Source: Candidatus Saccharimonadota bacterium (GTDB taxonomy: Bacteria > Patescibacteriota > Saccharimonadia > Saccharimonadales > UBA4665). From it: 32,000 bases of DNA. The notes below the pieces were generated by a model. The model was not told the origin of the DNA. It ran no database searches and worked only from the letters and a program-made list of their open reading frames with translations. Position 1 is the first letter of the stretch. The number at the start of each line of letters is the position of its first letter. Position numbers and translations under genes: made by a program. Of the stretch, positions 1 to 32,000 are shown in pieces. The DNA is taken from contig CP025011.1 of assembly GCA_002952755.1 (NCBI GenBank), positions 1,380,001 to 1,412,000 of the forward strand. Reading direction: 5' to 3'.

Positions 1-105
1 ATCGCAGCATCCATATACTTCGCTATCCGCTTGTTCCAACGCTACAGCAAACAGCACAGCCGCAAGGCGGTACTGTTATTACATCGTCAGACATCGGCCA
101 GTTAG
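1..105 (+). CDS. 3' end of a gene entering from the left edge (34 codons, hydrophobic stretch then basic tail); product unknown
   Basis: Frame 1 is open from base 1 to TAG at 103-105: IAASIYFAIRLFQRYSKQHSRKAVLLLHRQTSAS. It is too short to be in the ORF track. It competes with a 23-codon minus-strand micro-ORF at 23-94. Confidence 0.25.
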   Translation: MAASIYFAIRLFQRYSKQHSRKAVLLLHRQTSAS

Positions 106-118
106 GCCGCCTGTTACA

Positions 119-1210
119 TTAGGAAGCCTGTAATGCGTTTGGATGAAGGCGCAGGTACAGTTGGTGGAGGTGCGAGGCAAACGAATGCACCTCGGGCATA
201 TGTAAAAGTTGAGGTTGCTGTGCTAGCTTTGGATCTCCTGATTGCGCGGATGTATATCCCACCATGTGTGGCCTCCAACCCATATCGAGAAACAATGAGA
301 GAGCGGCGACTTTCTGGTAGACCGCATAGTCGGACCGGGTAGCAAATGCTACGTTAGACCCTTCTGGAATCATGTCACCCAGTGCATGTTCCATTGCAGC
401 ATATGTATGTGCCGTTTGAGCACGACCACGCTTGGCGTCGGCCGGCTTCGGTGCACGTATATGGTGGATTTCTCTGTCGCCTGCAGCCTGTATAACCACT
501 AACCCCCGTTCGCCTTCCGCCGCCTTAAAGCCTACATCTTTCAGTTCTCTATATTCTTCCGCAACCTCGCCGCCAAGTATCACTCGGCCAGCCGCCAATT
601 CAAGATCAAATTCAGTTTGCGCTCCTGGAGCAAATGTGTGGACGTCTTTATCCTCACCCTTATGATAGAACAGGCCACGACTGCTACTGAGTGTAAAGTG
701 CCGGGCGGCCCCCAAGGGAGAATTCGGCCTTTCCGAGTAACGGTCTCTATTGATAGGGTGTTTGCCGTCTGGAGAAAATTGAGTAATATCGTAGCCAAAT
801 GATGCTTCTATGCGTTGAAATACGCCAAATCCGGCGCAACCTAGACTACCGCTAAAGTGAGGTGTCACTCCCGGAGATAGATGCTTTGGTTTATCGAAAT
901 CGAGCATAGCATACAGCCTGTTCGCCTCGCGGGAAGTACTGCTATCAGCTTGGTCTATGCCGGGTAAGCCTGTCTTTTCTCCCCACTCTCCACTAAGCAA
1001 ATCAAGCTCCTGACGCTCCGCTCCTGCCATCATGCCACGCAAATTCATATGCCCGTTGGTCATCGTCAGGATATCGGAAAGGCGACGATCTACACTTTCT
1101 TGCGACAAGGGATCTAGGCGAAACAATGCTGCAAAACCATCCCATACCTCTAGCTCAACCTGTCTGCTGATATCAGCCGAGACGAGGTCCACTCGTTGTT
1201 CAATACTCAT
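119..1210 (-). CDS. hypothetical protein (363 aa), last gene of a 3-gene overlapping operon
   Basis: ORF track gives 119..1324. I trimmed it to the ATG at 1210 (MSIEQRVDL...), which forms an ATGA start/stop overlap with the upstream gene. No TM segment or signal peptide. No family recognised. Contains a GSLGCAGFG motif. Confidence 0.7.
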   Translation of the reverse strand: MSIEQRVDLVSADISRQVELEVWDGFAALFRLDPLSQESVDRRLSDILTMTNGHMNLRGMMAGAERQELDLLSGEWGEKTGLPGIDQADSSTSREANRLYAMLDFDKPKHLSPGVTPHFSGSLGCAGFGVFQRIEASFGYDITQFSPDGKHPINRDRYSERPNSPLGAARHFTLSSSRGLFYHKGEDKDVHTFAPGAQTEFDLELAAGRVILGGEVAEEYRELKDVGFKAAEGERGLVVIQAAGDREIHHIRAPKPADAKRGRAQTAHTYAAMEHALGDMIPEGSNVAFATRSDYAVYQKVAALSLFLDMGWRPHMVGYTSAQSGDPKLAQQPQLLHMPEVHSFASHLHQLYLRLHPNALQAS

Positions 1211-2037
1211 ATAAAATCCTTTCCCTCTACTTTTACAGCCCCATAAAAGGCATAGGGTGCTTCGAGATAGGCTGCCCACATCTGATCGCCACACGACCAG
1301 TGCCACCATTCGTTGGGGTTGCAAATAAAACCACTGTCGGCCTCAAGTAAGGCACCGCGCATGATCCAATAATAAGCACGACGGTTGCGCTGAGCGGTAA
1401 CTTCGGAAGCCAGCAGCTTAGTCTTGTGTTCGTAATAATCCAGTGCAGCAGCATCGATATTATCTATGCTGCGGGCACCCATCGGTACAAAGCTGCCGGC
1501 GACAAAGCCTTGTTCCTCACGGGCATAGCGCAGCTTGATATCGACCGCAGCCCCGGTCAAATGGGGCTCGGGCGAATCGGGACTTGGCTTTGCGATAAGA
1601 CGATTACGCCAGGCGAGAATCTCTTGTTCACTCAGATGGGGATGTCGTTTGCGTAGCGCGTCTGGAAGGAGAACATCGTGGAGTTTGGCTTGCAGTTCCG
1701 GCGAGCGCAGCCCCTCATCTACATATAGCTCAACCTTACGGCCAAAAAGCCGCTCGACTTCTACCGATCGTTGTAGCGCAAAATTAAGATCACTAAGCCG
1801 CTCTGCGATGCTTTGCCTAACGAACACGTTTTTTGATACACCGGGAAAGCCAACGTCCGACAGCCAATTCGGCCGAGAATAATAGCTTTGTCCAGGGATA
1901 CCATATAATGCCAGATCGACTACTGACTCGGAGTTACGCTCGGCTACAACTATAGGATAACCACGCCTGCCCTGGATGCGGCCGCGAGCGCCCGTTTGAT
2001 CTGGAATGGGCCTGAGTAATATCTGGTCGAAATTCAT
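1207..2037 (-). CDS. M15-family zinc D-Ala-D-Ala dipeptidase-like protein (VanX/DdpX family), 276 aa
   Basis: Carries the VanX zinc/catalytic signatures HxxGxAxD (PHLTGAAVD) and ExxH (NEWWHW). It is colinear with VanX around VPMGxR and AQRNRR. It is about 75 aa longer than VanX. The start overlaps the upstream stop (TAATG at 2035-2039). Confidence 0.8.
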   Translation of the reverse strand: MNFDQILLRPIPDQTGARGRIQGRRGYPIVVAERNSESVVDLALYGIPGQSYYSRPNWLSDVGFPGVSKNVFVRQSIAERLSDLNFALQRSVEVERLFGRKVELYVDEGLRSPELQAKLHDVLLPDALRKRHPHLSEQEILAWRNRLIAKPSPDSPEPHLTGAAVDIKLRYAREEQGFVAGSFVPMGARSIDNIDAAALDYYEHKTKLLASEVTAQRNRRAYYWIMRGALLEADSGFICNPNEWWHWSCGDQMWAAYLEAPYAFYGAVKVEGKDFI

Positions 2038-3110
2038 TACAACTGCGCTTGACGCCTACTGGCTTCAACCTGCTTTGCTATAACGCGTAGCTCTCCTGGA
2101 ACCTGGTTAATAAGCTTAGTAAGTGCTTCCTCTGCATTGGCGGGCGGTACTTCTCCCTTCATTTCAGCAATCAGATCAGCGCCAGCTGTCGGTGTTACCA
2201 TAAGGCGCCCTGTTTCAACACTTGCTCTGGAAACGGCAAGTATGCGAGAGGGGTATGTTGGAGTAGTAAAGAAGGCATTTGGCGTCTCCGCGTCGCCATA
2301 TAAGACTTTGTCTGCTTCGCTTAAAATGGTCATGGTGGCGGCAGCGTCTGGTTGATTACGATAGCCTACTTTCCCATCAGGCTTTTCGAAATTTTCCCTG
2401 TCGATTCTAAATAAAGATACTTCTTTATATGTACCGTTGGCATCTGGTATATAGCCGAGCGTTCTCAAAGCCCCTTGCTCTGTCGTAATCGCATTTCCGT
2501 TATGTATATCGTAGCCAAAGTGATGAACCTCTTCTTGCAGCCTAAAACCCGGTGCGCGCCTGGCTAGGAACTCAGCAGCACCGTACTGAGTGGGAACGAA
2601 GGTTTCGGCACTGACCGCGTCGCCTGGCTGTGCCCCATATCTTTCTTCTAAAACTCGTACCTCATCAGGCATTAACTCGACGTACGGACTGGCGCAAAAG
2701 GTAATACTCAGCGCATTTGGGTCGCTCAATGCCAAATTTTGCTCGGCATCCATCTTCCATACCATTCCACCTTCTAGCTTCGCCCGATAGGGGCCAGTCA
2801 CCATCATGCCGGTCGGCAAAACATTCTCTTTGCGTCCAATGCCCATCTGCTGGGCAACAGGCTTTAAAGCCTCCAACTGAGCTGACGGCATAGGCTCCTT
2901 GGCGTGAGATCTAACTTCGGTTGGGGACGGAAAAATAGTGATGACACGCTCTGTGATGCTCACGTCTATCTCCGTAGCATTCCCAGTCGCTGCAATTAAT
3001 GCCTGTTCTAAATGATACCTAGCCGTAGCGGCTGTAAGCTCTGCCATGGCTTGTATCCGTTCCTGGTTTACAGGATGTTGACTAGAAACTGATCTCTCTA
3101 CTGGCGGCAT
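2037..3110 (-). CDS. hypothetical protein (357 aa), first gene of the operon
   Basis: Long ORF with AAAGGAGAG about 12 nt upstream of the ATG at 3110. No TM segment or signal peptide. No recognisable motif. Confidence 0.7.
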   Translation of the reverse strand: MPPVERSVSSQHPVNQERIQAMAELTAATARYHLEQALIAATGNATEIDVSITERVITIFPSPTEVRSHAKEPMPSAQLEALKPVAQQMGIGRKENVLPTGMMVTGPYRAKLEGGMVWKMDAEQNLALSDPNALSITFCASPYVELMPDEVRVLEERYGAQPGDAVSAETFVPTQYGAAEFLARRAPGFRLQEEVHHFGYDIHNGNAITTEQGALRTLGYIPDANGTYKEVSLFRIDRENFEKPDGKVGYRNQPDAAATMTILSEADKVLYGDAETPNAFFTTPTYPSRILAVSRASVETGRLMVTPTAGADLIAEMKGEVPPANAEEALTKLINQVPGELRVIAKQVEASRRQAQL

Positions 3111-3232
3111 AGTTAAAAGACTCTCCTTTAGATAACCCCCATCCTATGTAGCAGACCACTAAATTGCAACATCCACATAGCAACGTGTGATATCGGTTTT
3201 CACGGTTGTGTAATTATGCTACCCTCATACCT

Positions 3233-4030
3233 ATGATAGACGTCCATCTACTTGAAGACATTGGGCTTACAGAACCGCAAGCCGCAGCATACGCGACGTT
3301 GGTGCGCCTAGGTAAAAGCAGCGCGCCTACTGTAAGCAAGGAGATCGGCGAGAGCCGATCAAACGCTTATAAAGTACTCGATAGATTGTGCGCTCTTGGT
3401 CTGGCCACAAAAAGCCAGCACAGAGCACGCATCCTGTACTACCCTGCTAGCCCTGCAGCTTTGGAGAGGCTGGTCCAGCAACGTTTGAATGCCGTTAAGC
3501 TTCAGGAACGCAAGTTAGATGCTGAGATGCCTGAGATGCTCGACTTCTTTTTTGCCCACACCGAGCAGCCAGGCATTCGCTTTTACCAAGGCAAAGAAGG
3601 TTTAAAGCAGATCTACAGCGACATACTGGCGACAACCAAAACACTCTACCTGCTGCGATCTCCGGAAGACGTACGCTTCTTCGGTGAATCTTTTTTTGCC
3701 GAATTACGTAAAAAGAGGGCACTGTTGGGCATTCAAACAATCGCCATAACGCCCGATGTCCCGAGCGCTAATCATGATCCTGCAATTGACCAGCAAAATA
3801 AAATGCTTCGAACCTGGATTCCGGCCGATGCCTACACTGCCCGCGTTGAATGGAATATAGCCGGCGACAAGGTAGCGCTCATATCATATGGGAAAGAGGC
3901 GATTGGGGTCGTCATCGAGAGCAAACAAATTGCCGAAAGCTTCCGTCAGGCATTTATGCTCATGCAGCGTGCTGGCGAGTCGGCGAAGACTGGATTAATA
4001 GAGGTTGCCCATCCCTTGCATCGCCAATAG
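3233..4030 (+). CDS. TrmB-family winged-helix transcriptional regulator
   Basis: N-terminus LTEPQAAAYATLVRLGKSSAPTVSKEIGESRSNAYKVLDRLCALGLA matches the TrmB HTH pattern (GLTxxEAxVYxxLLxxGxxTAxEIAxxxGVPRxxVYxVLxxLxxKGL). Length is about 265 aa. I prefer the ATG at 3233 over the TTG at 3206 used by the ORF track. Confidence 0.7.
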   Translation: MIDVHLLEDIGLTEPQAAAYATLVRLGKSSAPTVSKEIGESRSNAYKVLDRLCALGLATKSQHRARILYYPASPAALERLVQQRLNAVKLQERKLDAEMPEMLDFFFAHTEQPGIRFYQGKEGLKQIYSDILATTKTLYLLRSPEDVRFFGESFFAELRKKRALLGIQTIAITPDVPSANHDPAIDQQNKMLRTWIPADAYTARVEWNIAGDKVALISYGKEAIGVVIESKQIAESFRQAFMLMQRAGESAKTGLIEVAHPLHRQ

Positions 4031-5573
4031 ATTGCCATAGAGCAACTTGGCTTAGCACGCTGGCTGAGAATATCGCGGGGTCGCCATATGCGGCATTAAG
4101 GGCGCGTACGTGGTTCATGGTTGGGTGCTCGCCTTTGCGCGCAGCCCTGAGCCAGTTACCGTATGCCAGTAACCTGCCTACTCTCACTTCTACATCATTG
4201 TCTACATCTTTGGGGTTCATGAAAGGGTTGCGCTGCAGTGCGCCGACATCGAGAGCCGTACCAAACCGATCGAGATCCACCCGAAACGTGAGCGTGTCGG
4301 GAGTCTGCTTGGCATTCTCTAGACAAATTGGCCCATCCGGCTGGAGTTTTACGCGCCAACGACTGGTCGCATCGCCTGCAAATTCGTACGTTGGATCAAA
4401 GGTATTGCCGCCAGTGGCCCGGGCGTGATATGCCACAACCGGCACCGGCTGATTGTCAGGGTCCCAAAAAGTAAACTGACTATACGTATCTGTTGAACGG
4501 GTGTGCTCTATTTTGGTCGTGGGACTATGTATTGTCCGGGCGAGCGTTTCCATAGCTTGGGCCAGCATGTTCAGGACAGACACCGGGTCATTTTCTTGCA
4601 TTGGTATCGGCGGGCCATCCGGCCATCGAAACGTAGCATTAATGGAATGATCGTTGCGAGCAAATGATTCCAGCGCAAACAGCGAGTTAGCTATAAGGCC
4701 GCGCACTCCTTTATTAATAACTTCCTGGTCTATCGTAGGGAATGCAGACGCCAGTCCCGGAACAGCCTCGTATAAACGGTTGAGCACCTTTGCGTATTCG
4801 CTTCTCTCTTCTTCTGGCAACCCATACAAAAAATCGATGGGGTCGTCATGCTCAAAACCGCCAGCGCGGGTGAGGCGGGAGACACGAGCGAAAGCGGTAA
4901 TAGGGTTACTGGGATCGGCCAGGGCAGACTGGTAGGCCTCTCCCCGGAAATCTAAAGCTATGTCCAAAGCATCAGTGAGCACTTTCGGCGAGATAAATGG
5001 CGCATTTGGCCCGACTTCTCCTATAAGTTTGTCGAGAAGCATACCAACTGCAACTGGCACATCATCGGGCTCATTGAGCGGGTCAGGGTAGTCGTGGTGG
5101 TCGGGGAAAAGCAAATCCCGATGCACACCCTCCTTGCGCGCTAGGTAGCCGAATAAGCCATGGTATGCTCGGGTATAGGTGCCCGGAGCCATGTCGAGCC
5201 ATCCAAACCCGGCGGCGATTCCTCCATGTGTTGCGTACTCAGGGATAGTATTTTCCACCCCTGCACGAAGCCGTGCGACATCCTCACCTATCTGCACTTT
5301 ATATCTTGAGTACGTGGCGTCTAAGGCCAACTCTATAGCCCTGGCCCTTACCAGCTGAGAGGGAGAAGAATCTGGGTCTGCGGCAAAATCAAGCATAGGA
5401 CCGATATAATTTCCAAGATTAGCAGCCCTGACCTCAGGATGAAAGCCTACATAACTCTGAGGATAGCGCTGAAGGGACAACCACTGTTCATTAGGGTCAG
5501 CCAACGTCCTGATCTGTTCGAGCGGAGGCGTATAATATGTACGCATGCCATCTTCTCTGGATTCTACACTCAT
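3960..5573 (-). CDS. hypothetical protein (537 aa)
   Basis: Long uninterrupted ORF, acidic, with no TM segment or signal peptide and no family recognised. Its 3' end overlaps the convergent TrmB gene by 71 nt. Confidence 0.7.
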   Translation of the reverse strand: MSVESREDGMRTYYTPPLEQIRTLADPNEQWLSLQRYPQSYVGFHPEVRAANLGNYIGPMLDFAADPDSSPSQLVRARAIELALDATYSRYKVQIGEDVARLRAGVENTIPEYATHGGIAAGFGWLDMAPGTYTRAYHGLFGYLARKEGVHRDLLFPDHHDYPDPLNEPDDVPVAVGMLLDKLIGEVGPNAPFISPKVLTDALDIALDFRGEAYQSALADPSNPITAFARVSRLTRAGGFEHDDPIDFLYGLPEEERSEYAKVLNRLYEAVPGLASAFPTIDQEVINKGVRGLIANSLFALESFARNDHSINATFRWPDGPPIPMQENDPVSVLNMLAQAMETLARTIHSPTTKIEHTRSTDTYSQFTFWDPDNQPVPVVAYHARATGGNTFDPTYEFAGDATSRWRVKLQPDGPICLENAKQTPDTLTFRVDLDRFGTALDVGALQRNPFMNPKDVDNDVEVRVGRLLAYGNWLRAARKGEHPTMNHVRALNAAYGDPAIFSASVLSQVALWQSIGDARDGQPLLIQSSPTRQHAA

Positions 5574-5582
5574 AAAGGGTAT

Positions 5583-5605
5583 ATTATAACATCTCTATAG
5601 AGATG
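5583..5605 (-). promoter_or_regulatory. -10 box TATAAT (5583-5588) abutted by a 16-bp perfect palindrome CATCTCTATAGAGATG (5590-5605); candidate promoter and operator of the 537-aa orphan gene
   Basis: The minus strand reads CATCTCTATAGAGATGttataatataccctttATG. The -10 lies 9 nt before the ATG at 5573 and there is no SD. Confidence 0.4.
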
Positions 5606-5627
5606 CTGCTAGTATCGTCCCGGTTGG

Positions 5628-6719
5628 TCAGGCAGTCCTGTCTTGGAGTGCTGTAGCCAAGTACCGCAAAAAGGCATCACCTTCGGCACTCCATAGATCC
5701 TTATGCGCATCCAGTGCTTGTAGTGCCTTGTGTACATAAGTGTGTGTGGTCGTACAAGCCGCATTGAGCGCGCCTGATGATTGTATAATTTCTTTGCAGC
5801 GTTTGAACTCTGTCGGACTCAAATCTTGCTTGCCTAAACAGTGAGCTAGATAACCTTGCTCATCTTTCGGCGCATGATGCAGCGTATAACTGGTGAGCAC
5901 GGTGCCCTTGCCTTCGCGGATATCGTCACCAGGCAGCTTGCCTAAGTCGTTTTCATCACCAAAAATACCCAAGATGTCATCAGTAATCTGGAACGCTTTA
6001 CCGATGTATAGGCCATAGGGCGTAATGGCGTCGGTAGCCCGGCAGCCTGCGCCGGCCAGAACCATGCCAACGTGCAATGGATTAGTAATGCTATACAGCG
6101 CCGTTTTCCACTCCAGCACGCGATCGATATCGGCTTCGCTCGGATTGTTGCGCAGCTCGTTCATGATATCGAGCGCCTGGCCGTGAGCAGTAATGGTCAT
6201 CGTGCGATTTACTATACTTACTACATTGAGACGAAGTTGTGGATCGGCATCGATATTTGCCAAGATCATCTGTGCAGCATGCGCACCGGCCAGAGCAGCA
6301 TTGAGTGCTAAACTTATGCCGGCATGTGCCGCGTCACCTTTTAAGTGATGCTTCTGATGATATGTCGCCAACAATTCGTGCGCGCTTGGTCGACCACGCC
6401 GCAATGTAGAGCGGTCTTGGATATCATCAACTATGAGCATGTAGGCATGCAGCATTTCGATGGCGCGCGCAACCTGTACAATCATCTCCTGGTTGCTGCC
6501 GCCACACATTTCGTAGCCGACCATCACAAGCGCACCGCGGATGCGTTTGCCGCCGCGGGCCAGGATATCCAAAAAAATATCCGTATCAGTGTCCAAAACA
6601 ATCTGCCCATACTGCTCAAGCGTGGTTTCACGAACTTGATCGGCATAACTAGCGATATCGTCATCAATTGCTCGCTTGTAAGCCAGTAGCTTGGCCTGGG
6701 ACACGTCTGTATTGCTCAT
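5628..6719 (-). CDS. polyprenyl diphosphate synthase (trans-isoprenyl diphosphate synthase, FPP/GGPP synthase family)
   Basis: First Asp-rich motif LIVDDIQDRSTLRRGRP and second Asp-rich motif FQITDDILG. Length is 363 aa. Confidence 0.85.
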   Translation of the reverse strand: MSNTDVSQAKLLAYKRAIDDDIASYADQVRETTLEQYGQIVLDTDTDIFLDILARGGKRIRGALVMVGYEMCGGSNQEMIVQVARAIEMLHAYMLIVDDIQDRSTLRRGRPSAHELLATYHQKHHLKGDAAHAGISLALNAALAGAHAAQMILANIDADPQLRLNVVSIVNRTMTITAHGQALDIMNELRNNPSEADIDRVLEWKTALYSITNPLHVGMVLAGAGCRATDAITPYGLYIGKAFQITDDILGIFGDENDLGKLPGDDIREGKGTVLTSYTLHHAPKDEQGYLAHCLGKQDLSPTEFKRCKEIIQSSGALNAACTTTHTYVHKALQALDAHKDLWSAEGDAFLRYLATALQDRTA

Positions 6720-6766
6720 CTAGAAGACAGTATACCGTAAGTAAGCCATGAGCTTCTACGTGTCTG

Positions 6767-7375
6767 CTATGCTACATGCGAGGCGCTAAGCCCGAGCGTC
6801 TGCTCGACCTGGATGCCAAGTGCCTGCACATCGTCGCTATCATTCATAATTTGCTCATCGCAGCGGTCTTTGACGGCACTCATATTAAGGGTGGCTTCGT
6901 CGCCTGAGGCATGCATTTCTGCCTGCTCCTCGTCCAAAAACTGCTCATAGGTTTTGTCGTCTTCTCCGCCCCGGCCGCGAGTTGCAGCATTGGCCTGGAT
7001 ACGCGCATAGCGAACATGCGGATCGGCATCGATCCATACCATAGCGCCGCCCAACTCATGCACACGATCAGCCTCGAGTGGATTACGCAAACTTGCCAGC
7101 ACTAATCCGGCGTAGGCGCCTTTCTGTTGCGCAAACTGCGTGACCGCCCGGTCGACCAGTACACCCATACCAAAACTGCGACGCCACTCGGCACTCAGCT
7201 CACGCAAGTGTTCGCGGTCGATAGGCAGCTGCCGACGTGTAAGCTCCTCGCGCAACAGATCGGTGACAGATATGAACAAGTAATCGTGCTGATCTTCCAG
7301 CAAATGGCCTACGGTATCCTTACCCGAGCCGTTTGTCCCACTCAGGCCGATCAATGTTGTTCGTTGCCACTTCAT
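6767..7375 (-). CDS. P-loop nucleotide/nucleoside kinase-like protein (dephospho-CoA kinase / dNMP kinase-like)
   Basis: Walker A motif GLSGTNGSGKDT at the N-terminus. About 200 aa, the size of small nucleotide kinases. The exact substrate cannot be inferred. Confidence 0.55.
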   Translation of the reverse strand: MKWQRTTLIGLSGTNGSGKDTVGHLLEDQHDYLFISVTDLLREELTRRQLPIDREHLRELSAEWRRSFGMGVLVDRAVTQFAQQKGAYAGLVLASLRNPLEADRVHELGGAMVWIDADPHVRYARIQANAATRGRGGEDDKTYEQFLDEEQAEMHASGDEATLNMSAVKDRCDEQIMNDSDDVQALGIQVEQTLGLSASHVA

Positions 7376-7481
7376 TCGCCCGTATTATAACGGATATTTC
7401 CTCTTTGAGTAGTCCGAATAGAAATATTATGCAATTTTGCGATATTTAGCTCGTGTCATATTGAGGCAGTCACGCGACTGG

Positions 7482-8213
7482 CTAAAAGGCGTGTTTTCCT
7501 TTTTTCACACCGGAAAACGATTGCAAAATACGCCTACCAATACTAGCACCAAGCCGTCGGTGTCGTCGCTCCGTCTTTTCGTCAGGCAAGGCGGGATTAT
7601 GTTCAGCAAATCCCACCGGCTTACTATAGACATCTCCGTTAGTGGTTGGCCTATCGACCACCTGTACGTGGCGGCGGCGGAATGCACGATGTTTACCTTT
7701 CAACGACACAGTGTCTTGGCTTACCCCTACTTCCGGCATAGGATCTGATTTCACCAAAGGTTCTTGCTCGCCTACTGCTGACAACGAGAGCACCCCTACC
7801 CCTTTTGCGACAACAAGATCCACGTCGTCCTGGGGATATTCCGGTTCTCGTAAATCTATCACCCCCCGGCCAAGTATGCCCGTTACAAGCTCCCACGCCG
7901 AATCAGATTGCTTCGCTACATTAGTTAAAACATCCAAGCAAAGGGATCGTTGTGCTGCGCTTAAAGATGGGGGTTCATAACCTTTGGCATTACGAGGATC
8001 CGCATAATGATCAAGATGATAATCGTATATGCTACGCAAAGTGCCAATCGTTTCGGTCGCTAGAGCGCTCCCGTCGTTATATTTTTCCATAATTCCACAG
8101 ACTAGCGAAGAGTCCGTATAGGGTGTCAAGTCAGGCGCGCTTCGTGTCTCGCTTATGTGGTCTATAAAAACGGGCCTTCCAAGTCTTATATCTGGCGCAG
8201 TCGTTCCACTCAT
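7482..8213 (-). CDS. hypothetical protein (243 aa) with a strongly basic C-terminal tail
   Basis: ORF with its own sigma70-like promoter (see 8238-8283). No family recognised. The C-terminus is RRHRRLGASIGRRILQSFSGVKKGKHAF. Confidence 0.6.
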   Translation of the reverse strand: MSGTTAPDIRLGRPVFIDHISETRSAPDLTPYTDSSLVCGIMEKYNDGSALATETIGTLRSIYDYHLDHYADPRNAKGYEPPSLSAAQRSLCLDVLTNVAKQSDSAWELVTGILGRGVIDLREPEYPQDDVDLVVAKGVGVLSLSAVGEQEPLVKSDPMPEVGVSQDTVSLKGKHRAFRRRHVQVVDRPTTNGDVYSKPVGFAEHNPALPDEKTERRHRRLGASIGRRILQSFSGVKKGKHAF

Positions 8214-8237
8214 AATATTCTCAGAATTAAAAGCTAT

Positions 8238-8283
8238 ATTATAAAATAAATAATATTACCTATCAATGTGAGATATCTCACAT
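8238..8283 (-). promoter_or_regulatory. sigma70-type promoter (-35 TTGATA 8261-8266, 17-nt spacer, -10 TATAAT 8238-8243) with an 18-bp perfect palindrome ATGTGAGATATCTCACAT (8266-8283) overlapping the -35
   Basis: Read directly on the minus strand upstream of the ATG at 8213. The palindrome could also be the terminator hairpin of the upstream M50-like gene, because U-rich sequence follows it on the minus strand. Confidence 0.4.
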
Positions 8284-8304
8284 CAATATACGGTCGTCGA
8301 TGCA

Positions 8305-9141
8305 TTAAGATGGATTTTCTTGAATTCGTTGCGCCCAGATACTTCGGCCATCAGCGCATACAGGAAGTAAGCACATGGCATGTGGTATTGCGATACATAG
8401 TGGTATGAGATGGGAGATGCCGTGGCTGGCAATCATAACAATTGTACAGAAGATTATACCGCTCAGCGGACCGGCGGCAGCAATATTGCGTTCATGAACA
8501 ACACTTTGGGGCAGGTACATACAAGCTAGATAGCCTGCATGTGAAAGCAATACGGCGCGCTGACGGTATAGTTTGATTGCTACAATATGGCCTATCTCGT
8601 GAACGATACACGATGCGACCGCTGCCATTGATGCAGAAAGCAGCCACAGCGGAAAACCAGCCGCTAATGACCCTAACGCATACAGTACTAAAAACCCGAC
8701 GACAAAAAGTCCATATGCGCGCCACACGCCTTTTATAAAGCCGGCAAGCGATAATCGGTTGCGAGACCGCCAGACTAATCTTGCCTTCAATCGGAGCAGC
8801 CAATGATATTCGCTGCCCCACGTGACACGGAGGCCACCAATCCGAGCGAGTTGGCCGTAAAAAGCAGTTATCGCCTGCATGACTTCTGCGTATCTCAAAT
8901 TTTGCTCGCGGCTGATGTGTTGAGTCATTTCGTGCAGGTGCTTGCCTTTTCCTAAGTCGGCAAGCACCCTAATCGCATCTGTCGACAGACGATACTGAGT
9001 GTGTAGGCCTATGTCGTGTAACACCCCGCCGCGCACCTTGAAATCGGGATGCAGGACGGCAGAGGTACCTACTTGCACTGAATTTTGATGAGAGCTTTCC
9101 AGAAATCTACTTGGCTGACGCTGACGTGCCCCCAGCCACAT
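8305..9141 (-). CDS. polytopic membrane metalloprotease, site-2-protease (M50)-like, with an N-terminal PqqD/RRE-like domain
   Basis: HExxH lies inside a hydrophobic helix (CIVHEIGHIVAIKL, nt 8587-8601). A second M50-like motif LLPVCADGRSIW resembles NxxPxxxLDG. Residues ~28-107 (YRLSTDAIRVLADLGKGKHLHEMTQHISREQNLRYAEVMQAITAFYGQLARIGGL) fit the PqqD/RRE pattern. The start is uncertain: ATG 9141 gives a 73-nt overlap with the peptide gene, and GTG 9078 is the alternative. Confidence 0.6.
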   Translation of the reverse strand: MWLGARQRQPSRFLESSHQNSVQVGTSAVLHPDFKVRGGVLHDIGLHTQYRLSTDAIRVLADLGKGKHLHEMTQHISREQNLRYAEVMQAITAFYGQLARIGGLRVTWGSEYHWLLRLKARLVWRSRNRLSLAGFIKGVWRAYGLFVVGFLVLYALGSLAAGFPLWLLSASMAAVASCIVHEIGHIVAIKLYRQRAVLLSHAGYLACMYLPQSVVHERNIAAAGPLSGIIFCTIVMIASHGISHLIPLCIAIPHAMCLLPVCADGRSIWAQRIQENPS

Positions 9142-9263
9142 ACGGCGACCGCCGCAGCCGAAGCGCCACCCAACGCGATTCCGAATGCCAGCGCGTACAC
9201 TAATAATGGCCCTACTTCATTAATTACCGGTGGTTGGCCCACCGGAGTCATGGCGATAGTCAT
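9069..9263 (-). CDS. small hydrophobic peptide, 64 aa (MTIAMTPVGQPPVINEVGPLLVYALAFGIALGGASAAAVAVCGWGHVSVSQVDFWKALIKIQCK)
   Basis: The ATG at 9263 is preceded by AAGGAG with an 8-nt spacer. It has its own promoter-like sequence upstream. There is one Gly/Ala-rich TM-like segment and two Cys. It lies immediately 5' of the RRE-M50 gene on the same strand. Confidence 0.55.
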   Translation of the reverse strand: MTIAMTPVGQPPVINEVGPLLVYALAFGIALGGASAAAVAVCGWGHVSVSQVDFWKALIKIQCK

Positions 9264-9323
9264 AGCACCCACTCCTTGCTACTTAGTTTAAATTTGAATG
9301 TGTCTTTCCGGACCGACGGCTGC

Positions 9324-9352
9324 ATACTATCCAAGGCTCGTCGAACTTGCAA
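9324..9352 (-). promoter_or_regulatory. candidate promoter of the peptide/M50 operon (-35 TTGCAA 9347-9352, 17-nt spacer, -10 TAGTAT 9324-9329)
   Basis: Hexamers read on the minus strand, about 60 nt upstream of the peptide ATG. Confidence 0.35.
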
Positions 9353-9363
9353 GTCTTTTTTAG

Positions 9364-9470
9364 AGCAGAACTCCTGTGCTGTGTTGAGTAGAGTCAGGCG
9401 TAGTGCAACCAGACCGACTTTAGTCGGCCTGCGTGAAACGCTCTACTCAACACAGCACAGGAGTTCTGCT
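9364..9470 (-). repeat. structured hairpin element, copy 1: 30-bp perfect stem (9364-9393 / 9441-9470) enclosing a 47-nt core shared with 22719-22766
   Basis: Left arm AGCAGAACTCCTGTGCTGTGTTGAGTAGAG is the exact reverse complement of the right arm. The reverse complement of the core is identical to copy 2 except for one T in a T-run. The strand is assigned from a G-T (G-U) pair versus an A-C mismatch in the inner 9-bp hairpin. Confidence 0.8.
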
Positions 9471-9542
9471 AAACTACAGCCAACATCGTCAGTCGCAAAG
9501 AAACGACTGCCCCAGCCAAAGCTCGGCAAGAATAGCTACAGC

Positions 9543-10691
9543 CTACTTGATGTAATCGTGCAGCTTGCGGGCGTCTTTGTGCTTACGTAATTTTGCCAGG
9601 GCCTTAGCCTCGATTTGGCGAATGCGCTCGCGAGTGACGCTGAATTCCTGCCCTACTTCTTCAAGCGTGTGCTGCTTGCCGTCTTCTAGACCAAAACGCA
9701 GCTTAATGATCTTTTGTTCGCGCTCAGTAAGTGCTGCGAGCATGTCTTTTACCTGCTCTTTGAGCAATTGATTGGTTGCAGATTCTTCGGGCGAGATAGT
9801 GTCTTCGTCTTCGATAAAGTCAGCCAGCACCGACTCTTCTTCGTCGTCACGGATTGAGGCGTCGAGCGAGGAAATATCCTGCTTAATCTTCATGATGTGC
9901 TCAACTTTGTCGACTTCGATATCCATCGCCGAAGCGATCTCTTCGTTAGTCGGTTCGCGGTTGAGTTCCTGCGTCAGACGGCGCTGGGTACGCAGTAATT
10001 TATTGATAGTCTCTACCATATGCACCGGAATGCGGATGGTGCGAGCCTGATCGGCGATTGCCCGGGTAATGGCTTGACGAATCCACCAGGTGGCGTAGGT
10101 TGAGAACTTAAAACCTTTTTCGGGGTCGAACTTTTCGACGGCGCGCAGCAGGCCGGTGTTACCTTCCTGAATCAGATCAAGCAAATCAAGACCGCGGCCC
10201 ACATATCGCTTGGCAATTGATACCACCAAACGCATGTTGGCCTCTGCCATCTGATCTTTAGCGTCTTTATCGCCGGCAACAACGCGCTTGGCCAGGGCTA
10301 ATTCCTGCTCGGCGTTTAGCAGAGGGATCTTACCGATTTCCCGTAAGTACAAACGGACAGAGTCATCGGCAATATCATCCAGATAATGCTGGTCTTCTGT
10401 GATAATCTCTTCGTCGCCCTCGACCGACCACTCATCACTGCCTGCTGCTATATCATCAGTAACGACCGGCAAGGCAGTAGTTGTTACCTGGATATTCAAG
10501 TCGGCCAGCTCGGTATAAAGCTTATCTAAAACGTCGGCATTCTCGGGGGTATCAGCAATAGATTTAGTTATGTCGCGCTGGTCGATGTGGCCGTCTTTTT
10601 TTGCCTTGGCGACGAGCTCTTTTTTGAGTTGTTCGAAATCCGGCGTAGCGTCAGCCTCTGCCGGAGCGATAGTCTTTTTTGCTTTAGGCAT
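9543..10691 (-). CDS. rpoD: RNA polymerase primary sigma factor (sigma-70)
   Basis: Region 2 through 4 signatures are present ([27 protein letters not shown]; [22 protein letters not shown]). There is a strong SD AAAGGAGG. It overlaps the dnaG stop by 8 nt. Confidence 0.95.
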
Positions 10692-12441
10692 GGGCGCCTC
10701 CTTTATGCTTCTTTAGTAGGTCGTCGAATTTTTTGGCTGCAGCGAGTAGTTCGGCCGTGCGAGCGTCGTCTGAGGATTGTAGTTCGCGGGTAATGCGCTG
10801 TTTTTGGGATTTTACATATTGGTCTATCAGATGTACCTGCAATCGAGCGGCTTCGCCTTGAAGTTCCTGAAGCTCGAGGTCCTGATAGAGCTCTTCAAAC
10901 AATAATGACAACATTTTAACATAGTCGGCAATCGGTCGCAAAGGTGTTGCAGCTGCAGCTTCTCCGGCAAAGTCCGGATTGGCTTCTAAAAAGGCTAATA
11001 GGTCGCGCGCTGGCGCCTCGATGATCATCTGAGTTTTGATAGGCACCAGAAAGGAACGCATTGCCGGGCGCAGCAAGGTAATCGAGAGTAGATTATTCTG
11101 CACCTTTGTCATTTCCAATTGAGCACTATCGAGCGGCTTGACTGCTGCTTTATGCGCCTTTAGCTTAGGTAGCGGAACAGCGTCTTTGAGCTTACCGAGG
11201 AGTGCCTGGTTGCTGACGCCAATGAGCTTGGCTATTTCACCAATGTAGTGCTCTTGTTCGACAGGATCGTTCAGCCCGCGCACTACTCCCATAATCACAT
11301 CGCTAAACTGTCGCTTGCCTTGCGCAGTGGTAATGTCCAATTTTTCCTGATATCTATTCATAAGCCAATCGAGCGCATACTGGGGCTTTTCGATAATCTC
11401 CTGCCAGGTTGCGGGGTTCTGTTTGATCAGTTCGTCAGGATCTTTACCACTCGGAATAGTAATAATGCTCAGGCTGACGCCCACTTTGCTAGCAATAGGG
11501 ATGGCGCGCTCTGTGGCATTGAGCCCCGCACTATCTGCGTCAAAGCTGAGCCGGATATCGCCTGTAAAACGACTCAGTGCCTTGAGATGCGGCGCGGTTA
11601 GTGCCGTGCCTGCCGTGGCGACCACCTGCCGCACGCCCGCTTGATGACTGGCAATAACGTCCAGATTTCCCTCGGCAATCACCACATATTTGGTCTTGCG
11701 AATAGCTTCTTTGGCCAAATGTAACCCATAGATATGGCGGGACTTGTCGTACAGCATCGTCTGCGGCGTGTTGATGTATTTTGGCGCATTGGGGTCGTCC
11801 ACCAAGATACGTGCCGTAAAGCCGATGACACGCCCCTGCGGATCCTGCAATGGGATCATTAGGCGGCCACGAAACATGTCCCCCAGGCCCCGGTAGCGCT
11901 GAGCGCTGAGGCCCGCCCCTTTGATTTCCTGCTCGCTAAAGCCCTTCTTGCGCAAAAAATCAACGAGTGCCGTGCCCGTATTCGGGGAATATCCTAAATG
12001 CCACTCCAGTACTGTCTGCTTGGTAAAGCAGCGTTTTTTGAACACATATTCGAGCGCTGTTTGGTTTTTACTAAACTGGACCTGGTAAAAATGAGCAGCC
12101 AGCTCCAGGGCTTCATGCAGCCGCTCTTTTTCTTTGGTATTATTTGTGTACGACCCCTTATATTGCTCAAGGTCGACGCCGGCTTTGCGGGCCAGTAGCT
12201 CTAGCGCACCGCGAAAATCAAGCCCTTCCATCTCCATGACAAAGCTGAACATATTGCCGCCTTTGCCAGAGCTAAAGTCGTGCCAGATCTGCTTTTCCGG
12301 GCTCACTATAAAACTAGGTGTGCGCTCGTTACCAAACGGACTCAAACCCTTAAAATTACGGCCGGCACGCTTAAGTTCGACGTACTGGCTTACTACGTCT
12401 TCTATACTCAAGCGACTCTTAATATCCTCAACCGCGTCCAC
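10684..12441 (-). CDS. dnaG: DNA primase DnaG (TOPRIM primase) with a degenerate zinc-binding domain
   Basis: The N-terminus is colinear with the DnaG zinc ribbon ([35 protein letters not shown]). A TOPRIM EGNLDV motif and the following DnaG core are present. GTG start. The gene order is dnaG-rpoD. Confidence 0.9.
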
Positions 12442-12556
12442 TACTAGTAGTGTAGCGTATGTTACCCCTGTTGCACAGATAATCGGGACGGCCGGATCTT
12501 ATCTAAGCGTGCGCTAACACTTTCATAACATAACCGGCGTGTGATTAAATATTGTT

Positions 12557-13198
12557 ATGAATCCCGATCCGTACGGCGCACCTCCGCAGCCGCCCCCTCC
12601 TAATTACGATTTTATTCTGGCCGGGCCCACCAAAGCGTCAAAGCCATCAAAGGGATTAGGTACGGCCGGATCTGGTTCGTTTATGGTGAAACTGGCGGTA
12701 TTACTTGGTGGTGCGATATTACTGATCATCGTCATTGTTGTAGGCAGTAATCTTTTTTTGGGCGATAAAACGAATGTCGCCGACCTCACCACGCTTACCC
12801 AAACCGAAAGTGAGATCATACGCGTGAGCGGGCTAAGTAGCCAGTCGAGTAACCCTCTCGTACTCAATGCGGCGATTAATACCAAGCTATCGCTCACTAC
12901 CCATCAGAATCAATGGCTCAGCTATTTAGCCAAAAAGAAGACGAAAGTTTCGGCGAAACAACTCCTCGCCAAAAAAAGCACAGCCACCGACAAGACATTG
13001 ACTGCCGCCCAATCCGCCTCCACGTTTGACGCCACCTTCATCACTATTATGCGTAAGCAGCTTACCGACTACGCCTCCGAAATAAAAACAGCGTACGATA
13101 ACTCTCTGCCGACCGCCAAAACGGAACGTAATCTGCTGCACCAGGACTATCAACAGGTAGCCTTACTCCTACAGCAATGGCCAGCAAACACAGACTAG
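12557..13198 (+). CDS. hypothetical single-pass membrane protein (Pro-rich N-terminus, one TM, extracytoplasmic domain)
   Basis: MNPDPYGAPPQPPPPNYDF is followed by the TM segment LAVLLGGAILLIIVIVVGSNLF. No family recognised. Confidence 0.6.
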   Translation: MNPDPYGAPPQPPPPNYDFILAGPTKASKPSKGLGTAGSGSFMVKLAVLLGGAILLIIVIVVGSNLFLGDKTNVADLTTLTQTESEIIRVSGLSSQSSNPLVLNAAINTKLSLTTHQNQWLSYLAKKKTKVSAKQLLAKKSTATDKTLTAAQSASTFDATFITIMRKQLTDYASEIKTAYDNSLPTAKTERNLLHQDYQQVALLLQQWPANTD

Positions 13199-13518
13199 CC
13201 GACCACTAATTGGTATGAGTGACGGATAAGATCCTGTACTTCTTCCCAGGTTAGCTGGCCAGTGAGCAGTACGGTATTCCAGTGTTTTTTATTCAGATGA
13301 TAACCCGGCACGACCGTTTCGTATTTCTGGCGGAGTGTTTCAGCCAAAAGCGGATCACACTTTAGGCTCAAACGAATCGGCGAACTTTTTTCGGTCACTA
13401 AGGCGAACATTTTATCGCCTACCTTATATACAGCTACGTTTTCTCCGAATGGATAGTCAAGCCTGGCGTTCGGAAAACTCAAAAGGTAGGTTTCTAATTC
13501 TATATGGTCTGGCATCAT
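13195..13518 (-). CDS. MmcQ/YjbR family DNA-binding protein
   Basis: Family pattern DYPFGENVAVYKVGDKMFAL ... LKCDP ... PGYHLNKKHWNTV ... HSYQLV. Length is 107 aa. Confidence 0.75.
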   Translation of the reverse strand: MMPDHIELETYLLSFPNARLDYPFGENVAVYKVGDKMFALVTEKSSPIRLSLKCDPLLAETLRQKYETVVPGYHLNKKHWNTVLLTGQLTWEEVQDLIRHSYQLVVG

Positions 13519-13526
13519 GTTTAAGC

Positions 13527-13979
13527 TTACCCTATCATGCCCAAAACTGCGGGGATATCTTCTGCGATATAGTCAGCTCCTGCTTCATGCAAAGGCGAGA
13601 CGTTACCAGACCCATGGCTGACGCCAATAGTATAGACCAGGCCGGCATCCTTACCCAGCAGGATATCACCATGAGCATGGCTTACCAGCACCGCCTGCTC
13701 TGGAGCCATGCGCATAAGATGCAATACGTGATGGACGCCGGCGGGTTCTTTTGGTTCAATCCGCTCGTCCATGTTTTGGTCAGCACACAAAACCTGCGAG
13801 AAATACTGGCGAATACCTGCTTCTTCCAGCCGCACCAGGATCCGGTGATCTTTGTTACTCAATCCCGCAACACGCGCGTCAAGACGGCGAAGAATAGCTA
13901 AAAGGTCTGTAACGCCTTCGTGCAATGTATCTTCAGTCATGAAGAGTGTATGATCTAAATCAAAAATTACTGCGCGCAT
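13527..13979 (-). CDS. HAD-superfamily hydrolase (short, cap-less type)
   Basis: Motif I is FDLDHTLF (DxDxT). Motif II is GLSN. The C-terminal GDILLGKDAG resembles motif IV. Confidence 0.7.
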   Translation of the reverse strand: MRAVIFDLDHTLFMTEDTLHEGVTDLLAILRRLDARVAGLSNKDHRILVRLEEAGIRQYFSQVLCADQNMDERIEPKEPAGVHHVLHLMRMAPEQAVLVSHAHGDILLGKDAGLVYTIGVSHGSGNVSPLHEAGADYIAEDIPAVLGMIG

Positions 13980-14047
13980 TTTGCAAAAATCCGTATAGAT
14001 TGTATATTATACACCTCATAAACCAGAAGGTGAAGTCTGATCCTTGC

Positions 14048-14536
14048 TTAAACAGATGTAATTGGACGTGCAATACACGGGGAGCTCGGTACAAAATGTA
14101 AGATAAACGTACCGTATAAACTTCCCTCAGGAGCCTCGAATACGCCAGAAGGGGCTTCCGCAGATAGTGTCATACCGAGTTCCGTTGCAGCCATGGAGGC
14201 AATCTTTGGAGCGTCTTGGCTCGCCTGGGCTTGCGAAAGACCGGTTGCGCCATATCCAACTTGAGCAAAGACAATATATCCCAAATCTTTCGGGGCCCTT
14301 AGGTTGTCCCGGTCTTTAGTCTCGACTATCTTTACAACGTCCCATCCTTGCCCTCTGAGCAATGCGGGTGCATTGGAAGCGGGTATGCTGAAGCCGAAAC
14401 GCGCCGTACTCTCCATGCCGTCTCCGCAACCTTTTATATCAGGTTTACTGCCACCTGACGCGCAGGCCGACATCCCCATGGCAACGGCTGCCAGACTCGT
14501 GGCCCAGCGGGGTTTACGATGATTGAATTCACTCAT
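14048..14536 (-). CDS. putative lipoprotein, function unknown
   Basis: Signal peptide with a lipobox-like AMGMSAC. SD GAGGA lies 5 nt upstream of the ATG. Confidence 0.6.
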   Translation of the reverse strand: MSEFNHRKPRWATSLAAVAMGMSACASGGSKPDIKGCGDGMESTARFGFSIPASNAPALLRGQGWDVVKIVETKDRDNLRAPKDLGYIVFAQVGYGATGLSQAQASQDAPKIASMAATELGMTLSAEAPSGVFEAPEGSLYGTFILHFVPSSPCIARPITSV

Positions 14537-14563
14537 GTTATCCTCATTATATAATGAACAATA

Positions 14564-15115
14564 CTAGCTCGCGCGTTGCTTGAGCCAGTCGAGGTAGTAT
14601 TGTAGCTCTGTAATCGACTCCCGGATGTCGCCGGCGGCGCGGTGGGCGTCTTTTTTCTCGAACTCTACGCCGTATTTGCCTTGCATGAGCACCTTAAAAG
14701 CGGTGACATCGAACATACGATAATGCAGCAGGGCGTCGACTTCGGGCCACCATTGCCGGATAAATTGACGGTCCTGGTGAATGGAATTCCCGGCCAGTAC
14801 TGCTGGCTCGTTGCCAAAATGCTCTTTAATGAGGGCGGCGAACTCCTGCACTACTTCTTTTTCTGGCCGGCCATGAGTGCGAATGCGATCGGTTAAACCG
14901 CTGGCGGCGTGCTGAGCCGCAGCCCACTCATTCATAGAAGCTAACGCCATTTCAGACTGCTTAATAATCGCTTCGTAGCTAGCGAGCGAAGCAAAGTCAA
15001 AATCGGTTATCTCGGCCGCTATTTCAATAATGACATCGCTAGTCGGCTTGAGGCCGGTCATTTCCAGGTCTACCCATAGAAGTTTGGTTGGCAGTGCGTG
15101 TTTATCAATATTCAT
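14564..15115 (-). CDS. orn: oligoribonuclease (DEDDh 3'-5' exoribonuclease)
   Basis: LLWVDLEMTGL ... IIEIA ... GNSIHQDRQFI ... HRAAGDIRESI is the Orn family pattern. Length is 183 aa. Confidence 0.9.
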   Translation of the reverse strand: MNIDKHALPTKLLWVDLEMTGLKPTSDVIIEIAAEITDFDFASLASYEAIIKQSEMALASMNEWAAAQHAASGLTDRIRTHGRPEKEVVQEFAALIKEHFGNEPAVLAGNSIHQDRQFIRQWWPEVDALLHYRMFDVTAFKVLMQGKYGVEFEKKDAHRAAGDIRESITELQYYLDWLKQRAS

Positions 15116-15125
15116 TATCAGATGC

Positions 15126-15521
15126 CTACTTCTTTGGTAAAAATGCTAGTGCCGCCGAATTAATGCAAAAACGCTGCCCTGTCGGCTGATCAGGGGCATC
15201 GTCGAACACGTGCCCGAGATGGCCGCCACACCGGGCGCAGGTAACTTCTACACGATGCATGCCAAGCGTATTATCGGGAGACAGCACTACCGAACCCTTT
15301 TTGGCATCATAGAAGCTGGGCCAACCGCAATCGGCTTCAAACTTAGTCGTCGAGTCAAATAGCACATTGCCGCAGGCTGCGCAGGTGTAGCTGCCCGCCT
15401 GATCGTTGTATAACAGTTTACCGGTAAATGGCGCCTCGGTGCCTTTACCGCGAAGCACTTCGTATTGCTCCGGGGTCAGTTTCTTGCGCCATTCACTGTC
15501 GCTCAAGTTCATTCCTGACAT
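15126..15521 (-). CDS. msrB: peptide-methionine (R)-S-oxide reductase
   Basis: Two CxxC zinc motifs ([21 protein letters not shown]), GWPSF, and a catalytic RFCINS motif. Confidence 0.95.
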
Positions 15522-15542
15522 ATGGTCCTGTTCTTTTCCTAC

Positions 15543-16043
15543 TTACGTCTTCTTTTTGGACAATTTATCGAGCTTGAGGAGTTTAAAAATAGCGTACACG
15601 ATAACTGCTACGAGCAAAAAATTGAAGATCGTGTATACAACGTTGCCCCATTGAATTGCAGTAGCCCTGTTGCCCATATGCACCGTCCAGGTAAGATCGG
15701 TAAACTTCTGCTTGCCTGGCAAAAAGAGCTGCGTGACGGGCAGCACAAAACCATTCGTAATACTGTCTACTACTGTCTTCAACTGGGTACCAAGGACCAA
15801 TCCGATACCGATGCCGATGACGCTCTGGTCGCGCAAAAAATCGGTAAAGCCATCCACCTGACGGCTCATTTGTTTGGTAGCTTGCGAGGTAAGCGCCTGG
15901 CTCACCACTTCGGCTTGGCCAACAGGACCAAGATGGCGTAGCTTGGTAGCCACTTCTTTTACTTCACGTGTTTTGTTGGCAACGCGCGCGGCTTTGGCGC
16001 TGGTCTTGGTTTTATCCTCTGGTGTTGTGTTCTCAGCTTTCAC
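15543..16043 (-). CDS. mscL: large-conductance mechanosensitive channel MscL, possibly with a 58-aa Lys/Thr/Ala-rich N-terminal extension
   Basis: From M59 (nt 15869), MSRQVDGFTDFLRDQSVIGIGIGLVLG aligns with the canonical MscL N-terminus and both TM helices. The ORF track start at 16043 is a GTG located 9 nt after a TATAAT. The true start is unresolved (16043 or 15869). Confidence 0.8.
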   Translation of the reverse strand: MKAENTTPEDKTKTSAKAARVANKTREVKEVATKLRHLGPVGQAEVVSQALTSQATKQMSRQVDGFTDFLRDQSVIGIGIGLVLGTQLKTVVDSITNGFVLPVTQLFLPGKQKFTDLTWTVHMGNRATAIQWGNVVYTIFNFLLVAVIVYAIFKLLKLDKLSKKKT

Positions 16044-16483
16044 GGTAAACCTATTATAACACCCCGAGTGCTAGTGCAGCCGACCATTGCTATCCTGGGC
16101 CCCGATCCGAGATCTAAAATAAGGCCTCGGGTATTTGGACCAAGGTGCGGATCGCAGTGGAAAGAAGCCTGTTATTACACCGAGTTAGCCTGCTCAATCA
16201 AGCTTACATCGCTCAATTTCAGATTGATAAAACCGGGCCCAGCAACAGTGACAGTATCTACAGTTCCGCTCGTTCCCGCAGACGCGAAGCTAATTCGTTG
16301 GCTATCTCGTGCGGTAGGCGGCTGAGTCTACCGGCTAGCTACAGGTGATATTGGTTGCATAATCGCCAAATTGCTCATCCGGACGGTAAGCTCAGGGGGT
16401 ACTCGCAAGGTTGAACAAATCTTGTATGGCGCTCACTAGCGCAGTTTGTAGCGTCTTCATCAGGGGGGGAATTATATCAGGCT

Positions 16484-17212
16484 TCAGTCGAGTAACTTCT
16501 GCTGCCGGGCAAGGCGGCCCGCGTACCAGGCTACCGAGTACGTCACAGCTATAAGTACAAAGAAGCCGAAGGTGATAGAAAACAGTTCCGGATGGGCGCT
16601 CGGGTGGGCAAAACCATCTGAAACTTCAAAGATTATGCTAGCTGGATTGAGCAAAACGTCCCAGGTATTCCATCGTAAATCGCGGCCGACATAAATCGCG
16701 AAGCTAGTTAAAAAAAGAGCAGACAGCACAAAAACCCAGGCCAGCCGTACGCTCACCCGCTTTAATAACTGGATATGGAGCAAGTAGACGCTGAGCAAAC
16801 CGATAATAAAGGCTGTAAAACTAAAGAGTGTGAAGGTCACGACATCGTATATCAGGTCAACGCGCGGCACTTCCTGCAAATGGATCACGTCGGTAGTGAC
16901 ATAAAAAGCATTCGGCAGAAAACTCAGATACAAGAACGTCACGGCCAGGGCCGGCCAAGCCGACCATACCTTGTGGCTTAAGATACGCTCCAACCATAAC
17001 ACCAGCAGCAAAGGTATCCACGCCAGGAGCAAGTTCCAGTTAAGATACCAAAAATCCCAAGCGTGATTGCGCCATGCACCAATACCATACAAGGCGACAC
17101 TGACAAGCGTTGCACCAATAAGGGCCAGCCCCAGCCGTGCCCGTGTGGATATGTACCACCTCATGATACTTTTTAGTATATCAGGGTGTAGCGCATCATA
17201 ACTAGAACTCAT
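16484..17212 (-). CDS. polytopic membrane protein, DUF1361-like
   Basis: Six or more hydrophobic helices. Motifs NWNLLLAWIPL, PNAFYVTTDVIHL and GRDLRWNTWDVL match what I remember of DUF1361. Confidence 0.6.
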   Translation of the reverse strand: MSSSYDALHPDILKSIMRWYISTRARLGLALIGATLVSVALYGIGAWRNHAWDFWYLNWNLLLAWIPLLLVLWLERILSHKVWSAWPALAVTFLYLSFLPNAFYVTTDVIHLQEVPRVDLIYDVVTFTLFSFTAFIIGLLSVYLLHIQLLKRVSVRLAWVFVLSALFLTSFAIYVGRDLRWNTWDVLLNPASIIFEVSDGFAHPSAHPELFSITFGFFVLIAVTYSVAWYAGRLARQQKLLD

Positions 17213-17248
17213 CTAAAACCTCATTCCGGCTAAAGCAGGATCTAGCAG

Positions 17249-18295
17249 CTACTTACCCGCTAAGGGGATACGCAACACAAAACACGCACCTTTTGTGCCT
17301 GGGATATTCTGTGCACGCAGCTCGGCGTGGTTGGCGTCGGCAATAGCTCTGGCCAAACTTAAACCCAGCCCGTACCCGCTCACCTTGCTGCTACGGGCTT
17401 TGTCACCACGGTATAGGCGGTCAAAAATGCGAGGCATATCATCGGTATGGATGCCTGGACCTTGATCTTGCACCCATACCAGTAGATGCCCGTCCTCTGG
17501 CTTACTACCAACAGACACCACGCCTCCCTCAGGCCCGTATTTTATGGCATTGTCGAGCAGGATAACTAACAACTGCACCAGGCTGTTGGCATCGCCGATA
17601 ATATTGGCCTCTGCTATATCCTCCTTCCATTGCACCTGCCGTTTTTCGGCCACTTTTTTAACTTGCTGCAACGAGTCACCGATAATCTTCTGCACAGGCA
17701 AAGTTTTGAGATTGAGCGGCGTGCTCCCATATTGCGTTAAAGCAAGCAAGTTGCTCGATAGTCCTTCCAATCGCTGCACTTCCTCAAGATTACTCTGAAT
17801 AAGTTCGCGGGCGTCAGTTTCGCCAAATTGTTTTTGACGCAAAAAGATCTCATTTTCCAATTTAATGTTAGTGAGTGGCGTACGCAGTTCGTGGCTGGCA
17901 TCGGCCGCAAAACGAGCTTGTTCCTTGTGAGCCTTTTCGATTGGTCCAAGTGTGCGCCCGGCAAACCAGTAACTCAGCACGCCGCCAATAATCAAAGCTG
18001 CAATATTAATGAAAAATAAATCTTCATTGAGGCGCGTATGCACTTCCCCCGCCTGATCCTGCTGAAAATTGCTGAAATCATTGTAAGGCCGCCCAGGTAT
18101 ATAGAGTCCGCGCAAGAAAAGCTGCCGAGCTTCGCCGCGCTGTAAATCATTGCTATGCCCAAACTCGTGTTCAAACAACACCCGAAAGCTAAACGTCAGT
18201 GTAAAGCTAAACGCTAGCAGAATAGCGAGGTAAAAGAGAGTAAGCTTAACGCGCGCCGACTTAAACATAGTGCTCTTAGAGTACCTTGTACCCAT
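17249..18295 (-). CDS. two-component sensor histidine kinase (HisKA + HATPase_c, two N-terminal TM helices)
   Basis: H-box SHELRTPLT, N-box LDNAIKY, G-boxes DQGPGI and GYGLGL. The start is ambiguous (ATG 18295 or ATG 18268). Confidence 0.85.
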   Translation of the reverse strand: MGTRYSKSTMFKSARVKLTLFYLAILLAFSFTLTFSFRVLFEHEFGHSNDLQRGEARQLFLRGLYIPGRPYNDFSNFQQDQAGEVHTRLNEDLFFINIAALIIGGVLSYWFAGRTLGPIEKAHKEQARFAADASHELRTPLTNIKLENEIFLRQKQFGETDARELIQSNLEEVQRLEGLSSNLLALTQYGSTPLNLKTLPVQKIIGDSLQQVKKVAEKRQVQWKEDIAEANIIGDANSLVQLLVILLDNAIKYGPEGGVVSVGSKPEDGHLLVWVQDQGPGIHTDDMPRIFDRLYRGDKARSSKVSGYGLGLSLARAIADANHAELRAQNIPGTKGACFVLRIPLAGK

Positions 18296-18932
18296 GCCCT
18301 CGAATAGTGTGAATCACGTCGTCACCAATCTTTTTGCGCACATTAGCTACAAACGTCTCGACGGTATTGTGTTGCACGCGGGCTTCGTCAGCCCAGACAT
18401 GGTCGAGCAATTGATCTTTACTAATCACTTCCCGCTTGTGACGCAGTAAATATTCCAGCAACTGAAATTCCTTAGCGGTAAGGTGCACTAATTGCTTATC
18501 GACTGTTACCTCTTTAGAGACCACGTCAAGTTCCAACGCGCCAGATACAAAAAGATTACCTATGCTGGCTTGTGGCCGGCGCAAGAGTGCTCGCACGCGG
18601 GCCAGCAGTTCGTCAAACGAAAACGGCTTCGGCAGATAGTCATCAGCGCCAACATCCAATCCTTGCACGCGGTCGCCAATCGCCGCGCGGGCCGTAAGCA
18701 TCAAAATTGGCACTTGCGAACCGCTATCCCGCCAATACGTCACGAGCGCCGGCCCGTCACGGTGTCCCGGGATCATCCAATCCAGCAAAATAAGGTCGTA
18801 ACTGTTGGCATCGTGCAGCGTTTCGGCCATGTCACCGTCTTCGGCCACATCCACCACGTACCCTTCTGCGCCTAGACCCCGCTCCAAACTCTTAGCAATC
18901 TTCTCTTCGTCTTCGACAACTAATATTCGCAT
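18276..18932 (-). CDS. OmpR-family response regulator
   Basis: MRILVVEDE receiver domain with DWMIPG. The C-terminal winged-helix trans_reg_C has LTAKEFQLLEYL ... IHTIRGHGYK. I prefer the ATG at 18932 to the GTG at 18956 used by the track. Confidence 0.9.
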   Translation of the reverse strand: MRILVVEDEEKIAKSLERGLGAEGYVVDVAEDGDMAETLHDANSYDLILLDWMIPGHRDGPALVTYWRDSGSQVPILMLTARAAIGDRVQGLDVGADDYLPKPFSFDELLARVRALLRRPQASIGNLFVSGALELDVVSKEVTVDKQLVHLTAKEFQLLEYLLRHKREVISKDQLLDHVWADEARVQHNTVETFVANVRKKIGDDVIHTIRGHGYKVL

Positions 18933-19076
18933 AGTGCTTTTTATAGTATATCCCACCCCTGTGTACTAGCTGAAGATAATGAGCTCCCTAACTATTGCCA
19001 CTTCTATGTTGTGATGAACATTTGACAGATTTACGATACAATGCTTTACTAATAAATATAATTCTCAAACAAAAAG

Positions 19077-20297
19077 ATGACCGAAACAACACAAAACATA
19101 CCACCAAACGCTCATGAGCAGTACGATGCAGTGAGCCATGACGCTAGTAATCCCCTTGCCGTTGCACAAGGGGTAGGAAATAAGGCCCTGGGGGGAGTCG
19201 GGGAATATGGCAGTACCGGTGCAGAAGAGCTAGGCGGTCTTCCATCTTTATATAAGGCAGCGCACGTAGTTCCAGATAGTCGATGGACTAGAGAACTTAA
19301 CTCCTCTTCTCCTAGTCCGGACGTTAGAGTATTCGGACCACTCATCGGCAGTCGGGTTCGCGACGATGGCTTGGTTGAGTCATGTAGCGTAGAGGATACC
19401 GTAGCCATCGCCGCTACCTTTGCCGAGCAAGCTTTACCTGGAGAAAATACGCATACGCCCAAAATTATCGAGTACGCCTACCCAGAGATTACTGATGCTT
19501 TCGGTAGACGCGAGGACCTCACCCAAGAAGAAAGAAACAAAATAGTAGCCAATAACGATCGTTGGCTAATAACCATCCGCGACGGGCACTGGCCCATTCC
19601 CGGTAAACCCACTTATAATCCGCAGACAGGGCAAAAAGACGGCCCGCTTGAGTTCGACAAACATGACTGGGGCGGAAATCATTCTAAGTTCTTCGGACTC
19701 GAAGAGAAAGGCATGCAAGATCAGATGACGGAAGCGGCCGATCACGGCTTAAGCTTGCGCCTTAACGCACTCACTCACCCTAATGAACCTCTAGGCCCAG
19801 TAGTAGAACGAGTCAGCATCCTCGACGGTTCCTGGGCTAATCAATATGCTCATTGGGTGCCTATCGATGTTGGAGAGACTCACATTACTTACGATGATGC
19901 TATACATATGATTGACGCTATTAGTGACAAGGATGCCTTAGAAGAAGTTATGTTAAACCTTGTCGCGTTGCCGGATGACTCGTCACGCATGCAATACATG
20001 AGACACTACTCAGGGCTCGCAAGCTTACCTTTTACGAAAGTGCTCGCTAGAGCCGAACAAATAGCACCGTTGGTCGGTAGTAAGCGGGAAAAGGATGAGT
20101 GGGTTGAAAACGAAATGTTACAAGCTGCGGCAGTACGTGAAAGTATGCAGATGATACTAGACATAAGCGAATTCAACACCTACCACCGTGAAGGTCGCGT
20201 CATGACTATAGAAGAACAGATCGAAACAGTGCAGAACCACTTAGATGGCTTGGTGCGGGTTGCAAACAAGATTAGCCAACCGTTAGCAATGAGCTAG
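19077..20297 (+). CDS. hypothetical protein (406 aa)
   Basis: Long ORF with no TM segment or signal peptide and no family recognised. TATAAT at 19057-19062 lies 14 nt upstream of the ATG. Confidence 0.65.
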   Translation: MTETTQNIPPNAHEQYDAVSHDASNPLAVAQGVGNKALGGVGEYGSTGAEELGGLPSLYKAAHVVPDSRWTRELNSSSPSPDVRVFGPLIGSRVRDDGLVESCSVEDTVAIAATFAEQALPGENTHTPKIIEYAYPEITDAFGRREDLTQEERNKIVANNDRWLITIRDGHWPIPGKPTYNPQTGQKDGPLEFDKHDWGGNHSKFFGLEEKGMQDQMTEAADHGLSLRLNALTHPNEPLGPVVERVSILDGSWANQYAHWVPIDVGETHITYDDAIHMIDAISDKDALEEVMLNLVALPDDSSRMQYMRHYSGLASLPFTKVLARAEQIAPLVGSKREKDEWVENEMLQAAAVRESMQMILDISEFNTYHREGRVMTIEEQIETVQNHLDGLVRVANKISQPLAMS

Positions 20298-20357
20298 GAG
20301 GATAGCTTTTCCCTGGCAGTTAACTATATCTACGCTTTGTCTAGGTGACATTGCCGG

Positions 20358-21392
20358 TTACACCATAGCGCGTTTGAACTTTTCTACGAGGTCGATGGGC
20401 GTGGGGTTAATGCCATTTAAAAGAGCAAGGTAGATGGTGGTGAAGTCAGCAAAGGCTGAGGCCCACATTAGTTGCTCGAGCAATGTCCGTCCTTTAGCCT
20501 GCACGACATGTGGTTCTGGGCGCATGCCGGAAAGCAAACGCGATGAAATTTCAAAACGCTTTTGGATGCGCTCGTCGTCGAGATTGCTCCGAAGATCAAT
20601 CACGGCATACGGCTTGGCGACTGGTTGTTCGCTCCAACCAATAAATTCGTTGTGATTGAATTCGGGCAACTGATTGAGCCAGGCGATCTGCTTGGCATTT
20701 TCATTGACACTAATCTTCCATTTATATGCTGCAGGGTGCAGCCGCGGGCCGCTATATATCACCACTGACTTTCCGAGCAATTCCTGGGCAAGCTGTTTGG
20801 CTGGATTATCTTTGGTGGGCACTGTCGGTAGCCACGATTGTATAGCCTGCTCAACGTGTGTAGCCGTTGCCTCGGCCACTGGATATACAGTTTCTGCATC
20901 CACTAACCCTGCGCTTACCAATACTGTCGCTATTGCCTTAAGATTCGATACGGCAGCATAGCGTGGCTGCATGTGGGCGGACAGGACGATGAGCGGCAAT
21001 TGTCGATCTTCGGCAATCTGGCGCAATCTGCCCCCCGTAGTAATAATCGCTGCCTGAGCGCCTCGCCGTAGCCCCTCTTCCAGGCCACTAACCACTTCTT
21101 CAGTATTGCCGGAATGGCTGTCGGCGATAAGTAAGGTGTGCTCATCGACATACAACGGCAATGCGTAGTCTCGGACGATTTCAAACGGCTTGGCCGGATC
21201 CAGCCAGGTCTTGGCAAATTCAGCAGGTACAGCAGAGCCGCCCATGCCGACGTGGACAATGGTGTGAATGTCCTTAAACGTTGCGTTCCCCAGCAGCATA
21301 CAAGATTCCCGGAGCTGCTCGGCCTGATGAGCAACAATGCCCAGCGCATCTGCCGTATCCTTTTGGTGGATATATTTGAGATCGTCCAACAT
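20358..21392 (-). CDS. SIS-domain bifunctional phosphoglucose/phosphomannose isomerase-like protein
   Basis: GMGGSA SIS motif. Its ~345 aa size and two-SIS layout are typical of the PGI/PMI family. I prefer the ATG at 21392 (MLDDLKYI) to the GTG at 21407. Confidence 0.7.
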   Translation of the reverse strand: MLDDLKYIHQKDTADALGIVAHQAEQLRESCMLLGNATFKDIHTIVHVGMGGSAVPAEFAKTWLDPAKPFEIVRDYALPLYVDEHTLLIADSHSGNTEEVVSGLEEGLRRGAQAAIITTGGRLRQIAEDRQLPLIVLSAHMQPRYAAVSNLKAIATVLVSAGLVDAETVYPVAEATATHVEQAIQSWLPTVPTKDNPAKQLAQELLGKSVVIYSGPRLHPAAYKWKISVNENAKQIAWLNQLPEFNHNEFIGWSEQPVAKPYAVIDLRSNLDDERIQKRFEISSRLLSGMRPEPHVVQAKGRTLLEQLMWASAFADFTTIYLALLNGINPTPIDLVEKFKRAMV

Positions 21393-21470
21393 ACGCTTCT
21401 TTCTCACAAACCGCTTGTGCTATTATGGTAGTATTCATATAGTATAGGCTGATAGATGAGGGAGACAACT

Positions 21471-21974
21471 ATGTTTGGTGGCGCACATGACGACGCAGGA
21501 GACGATACAGCAGGGGCAATGCAGGACACAGGCATGCCACTAGCACCTCCACAAAATGATCTCGTCGACCCAACCCAGGATACAGATAGCAGCACCGTTG
21601 TCGGCGGACCAAGTAGCACAGCCCAAACGTTTGAGCCTGCCTCTCCTGCGGTGCCCCCGGCTGGCGCACCAGCAGTACCCGAAGACCTTCCTGCTGCCAG
21701 TTCGCTCCCGTCGACAGCAGCAAGCGATGGAGATGATTTGCTTAACATCAAGCAGCAGGCCTTGCAGCAACTGAGTCCCCTTATTGGCCATCTCGACCAA
21801 ACGCCAGAAGAAAAATTCCGCACCACCATGATGATGATTCAGGCCTCCGACAACAAAGAGCTTATTAAGGAGGCTTACGCTGCTGCACAGCAGATTACCG
21901 ATGAGAAGTCCCGTGCCCAAGCCCTCCTCGACATTGTCAACGAAATCAACTACTTCACCCAGCACACTGCGTAA
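21471..21974 (+). CDS. hypothetical protein with an acidic, Pro/Ala/Ser-rich disordered N-half and a helical C-half
   Basis: SD GAGGGAG lies 6 nt upstream of the ATG at 21471. The track start 21456 contains that SD. No family recognised. Confidence 0.55.
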   Translation: MFGGAHDDAGDDTAGAMQDTGMPLAPPQNDLVDPTQDTDSSTVVGGPSSTAQTFEPASPAVPPAGAPAVPEDLPAASSLPSTAASDGDDLLNIKQQALQQLSPLIGHLDQTPEEKFRTTMMMIQASDNKELIKEAYAAAQQITDEKSRAQALLDIVNEINYFTQHTA

Positions 21975-22003
21975 AACAGCATCAAAACGCTTATACTAAC
22001 AGT

Positions 22004-22579
22004 ATGAAGCTGGCCCATGCGAATACTACGCTCCTAGGCGCAATATTGCTTGTCTGCGGTTACATTGTCGTGATGCCGCTTGTGCCCATACTGACGTTTT
22101 GGTTTGAAAGCCATACCACCAGCCGATTGCAAATGCTTGGTTCTGAGCTGCATGTTCCACTCAGCAAAGAATCGGCTATGCCCGAGGGTAATCGCTTGGT
22201 TATTCCCGCTATGCTCCTTGACGCACCGATTAACGAAGGACAGACAATGGCGGCGCTGCATAGTGGCACTTGGCGCAGGCCAAACACTAGTACCCCAGAC
22301 AAAGGCAGCAATACTGTCATCGTCGCTCACCGTTTTACCTATACCGACCCTCGGGGTCCATTTTATTTTCTGAATAACATGCAGGTTGGTGACGAAATTG
22401 GCATTTTTTGGCAAGGCAAACGATATATCTACAAGGTGAATGCCACAAACGTTGTCCACCCAGATCAAGCTAGTATCGAGAACCCGACCTCGGACGCTCG
22501 TCTGACCCTCTATACATGTACGCCGCTGTGGCTCCCGAAAGATCGCCTGGTTGTAACTGCCGAACTGGAGCGAGGTTAG
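22004..22579 (+). CDS. sortase-family transpeptidase with an N-terminal membrane anchor
   Basis: Catalytic triad context VIVAHRF (His), TLYTCTP (TLxTC Cys) and RLVVTAELE (Arg). The N-terminal TM segment is LLGAILLVCGYIVVMPLVPILTF. Confidence 0.85.
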   Translation: MKLAHANTTLLGAILLVCGYIVVMPLVPILTFWFESHTTSRLQMLGSELHVPLSKESAMPEGNRLVIPAMLLDAPINEGQTMAALHSGTWRRPNTSTPDKGSNTVIVAHRFTYTDPRGPFYFLNNMQVGDEIGIFWQGKRYIYKVNATNVVHPDQASIENPTSDARLTLYTCTPLWLPKDRLVVTAELERG

Positions 22580-22687
22580 ATGAGCGAAAAAACGCGCTTC
22601 TGGATACTACTTGCGTTACTCGCACTAAGTCTTGTATTGCTATTCATACTCAACACAGCATATGGACAACAATTGCTAGTACGCTAA
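22580..22687 (+). CDS. 35-aa single-TM micro-protein (MSEKTRFWILLALLALSLVLLFILNTAYGQQLLVR)
   Basis: Not in the ORF track because it is under 60 aa. The ATG directly abuts the sortase stop (TAGATG), and GGAGCGAGG lies upstream. The stop TAA at 22685-22687 directly abuts hairpin element copy 2. Confidence 0.4.
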   Translation: MSEKTRFWILLALLALSLVLLFILNTAYGQQLLVR

Positions 22688-22797
22688 TAGAAACCGCTTT
22701 CACCTCCCAAAAGTAGAGCGTTTTCACGCAGGCCGACTAAAGTCGGTCTGGTTGCACTACGCCTGACTCTACTTTTGGGAGGTGAAAGCGGTTTCTA
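22688..22797 (+). repeat. structured hairpin element, copy 2: 31-bp perfect stem (22688-22718 / 22767-22797) enclosing a 48-nt core shared with 9394-9440
   Basis: Left arm TAGAAACCGCTTTCACCTCCCAAAAGTAGAG is the exact reverse complement of the right arm. The core CGTTTTCACGCAGGCCGACTAAAGTCGGTCTGGTTGCACTACGCCTGA equals the reverse complement of the copy 1 core plus one T. Confidence 0.8.
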
Positions 22798-23109
22798 CAC
22801 AGGTGTGTCGTCTTGGCTACTGCCAGAAGGGCGGTCTTCTTCGTCAATCGTAACAAGCTCAGGCACAGTCTTCTTGGCCGAGCGACGCCAGACGCGGACC
22901 ACAATTGCCGTAAGTGCAATAAGGCAAGCAATGGTGATAATACTTACCACCGCGATCCCCGTATTAGTGAGTGCCGTGCCCCCGCTATTATTTGCCGTAC
23001 TCGACGCACAAGACGTCGAACTACTGTTATAATCACACGAACCGTATGCGCCGGCACCGTATGCGGCCGCAACACGTTGCTCAATCCCACTCAATCTGTA
23101 CAACTGCAT
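22795..23109 (-). CDS. small bitopic membrane protein (104 aa) with an LPXTG-like LTNTG motif immediately before its TM helix
   Basis: AAGGT lies 6 nt upstream of the ATG. An S/T/G/A/N-rich 50-aa N-terminus with 2 Cys is followed by ALTNTG, the TM segment IAVVSIITIACLIALTAIVV, RVWRRSAKK, and a 24-aa acidic tail. There is no N-terminal signal peptide. Confidence 0.55.
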   Translation of the reverse strand: MQLYRLSGIEQRVAAAYGAGAYGSCDYNSSSTSCASSTANNSGGTALTNTGIAVVSIITIACLIALTAIVVRVWRRSAKKTVPELVTIDEEDRPSGSSQDDTPV

Positions 23110-23185
23110 GACATTACCTTAAGCATTACTCTATCCGTATGATATCATGTAAGTGGTCAACATAACAAAGCGAGGGTAACAACGT

Positions 23186-23392
23186 ATGTTAAGCACTGTA
23201 GGATTTTTGGATCTGGGAGCTCCAGAACTCATCATTATCCTGGCCATTGTGCTGCTCTTGTTTGGCGGCCGCAAACTGCCAGAGTTGTCTAAAAGCCTAG
23301 GCACTTCAATGCGCGAATTACGCAGTGGACTAAACGGCGATGGACACGATGAAAGCAAGAAAAAAGAAGATACGCCACGGTCAACTTCGTAG
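23186..23392 (+). CDS. tatA: twin-arginine translocase subunit TatA/E
   Basis: LGAPELIIILAIVLLLFGGRKLPELSKSLG is the canonical TatA TM segment, FG hinge and amphipathic helix. SD GAGGG lies upstream. Confidence 0.9.
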   Translation: MLSTVGFLDLGAPELIIILAIVLLLFGGRKLPELSKSLGTSMRELRSGLNGDGHDESKKKEDTPRSTS

Positions 23393-24407
23393 GCTCGAGA
23401 ACAAGAAACTCCCCTTCGCCGAACACTTGCACGAATTACGCAGGCGGCTATTGTATGTGGCGCTCTCTATTGGCCTCTGGGGAACTGCAGCATACGCCGT
23501 CCAACAGCACATTGTGAATGCGCTGTTGCAGCCTGCGCATAATCAGCAATTTATTTATACCTCGGTTGGTGGCGGCATCGACTTTTTATTCCGGGTTTGT
23601 ATATATACCGGCATCGCCTGCAGTATCCCAGTTATTGTATTCCAGATCCTCAAATATCTGGAGCCACTCATTAAGAAAGATGCCATCAGATTTATAGCCT
23701 GGGGTAGTGTCGCTTCGGGAGTATTAGCCGCTGCTGGAATGATTTTTGGTTACTACATTGGCCTACCCGCAGCGCTGCACTTCTTATTGCATCAGTTTAC
23801 AACCAATCAGATCCATCCCCTGCTTACCATCCAGTCGTACATGGGCTTTGTTACTCTATACATGTTGGGTTCTGCTCTGCTCTTCCAAGTGCCACTATTG
23901 CTGATACTTATTAACCGCATTAAGCCGCTTCGTCCTAAAAAATTATTGGGACTGGAGCGCTGGGTGATACTCATCGCCTTTGTTCTGGGTGGTATCATGA
24001 ATCCTTCGCCGCGAATACAAGATCAGATCTTGCTGGCCGGACCAATGATCATCGCCTACCACGTCGGCGTTGGCATTGTCTGGTTCGCGAATCGGCGTTC
24101 AAGACGCCCTAAACGGGTGATTAGCATGCGAGAAAAGGATATCGAGGCGCGGGTTGCACGTTATGAACAATTCCAAGCAGCTCAGGCCCTTCTACAGAAA
24201 CGCAATCCTACTACAGCTTCCCCTGTAGCACCGGTGCAATCTCCGGCCACTATTGTTCGGCCGGCCGCCCGCTCTGTTCCAGTACAAGCGAGGGCTACCA
24301 CGCCAATGACAGCAGAAAGAGTTCGGCCCCGTTATGCAGACGGCTTTACGCCGCGGCGCAATCCTCGCAGTTTTGGCGGAACAGGGGCAGTCAGTACCGC
24401 CTTGTGA
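23340..24407 (+). CDS. tatC: twin-arginine translocase subunit TatC with a ~100-aa Pro/Arg/Ala-rich C-terminal extension
   Basis: N-terminal EHLHELRRRL motif followed by six hydrophobic helices. The only in-frame starts (23340, 23349) lie inside tatA, giving an overlap of up to 53 nt. Confidence 0.85.
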   Translation: MDTMKARKKKIRHGQLRRLENKKLPFAEHLHELRRRLLYVALSIGLWGTAAYAVQQHIVNALLQPAHNQQFIYTSVGGGIDFLFRVCIYTGIACSIPVIVFQILKYLEPLIKKDAIRFIAWGSVASGVLAAAGMIFGYYIGLPAALHFLLHQFTTNQIHPLLTIQSYMGFVTLYMLGSALLFQVPLLLILINRIKPLRPKKLLGLERWVILIAFVLGGIMNPSPRIQDQILLAGPMIIAYHVGVGIVWFANRRSRRPKRVISMREKDIEARVARYEQFQAAQALLQKRNPTTASPVAPVQSPATIVRPAARSVPVQARATTPMTAERVRPRYADGFTPRRNPRSFGGTGAVSTAL

Positions 24408-24410
24408 TCC

Positions 24411-24439
24411 TTGACAGCCTATGGCAGCTCTTCTACAAT
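24411..24439 (+). promoter_or_regulatory. sigma70-type promoter: -35 TTGACA (24411-24416), 17-nt spacer, -10 TACAAT (24434-24439)
   Basis: Near-consensus hexamers with optimal spacing, about 40 nt upstream of the 62-aa ORF. Confidence 0.55.
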
Positions 24440-24479
24440 AAAACATAAGCTTTAAAATAAAAACGACGGGATAGGCATA

Positions 24480-24668
24480 ATGAACAAACATCTCGAAACA
24501 CTCATGCAAAAAGAAATGACGCGCAAGGAATTCCTGGCGACGCTAGGGCTCGGCATTGCTACCGTACTTGGTTTTGGATCACTCCTTAAGCTGCTCACGG
24601 GCAAAAGTAGTATCCATAATACTCCCTCGGGGTACGGCTCTAGCACGTACGGTGGCGGACGCGACTAG
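24480..24668 (+). CDS. 62-aa protein with a Tat-signal-like N-terminus (TRKEFLATLGLGIATVLGFG) and a Gly/Ser/Tyr-rich tail
   Basis: It has its own promoter and its own intrinsic terminator. An n-region with RK is followed by EFL and a hydrophobic h-region, as in Tat signals (S/T-R-R-x-F-L-K). It lies directly downstream of tatAC. Confidence 0.6.
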   Translation: MNKHLETLMQKEMTRKEFLATLGLGIATVLGFGSLLKLLTGKSSIHNTPSGYGSSTYGGGRD

Positions 24669-24685
24669 CCGCTAGTAGAAAACGT

Positions 24686-24718
24686 AAAAAGGCCGAGCTC
24701 ACACACTCGGCCTTTTTT
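24686..24718. terminator. bidirectional rho-independent terminator (AAAAAGGCCGAG ctcacaca CTCGGCCTTTTTT)
   Basis: A 7-bp GC-rich stem flanked by an A-run and a T-run, located between the convergent 62-aa gene and groEL. Confidence 0.7.
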
Positions 24719-24778
24719 GGCGTTGTTTGTTTGATTCCATTGTACACCCGCATTGCAATGCATATCTACCCGTTGCCC

Positions 24779-24813
24779 AAAAAAAGGAACCCCCAGAGCG
24801 AGAGTTCCCTTTT
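24779..24813 (-). terminator. probable groEL terminator (minus strand GGGAAC-13 nt loop-GTTCC followed by U7)
   Basis: Hairpin plus T-run on the minus strand, about 20 nt after the groEL stop. The stem is short and the loop is large. Confidence 0.4.
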
Positions 24814-24832
24814 GTCCGTATGAAAGCGGATG

Positions 24833-26479
24833 CTACATCATTCCCATACCAGACATGTCTGGTGCGGCTGCAGCTTCTTTCTTCTCAGGGACTTCGACCA
24901 CGAGCGCACCCATCGTCATGCTCGTACCGGCGATAGAGACGGCATTGAGCAAAGCTTCTTTTGTGACACGGGCTGGGTCCACCACGCCTTTGGCCTTAAG
25001 GTCAACCAGTGCAGCGGGGTCGTTGACATTGACACCATGGCCCGGCTTGGCAGCGCGGACTTGTGGCAGCCATTCGTCGGGGTTGAGCCCGGCATTGGAT
25101 AGTAGAATGCGGAATGGCTGCTCCAGAGCTTGCTTGAGCACCATCTTGCCTGCGGCAATTGCAGCGTCATCATCGTTGGCAGCAACAATGGTAGCCGCCA
25201 GGTTGATGAGCGTAACGCCACCGCCCGGTACAATGCCTTCGCTCAGTGCAGCCTTGACGGCAGCGACGGCGTCATCGACCCGGAACTTCTTTTCCTCGAT
25301 TTCGGTTTCGGTAGCACCACCGACCTTGATGACGGCCACTTTGCCAGAAAGTGCAGCGCGGCGCTTCTCCAGCTGTTCGCGGTCGTACCCGCTGCTAGCA
25401 GCGGCGATCTGAGCATTAATTTGCTTGATGCGGGCAGCAACATCACTGGCAGGACCCGCGCCTTCGATGATGGTGGTACTCTCTTTGCCAACAATTACCT
25501 TGCGAGCGGAGCCAATGGCGTCGAGCTCGGCATTCTCAAAAGTGATGCCCCGCTCTTCAGAAATAACCGTTGCACCTGTTAATACTGCAATGTCATCCAG
25601 GATTTCCTTGCGGCGGTCGCCAAACGAAGGCGCCTTCACGGCAACGGTGTTAAACACACCCTTCAAACGGTTCAGGATGAGCGTGCCAAGCGCTTCGCCT
25701 TCGATATCTTCGCTGATGATAACCAGGTCTTTCTTGCCAGCCTGGGCCAATTTTTCGAGGATAGGCAGGAACTCTTGCACCGAGCTGATCTTCTGGTCGG
25801 TGATCAGAATAGCTGGCTTGGTGTATACAGCTTCCATGCGGGCAGTGTCGGTCACCATGTAGGCGCTCACGAAGCCCTTGTCGATAGTGAAGCCTTCAAC
25901 AACTTCACTCTCCAGGTTCAAACCTTGGCCCTCTTCGACTGTTACCACGCCGTCGCGGCCAACTTTGTCCATAATCTCTGCGATGAGATCACCGATTTGA
26001 GCATCGCCGGCTGAAATGGTGGCGACTTCAGCAATGCGCCCCTTCTTGCCCTGGATGTCTTCGCGCAGGCCGTCAAGCTTGGCAAGCACGTCGGCAGCGG
26101 CGGCTTCCAGACCTTTACGCAAAAGCATGGGGTTGTGGCCAGCGGCGATGAGCTTGTTAGCCTCACTTAAGATGTGGTACGTCAATACAGTAACAGTGGT
26201 GGTGCCGTCGCCGGCAACATCGTTCATTTTGCTAGCGGCTTGCTTGATGAGCTCTGCACCCACTTTGTAGCCCAGGGTTTCGTCGTCTTCGTCACCGATT
26301 TCAACGCCTTTGGCAACAGTGACACCGTCGTGCGTTACCGTGGGGGCACCGTAGCTCTTGCTAATAACTACGTTGCGGCCTTTGGGGCCCATAGTTGTCT
26401 TGACTGCATTGTACAAAATTTCGGCACCAGCAAGGACGCGCTTGCGGGCATCGTCGTCATAGAATACTTTTTTTGCCAT
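24833..26479 (-). CDS. groL: chaperonin GroEL (Cpn60)
   Basis: Full-length, unmistakable GroEL sequence (AKKVFYDDDARKRVLAGAEILYNAVKTTMGPKGRNV ... GMGMM tail). SD AAGGAG is present. Confidence 0.97.
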   Translation of the reverse strand: MAKKVFYDDDARKRVLAGAEILYNAVKTTMGPKGRNVVISKSYGAPTVTHDGVTVAKGVEIGDEDDETLGYKVGAELIKQAASKMNDVAGDGTTTVTVLTYHILSEANKLIAAGHNPMLLRKGLEAAAADVLAKLDGLREDIQGKKGRIAEVATISAGDAQIGDLIAEIMDKVGRDGVVTVEEGQGLNLESEVVEGFTIDKGFVSAYMVTDTARMEAVYTKPAILITDQKISSVQEFLPILEKLAQAGKKDLVIISEDIEGEALGTLILNRLKGVFNTVAVKAPSFGDRRKEILDDIAVLTGATVISEERGITFENAELDAIGSARKVIVGKESTTIIEGAGPASDVAARIKQINAQIAAASSGYDREQLEKRRAALSGKVAVIKVGGATETEIEEKKFRVDDAVAAVKAALSEGIVPGGGVTLINLAATIVAANDDDAAIAAGKMVLKQALEQPFRILLSNAGLNPDEWLPQVRAAKPGHGVNVNDPAALVDLKAKGVVDPARVTKEALLNAVSIAGTSMTMGALVVEVPEKKEAAAAPDMSGMGMM

Positions 26480-26544
26480 TTCTTGCTCCTTATTGAATGA
26501 TGATTGGTCCTGAAAATGAATCCAGGATGACGGTCGCCGTTTGA

Positions 26545-26811
26545 CTATTGTAGGGTGGCGAGGACGTCTTCTTCTTTTACTAGCAAGTAATCCTTGCCAT
26601 CTACTTTCACTTCGGTCGGACTGTAACTCTTGTACAAAATACGGTCGCCTACCTTTATTTGGGTAGCCTTCGGGCCAGCAGCCAATACTTTGGCAACTTT
26701 AGGTTTTTCGGTCGCTTTTTCGGGCAGATATAAGCCGCTTGCAGTTTTGGTCGGAGCCTCTTCCGGCTCGGCAACGACATAATCGCCCAGAGGTTTCACA
26801 TTTACGCTCAT
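26545..26811 (-). CDS. groES: co-chaperonin GroES (Cpn10)
   Basis: VKPLGDYVVAEPEE ... GLYLPE ... GDRILYKSY ... Length is 88 aa. SD GGAGGAG is present. It lies immediately upstream of groEL. Confidence 0.95.
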   Translation of the reverse strand: MSVNVKPLGDYVVAEPEEAPTKTASGLYLPEKATEKPKVAKVLAAGPKATQIKVGDRILYKSYSPTEVKVDGKDYLLVKEEDVLATLQ

Positions 26812-26850
26812 ACTGATACTCCTCCATTACCTTGTAGTATGCTGAGAACG

Positions 26851-26877
26851 TTAGCACTTTATGGTCACGAGTGCCAA
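26851..26877 (-). promoter_or_regulatory. CIRCE operator (HrcA-binding inverted repeat)
   Basis: The minus strand reads TTGGCACTC-GTGACCATA-AAGTGCTAA, against the consensus TTAGCACTC-N9-GAGTGCTAA (2 mismatches). It lies between the promoter and groES. Confidence 0.7.
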
Positions 26878-26890
26878 CGCGTCAGCACTC

Positions 26891-26920
26891 ACTATAATAG
26901 AGCGCCAATTAGCCTGTCAA
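26891..26920 (-). promoter_or_regulatory. groESL promoter: -35 TTGACA (26915-26920), 18-nt spacer, -10 TATAGT (26891-26896)
   Basis: Hexamers read on the minus strand just upstream of CIRCE. Confidence 0.55.
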
Positions 26921-26954
26921 GCGTTGTATGCCCTCTCGTGCAAAGTATCTTCTG

Positions 26955-27857
26955 CTATTGCTTAACAAAATGAGAAGATGTAGACGTTCTGGGCTGATCG
27001 CCAACCTGACGAAAAGCATGCCATGCTGCGGTCTCGCTCCCAGGGCCGCCCTGAGGCCATATAACAGTATCGCCAGGACTTAAGAGAGTTCCTACCATGT
27101 GTGTTCCATCCTGAGTATCGAAAGCAAACCTAGGAGTCTTTAAGGCGCCATTTCTAGCTGCCCTATATAACGACTCAACACGGGGCTCCTTGTCCATAGC
27201 CAGGAGTGCATCTTCATAAGGATGCGTACCTCCCTCAGTTTTAGGGCCGGTTTGGCGAGCGCGCTTACTAGCATTACCTGCCAAAAACAGCACCTTGCCA
27301 CTATCCAATGTGGCTGAAGAAAAGGTATAACGAAATCCTCTTTGGCCACGAGGAGCCCAGAGAAAATTGTCCAGGTGCAAGCCTGAAGAACCAGCTGGCA
27401 TAGTAGACTTAGGGAACTGTTCTTCGCCTACTTTTTTCATGTCGCCAAGTGGAGAGAGTATGTCGACTAGTTCGTCGCCAACGTTTACTTCTTCGCCTTT
27501 CCAAACAGAAGCTGGTACGAGTACTGTTGGGTTTTTCCCTTTTAATGTCCGGCTAACGGCTCGAGGAATTTCTTCGGTGGAGACAACCTCAATTAAGCCT
27601 CGACCAAACTTCTCATCCTCACGTCGTTCGATAGCTTGTTCTACTATTGTACGATCACCAGCAACTTTGAGCAGCCCATCCAACACAAGGAGTTGTTCGT
27701 CAATTGCCGTTATCTCATCGGCAAATTCTAGTACTGCAAATTCATCATCAGGAGAAATAGGTAAACCGTCAGGGCTGGCGGCTCCCAAGTAGTCGAGAGC
27801 TAAGGTGGTCTCGGCTGAGTACTGTGGAGTTTCAAAGGCTGGTGTTGGATAAGCCAT
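26955..27857 (-). CDS. hypothetical protein (300 aa)
   Basis: Long ORF with no TM segment or signal peptide. It has two short colinear similarities to the 119-1210 product (see findings). Confidence 0.65.
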   Translation of the reverse strand: MAYPTPAFETPQYSAETTLALDYLGAASPDGLPISPDDEFAVLEFADEITAIDEQLLVLDGLLKVAGDRTIVEQAIERREDEKFGRGLIEVVSTEEIPRAVSRTLKGKNPTVLVPASVWKGEEVNVGDELVDILSPLGDMKKVGEEQFPKSTMPAGSSGLHLDNFLWAPRGQRGFRYTFSSATLDSGKVLFLAGNASKRARQTGPKTEGGTHPYEDALLAMDKEPRVESLYRAARNGALKTPRFAFDTQDGTHMVGTLLSPGDTVIWPQGGPGSETAAWHAFRQVGDQPRTSTSSHFVKQ

Positions 27858-27937
27858 AGCTAATATCTAATACATGTGTTATAGATAAAACTATAGCATA
27901 TACCTCTTAAATATGCAAGAACGTCGCTTCTGCCACT

Positions 27938-28219
27938 TTACTGTAGAGTGGTACTCCCGACACTATGGGGATTATCGCTCTGTGGAAAAAATTCGCGCAC
28001 TAACTCATGTACTACCATTCGTTGGCCCACCAGTGAGCCTGCTGCTGCGATGCGTTGAGCCACCTCCTGCGAGCTACTAAGATGTCCAGGGCGGGCGGCC
28101 TCTTGCGCTGCATGTTCGGCAGCGATCCTGGCATCCTGCCTAGTGATAAAGCTCCAAAGAGCATGGGCCGGAATCATTCGGTCCTCACTGGTATTGCCTT
28201 CGACTCTTTCAGCACTCAT
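27938..28219 (-). CDS. hypothetical protein (93 aa)
   Basis: ORF with a TATAAT (28231-28236) 11 nt upstream of the ATG and no SD. No family recognised. Confidence 0.5.
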   Translation of the reverse strand: MSAERVEGNTSEDRMIPAHALWSFITRQDARIAAEHAAQEAARPGHLSSSQEVAQRIAAAGSLVGQRMVVHELVREFFPQSDNPHSVGSTTLQ

Positions 28220-28314
28220 GTTTGACGCATATTATAGCATATTATATTAGCAGACGCGTACGCCTAGTGTGTTCTCGGTAAATCTATCAGAAGCGGACTG
28301 GTATACTGATAGCA

Positions 28315-29115
28315 ATGCAAAGAAAACACGTGATTATGACCCCGGCCGATTTCTTTGGGATTGAATATGAGATTAATGCGTGGATGCATGAGGATAATCA
28401 GGTAGACCATGCTGTTGCCGTCCAGCAATGGCAGCAGCTGTATAATATCTACACTAAGCAGCTTGGCTGGAACGTAGAGCTGGTGCAGCCTGTGGAACAT
28501 TTGCCCGACATGGTGTTTGCAACCGATTGCTGCCTGATGATCGATGGCAAAATACTGCTCAGTAACTTTCGCTATCCCGAGCGCCGGCCGGAATCAGCCG
28601 TCTTTGCCGAGTGGTTTAAAAAGCATGGATACACCAATATAAAGCAAGCTACGCACTTTTTTGAGGGCGGTGGCGACAATCTGCTTTGCGGCAATAAGAT
28701 CCTGGCCGGCTATGGCTTTCGGTCTGATCCAGCTGCTGCCCAGGAACTCGAAGCGTACTTCGGACTTGAGGTGGTGCCGCTCCATATCGTCGACCCATTC
28801 TTCTACCACTTAGATACTTCGGTAGCCGTGCTGGATCACGAGACAGTTGCCTTTTATCCACCAGCGCTAGACGAAGCCAGCCAGCGGCGCCTACGCGCTG
28901 CCATCCCCCGCTGCATCGAGGCGACTCTGGAAGAGGCGCAAGGTTTTGGGCTGAATGCCGTCAGCGACGGACACACAATTATAACCAGCAATGAGTCTAA
29001 AAGCTTACTGCAAAAATACCGCGATGCCGGGTTCGAGGTCATTGGGACGCCCATCCTGGAATTTCGCAAATCCGGCGGCGGCGTGAAGTGCATGACGCTT
29101 ACGCTTAGGGGCTAG
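28315..29115 (+). CDS. guanidino-group-modifying enzyme, amidinotransferase/DDAH-fold (PF02274-like)
   Basis: The C-terminal catalytic motif SGGGVKCMTLTL has Cys as the nucleophile. PDMVFATDCCLMIDGKILL and HLDTSVAVL are typical of the DDAH/amidinotransferase/arginine deiminase superfamily. Length is 266 aa. Confidence 0.75.
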   Translation: MQRKHVIMTPADFFGIEYEINAWMHEDNQVDHAVAVQQWQQLYNIYTKQLGWNVELVQPVEHLPDMVFATDCCLMIDGKILLSNFRYPERRPESAVFAEWFKKHGYTNIKQATHFFEGGGDNLLCGNKILAGYGFRSDPAAAQELEAYFGLEVVPLHIVDPFFYHLDTSVAVLDHETVAFYPPALDEASQRRLRAAIPRCIEATLEEAQGFGLNAVSDGHTIITSNESKSLLQKYRDAGFEVIGTPILEFRKSGGGVKCMTLTLRG

Positions 29116-29229
29116 CTCAAAGTCGCCAATCTAACTCACCATAGCCTGGACAATAGGGGCCAAAAATCTAAACAGCACCGGTTGCGTAGCTTGAGTGAAT
29201 CACCGCCCTCTCAAGGTTATGCGCAAAAA

Positions 29230-29248
29230 TTAGAGACAGCTTCTCTAA
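29230..29248. promoter_or_regulatory. inverted repeat TTAGAGA-cagct-TCTCTAA just upstream of the -35 of the 29294 gene
   Basis: Perfect 7-bp arms, ending 7 nt 5' of the TTGACA at 29256. An A5 run lies on the left side only. Confidence 0.3.
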
Positions 29249-29255
29249 GGGGATA

Positions 29256-29284
29256 TTGACATATAACCCCATATATTATAGCAT
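29256..29284 (+). promoter_or_regulatory. candidate promoter: -35 TTGACA (29256-29261), 17-nt spacer, -10 TAGCAT (29279-29284), 9 nt before the ATG
   Basis: Consensus -35 and a 4/6 match at -10. This would give a leaderless or near-leaderless mRNA. Confidence 0.4.
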
Positions 29285-29293
29285 ATAAAATAT

Positions 29294-30976
29294 ATGACCG
29301 GCGCCTCTTTGCCTCACGAAACAACACCTATTAATCCTGATTTTGAAAAGATCAAGGAAGTCTTCCCTGAACGCGGGAGATATCAACCCCTGATTCATAC
29401 TGGCTGGATTGATGTAGAAGAACTCCGAGGAGGGCAATACTATCATGGTGTGGCAGAGAATGGCGAAATAGTAGACCTTGGCCTCAGAGGTTACGACCTT
29501 GTCCCTTATCCGCTTATTCGCGAAGTTCAAAACGCCGACCTCCCAGATGCCGCTTGCCGCGCAGCTGTCATCCATGGGTATGGGCACACGGCAGTCACTT
29601 TCATGGGATCCGGCGCTAGGACCGGGACCCGCCAGGGCAAACAAACTTTTTTTGCACCAGGCGAAGGCTTATCCATAGAGGAAGTGTTAGCCCAAGCCGA
29701 GGCAACCTTTCCCAATAGCTTCGGAGCTATGACCTTCCAGCAGCAAGTTACCCGTTTCAGCGAAAGAGATGCGATCCCTGACCCAGATATACCGTTCAAG
29801 AAAGAACGTGAAATAGAACCCGAGATGACTGATGAAAGATGGCTCCGAAGATATCCGGACAGGCATGAGCAAGCCGAAAAAGCGCGGCTTACATATCGGG
29901 AGGTGTCCGAAACGCTAAAGAGATATCGTCGCGGTAATCCAGATTTGTCTATTGAGGACTTCTTCCAATGGAGCCCTGAAGGCATCGCCGCAGACGTGAA
30001 GTCAGAAGTACCTCCTCGTGTATATGAAAATATCGTAGCTGCGTTGAGTGATGAGGATGCGCTTACAAGGGATGCTCCTGAAGGCTCGCTAACGGGGCAG
30101 ATCTGGGAGCAATTCGATACTGAACATGGTATGGGCAAGAACAGACGTGAAGATCCACGTTGGAGTAGTGGGAAAGACCGTGAAGCCGGCATAGACCCCG
30201 ACAAAGACATCCTTCGGGGAGCGCCCGGCAGAGAAGAGATACAGCAGACACAGAGTGCTCCTGATTCTGTTGTCGAATCCAAAGGCCCCGATTTTCCCAT
30301 CAGCATTGCCCCAGCAGAAATTATGCAAGGAGATAGTCAAGAAACGACTCCTGAGTCGTCACGCTGGCGAAAAATGCGCGGCTTCTTGGGCGTGGTGACA
30401 CATCCTGGGGGTGCCATTGGCGCCAAACTCGCGGCGCGGGAGACTACTCCACAGGACGGGCAGCGTAGTCACTGGCGCCGTATCGCCACATTAGGAGCAG
30501 TAGCAACTGCTGCTATGGTTGGCGCCTACCTTGGTATGAAATACGGGCACCATAGCGGTTCTGGCGGCAATGCACTCACACAAGTTCACCCTCCTCATGG
30601 GGGTAGCGGTATGGAACAGTTACCCACACCTTCGGGTTCAGCCAATGTAGACGACGGGCTTCGCCTGCCCCATCCACACTTCACCGCACCAGCACACCCC
30701 CCTATAGAAGTGCCGAAGACAAGCTACACTACAGTAGAGCTTGGAGAGTGGAAGCCAGGTCCTGGGGGACAGGGCACTGTATGGGGTGCAGCCTCCAATG
30801 CCTTACGAAGCCAGGGTGTTCACAACCCATCCGGACCGCAAGTCTTGGAGGCATCACGTATAATTGCTAAAACGAGTGATATCCGCTGGGATAATGACAC
30901 TCTAACGCATCTAAGTTCTACCCAAACCCTCAAAATACCTGTTGATCTAGCCGAACTTATAGATAAAAAATCATAG
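29294..30976 (+). CDS. hypothetical bitopic membrane protein (560 aa): ~390-aa cytoplasmic acidic region, one TM, ~140-aa outer region with a possible LysM-like end
   Basis: The TM segment is IATLGAVATAAMVGAYLGM, preceded by WRR. The C-terminus TVWGAASNAL...QVLEASRIIAK...TQTLKIPV loosely follows the LysM pattern. Nothing else was recognised. Confidence 0.65.
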   Translation: MTGASLPHETTPINPDFEKIKEVFPERGRYQPLIHTGWIDVEELRGGQYYHGVAENGEIVDLGLRGYDLVPYPLIREVQNADLPDAACRAAVIHGYGHTAVTFMGSGARTGTRQGKQTFFAPGEGLSIEEVLAQAEATFPNSFGAMTFQQQVTRFSERDAIPDPDIPFKKEREIEPEMTDERWLRRYPDRHEQAEKARLTYREVSETLKRYRRGNPDLSIEDFFQWSPEGIAADVKSEVPPRVYENIVAALSDEDALTRDAPEGSLTGQIWEQFDTEHGMGKNRREDPRWSSGKDREAGIDPDKDILRGAPGREEIQQTQSAPDSVVESKGPDFPISIAPAEIMQGDSQETTPESSRWRKMRGFLGVVTHPGGAIGAKLAARETTPQDGQRSHWRRIATLGAVATAAMVGAYLGMKYGHHSGSGGNALTQVHPPHGGSGMEQLPTPSGSANVDDGLRLPHPHFTAPAHPPIEVPKTSYTTVELGEWKPGPGGQGTVWGAASNALRSQGVHNPSGPQVLEASRIIAKTSDIRWDNDTLTHLSSTQTLKIPVDLAELIDKKS

Positions 30977-31074
30977 ACGATCTTGTGCTGACATTGATGC
31001 GCCAGCTACACGGCGCTTGGATTCGGTAACTACGGCGTAGGGCGTGAACGTGTTGAGTTACACTTGGGCGCCCT

Positions 31075-32000
31075 TTACGATTTGTGATTCGGGCGTTTGT
31101 GGAGTGCTGTACGGGCGCATTTGATTTCGTCGTAATCGCGTTTGACTACGCGGCGGGGGTCGCTATCGTCTTGCTGGAGATGGCGTAGTTCGGCGGCTTT
31201 GGGGCCATTACCTAATATTGATTTTTCGTGGCCCTTGCCCAGCAGCAGTACGATGTCGCCCTTTTTTGCCATATCGATGGCCGCCTGTACCGCTTCTTCG
31301 CGGTTATGGATTAAGAACAAATCGACACCGTCTTTCTTACCCGATTCGAGCGCACCTTCGGCAATTTGCTGCAGAATTTCGGTACCGTCGATATCGCGGT
31401 CATCTTCTTCGGTAGCGATCACTATGTCGCAGTCCCGGCCGGCAACCTTGCCTTGCATAGCTCGTTTAGCTTCATCGCGGCGGCCGGCAGAGCCGAAGAC
31501 AGCAATCAGCCGGCCTTTGGTGAGCGGACGGACTTCAGCAAAGAGTTTCTCGAAGCTTTCGGGCGTGTGCGCGTAGTCAACAATCACCTCGAAGTTCTGC
31601 CCCTCATCCACGCGCGTCATACGACCCTCAACAGCATGGAGGCTGGCAATACCCTTTTCGATTTGCGCTGGCGTAAGGCCAATAGCCCGCCCCACGCCTA
31701 CTGCAGCCAGCGTGTTATAAACATTAAAACTCCCTGGCAAATGACAAGTAATATGATAACTATCGCCCTCTATGGTGGCATTATAGCTGCTTCCACTAGG
31801 GGTAAGCTTGATGTCTTTTGCCCGCAGATTGCCTTTCTTAATGCCGTATGTGATGGGGTTTTTGACCGCCTTAGCGAACAGTCCCCCGCTTGGATCATCG
31901 GCATTAGCAACGCCGACGCGTAAGCCCTGCTTGTTGCGGTCTGTTTGGGTAAAGAGCATTTTTTTGGCATCGCGGTAACGCTCGAAGGTGCCGTGGTAGT
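31075..32000 (-). CDS. murE: UDP-N-acetylmuramoyl-L-alanyl-D-glutamate--(DAP or Lys) ligase MurE, 5' end beyond the window
   Basis: VDYAHTPESFEKL and VFGSAGRRDEAKR are present. The frame stays open upstream of the track's Met to the window edge, reading YHGTFERYRDAKKMLF, the conserved Mur-ligase segment. Confidence 0.85.
   Translation of the reverse strand, partial: YHGTFERYRDAKKMLFTQTDRNKQGLRVGVANADDPSGGLFAKAVKNPITYGIKKGNLRAKDIKLTPSGSSYNATIEGDSYHITCHLPGSFNVYNTLAAVGVGRAIGLTPAQIEKGIASLHAVEGRMTRVDEGQNFEVIVDYAHTPESFEKLFAEVRPLTKGRLIAVFGSAGRRDEAKRAMQGKVAGRDCDIVIATEEDDRDIDGTEILQQIAEGALESGKKDGVDLFLIHNREEAVQAAIDMAKKGDIVLLLGKGHEKSILGNGPKAAELRHLQQDDSDPRRVVKRDYDEIKCARTALHKRPNHKS

What the first reader, a model, noticed from the sequence alone, without database searches (positions are those of the whole stretch)
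8305..9263. Small hydrophobic peptide gene coupled to a PqqD/RRE-domain-fused site-2-protease-like membrane metalloprotease
A 64-aa ORF (9263-9069) has a consensus SD (AAGGAG, 8-nt spacer) and its own promoter-like hexamers. It is followed on the same strand by a polytopic protein with HEIGH inside a TM helix plus an LLPVCADG motif, both M50/S2P hallmarks. The first ~100 residues of that protein follow the PqqD/RiPP-recognition-element pattern. RRE domains bind precursor peptides in RiPP pathways. Fusion to an intramembrane protease next to a Gly/Ala-rich, 2-Cys, single-TM peptide (internal LGG, amphipathic tail VDFWKALIKIQCK) suggests a minimal peptide-maturation or peptide-release module, such as a bacteriocin-like or signalling peptide. 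The alternative is a dedicated S2P and substrate pair. The two ORFs overlap out of frame by 73 nt if the protease uses ATG 9141. No radical-SAM, YcaO, lanthipeptide or ABC-transporter gene is nearby, so this would be an unusual protease-only arrangement.
Basis: partly seen in the sequence, partly recalled or inferred. Interest (0 to 1): 0.65.

Follow-up and report, generated by a model that had tools for sequence, protein, structure and literature searches.

The report
Peptide gene with RRE-fused intramembrane protease
A small, strongly conserved membrane-peptide gene sits directly in front of a protease that joins a peptide-recognition domain to a membrane-embedded zinc protease; this design is known from "daptide" natural-product clusters, but here, in Saccharibacteria, it occurs without any of the daptide-modifying enzymes.

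Summary
The 64-aa ORF (9263-9069) is a real gene. Its length is fixed at 64-65 aa in 52 sequence clusters. Non-synonymous change is far below the saturated synonymous change. It has a conserved promoter and Shine-Dalgarno site. In every locus with enough DNA, a roughly 250-aa protein follows it directly. In family profiles and in a confident AlphaFold model, that protein is an N-terminal PqqD/RRE domain fused to a minimal site-2-protease (M50) core, with invariant HExxH and P-x3-D-G motifs. Homologues place its start at GTG 9078, not ATG 9141.

The full ancestral cassette has five genes: peptide, RRE-S2P, ABC ATPase, a 10-12-TM permease and a 2-TM protein. The window carries a reduced two-gene form.

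The architecture is not new. RRE-S2P fusions are the leader peptidases (MpaP/DapP) of daptide clusters. This system lacks DapB/C/D/M and the invariant C-terminal Thr. Its core instead ends in a hairpin with two invariant Cys.

Best reading: the RRE binds the leader, the protease probably cuts after invariant Pro19, and a 45-aa hydrophobic peptide is released.

Verdict: a new variant of a known kind, moderately interesting.

The parts
9324..9352 (-). Promoter of the peptide operon: -35 TTGCAA (9352-9347), 17-nt spacer, -10 TAGTAT (9329-9324)
   Evidence: The TTG of the -35 and TA-TAT of the -10 are invariant columns in an alignment of 13 loci. The site scores 8/12, below the generic scan threshold. 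A terminator-like hairpin after rpoD lies at 9518-9504.
9272..9277 (-). Shine-Dalgarno AAGGAG, 8 nt upstream of the ATG
   Evidence: Read directly from the sequence. GGAG-type sites occupy the same position in related loci.
9069..9263 (-). Precursor peptide gene, 64 aa plus stop: MTIAMTPVGQPPVINEVGPLLVYALAFGIALGGASAAAVAVCGWGHVSVSQVDFWKALIKIQCK
   Evidence: 52 clusters of 64-65 aa, all annotated as hypothetical. Invariant residues are P19, F27, A30, G32, C42, G43 and C63. Median dN/dS is 0.13. The peptide is more conserved than the enzyme in 55 of 55 pairs.
9207..9263 (-). Proposed leader, residues 1-19, ending in V-I-N-E-V-G-P. Cleavage after P19 is inferred.
   Evidence: Residues 1-16 are predicted disordered. 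The leader is less conserved than the core, 44% against 67%. E16 is present in 49 of 51 sequences and P19 in 51 of 51. Daptide leaders end in E-A-P with Pro at position -1 (PMC10028931).
9072..9206 (-). Proposed 45-aa core, residues 20-64: a hydrophobic helix with small-residue motifs (ALGG), then CGWGH, then a cationic beta-hairpin ending in C-K
   Evidence: AlphaFold predicts a helix at 17-42 and strands at 47-53 and 58-63, with pLDDT 85-92. C42 and C63 are invariant. The C-tail has a net charge of +2.
8305..9078 (-). RRE-S2P fusion protein, 257 aa from GTG 9078. It overlaps the end of the peptide gene by 10 nt.
   Evidence: The gene-caller product is P0001. All homologues align from residue 28 of the longer ORF. 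AlphaFold gives pLDDT 94.7 and pTM 0.89.
8821..9066 (-). PqqD/RRE domain, about residues 5-86, with beta-beta-beta then alpha-alpha-alpha order
   Evidence: The family profile hits TfuB1 (6jx3_B) at E=1.4e-4. Foldseek gives TMt 0.84 and rmsd 1.6 A to 6jx3_B, and also hits TbiB1 and PqqD. 11 of 50 relatives hit PF05402, and three pass its cut-off.
8329..8760 (-). Site-2-protease (M50) membrane core, about residues 107-250: four TM helices and a beta-hairpin. HEIGH lies at 8601-8587, the GP motif at residues 203-204, and LLPVCADG at 8370-8347.
   Evidence: The family profile hits mjS2P 3b4r at E=9.3e-13, and also RseP and SpoIVFB. Foldseek top hits are 3b4r and 8vjl. H160, E161, H164, P239 and D243 are invariant in 50 sequences.

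Best explanation
This is a two-gene peptide-maturation module of the daptide-peptidase type.

The operon has its own promoter and encodes two products. The first is a 64-aa precursor. The second is translationally coupled to it and is a membrane protein: a cytoplasmic N-terminal RRE (PqqD-like) domain joined to a minimal site-2-protease zinc core.

Inferred mechanism:
1. The RRE binds the N-terminal leader of the precursor (residues 1 to about 19).
2. This holds the junction between the leader and the hydrophobic segment at the zinc site, which lies near the cytoplasmic face of the membrane.
3. The protease cuts most probably just after the invariant Pro19 of the N-E-V-G/A-P motif, as daptide leaders end in E-A-P.
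4. A 45-aa core is released. It consists of a small-residue-rich hydrophobic helix and a cationic beta-hairpin, probably stapled by a Cys42-Cys63 disulfide.

In the complete five-gene cassettes of relatives, a DrrA/ABC-2-type transporter and a 2-TM protein would export the peptide or protect the producer. The window's lineage has lost these genes or never had them here.

The product is most likely a membrane-active or signalling peptide. Its actual role is unknown.

Shown: gene reality, conservation, strict adjacency, domain identities, intact catalytic motifs, cassette composition.

Inferred: binding, cleavage, cleavage site, disulfide, export, biological role.
For: Peptide and enzyme are adjacent in every locus that holds enough DNA, whether the search started from the enzyme or from the peptide. 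Gene spacing runs from -10 to +13 nt.

The peptide is under purifying selection. Its promoter and SD are conserved.

Both domains are established at family level: profile hits to mjS2P at 9.3e-13 and TfuB1 at 1.4e-4; 28 of 50 members hit M50 and 11 of 50 hit PqqD; three relatives pass the PqqD cut-off; the AlphaFold model has pLDDT 94.7; Foldseek hits 3b4r, 8vjl, 6jx3_B, 5v1u and 5sxy, all at probability 0.99-1.0.

The invariant HExxH and P-x3-D-G motifs are retained in both the two-gene and the five-gene forms.

The leader is predicted disordered and the core structured. E16 and P19 are near-invariant or invariant at the junction.

There is precedent. An RRE fused N-terminally to an intramembrane S2P is the proposed daptide leader peptidase. 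Daptide precursors have a leader ending in ...EAP, a hydrophobic core and ABC exporters (PMC10028931; 10.1101/2025.07.11.664356).

The ABC ATPase of the cassette falls in the DrrA / lantibiotic-protection group.
Against: There is no direct evidence of binding or cleavage.

The window protein alone fails both Pfam cut-offs.

The charge distribution of the peptide (N-tail -1.4, C-tail +2) would favour an N-out/C-in orientation if it inserted spontaneously. That is the wrong way round for a cytoplasmic RRE to bind the N-terminus of an already inserted peptide.

The core is more conserved than the leader and far more conserved than the enzyme. This is unusual for antimicrobial RiPP cores and hints at a conserved partner or a structural role.

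Five loci, including the window, keep the peptide without any local transporter or immunity gene. This argues against a self-toxic bacteriocin.

The motif register differs from daptides: Glu is at -4 here and at -3 in daptides.

No DapP sequence was available, so specific homology to DapP, beyond shared architecture, was not tested.
Confidence: 0.68

Rival explanations
1. Regulated intramembrane proteolysis for signalling. The peptide is a membrane-anchored substrate whose cleavage by the dedicated S2P releases or destroys a regulator, as with RseA/RseP or pro-sigma-K/SpoIVFB. It is not a secreted product.
For: S2P enzymes classically act in sigma-factor pathways. In group 1 the locus lies directly downstream of rpoD, and in some group-2 loci it lies next to a sigma-70 gene. 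The core is highly conserved, as expected for a peptide with a fixed cellular partner. Several lineages lack any exporter.
Against: The cytoplasmic portion is only about 16-19 residues long, variable and predicted disordered. No anti-sigma or DNA-binding domain is detected. The ancestral cassette carries an ABC exporter. Other family members are not next to sigma genes. RRE domains are known from peptide-maturation pathways.
Confidence: 0.12
2. The peptide is not a substrate. It is a partner or inhibitor subunit of the protease, like BofA for SpoIVFB. Alternatively, the RRE-M50 protein is an immunity or receptor protein for the peptide.
For: The one-to-one gene pairing is strict. The peptide is a single-span membrane peptide. 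From general knowledge, membrane proteases serve as bacteriocin immunity proteins (CPBP/Abi) or as bacteriocin receptors (RseP for LsbB-type bacteriocins).
Against: The peptide has a strong SD and the enzyme has none, which fits a substrate made in excess over its enzyme. The invariant catalytic HExxH and D residues argue for catalysis. The RRE plus a disordered leader fits leader-dependent processing, as proposed for DapP.
Confidence: 0.08
3. It is a true daptide system whose modifying enzymes (DapB/C/D/M) are encoded elsewhere in the genome.
For: It shares the RRE-S2P peptidase, a short hydrophobic precursor, a leader ending in a Glu...Ala/Gly-Pro motif, and ABC genes in relatives.
Against: The class-defining C-terminal Thr is absent from all 51 aligned sequences; the C-terminus is C-K or C-R in 48 of them. 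No aminotransferase, alcohol dehydrogenase, methyltransferase or DUF-RRE gene lies in the window or beside the cassette in any of the related loci whose neighbours were listed.
Confidence: 0.03

Closest known systems
Daptide leader peptidase MpaP/DapP with DapA precursors and DapT1T2 ABC exporter (Ren et al. 2023, PMC10028931; 10.1101/2025.07.11.664356)
   Same: An RRE domain is fused N-terminally to an intramembrane site-2 protease. Short precursor genes lie adjacent. The leader ends in a Glu-x-Ala/Gly-Pro-type motif with Pro just before a hydrophobic, small-residue-rich core. An ABC-2-type transporter is in the cluster, in the full cassettes of relatives. TfDapP likewise has no Pfam annotation.
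   Different: DapB (DUF-RRE), DapC, DapD and DapM are absent. There is no C-terminal Thr. The core is 45 aa with two invariant Cys and a beta-hairpin tail ending in C-K/R. Each locus has one precursor rather than about 2-10. The cassette adds a 10-12-TM permease of no known family and a 2-TM protein. The hosts are Saccharimonadales/Patescibacteria, whereas daptides were reported from Actinomycetota, Bacillota and one Pseudomonadota cluster. Sequence-level relatedness to DapP was not tested.
Epipeptide operon epeXEPAB (yydFGHIJ) of Bacillus subtilis (PMC10885120, PMC12871923)
   Same: The gene order is similar: small precursor, then membrane M50 peptidase (EpeP), then a two-component ABC transporter (EpeAB, autoimmunity). 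The product is membrane-active.
   Different: The epe operon needs the radical-SAM epimerase EpeE. No RRE on EpeP is mentioned in the reviews I read. The mature product is a 17-mer.
Lasso peptide leader peptidase with RRE (B1/B2, or fused B protein; TfuB1 6jx3, TbiB1 5v1u)
   Same: An RRE delivers the leader to a protease and activates it. The RRE here is structurally closest to lasso B1 proteins.
   Different: The lasso protease is a soluble transglutaminase-like Cys protease and works with an ATP-dependent cyclase. Neither is present here.
Canonical site-2 proteases (mjS2P, SpoIVFB, RseP)
   Same: HExxH lies in a TM helix and Asp lies in an xPxxxDG motif of a later TM. There is a beta-hairpin after the HExxH helix and a GP motif.
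   Different: There are no PDZ or CBS domains, and substrate capture is by an RRE instead. The core is minimal at about 150 aa. The protein falls below Pfam's M50 threshold.

Membership tests
PqqD / RiPP recognition element (PF05402) | Score above Pfam's gathering threshold | tested here: not met
   The window protein gives no PqqD hit at E<=1. Homologues of the same family do pass: P0061 35.7, P0054 30.7 and P0046 30.3 bits against a cut-off of 23.4. 11 of 50 members hit at E<=0.1.
PqqD / RiPP recognition element (PF05402) | Winged-helix fold with beta-beta-beta then alpha-alpha-alpha order | tested here: met
   AlphaFold predicts strands 6-9, 13-16, 19-22 and 27-30, then helices 33-43, 48-59 and 63-79, with pLDDT above 90. 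Foldseek gives TfuB1 TMt 0.84 at rmsd 1.6 A, TbiB1 0.82 and PqqD 0.70. The family profile hits TfuB1 at E=1.4e-4.
PqqD / RiPP recognition element (PF05402) | Binds the leader of a co-encoded precursor peptide | not testable with these tools
Only adjacency and conservation are shown.
Peptidase M50 / site-2 protease (PF02163) | Score above Pfam's gathering threshold | tested here: not met
   13.9-14.2 bits against a cut-off of 27.2. 28 of 50 relatives hit weakly, best E 9.3e-6.
Peptidase M50 / site-2 protease (PF02163) | HExxH within a TM helix, plus an Asp ligand in an xPxxxDG motif of a later TM segment | tested here: met
   H160, E161, H164, P239 and D243 are invariant and G244 is at least 90% conserved in 50 sequences. 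HEIGH lies in helix 144-170. The motifs align with HELGH and PMDGG of mjS2P.
Peptidase M50 / site-2 protease (PF02163) | Homology and fold of the S2P core | tested here: met
   The family profile hits 3b4r at E=9.3e-13 over profile positions 124-252, and also RseP, aq_1964 and SpoIVFB. Foldseek top hits are 3b4r and 8vjl at probability 1.0.
Daptide biosynthetic gene cluster | Invariant C-terminal Thr on the precursor, which is converted to Dmp | tested here: not met
   The last residue is K or R in 48 of 51 sequences. The penultimate Cys is invariant.
Daptide biosynthetic gene cluster | DapB (DUF-RRE), DapC oxidoreductase, DapD PLP aminotransferase and DapM methyltransferase in the cluster | tested here: not met
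   None appears among the window ORFs or beside the cassette in the related loci whose neighbouring genes were listed.
Daptide biosynthetic gene cluster | RRE-S2P fusion peptidase (DapP) | tested here: met
   The architecture matches the published description. Specific sequence homology to DapP was not tested, because no DapP sequence was available.
Daptide biosynthetic gene cluster | Leader motif ELExMEAP ending at position -1 | tested here: inconclusive
   The window has V-I-N-E-V-G-P and the family consensus is V-V-N-E-V-A-P. The distant relative L017 has ELTEEVAP. The daptide examples have ELEAMEAP. The Ala/Gly-Pro end and an upstream Glu are shared, but the register differs by one.
Epipeptide (epeXEPAB) system | Radical-SAM epimerase EpeE next to the precursor | tested here: not met
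   No radical-SAM domain appears in the window or in the related cassettes.
Lasso peptide cluster | Transglutaminase-like B2 protease and Asn-synthetase-like cyclase | tested here: not met
   Absent from the window and from the related loci (same calls). Only the RRE resembles lasso B1 proteins.

The most novel reading that the evidence does not exclude
This is a distinct, unnamed family of DapP-type (RRE-S2P dependent) peptides. The only maturation steps are leader removal by an intramembrane protease and perhaps one disulfide. The cassette is vertically conserved at one chromosomal site in soil and rhizosphere Saccharimonadales, and divergent four-Cys versions occur in high-GC bacteria. Because the core is conserved far more tightly than its protease, it may be a membrane effector or signal used in the episymbiotic lifestyle rather than an arms-race bacteriocin.
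Probability: 0.45. Interest if true: 0.72.

Novelty: new variant of a known kind. Interest (0 to 1): 0.55.

Why it matters
Saccharibacteria are ultrasmall episymbionts with reduced genomes, and few candidate secreted or membrane effectors are known from them. A peptide-maturation locus kept at one site across many lineages marks a function worth testing.

For RiPP enzymology, the module is the simplest natural setting for studying leader-guided intramembrane proteolysis by an RRE-S2P enzyme. It has one substrate, one enzyme and no other modifications. For DapP this activity has been proposed, and I found no reconstitution of it in the papers I read.

It also shows that the DapP-type peptidase is not tied to daptide chemistry and serves at least one other precursor family.

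Tried and rejected
1. Direct Pfam and NCBIfam scans of the window proteins gave only a sub-threshold M50 hit. A phmmer search of PDB with the single sequence gave nothing.

The narrower alignment A5 worked.

3. A profile word-index search with A3 was swamped by generic M50-CBS proteases.

The key binding model could therefore not be made.

5. A Foldseek search with the peptide model gave no meaningful hit.

6. The generic promoter scan missed the operon promoter. Comparative alignment found it.

7. RNA folding of the 5' UTR gave z=0.72 and Rfam gave nothing, so no riboswitch or leader RNA is indicated.

8. A link to rpoD, such as a pro-sigma substrate, was considered and rejected. Family members occur at other sites, and RpoD shows no pro-sequence.

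9. tblastn found no ABC remnants in the window or in the two-gene loci. The downstream 243-aa ORF has no counterpart in the related loci.

10. tblastn of a family member against plasmids, to find an annotated DapP, gave no match. The supplements held no DapP sequence.

11. The N-terminus of TfDapA1 (MQDITPQPNEVA) resembles the leaders here. Other daptide leaders vary in that region, so I do not rely on this.
Full report
**What is in the window**

On the minus strand, rpoD (10691-9543) is followed by a terminator-like hairpin at 9518-9504. Then comes the 64-aa ORF at 9263-9069, with AAGGAG at 9277-9272, 8 nt before its ATG. An ORF ending at 8305 overlaps the end of the peptide gene.

Downstream lie an orphan 243-aa ORF (8213-7482), a P-loop kinase-like gene and a polyprenyl synthase. 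Pfam scans of essentially all larger ORFs in the 32 kb find no radical-SAM, YcaO, lanthipeptide, aminotransferase, methyltransferase or ABC genes.

**The peptide gene is real**

A first search found only one relative of the membrane protein, at 36% identity. Its 1.6-kb contig showed the same order: rpoD 3' end, then a 64-aa ORF, then the membrane protein, then an ABC ATPase.

The exhaustive representative search found 65 clusters of the enzyme. Loci were fetched in three ways:
- through the enzyme;
- through the peptide alone;
- through peptide clusters.

In every case with enough flanking DNA, the two genes are adjacent and on the same strand, spaced -10 to +13 nt apart.

The peptide family has 52 clusters at 90% identity. 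Almost all are exactly 64 or 65 aa, and all are annotated as hypothetical. Those that carry a source name are assigned to Saccharimonadales or Patescibacteria, apart from one labelled Bacillota.

Across 13 genes, the median non-synonymous difference is 0.27 against 0.74 for synonymous sites, which are saturated. Median dN/dS is 0.13 where it can be computed, and 0.033 against the closest locus.

The hexamers TTGCAA (9352-9347) and TAGTAT (9329-9324), 17 nt apart, score only 8 of 12, so the generic scan missed them. Their TTG and TA-TAT positions are invariant in an alignment of 13 loci.

**The enzyme**

All homologues align from residue 28 of the 278-aa ORF to their own residue 3. The position equivalent to their ATG is ACC in the window. 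The start is therefore GTG 9078, which gives the 257-aa product P0001 that the gene caller also chose. It overlaps the peptide gene by 10 nt, not 73.

On its own, this protein gives only a sub-threshold M50 hit and no PqqD hit. The family gives much more:
- A 50-sequence alignment has invariant D22, R106, H160, E161, H164, G203, P239 and D243.
- Its profile hits the Methanocaldococcus S2P 3b4r at E=9.3e-13 over the membrane half, and the lasso-peptide RRE TfuB1 at E=1.4e-4 over residues 13-78. RseP, aq_1964, SpoIVFB and TbiB1 follow.
- 28 of 50 members hit Peptidase_M50 and 11 of 50 hit PqqD.
- Three divergent members pass Pfam's PqqD cut-off.

AlphaFold2 with this alignment gives pLDDT 94.7 and pTM 0.89. 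The model has a beta-beta-beta then alpha-alpha-alpha domain at residues 6-79. Four TM helices follow. HEIGH lies in helix 144-170, a beta-hairpin at 175-188, GP in helix 193-217, and LLPVCADG after helix 220-235.

The best Foldseek hits in PDB are mjS2P, SpoIVFB:pro-sigma-K, TfuB1 (TMt 0.84, rmsd 1.6 A), TbiB1 and PqqD, all at probability 0.99-1.0.

From the positive residues before TM1 and the absence of a signal peptide, I infer that the RRE is cytoplasmic and that the zinc site lies near the cytoplasmic face.

**The cassette**

Most relatives carry three more genes directly after the enzyme:
- an ABC ATPase, whose best NCBIfam matches are DrrA and the lantibiotic-protection ATPase, below their cut-offs;
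- a 430-510-aa permease with about 10-12 hydrophobic segments and no family match;
- a roughly 100-120-aa protein with two hydrophobic segments.

The window and loci L003, L004, L005 and L012 have only the peptide and the enzyme. No remnants of the other genes are detectable. In these reduced loci the catalytic motifs are intact and the peptide is still under strong constraint.

More distant cassettes come from higher-GC organisms. They have the same order, but with 70-92-aa peptides carrying four Cys and ending in CK, CKR or CRR.

**The peptide**

Invariant residues are P19, F27, A30, G32, C42, G43 and C63. E16, L25, G33, A36, A38, G45 and I61 are nearly invariant.

AlphaFold2 with 51 sequences predicts a disordered segment at 1-16, a helix at 17-42 and a beta-hairpin at 47-53 and 58-63, with pLDDT 85-92 for the structured part. 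C42 at the end of the helix and C63 at the end of the hairpin could form a disulfide; this is inference.

The N-tail is acidic (mean -1.4) and the C-tail basic (+2). The peptide is more conserved than the enzyme in 55 of 55 pairs, with medians of 59% and 38%. The core (67%) is more conserved than the leader (44%).

**Comparison with what is known**

My first literature searches for RRE or PqqD together with M50 or S2P found only M50 peptidases without a mentioned RRE: EpeP of the epipeptide operon, and TglG and TmoG of the pearlins.

Reading the daptide paper changed the picture. [quoted passage not shown] Multi-component ABC transporters co-occur. [quoted passage not shown] TfDapP and SaDapP carry no Pfam annotation, and DapT1/T2 are an ABC ATPase and an ABC-2 permease. 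Daptide precursors read ...ELEAMEAP|GFWT...T.

The window system shares the peptidase architecture, the short hydrophobic precursor and a leader ending in Glu-x-x-Pro (NEVGP here, NEVAP in the family consensus, ELTEEVAP in a distant relative). Its relatives also share the ABC genes.

It fails the class-defining daptide tests. There is no C-terminal Thr in any of the 51 aligned sequences. No DapB, DapC, DapD or DapM is present in the window or beside the cassette in any related locus whose neighbours were listed. It is therefore not a daptide. It works like the leader-removal and export part of a daptide pathway, applied to a different precursor family with a Cys-hairpin core.

**Mechanism and confidence**

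I commit to RRE-guided leader removal by the S2P core, with confidence of about 0.68. Cleavage after Pro19 is the most likely site, at about 0.45. It rests on the analogy with daptides and on the invariance of P19.

The biological role is open. The hydrophobic helix rich in small residues and the cationic hairpin suggest membrane activity. However, the very strong conservation of the core, and its retention without a local transporter, argue against a classical self-toxic bacteriocin. They leave room for a signalling or structural role.

The charge distribution is also unresolved. If the peptide inserts into the membrane before processing, the positive-inside rule predicts that the N-terminus lies outside, away from the RRE.

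**Verdict**

The architecture is already known from daptides. The find is a new, protease-only variant in a phylum where it had not been reported in the papers I could search.

Noticed in passing
window 8238-8288 (minus strand) and ORF 8213-7482: A near-consensus promoter, TTGATA-17-TATAAT (11 of 12), overlaps a 28-bp palindrome (TATCAATGTGAGAT|ATCTCACATCAATA, 8261-8288). It lies just upstream of an orphan 243-aa ORF that has no Pfam or NCBIfam match and no counterpart in any related locus. This ORF occupies the position where relatives carry the ABC genes.
   Followed up: partly
window about 9300-9322 (minus strand), and the same position in L001, L003 and L006-L011: A conserved motif, CGTCGnnCCGGAAnGA, lies directly downstream of the -10 box of the peptide operon. 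It is absent from the L004/L005/L012/L013 subgroup. The RNA fold is no better than shuffled sequence (z=0.72), so it may be a DNA operator or a start-site element.
   Followed up: partly
L003 (DATIJU010000008.1): The record is titled 'Bacillota bacterium'. However, its RpoD is 89% identical to the window's, and it shares the Saccharimonadales synteny and an 81%-identical peptide. The MAG is probably mislabelled.
   Followed up: no
L016, L017, L018, L019 (57-75% GC): These hold divergent cassettes with the same gene order. The precursors are 70-92 aa, carry four Cys (C-x2-3-C ... C ... C-K/R) and have longer leaders. Three contain a Y-x-x-P motif reminiscent of lasso leaders. This looks like a sister peptide family served by the same kind of RRE-S2P enzyme.
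   Followed up: partly
L021 and L022 against L014, L015 and L002: Group-2 cassettes (65-aa peptide) sit next to polA. In some of them a sigma-70 gene lies between polA and the cassette, divergently oriented. In group 1 the cassette follows rpoD. The recurring neighbourhood of the primary sigma gene may reflect an ancestral position or may be coincidence.
   Followed up: no
window 17249-18956, 22004-22579, 23340-24407, 15543-16043: Other genes in the window include a histidine kinase and OmpR-type response regulator pair, a sortase, TatC and MscL. None is linked to the peptide locus in the related contigs.
   Followed up: no
TfDapA1 (supplement of 10.1101/2025.07.11.664356) against the group-1 leaders: The N-terminus of the Thermobifida daptide precursor (MQDITPQPNEVA...) resembles the leaders here (for example MNIAIVPQANVTVLNEVAP). 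That part of the leader was dispensable for DapBC, so it might be the part recognised by DapP. Other daptide leaders vary in this region, so the resemblance is only anecdotal.
   Followed up: partly

What the first reader, a model, noticed from the sequence alone, without database searches (positions are those of the whole stretch)
9364..9470. Two-copy structured element: an invariant ~60-nt core at the tip of locus-specific, perfectly paired 24-25 bp stems (copy 1)
Seen directly: 9364-9393 and 9441-9470 form a 30-bp perfect inverted repeat around a 47-nt centre. The reverse complement of that centre (CGTTTCACGCAGGCCGACTAAAGTCGGTCTGGTTGCACTACGCCTGA) recurs at 22719-22766 with one extra T. The innermost 6 bp of the stems (GTAGAG/CTCTAC) are also shared. 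The outer 24-25 bp of each stem are totally different between the loci, yet perfectly self-complementary in both. A conserved loop with variable perfect arms is the opposite of MITE, REP or attC architecture, where the ends are conserved and the middle varies. It is also far longer than needed for a terminator, and no U-tract follows on either strand. The core contains a 9-bp hairpin (CAGGCCGAC-TAAA-GTCGGTCTG) that is fully paired, with one G-U, only on the minus strand here and the plus strand at copy 2. In both cases that is the sense strand of the operon ending just upstream (dnaG-rpoD here, sortase there). This argues for a co-transcribed 3'-UTR RNA of about 107-110 nt. Each 5' arm contains an anti-SD-like run (CTCCT here, TCACCTCC at copy 2) and each 3' arm the matching SD-like run (AGGAG, GGGAGG), which may or may not be coincidence. 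Possible explanations include a novel ncRNA family with programmable duplex arms, a small element that inserts into or creates palindromes, or a protein-binding cruciform. I cannot match it to any RNA family I know.
Basis: partly seen in the sequence, partly recalled or inferred. Interest (0 to 1): 0.7.

Follow-up and report, generated by a model that had tools for sequence, protein, structure and literature searches.

The report
Saccharibacterial hairpin element with unique arms
A conserved ~60-base sequence sits at the tip of a long hairpin at least three times in this Saccharibacteria genome, and in diverged form in two other Saccharibacteria; the 22-31 bp stem differs at every site, so it looks like an undescribed small mobile element that gains a new stem at each insertion.

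Summary
Both hairpins (9364-9470 and 22688-22797) have perfect 30/31-bp arms around a core that is identical over 52 nt, and independent metagenome assemblies confirm them. I found a third, slightly mutated copy about 24.5 kb left of copy 1. A covariance model then found two diverged homologues in other Saccharibacteria (L126, L108).

The family has a variable outer stem and two conserved blocks, GCGUUUCACGCAG and CUGGUUGCACUACGCCUGAC. Between the blocks lies a hairpin that changes by compensatory substitutions. It matches no Rfam family, phage or plasmid.

Copies sit in very short intergenic spacers. They point the same way as the flanking genes in 3 of 3 informative cases, and CTA follows the 3' arm in 5 of 5. 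Orthologous sites in relatives have no hairpin, so the whole structure is an insertion. Older copies have decayed arms.

Best reading (confidence about 0.5): a new small non-autonomous mobile element whose arms are made at the DNA level at each insertion, probably by snap-back synthesis. It is transcribed with the host operon as a very stable stem-loop. I could not settle where the arm sequence comes from. A host structured-RNA role for the core remains a serious rival. No mobilising enzyme was seen.

The parts
9364..9470 (-). Copy 1, whole hairpin (107 nt). The strand that reads 5' block first, here called S, is the minus strand.
   Evidence: Model R1 scores 113 bits on the minus strand and 58.7 on the plus strand.
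9447..9470 (-). Copy 1, site-specific 5' arm on the S strand (24 nt; AGCAGAACTCCTGTGCTGTGTTGA).
   Evidence: No other match in the window. Unrelated to the arms of copies 2 and 3.
9364..9387 (-). Copy 1, site-specific 3' arm on the S strand (24 nt; TCAACACAGCACAGGAGTTCTGCT). Contains AGGAG.
9388..9446 (-). Copy 1, conserved unit (59 nt): GTAGAG, 47-nt centre, CTCTAC.
   Evidence: Identical to copy 2 over 52 nt. Homologous to L126 and L108.
9429..9441 (-). Copy 1, conserved 5' block GCGUUUCACGCAG.
   Evidence: Alignment A2 and model alignments.
9410..9431 (-). Copy 1, inner hairpin P2 (9 bp, UAAA loop, one G-U at the centre).
   Evidence: Five of the nine hairpin pairs carry compensatory changes across the family.
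9393..9412 (-). Copy 1, conserved 3' block CUGGUUGCACUACGCCUGAC.
   Evidence: GGYTGCACTACG occurs only at family members among 168 loci.
9361..9363 (+). TAG directly 5' of the element on the plus strand (CTA directly after the 3' arm on the S strand). This boundary motif is seen at 5 of 5 copies.
22688..22797 (+). Copy 2, whole hairpin (110 nt). The S strand is the plus strand. It lies between the convergent stop codons of the small ORF and the 104-aa gene.
   Evidence: R1 scores 125.8 bits on the plus strand.
22688..22712 (+). Copy 2, site-specific 5' arm (25 nt). Starts with TAG and contains TCACCTCC.
22713..22772 (+). Copy 2, conserved unit (60 nt): 5' block 22718-22731, P2 22729-22750, 3' block 22748-22767.
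22773..22797 (+). Copy 2, site-specific 3' arm (25 nt). Contains GGGAGG. Its last 3 nt, CTA, are the stop codon of the convergent 104-aa gene (22795-23109, minus strand).
22647..22660 (+). 14-nt exact echo (TACTCAACACAGCA) of the junction between the conserved unit and the arm in copy 1. It lies in the small ORF 27 nt upstream of copy 2. Unexplained.
   Evidence: No exact match of 14 nt or more in about 2,900 random trials.

Best explanation
This is an undescribed family of small non-autonomous insertion elements restricted, as far as I could see, to Saccharibacteria.

The heritable unit is a ~60-nt core. It consists of a short terminal inverted repeat, a 5' block GCGUUUCACGCAG, a hairpin whose sequence may vary while its pairing is kept, and a 3' block CUGGUUGCACUACGCCUGAC. 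By inference, this core is what an enzyme encoded elsewhere recognises.

The element lands in very short intergenic spacers. It lies next to a TAG, often the stop codon of a neighbouring gene, and points the same way as local transcription.

Each insertion carries its own perfect inverted repeat of 22-31 bp. By inference, these arms are made at the DNA level by snap-back (fold-back, template-switch) synthesis. The core's terminal repeat folds the nascent strand on itself, and the polymerase copies the adjoining 22-30 nt in reverse complement. The arms then decay by point mutation.

Read-through transcription from the host operon would give a 100-150-nt stem-loop of -50 to -77 kcal/mol. That structure could block 3' exonucleases, stop transcription or be cut by RNase III. 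Those effects are consequences, not demonstrated functions.

Shown: the architecture, the multiple copies, the family beyond this genome, the insertion status, the boundary motif and the arm decay.
Inferred: mobility in trans, the snap-back origin of the arms and any RNA effects.
For: 1. At least three copies lie in about 60 kb of one genome, with near-identical cores and unrelated arms. Copy 3 differs at 2 of 30 visible core positions.
2. The arms are 30/30 and 31/31 Watson-Crick pairs with no G-U. This points to DNA copying rather than selection on RNA pairing. The inner hairpin keeps a non-Watson-Crick pair.
3. Diverged homologues sit at non-orthologous sites in two other Saccharibacteria: L126 at 86.8 bits and L108 at 56.6 bits with R2. 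Their arms are imperfect: 5 differences in 25 bp in L126, and 2 transitions plus 2 indels in 30 bp in L108. All substitutions are transitions and show no strand preference.
4. Structure is conserved across the family. 89.8% of cells pair against 79% in shuffles, 10 pairs change on both sides, 0 of 500 shuffles reach this, and slid controls give 31-40%.
5. The elements are insertions. The HisKA-DUF1361 spacer is 104 nt in L126 but ranges from a 6-nt overlap to 60 nt in all but one of about 20 relatives, the window itself among them; L104 (105 nt) is the exception. The convergent stops that flank copy 2 are 1, 1 and 7 nt apart in relatives. The holA end is overlapped by a convergent ORF in relatives.
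6. No empty long hairpins occur in about 60 kb of this genome or in about 1 Mb of relatives.
7. CTA follows the 3' arm on the S strand at 5 of 5 copies. Two of these are not stop codons.
8. Template switching is documented to create, perfect and extend inverted-repeat arms (PMC8794818, PMC13100816, PMC8604942).
9. The core matches no Rfam family, phage or plasmid.
Against: - No transposase, reverse transcriptase or HUH gene is present in the window or in the flanking contigs.
- Only five copies are known.
- All five metagenome samples carry copies 1 and 2, so no presence/absence polymorphism was seen.
- The relatives used for empty sites are distant (42-74% amino-acid identity).
- The source of the arm sequence is contradictory. 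In L126 the 3' arm carries the downstream gene's Shine-Dalgarno 5 nt before the ATG, which suggests a native flank plus an inverted copy. At copies 2 and 3 the ancestral spacers were probably only 1-7 nt, so both arms look imported.
- A simple template switch predicts no fixed arm length, yet the arms cluster at 22-31 bp.
- Conserved unpaired blocks, a covarying hairpin and co-orientation with genes are equally what a functional RNA would show.
Confidence: 0.5

Rival explanations
1. A host structured RNA family. The conserved core is a protein-binding or catalytic RNA, or a small RNA released from operon transcripts. The long outer stem is a sequence-free processing or clamping stem, like the RNase III stems that flank rRNAs. 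The copies in this genome arose by duplication.
For: The conserved blocks lie in predicted unpaired regions, and the inner hairpin covaries. The S strand runs the same way as the flanking genes in 3 of 3 informative copies. Orientation is mixed with respect to replication, since GC skew is uniformly negative while copy 1 and copies 2/3 are on opposite strands. L126 is intercistronic, so it must be transcribed, and its 3' arm holds the Shine-Dalgarno of DUF1361. The S strand folds better in 3 of 4 complete copies.
Against: Unrelated perfect 30-bp arms around identical cores cannot arise by point mutation, so a DNA-level arm-making step is needed in any case. Arm decay shows no strand preference. 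The element is present at non-orthologous sites and absent from orthologous ones. A 30-bp perfect stem is too stable for a switch. There is no Rfam match. Frequency in other Saccharibacteria is low: 2 hits in about 0.7 Mb.
Confidence: 0.25
2. The core is a tiny element (about 60 bp, 6-7 bp terminal repeats) that targets the tip of pre-existing long palindromic terminators. On this view the arms are older host hairpins.
For: Each core sits exactly at the symmetry centre of its palindrome: TGA|TCA, AAA|TTT, CCA|TGG. Several known elements target hairpins (established knowledge: IS1111/IS110 in REP or attC sites, and class C group II introns after terminators).
Against: No unoccupied long hairpin was found in about 60 kb of this genome or in about 1 Mb of relatives; the longest perfect arm is 22 nt. 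The one clear terminator-like hairpin in the window has a 12-bp stem flanked by A and T runs. Orthologous sites in relatives have spacers of 1-7 nt or overlapping genes, with no hairpin. The arms have about 50% GC and no U-tract.
Confidence: 0.07
3. A DNA-level site: a cruciform or protein-binding or recombination site, for example crossover sites for inverting the 13-kb segment between the oppositely oriented copies 1 and 2.
For: Copies 1 and 2 share 52 identical nt in inverted orientation 13.3 kb apart. The long perfect palindromes could extrude as cruciforms.
Against: Logan contigs from all samples join the same flanks, so no inverted arrangement was seen. The single copies in L126 and L108 have no partner in the DNA held. 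The hairpin covaries, which fits single-strand recognition rather than a duplex site. No recombinase gene lies nearby.
Confidence: 0.05
4. A CRISPR-like or guide-RNA system in which the arms are acquired 'spacers' that direct the RNA to targets.
For: The arms are of spacer-like length (22-31 nt) and unique. On the opposite strand the core superficially resembles a CRISPR repeat: a hairpin followed by CGUGAAAC.
Against: The arms are fully base-paired to each other, so they are not available as guides. They match nothing in the window, the same-genome contigs or viral contigs. There is no array, no cas gene, and no CRISPR-DR hit in Rfam.
Confidence: 0.03

Closest known systems
REP / REPIN elements (repetitive extragenic palindromes mobilised by RAYT transposases)
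   Same: Both are short, non-coding, multi-copy hairpin-forming repeats in intergenic spacers at gene ends, transcribed with the host operon. In this genome a GTAG motif sits at the foot of the conserved unit on both strands. The hairpin is imperfect.
   Different: In REP/REPIN the stem sequence is the conserved part and the loop or spacer varies. Here the centre is conserved and the 22-31 bp stems are unique to each site. No RAYT gene was seen. GTAG is not kept in L126 or L108.
[quoted passage not shown]
   Same: Both are small, non-autonomous and fold into a long hairpin. Both show presence/absence between lineages.
   Different: MITE terminal inverted repeats are the same in all copies and are flanked by direct target-site duplications. 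Here the long inverted repeats differ at every copy and no direct duplication is present.
IS200/IS605-family derivatives (PATEs) and their single-strand, hairpin-guided transposition
   Same: Both have a subterminal imperfect hairpin as the likely recognition feature, a fixed short motif on one flank only (TAG here, compare TTAC/TTGAT), and no direct target duplication.
   Different: Those elements have two different end hairpins and no long inverted arms, and they show a strong orientation bias with replication. Here there is one hairpin, perfect arms and mixed orientation relative to GC skew (n=3).
Quasipalindrome template-switch mutation (fold-back DNA synthesis that perfects or extends inverted repeats)
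   Same: It is the only documented process that produces perfectly complementary, locus-specific arms around a pre-existing short inverted repeat (PMC8794818, PMC13100816, PMC8604942).
   Different: It is known as a sporadic mutational process. It is not known as a regular accompaniment of a repeated element with a consistent 22-31 bp extension.
Integron attC sites
   Same: Both are imperfect palindromes recognised as folded single strands, where structure matters more than sequence.
   Different: attC sites have conserved outer boxes and a variable centre, which is the opposite arrangement, and they are linked to an integrase and cassettes.
RNase III processing stems flanking rRNA and other stable RNAs
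   Same: Both pair a long stem of unconstrained sequence enclosing a conserved RNA.
   Different: Those stems are imperfect, evolve slowly with the gene and are not multi-copy insertions. No processing data exist here.

Membership tests
MITE | Terminal inverted repeats share sequence among copies | tested here: not met
   Only the innermost 6-7 bp are shared. The outer 24-30 nt are unrelated.
MITE | Direct target-site duplication flanks the element | tested here: not met
   The flanks of copies 1 and 2, L126 and L108 carry no direct repeat.
REP/REPIN | The conserved palindromic stem sequence is the repeated unit | tested here: not met
   The stems differ at each site and the centre is conserved.
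REP/REPIN | GTAG head next to the hairpin | tested here: inconclusive
   GTAGAG/CTCTAC closes the conserved unit in the window genome. L126 has GCAGTG and L108 has AAAGTG at that place.
REP/REPIN | A cognate RAYT (Y1 HUH) gene is present in the genome | not testable with these tools
   None is present in the window or in about 60 kb of the same genome.
IS200/IS605-derived PATE | Insertion 3' of a fixed short target motif on one strand, without duplication | tested here: met
   TAG lies immediately 5' of the element on the non-S strand at 5 of 5 copies.
IS200/IS605-derived PATE | Distinct left-end and right-end subterminal hairpins, and no long terminal inverted repeats | tested here: not met
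   The core has one conserved hairpin and long perfect arms.
IS200/IS605-derived PATE | Orientation bias relative to replication | tested here: inconclusive
   GC skew is negative across the window, while copy 1 and copies 2/3 have opposite orientations. n=3.
Intrinsic (Rho-independent) terminator | GC-rich stem followed by a U-tract | tested here: not met
   The scan does not call either hairpin. No T run follows on either strand and the arms have about 50% GC.
Any Rfam 15 family | Score at or above the family's gathering threshold | tested here: not met
   No hits at gathering threshold. At E<=10, copies 1 and 2 match almost only generic microRNA-precursor models, and L126 and L108 match one model each (mir-643 and sR19, a C/D-box snoRNA); every match is far below gathering.
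Integron attC | Conserved outer R/L boxes with a variable centre, and a nearby integrase | tested here: not met
   The arrangement is the opposite, and no integrase is present.
Retron ncRNA | Adjacent reverse transcriptase gene, with a1/a2 repeats enclosing msr-msd | tested here: not met
   No RT domain occurs in neighbouring ORFs. The element is only 107-110 nt.
CRISPR array / orphan repeat | Direct repeats alternating with spacers, with cas genes or a CRISPR-DR match | tested here: not met
   The copies are single and 13-25 kb apart. There is no cas gene and no CRISPR-DR hit.

The most novel reading that the evidence does not exclude
A mobile element of a kind not described in bacteria. A ~60-nt core is targeted next to TAG, often a stop codon. 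At every insertion it manufactures a fresh 22-31-bp perfect inverted repeat by a defined snap-back or hairpin-replication step. The element therefore carries no fixed ends, and each copy becomes a unique long dsRNA-forming hairpin in host operons. A variant of this reading is that the arm sequences, which carry an SD-like run in 4 of 5 copies, are captured from elsewhere and give the RNA a site-specific function.
Probability: 0.3. Interest if true: 0.85.

Novelty: new variant of a known kind. Interest (0 to 1): 0.66.

Why it matters
Saccharibacteria have tiny, streamlined genomes with very short spacers, so any repeated non-coding element that persists there is notable. This one reverses the usual layout of bacterial repeats: the centre is conserved and the arms are unique.

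If the arms are made at insertion, this would be the first bacterial element known to create inverted rather than direct target-associated duplications. It would also be a natural case of template switching building long RNA hairpins in one step.

If instead the core is a functional RNA, it is a new Saccharibacteria-specific structured RNA class with two strongly conserved blocks.

There is also a practical point. These 30-bp perfect palindromes around a repeated core break short-read assemblies of these genomes at every copy.

Tried and rejected
- Exact scans with the 21-mer GTAGTGCAACCAGACCGACTT found nothing in genome contigs, metagenome contigs or viral contigs. Two further core segments and both arms found nothing in viral contigs. 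A degenerate two-block pattern also found nothing in viral contigs.
As a result I could not scan the big collections with the better pattern.
- blastn of the core against phages and plasmids gave only 19-21-nt chance matches.
- I searched the protein database with translations of the core, hoping to catch spurious ORFs across other copies. One candidate shared words with the query and none scored. Logan contigs break inside the core, so such ORFs share 10 residues or fewer.
- I walked along Logan contigs. The left end gave copy 3. The right end is a tRNA gene, not a copy.
- The 1.45-Mb contig that carries the flanking proteins was never returned by the look-ups.
- The region downstream of rpoD in relatives is not syntenic, so I have no empty-site comparison for copy 1.
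- I tested whether the region upstream of copy 2 is a degenerate older copy. It is not significant beyond the 14-mer (p=0.07 for the core; for the flanks).
- The arms share no common ancestry.
- Searches with R2 and filters off over about 190 kb of Saccharibacteria loci found no further members.
- Literature searches for the motif strings and for comparable elements found nothing relevant.
Full report
**1. The observation**

The two hairpins are as described.
- Copy 1 has arms 9364-9393 and 9441-9470: 30 nt, 100% complementary, with 47 nt between them.
- Copy 2 has arms 22688-22718 and 22767-22797: 31 nt, 100% complementary, with 48 nt between them.
- The centres are identical over 52 nt in inverted orientation, apart from one extra T in copy 2.
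- The shared part includes GTAGAG/CTCTAC at the foot of the centre.
- The remaining 24-25 nt of each arm are unrelated.

A 34-nt core probe finds only these two sites even with 3 mismatches, against 0 expected by chance. Nothing else in the window comes close. The next best hairpin is an ordinary 12-bp terminator-like stem. In 1.6 Mb of other loci, the longest perfect inverted repeat with a loop of 90 nt or less has 22-nt arms.

All z-scores are about -12.

**2. It is real, and there are more than two copies**

The organism is a member of Saccharibacteria. The best rpoD match to a species representative is 83%.

Proteins encoded in the window are found with identical sequence on short-read (k=31) Logan contigs from SRR9952756, SRR9952761 and SRR34954208/09/10. 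Every such contig stops inside or at the edge of the core.
- One contig of 13,300 nt spans exactly from copy 1 to copy 2.
- Other contigs end or start in the loop of the inner hairpin and carry the matching arm.

This confirms both arms of both copies independently. It also shows that the core behaves as a repeat in the assembly graph.

I followed the left-hand contig to its far end, about 24.5 kb left of copy 1. It ends in a third copy (L094 1-63): TCGGTCTGGTTGCACTACGCtTGACTCTAt. A new arm follows (TGGAGGATGGAATAGTTGCCTGCTGCAAAT), and then CTA, the stop codon of holA.

The right-hand contig ends in a tRNA gene, not a copy. That makes three copies in about 60 kb.

**3. The family beyond this genome**

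Exact-word scans of the large collections found nothing. A covariance model built from copies 1 and 2 (R1) did better when run over the Saccharibacteria loci I had fetched for other reasons. It found two diverged homologues on rhizosphere metagenome contigs: L126 1360-1460 and L108 about 5786-5936. A second model (R2) scores them at 86.8 and 56.6 bits. It finds no more in about 1 Mb, even with filters off on about 190 kb.

The alignment defines the family as:
- a variable outer stem;
- a 5' block GCGUU(U/A)C(A/G)CGC(A/G)G;
- an inner hairpin of variable sequence and size;
- a 3' block (C/U)(C/U)GG(U/C)UGCACUACG-NN-(U/G)GAC;
- the return strand of the outer stem.

Between the window and L126, four of the nine inner-hairpin pairs change on both sides and the central position stays non-Watson-Crick. 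Over the whole structure:
- 89.8% of cells pair, against 79% in shuffles;
- ten pairs carry double changes;
- 0 of 500 shuffles reach the observed values;
- slid controls pair at 31-40%.

With only four sequences this is indicative, not proof.

No Rfam family matches any copy. At E<=10, nearly all matches at copies 1 and 2 are generic microRNA-precursor models, and L126 and L108 match one model each (mir-643 and sR19, a C/D-box snoRNA). All of these are far below gathering score. Phage and plasmid collections give only chance words.

**4. Context**

None of the neighbouring genes is a mobile-element gene.

| Copy | Position | Orientation evidence |
|---|---|---|
| Copy 1 | 72 nt after the rpoD stop, beyond a weak terminator-like site (9504-9518), and 11 nt before a weak promoter-like TTGCAA-17-TAGTAT | All flanking genes are on the minus strand |
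| Copy 2 | Fills the gap between the stop of a 35-aa ORF after sortase and the stop of a convergent 104-aa gene | Convergent genes, so not informative |
| Copy 3 | Abuts the stop of holA | Other flank unknown |
| L126 | Fills the spacer between a histidine kinase and DUF1361 | Both genes on the same strand as the element |
| L108 | Lies between an FMN-reductase-like gene and an oligoribonuclease-like gene | Both genes on the same strand as the element |

Searches give the L126 and L108 contexts. In the three copies flanked by co-directional genes, the strand that reads 5' block first (S) is the transcribed strand.

GC skew is negative across the whole window, while copy 1 and copies 2/3 have opposite orientations. 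Polarity therefore follows transcription rather than replication, though n is small.

**5. The hairpins are insertions, not decorated terminators**

- The kinase-DUF1361 gene pair is conserved in about 20 relatives. Its spacer ranges from a 6-nt overlap to 60 nt in all but one of them (57 nt in the window itself, with no element; L104 has 105 nt). In L126 it is 104 nt.
- The sortase / small-ORF / convergent-gene arrangement is conserved in L099, L103 and L121. There the two stop codons are 1, 1 and 7 nt apart, as TAG-N-CTA.
- In the closest relatives with long contigs (L166, L167), the end of holA is overlapped by a convergent ORF and no hairpin is present.
- No unoccupied long hairpin exists in any sequence examined.

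This rules against the idea that the core entered pre-existing long stems.

**6. Properties of the arms**

- In the young copies the arms are perfectly Watson-Crick with no wobble pair. This is the signature of copying, not of selection on RNA pairing.
- In L126 the arms differ at 5 of 25 positions. In L108 they differ by 2 substitutions and 2 single-base indels in 30.
- All seven substitutions are transitions. They give 3 wobbles and 4 mismatches on the S strand, and 4 wobbles and 3 mismatches on the other. The arms therefore decay as a DNA palindrome without a visible strand preference.
- Arm length is 22-31 bp in all copies.
- On the S strand, CTA follows the 3' arm in copy 1, copy 3 and L108. 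It forms the last three arm bases in copy 2 and overlaps the last two in L126. That is 5 of 5, and in two of these it is not a stop codon (nominal p about 2e-4 for those two alone).
- On the 5' side, a TAG lies 0-10 nt upstream in all four copies whose 5' flank is known.
- Four of five 3' arms contain GGAGG, AGGAG or GAGGT, against about 6% expected per arm. In L126 this run is the Shine-Dalgarno of DUF1361, 5 nt before its ATG.
- The arms match nothing else in the window, in the same-genome contigs or in viral contigs.

There is one exception to that last point. A 14-nt exact echo of the junction between the conserved unit and the arm in copy 1 lies 27 nt upstream of copy 2, inside conserved coding sequence. 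I cannot explain it.

**7. Interpretation**

Three observations need a process that moves or copies the core and equips each new copy with a freshly made inverted repeat:
- identical cores with unrelated perfect arms;
- presence at non-orthologous sites and absence from orthologous ones;
- a boundary motif, and arms that decay with age.

The only documented way to make such arms is fold-back (template-switch) DNA synthesis at a short inverted repeat (PMC8794818, PMC13100816, PMC8604942). The core's own 6-7-bp terminal repeat could nucleate it.

I therefore favour a small non-autonomous mobile element with snap-back-generated arms (confidence about 0.5).

What I could not settle is the template for the arms.
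- L126 suggests that the 3' arm is the native spacer and the 5' arm its inverted copy.
- The empty-site comparisons for copies 2 and 3 suggest that both arms are foreign to the site.
- The consistent length and the TAG boundary hint at an enzyme-defined step, such as a nick at TAG with run-off or hairpin-transfer synthesis. This is speculation.

No candidate enzyme was seen.

**8. Rivals**

The main rival is a host structured RNA (confidence 0.25). It rests on the conserved unpaired blocks, the covarying hairpin, the co-orientation with genes and the intercistronic position in L126. It does not remove the need for a DNA-level arm-making step. The two views can be combined if the element moves through, or acts as, RNA.

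The other rivals all fail specific tests listed in the report:
- targeting of pre-existing hairpins (0.07);
- a duplex DNA or recombination site (0.05);
- a guide-RNA or CRISPR-like system (0.03).

**9. Comparison with known systems**

The element works most like REP/REPIN or MITE-type intergenic hairpin repeats, and possibly like single-strand hairpin-guided IS200/IS605 derivatives, which also have a motif on one flank and no direct duplication. It fails the defining features of each:
- the long inverted repeats are not conserved among copies;
- there is no direct target duplication;
- there is a single hairpin;
- there is no replication-strand bias.

It is not an intrinsic terminator, since it lacks a U-tract. 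It is not an attC site, which has the opposite arrangement. It is not a retron, CRISPR repeat or any Rfam family.

I file it as a new variant of small intergenic hairpin repeats. There is a substantial chance (about 0.3) that the arm-making mechanism is categorically new.

**10. Limits**

- Only five copies are known, and one of them is seen from one side only.
- The relatives used for comparison are distant.
- No expression data are available.

Noticed in passing
window 22580-22687 (+): A 35-aa ORF directly after sortase (MSEKTRFWILLALLALSLVLLFILNTAYGQQLLVR) is conserved in position and sequence in relatives L099, L103 and L121 (35-38 aa). The gene calls on the Logan contigs miss it. It is probably a real small membrane protein coupled to sortase (its ATG abuts the sortase TAG).
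   Followed up: partly
window 22647-22660 versus 9444-9457: A 14-nt exact match (TACTCAACACAGCA) links the junction of the conserved unit and the arm in copy 1 with native coding sequence 27 nt upstream of copy 2. About 2,900 random trials gave no match of this length. It may be a trace of how arm sequence is templated, or it may be chance.
   Followed up: partly
L108 5773-5785 and 5930-5942: The flanks just outside the L108 hairpin look like the termini of the core (GTAGTTTTTCGTTA on the 5' side, CTGACTCTAC on the 3' side; 12 nt are identical to the window's core end). This could mean a nested insertion into an older copy. Alignment p is about 0.04.
   Followed up: partly
window 9364-9470 and 22688-22797; Logan contigs L001-L004, L085-L092: Short-read (k=31) assemblies of this organism break at every copy of the element. 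Contig ends may therefore be a cheap way to count copies in such MAGs.
   Followed up: yes
window 9324-9352 (-) and 9504-9518 (-): A weak promoter-like TTGCAA-17-TAGTAT lies 11 nt downstream of copy 1, and a weak terminator-like hairpin with a T-rich tail lies between the rpoD stop and copy 1. Copy 1 may therefore sit in a poorly transcribed gap.
   Followed up: partly
L092 12294-15674 (same genome, about 3-6 kb left of the window start): Two further sigma-70-family genes (406 and 687 aa) lie in tandem next to polA, in addition to the rpoD in the window. That is unusual for such a small genome.
   Followed up: no
L165 14419-15209 (same genome, about 13 kb right of the window end): A PhdYeFM antitoxin / PIN toxin pair lies about 320 nt before a tRNA gene, and that tRNA gene is where the contig ends.
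   Followed up: no
window 9209-9243 and Logan contig SRR9952756_60330 start (window about 9231): One sample's contig starts at about 9231 instead of at the element. Its sequence differs from the window by at least one base near 9225-9231 (ATTAATTAAG against ATTAATGAAG). This points to strain variation just downstream of copy 1.
   Followed up: no
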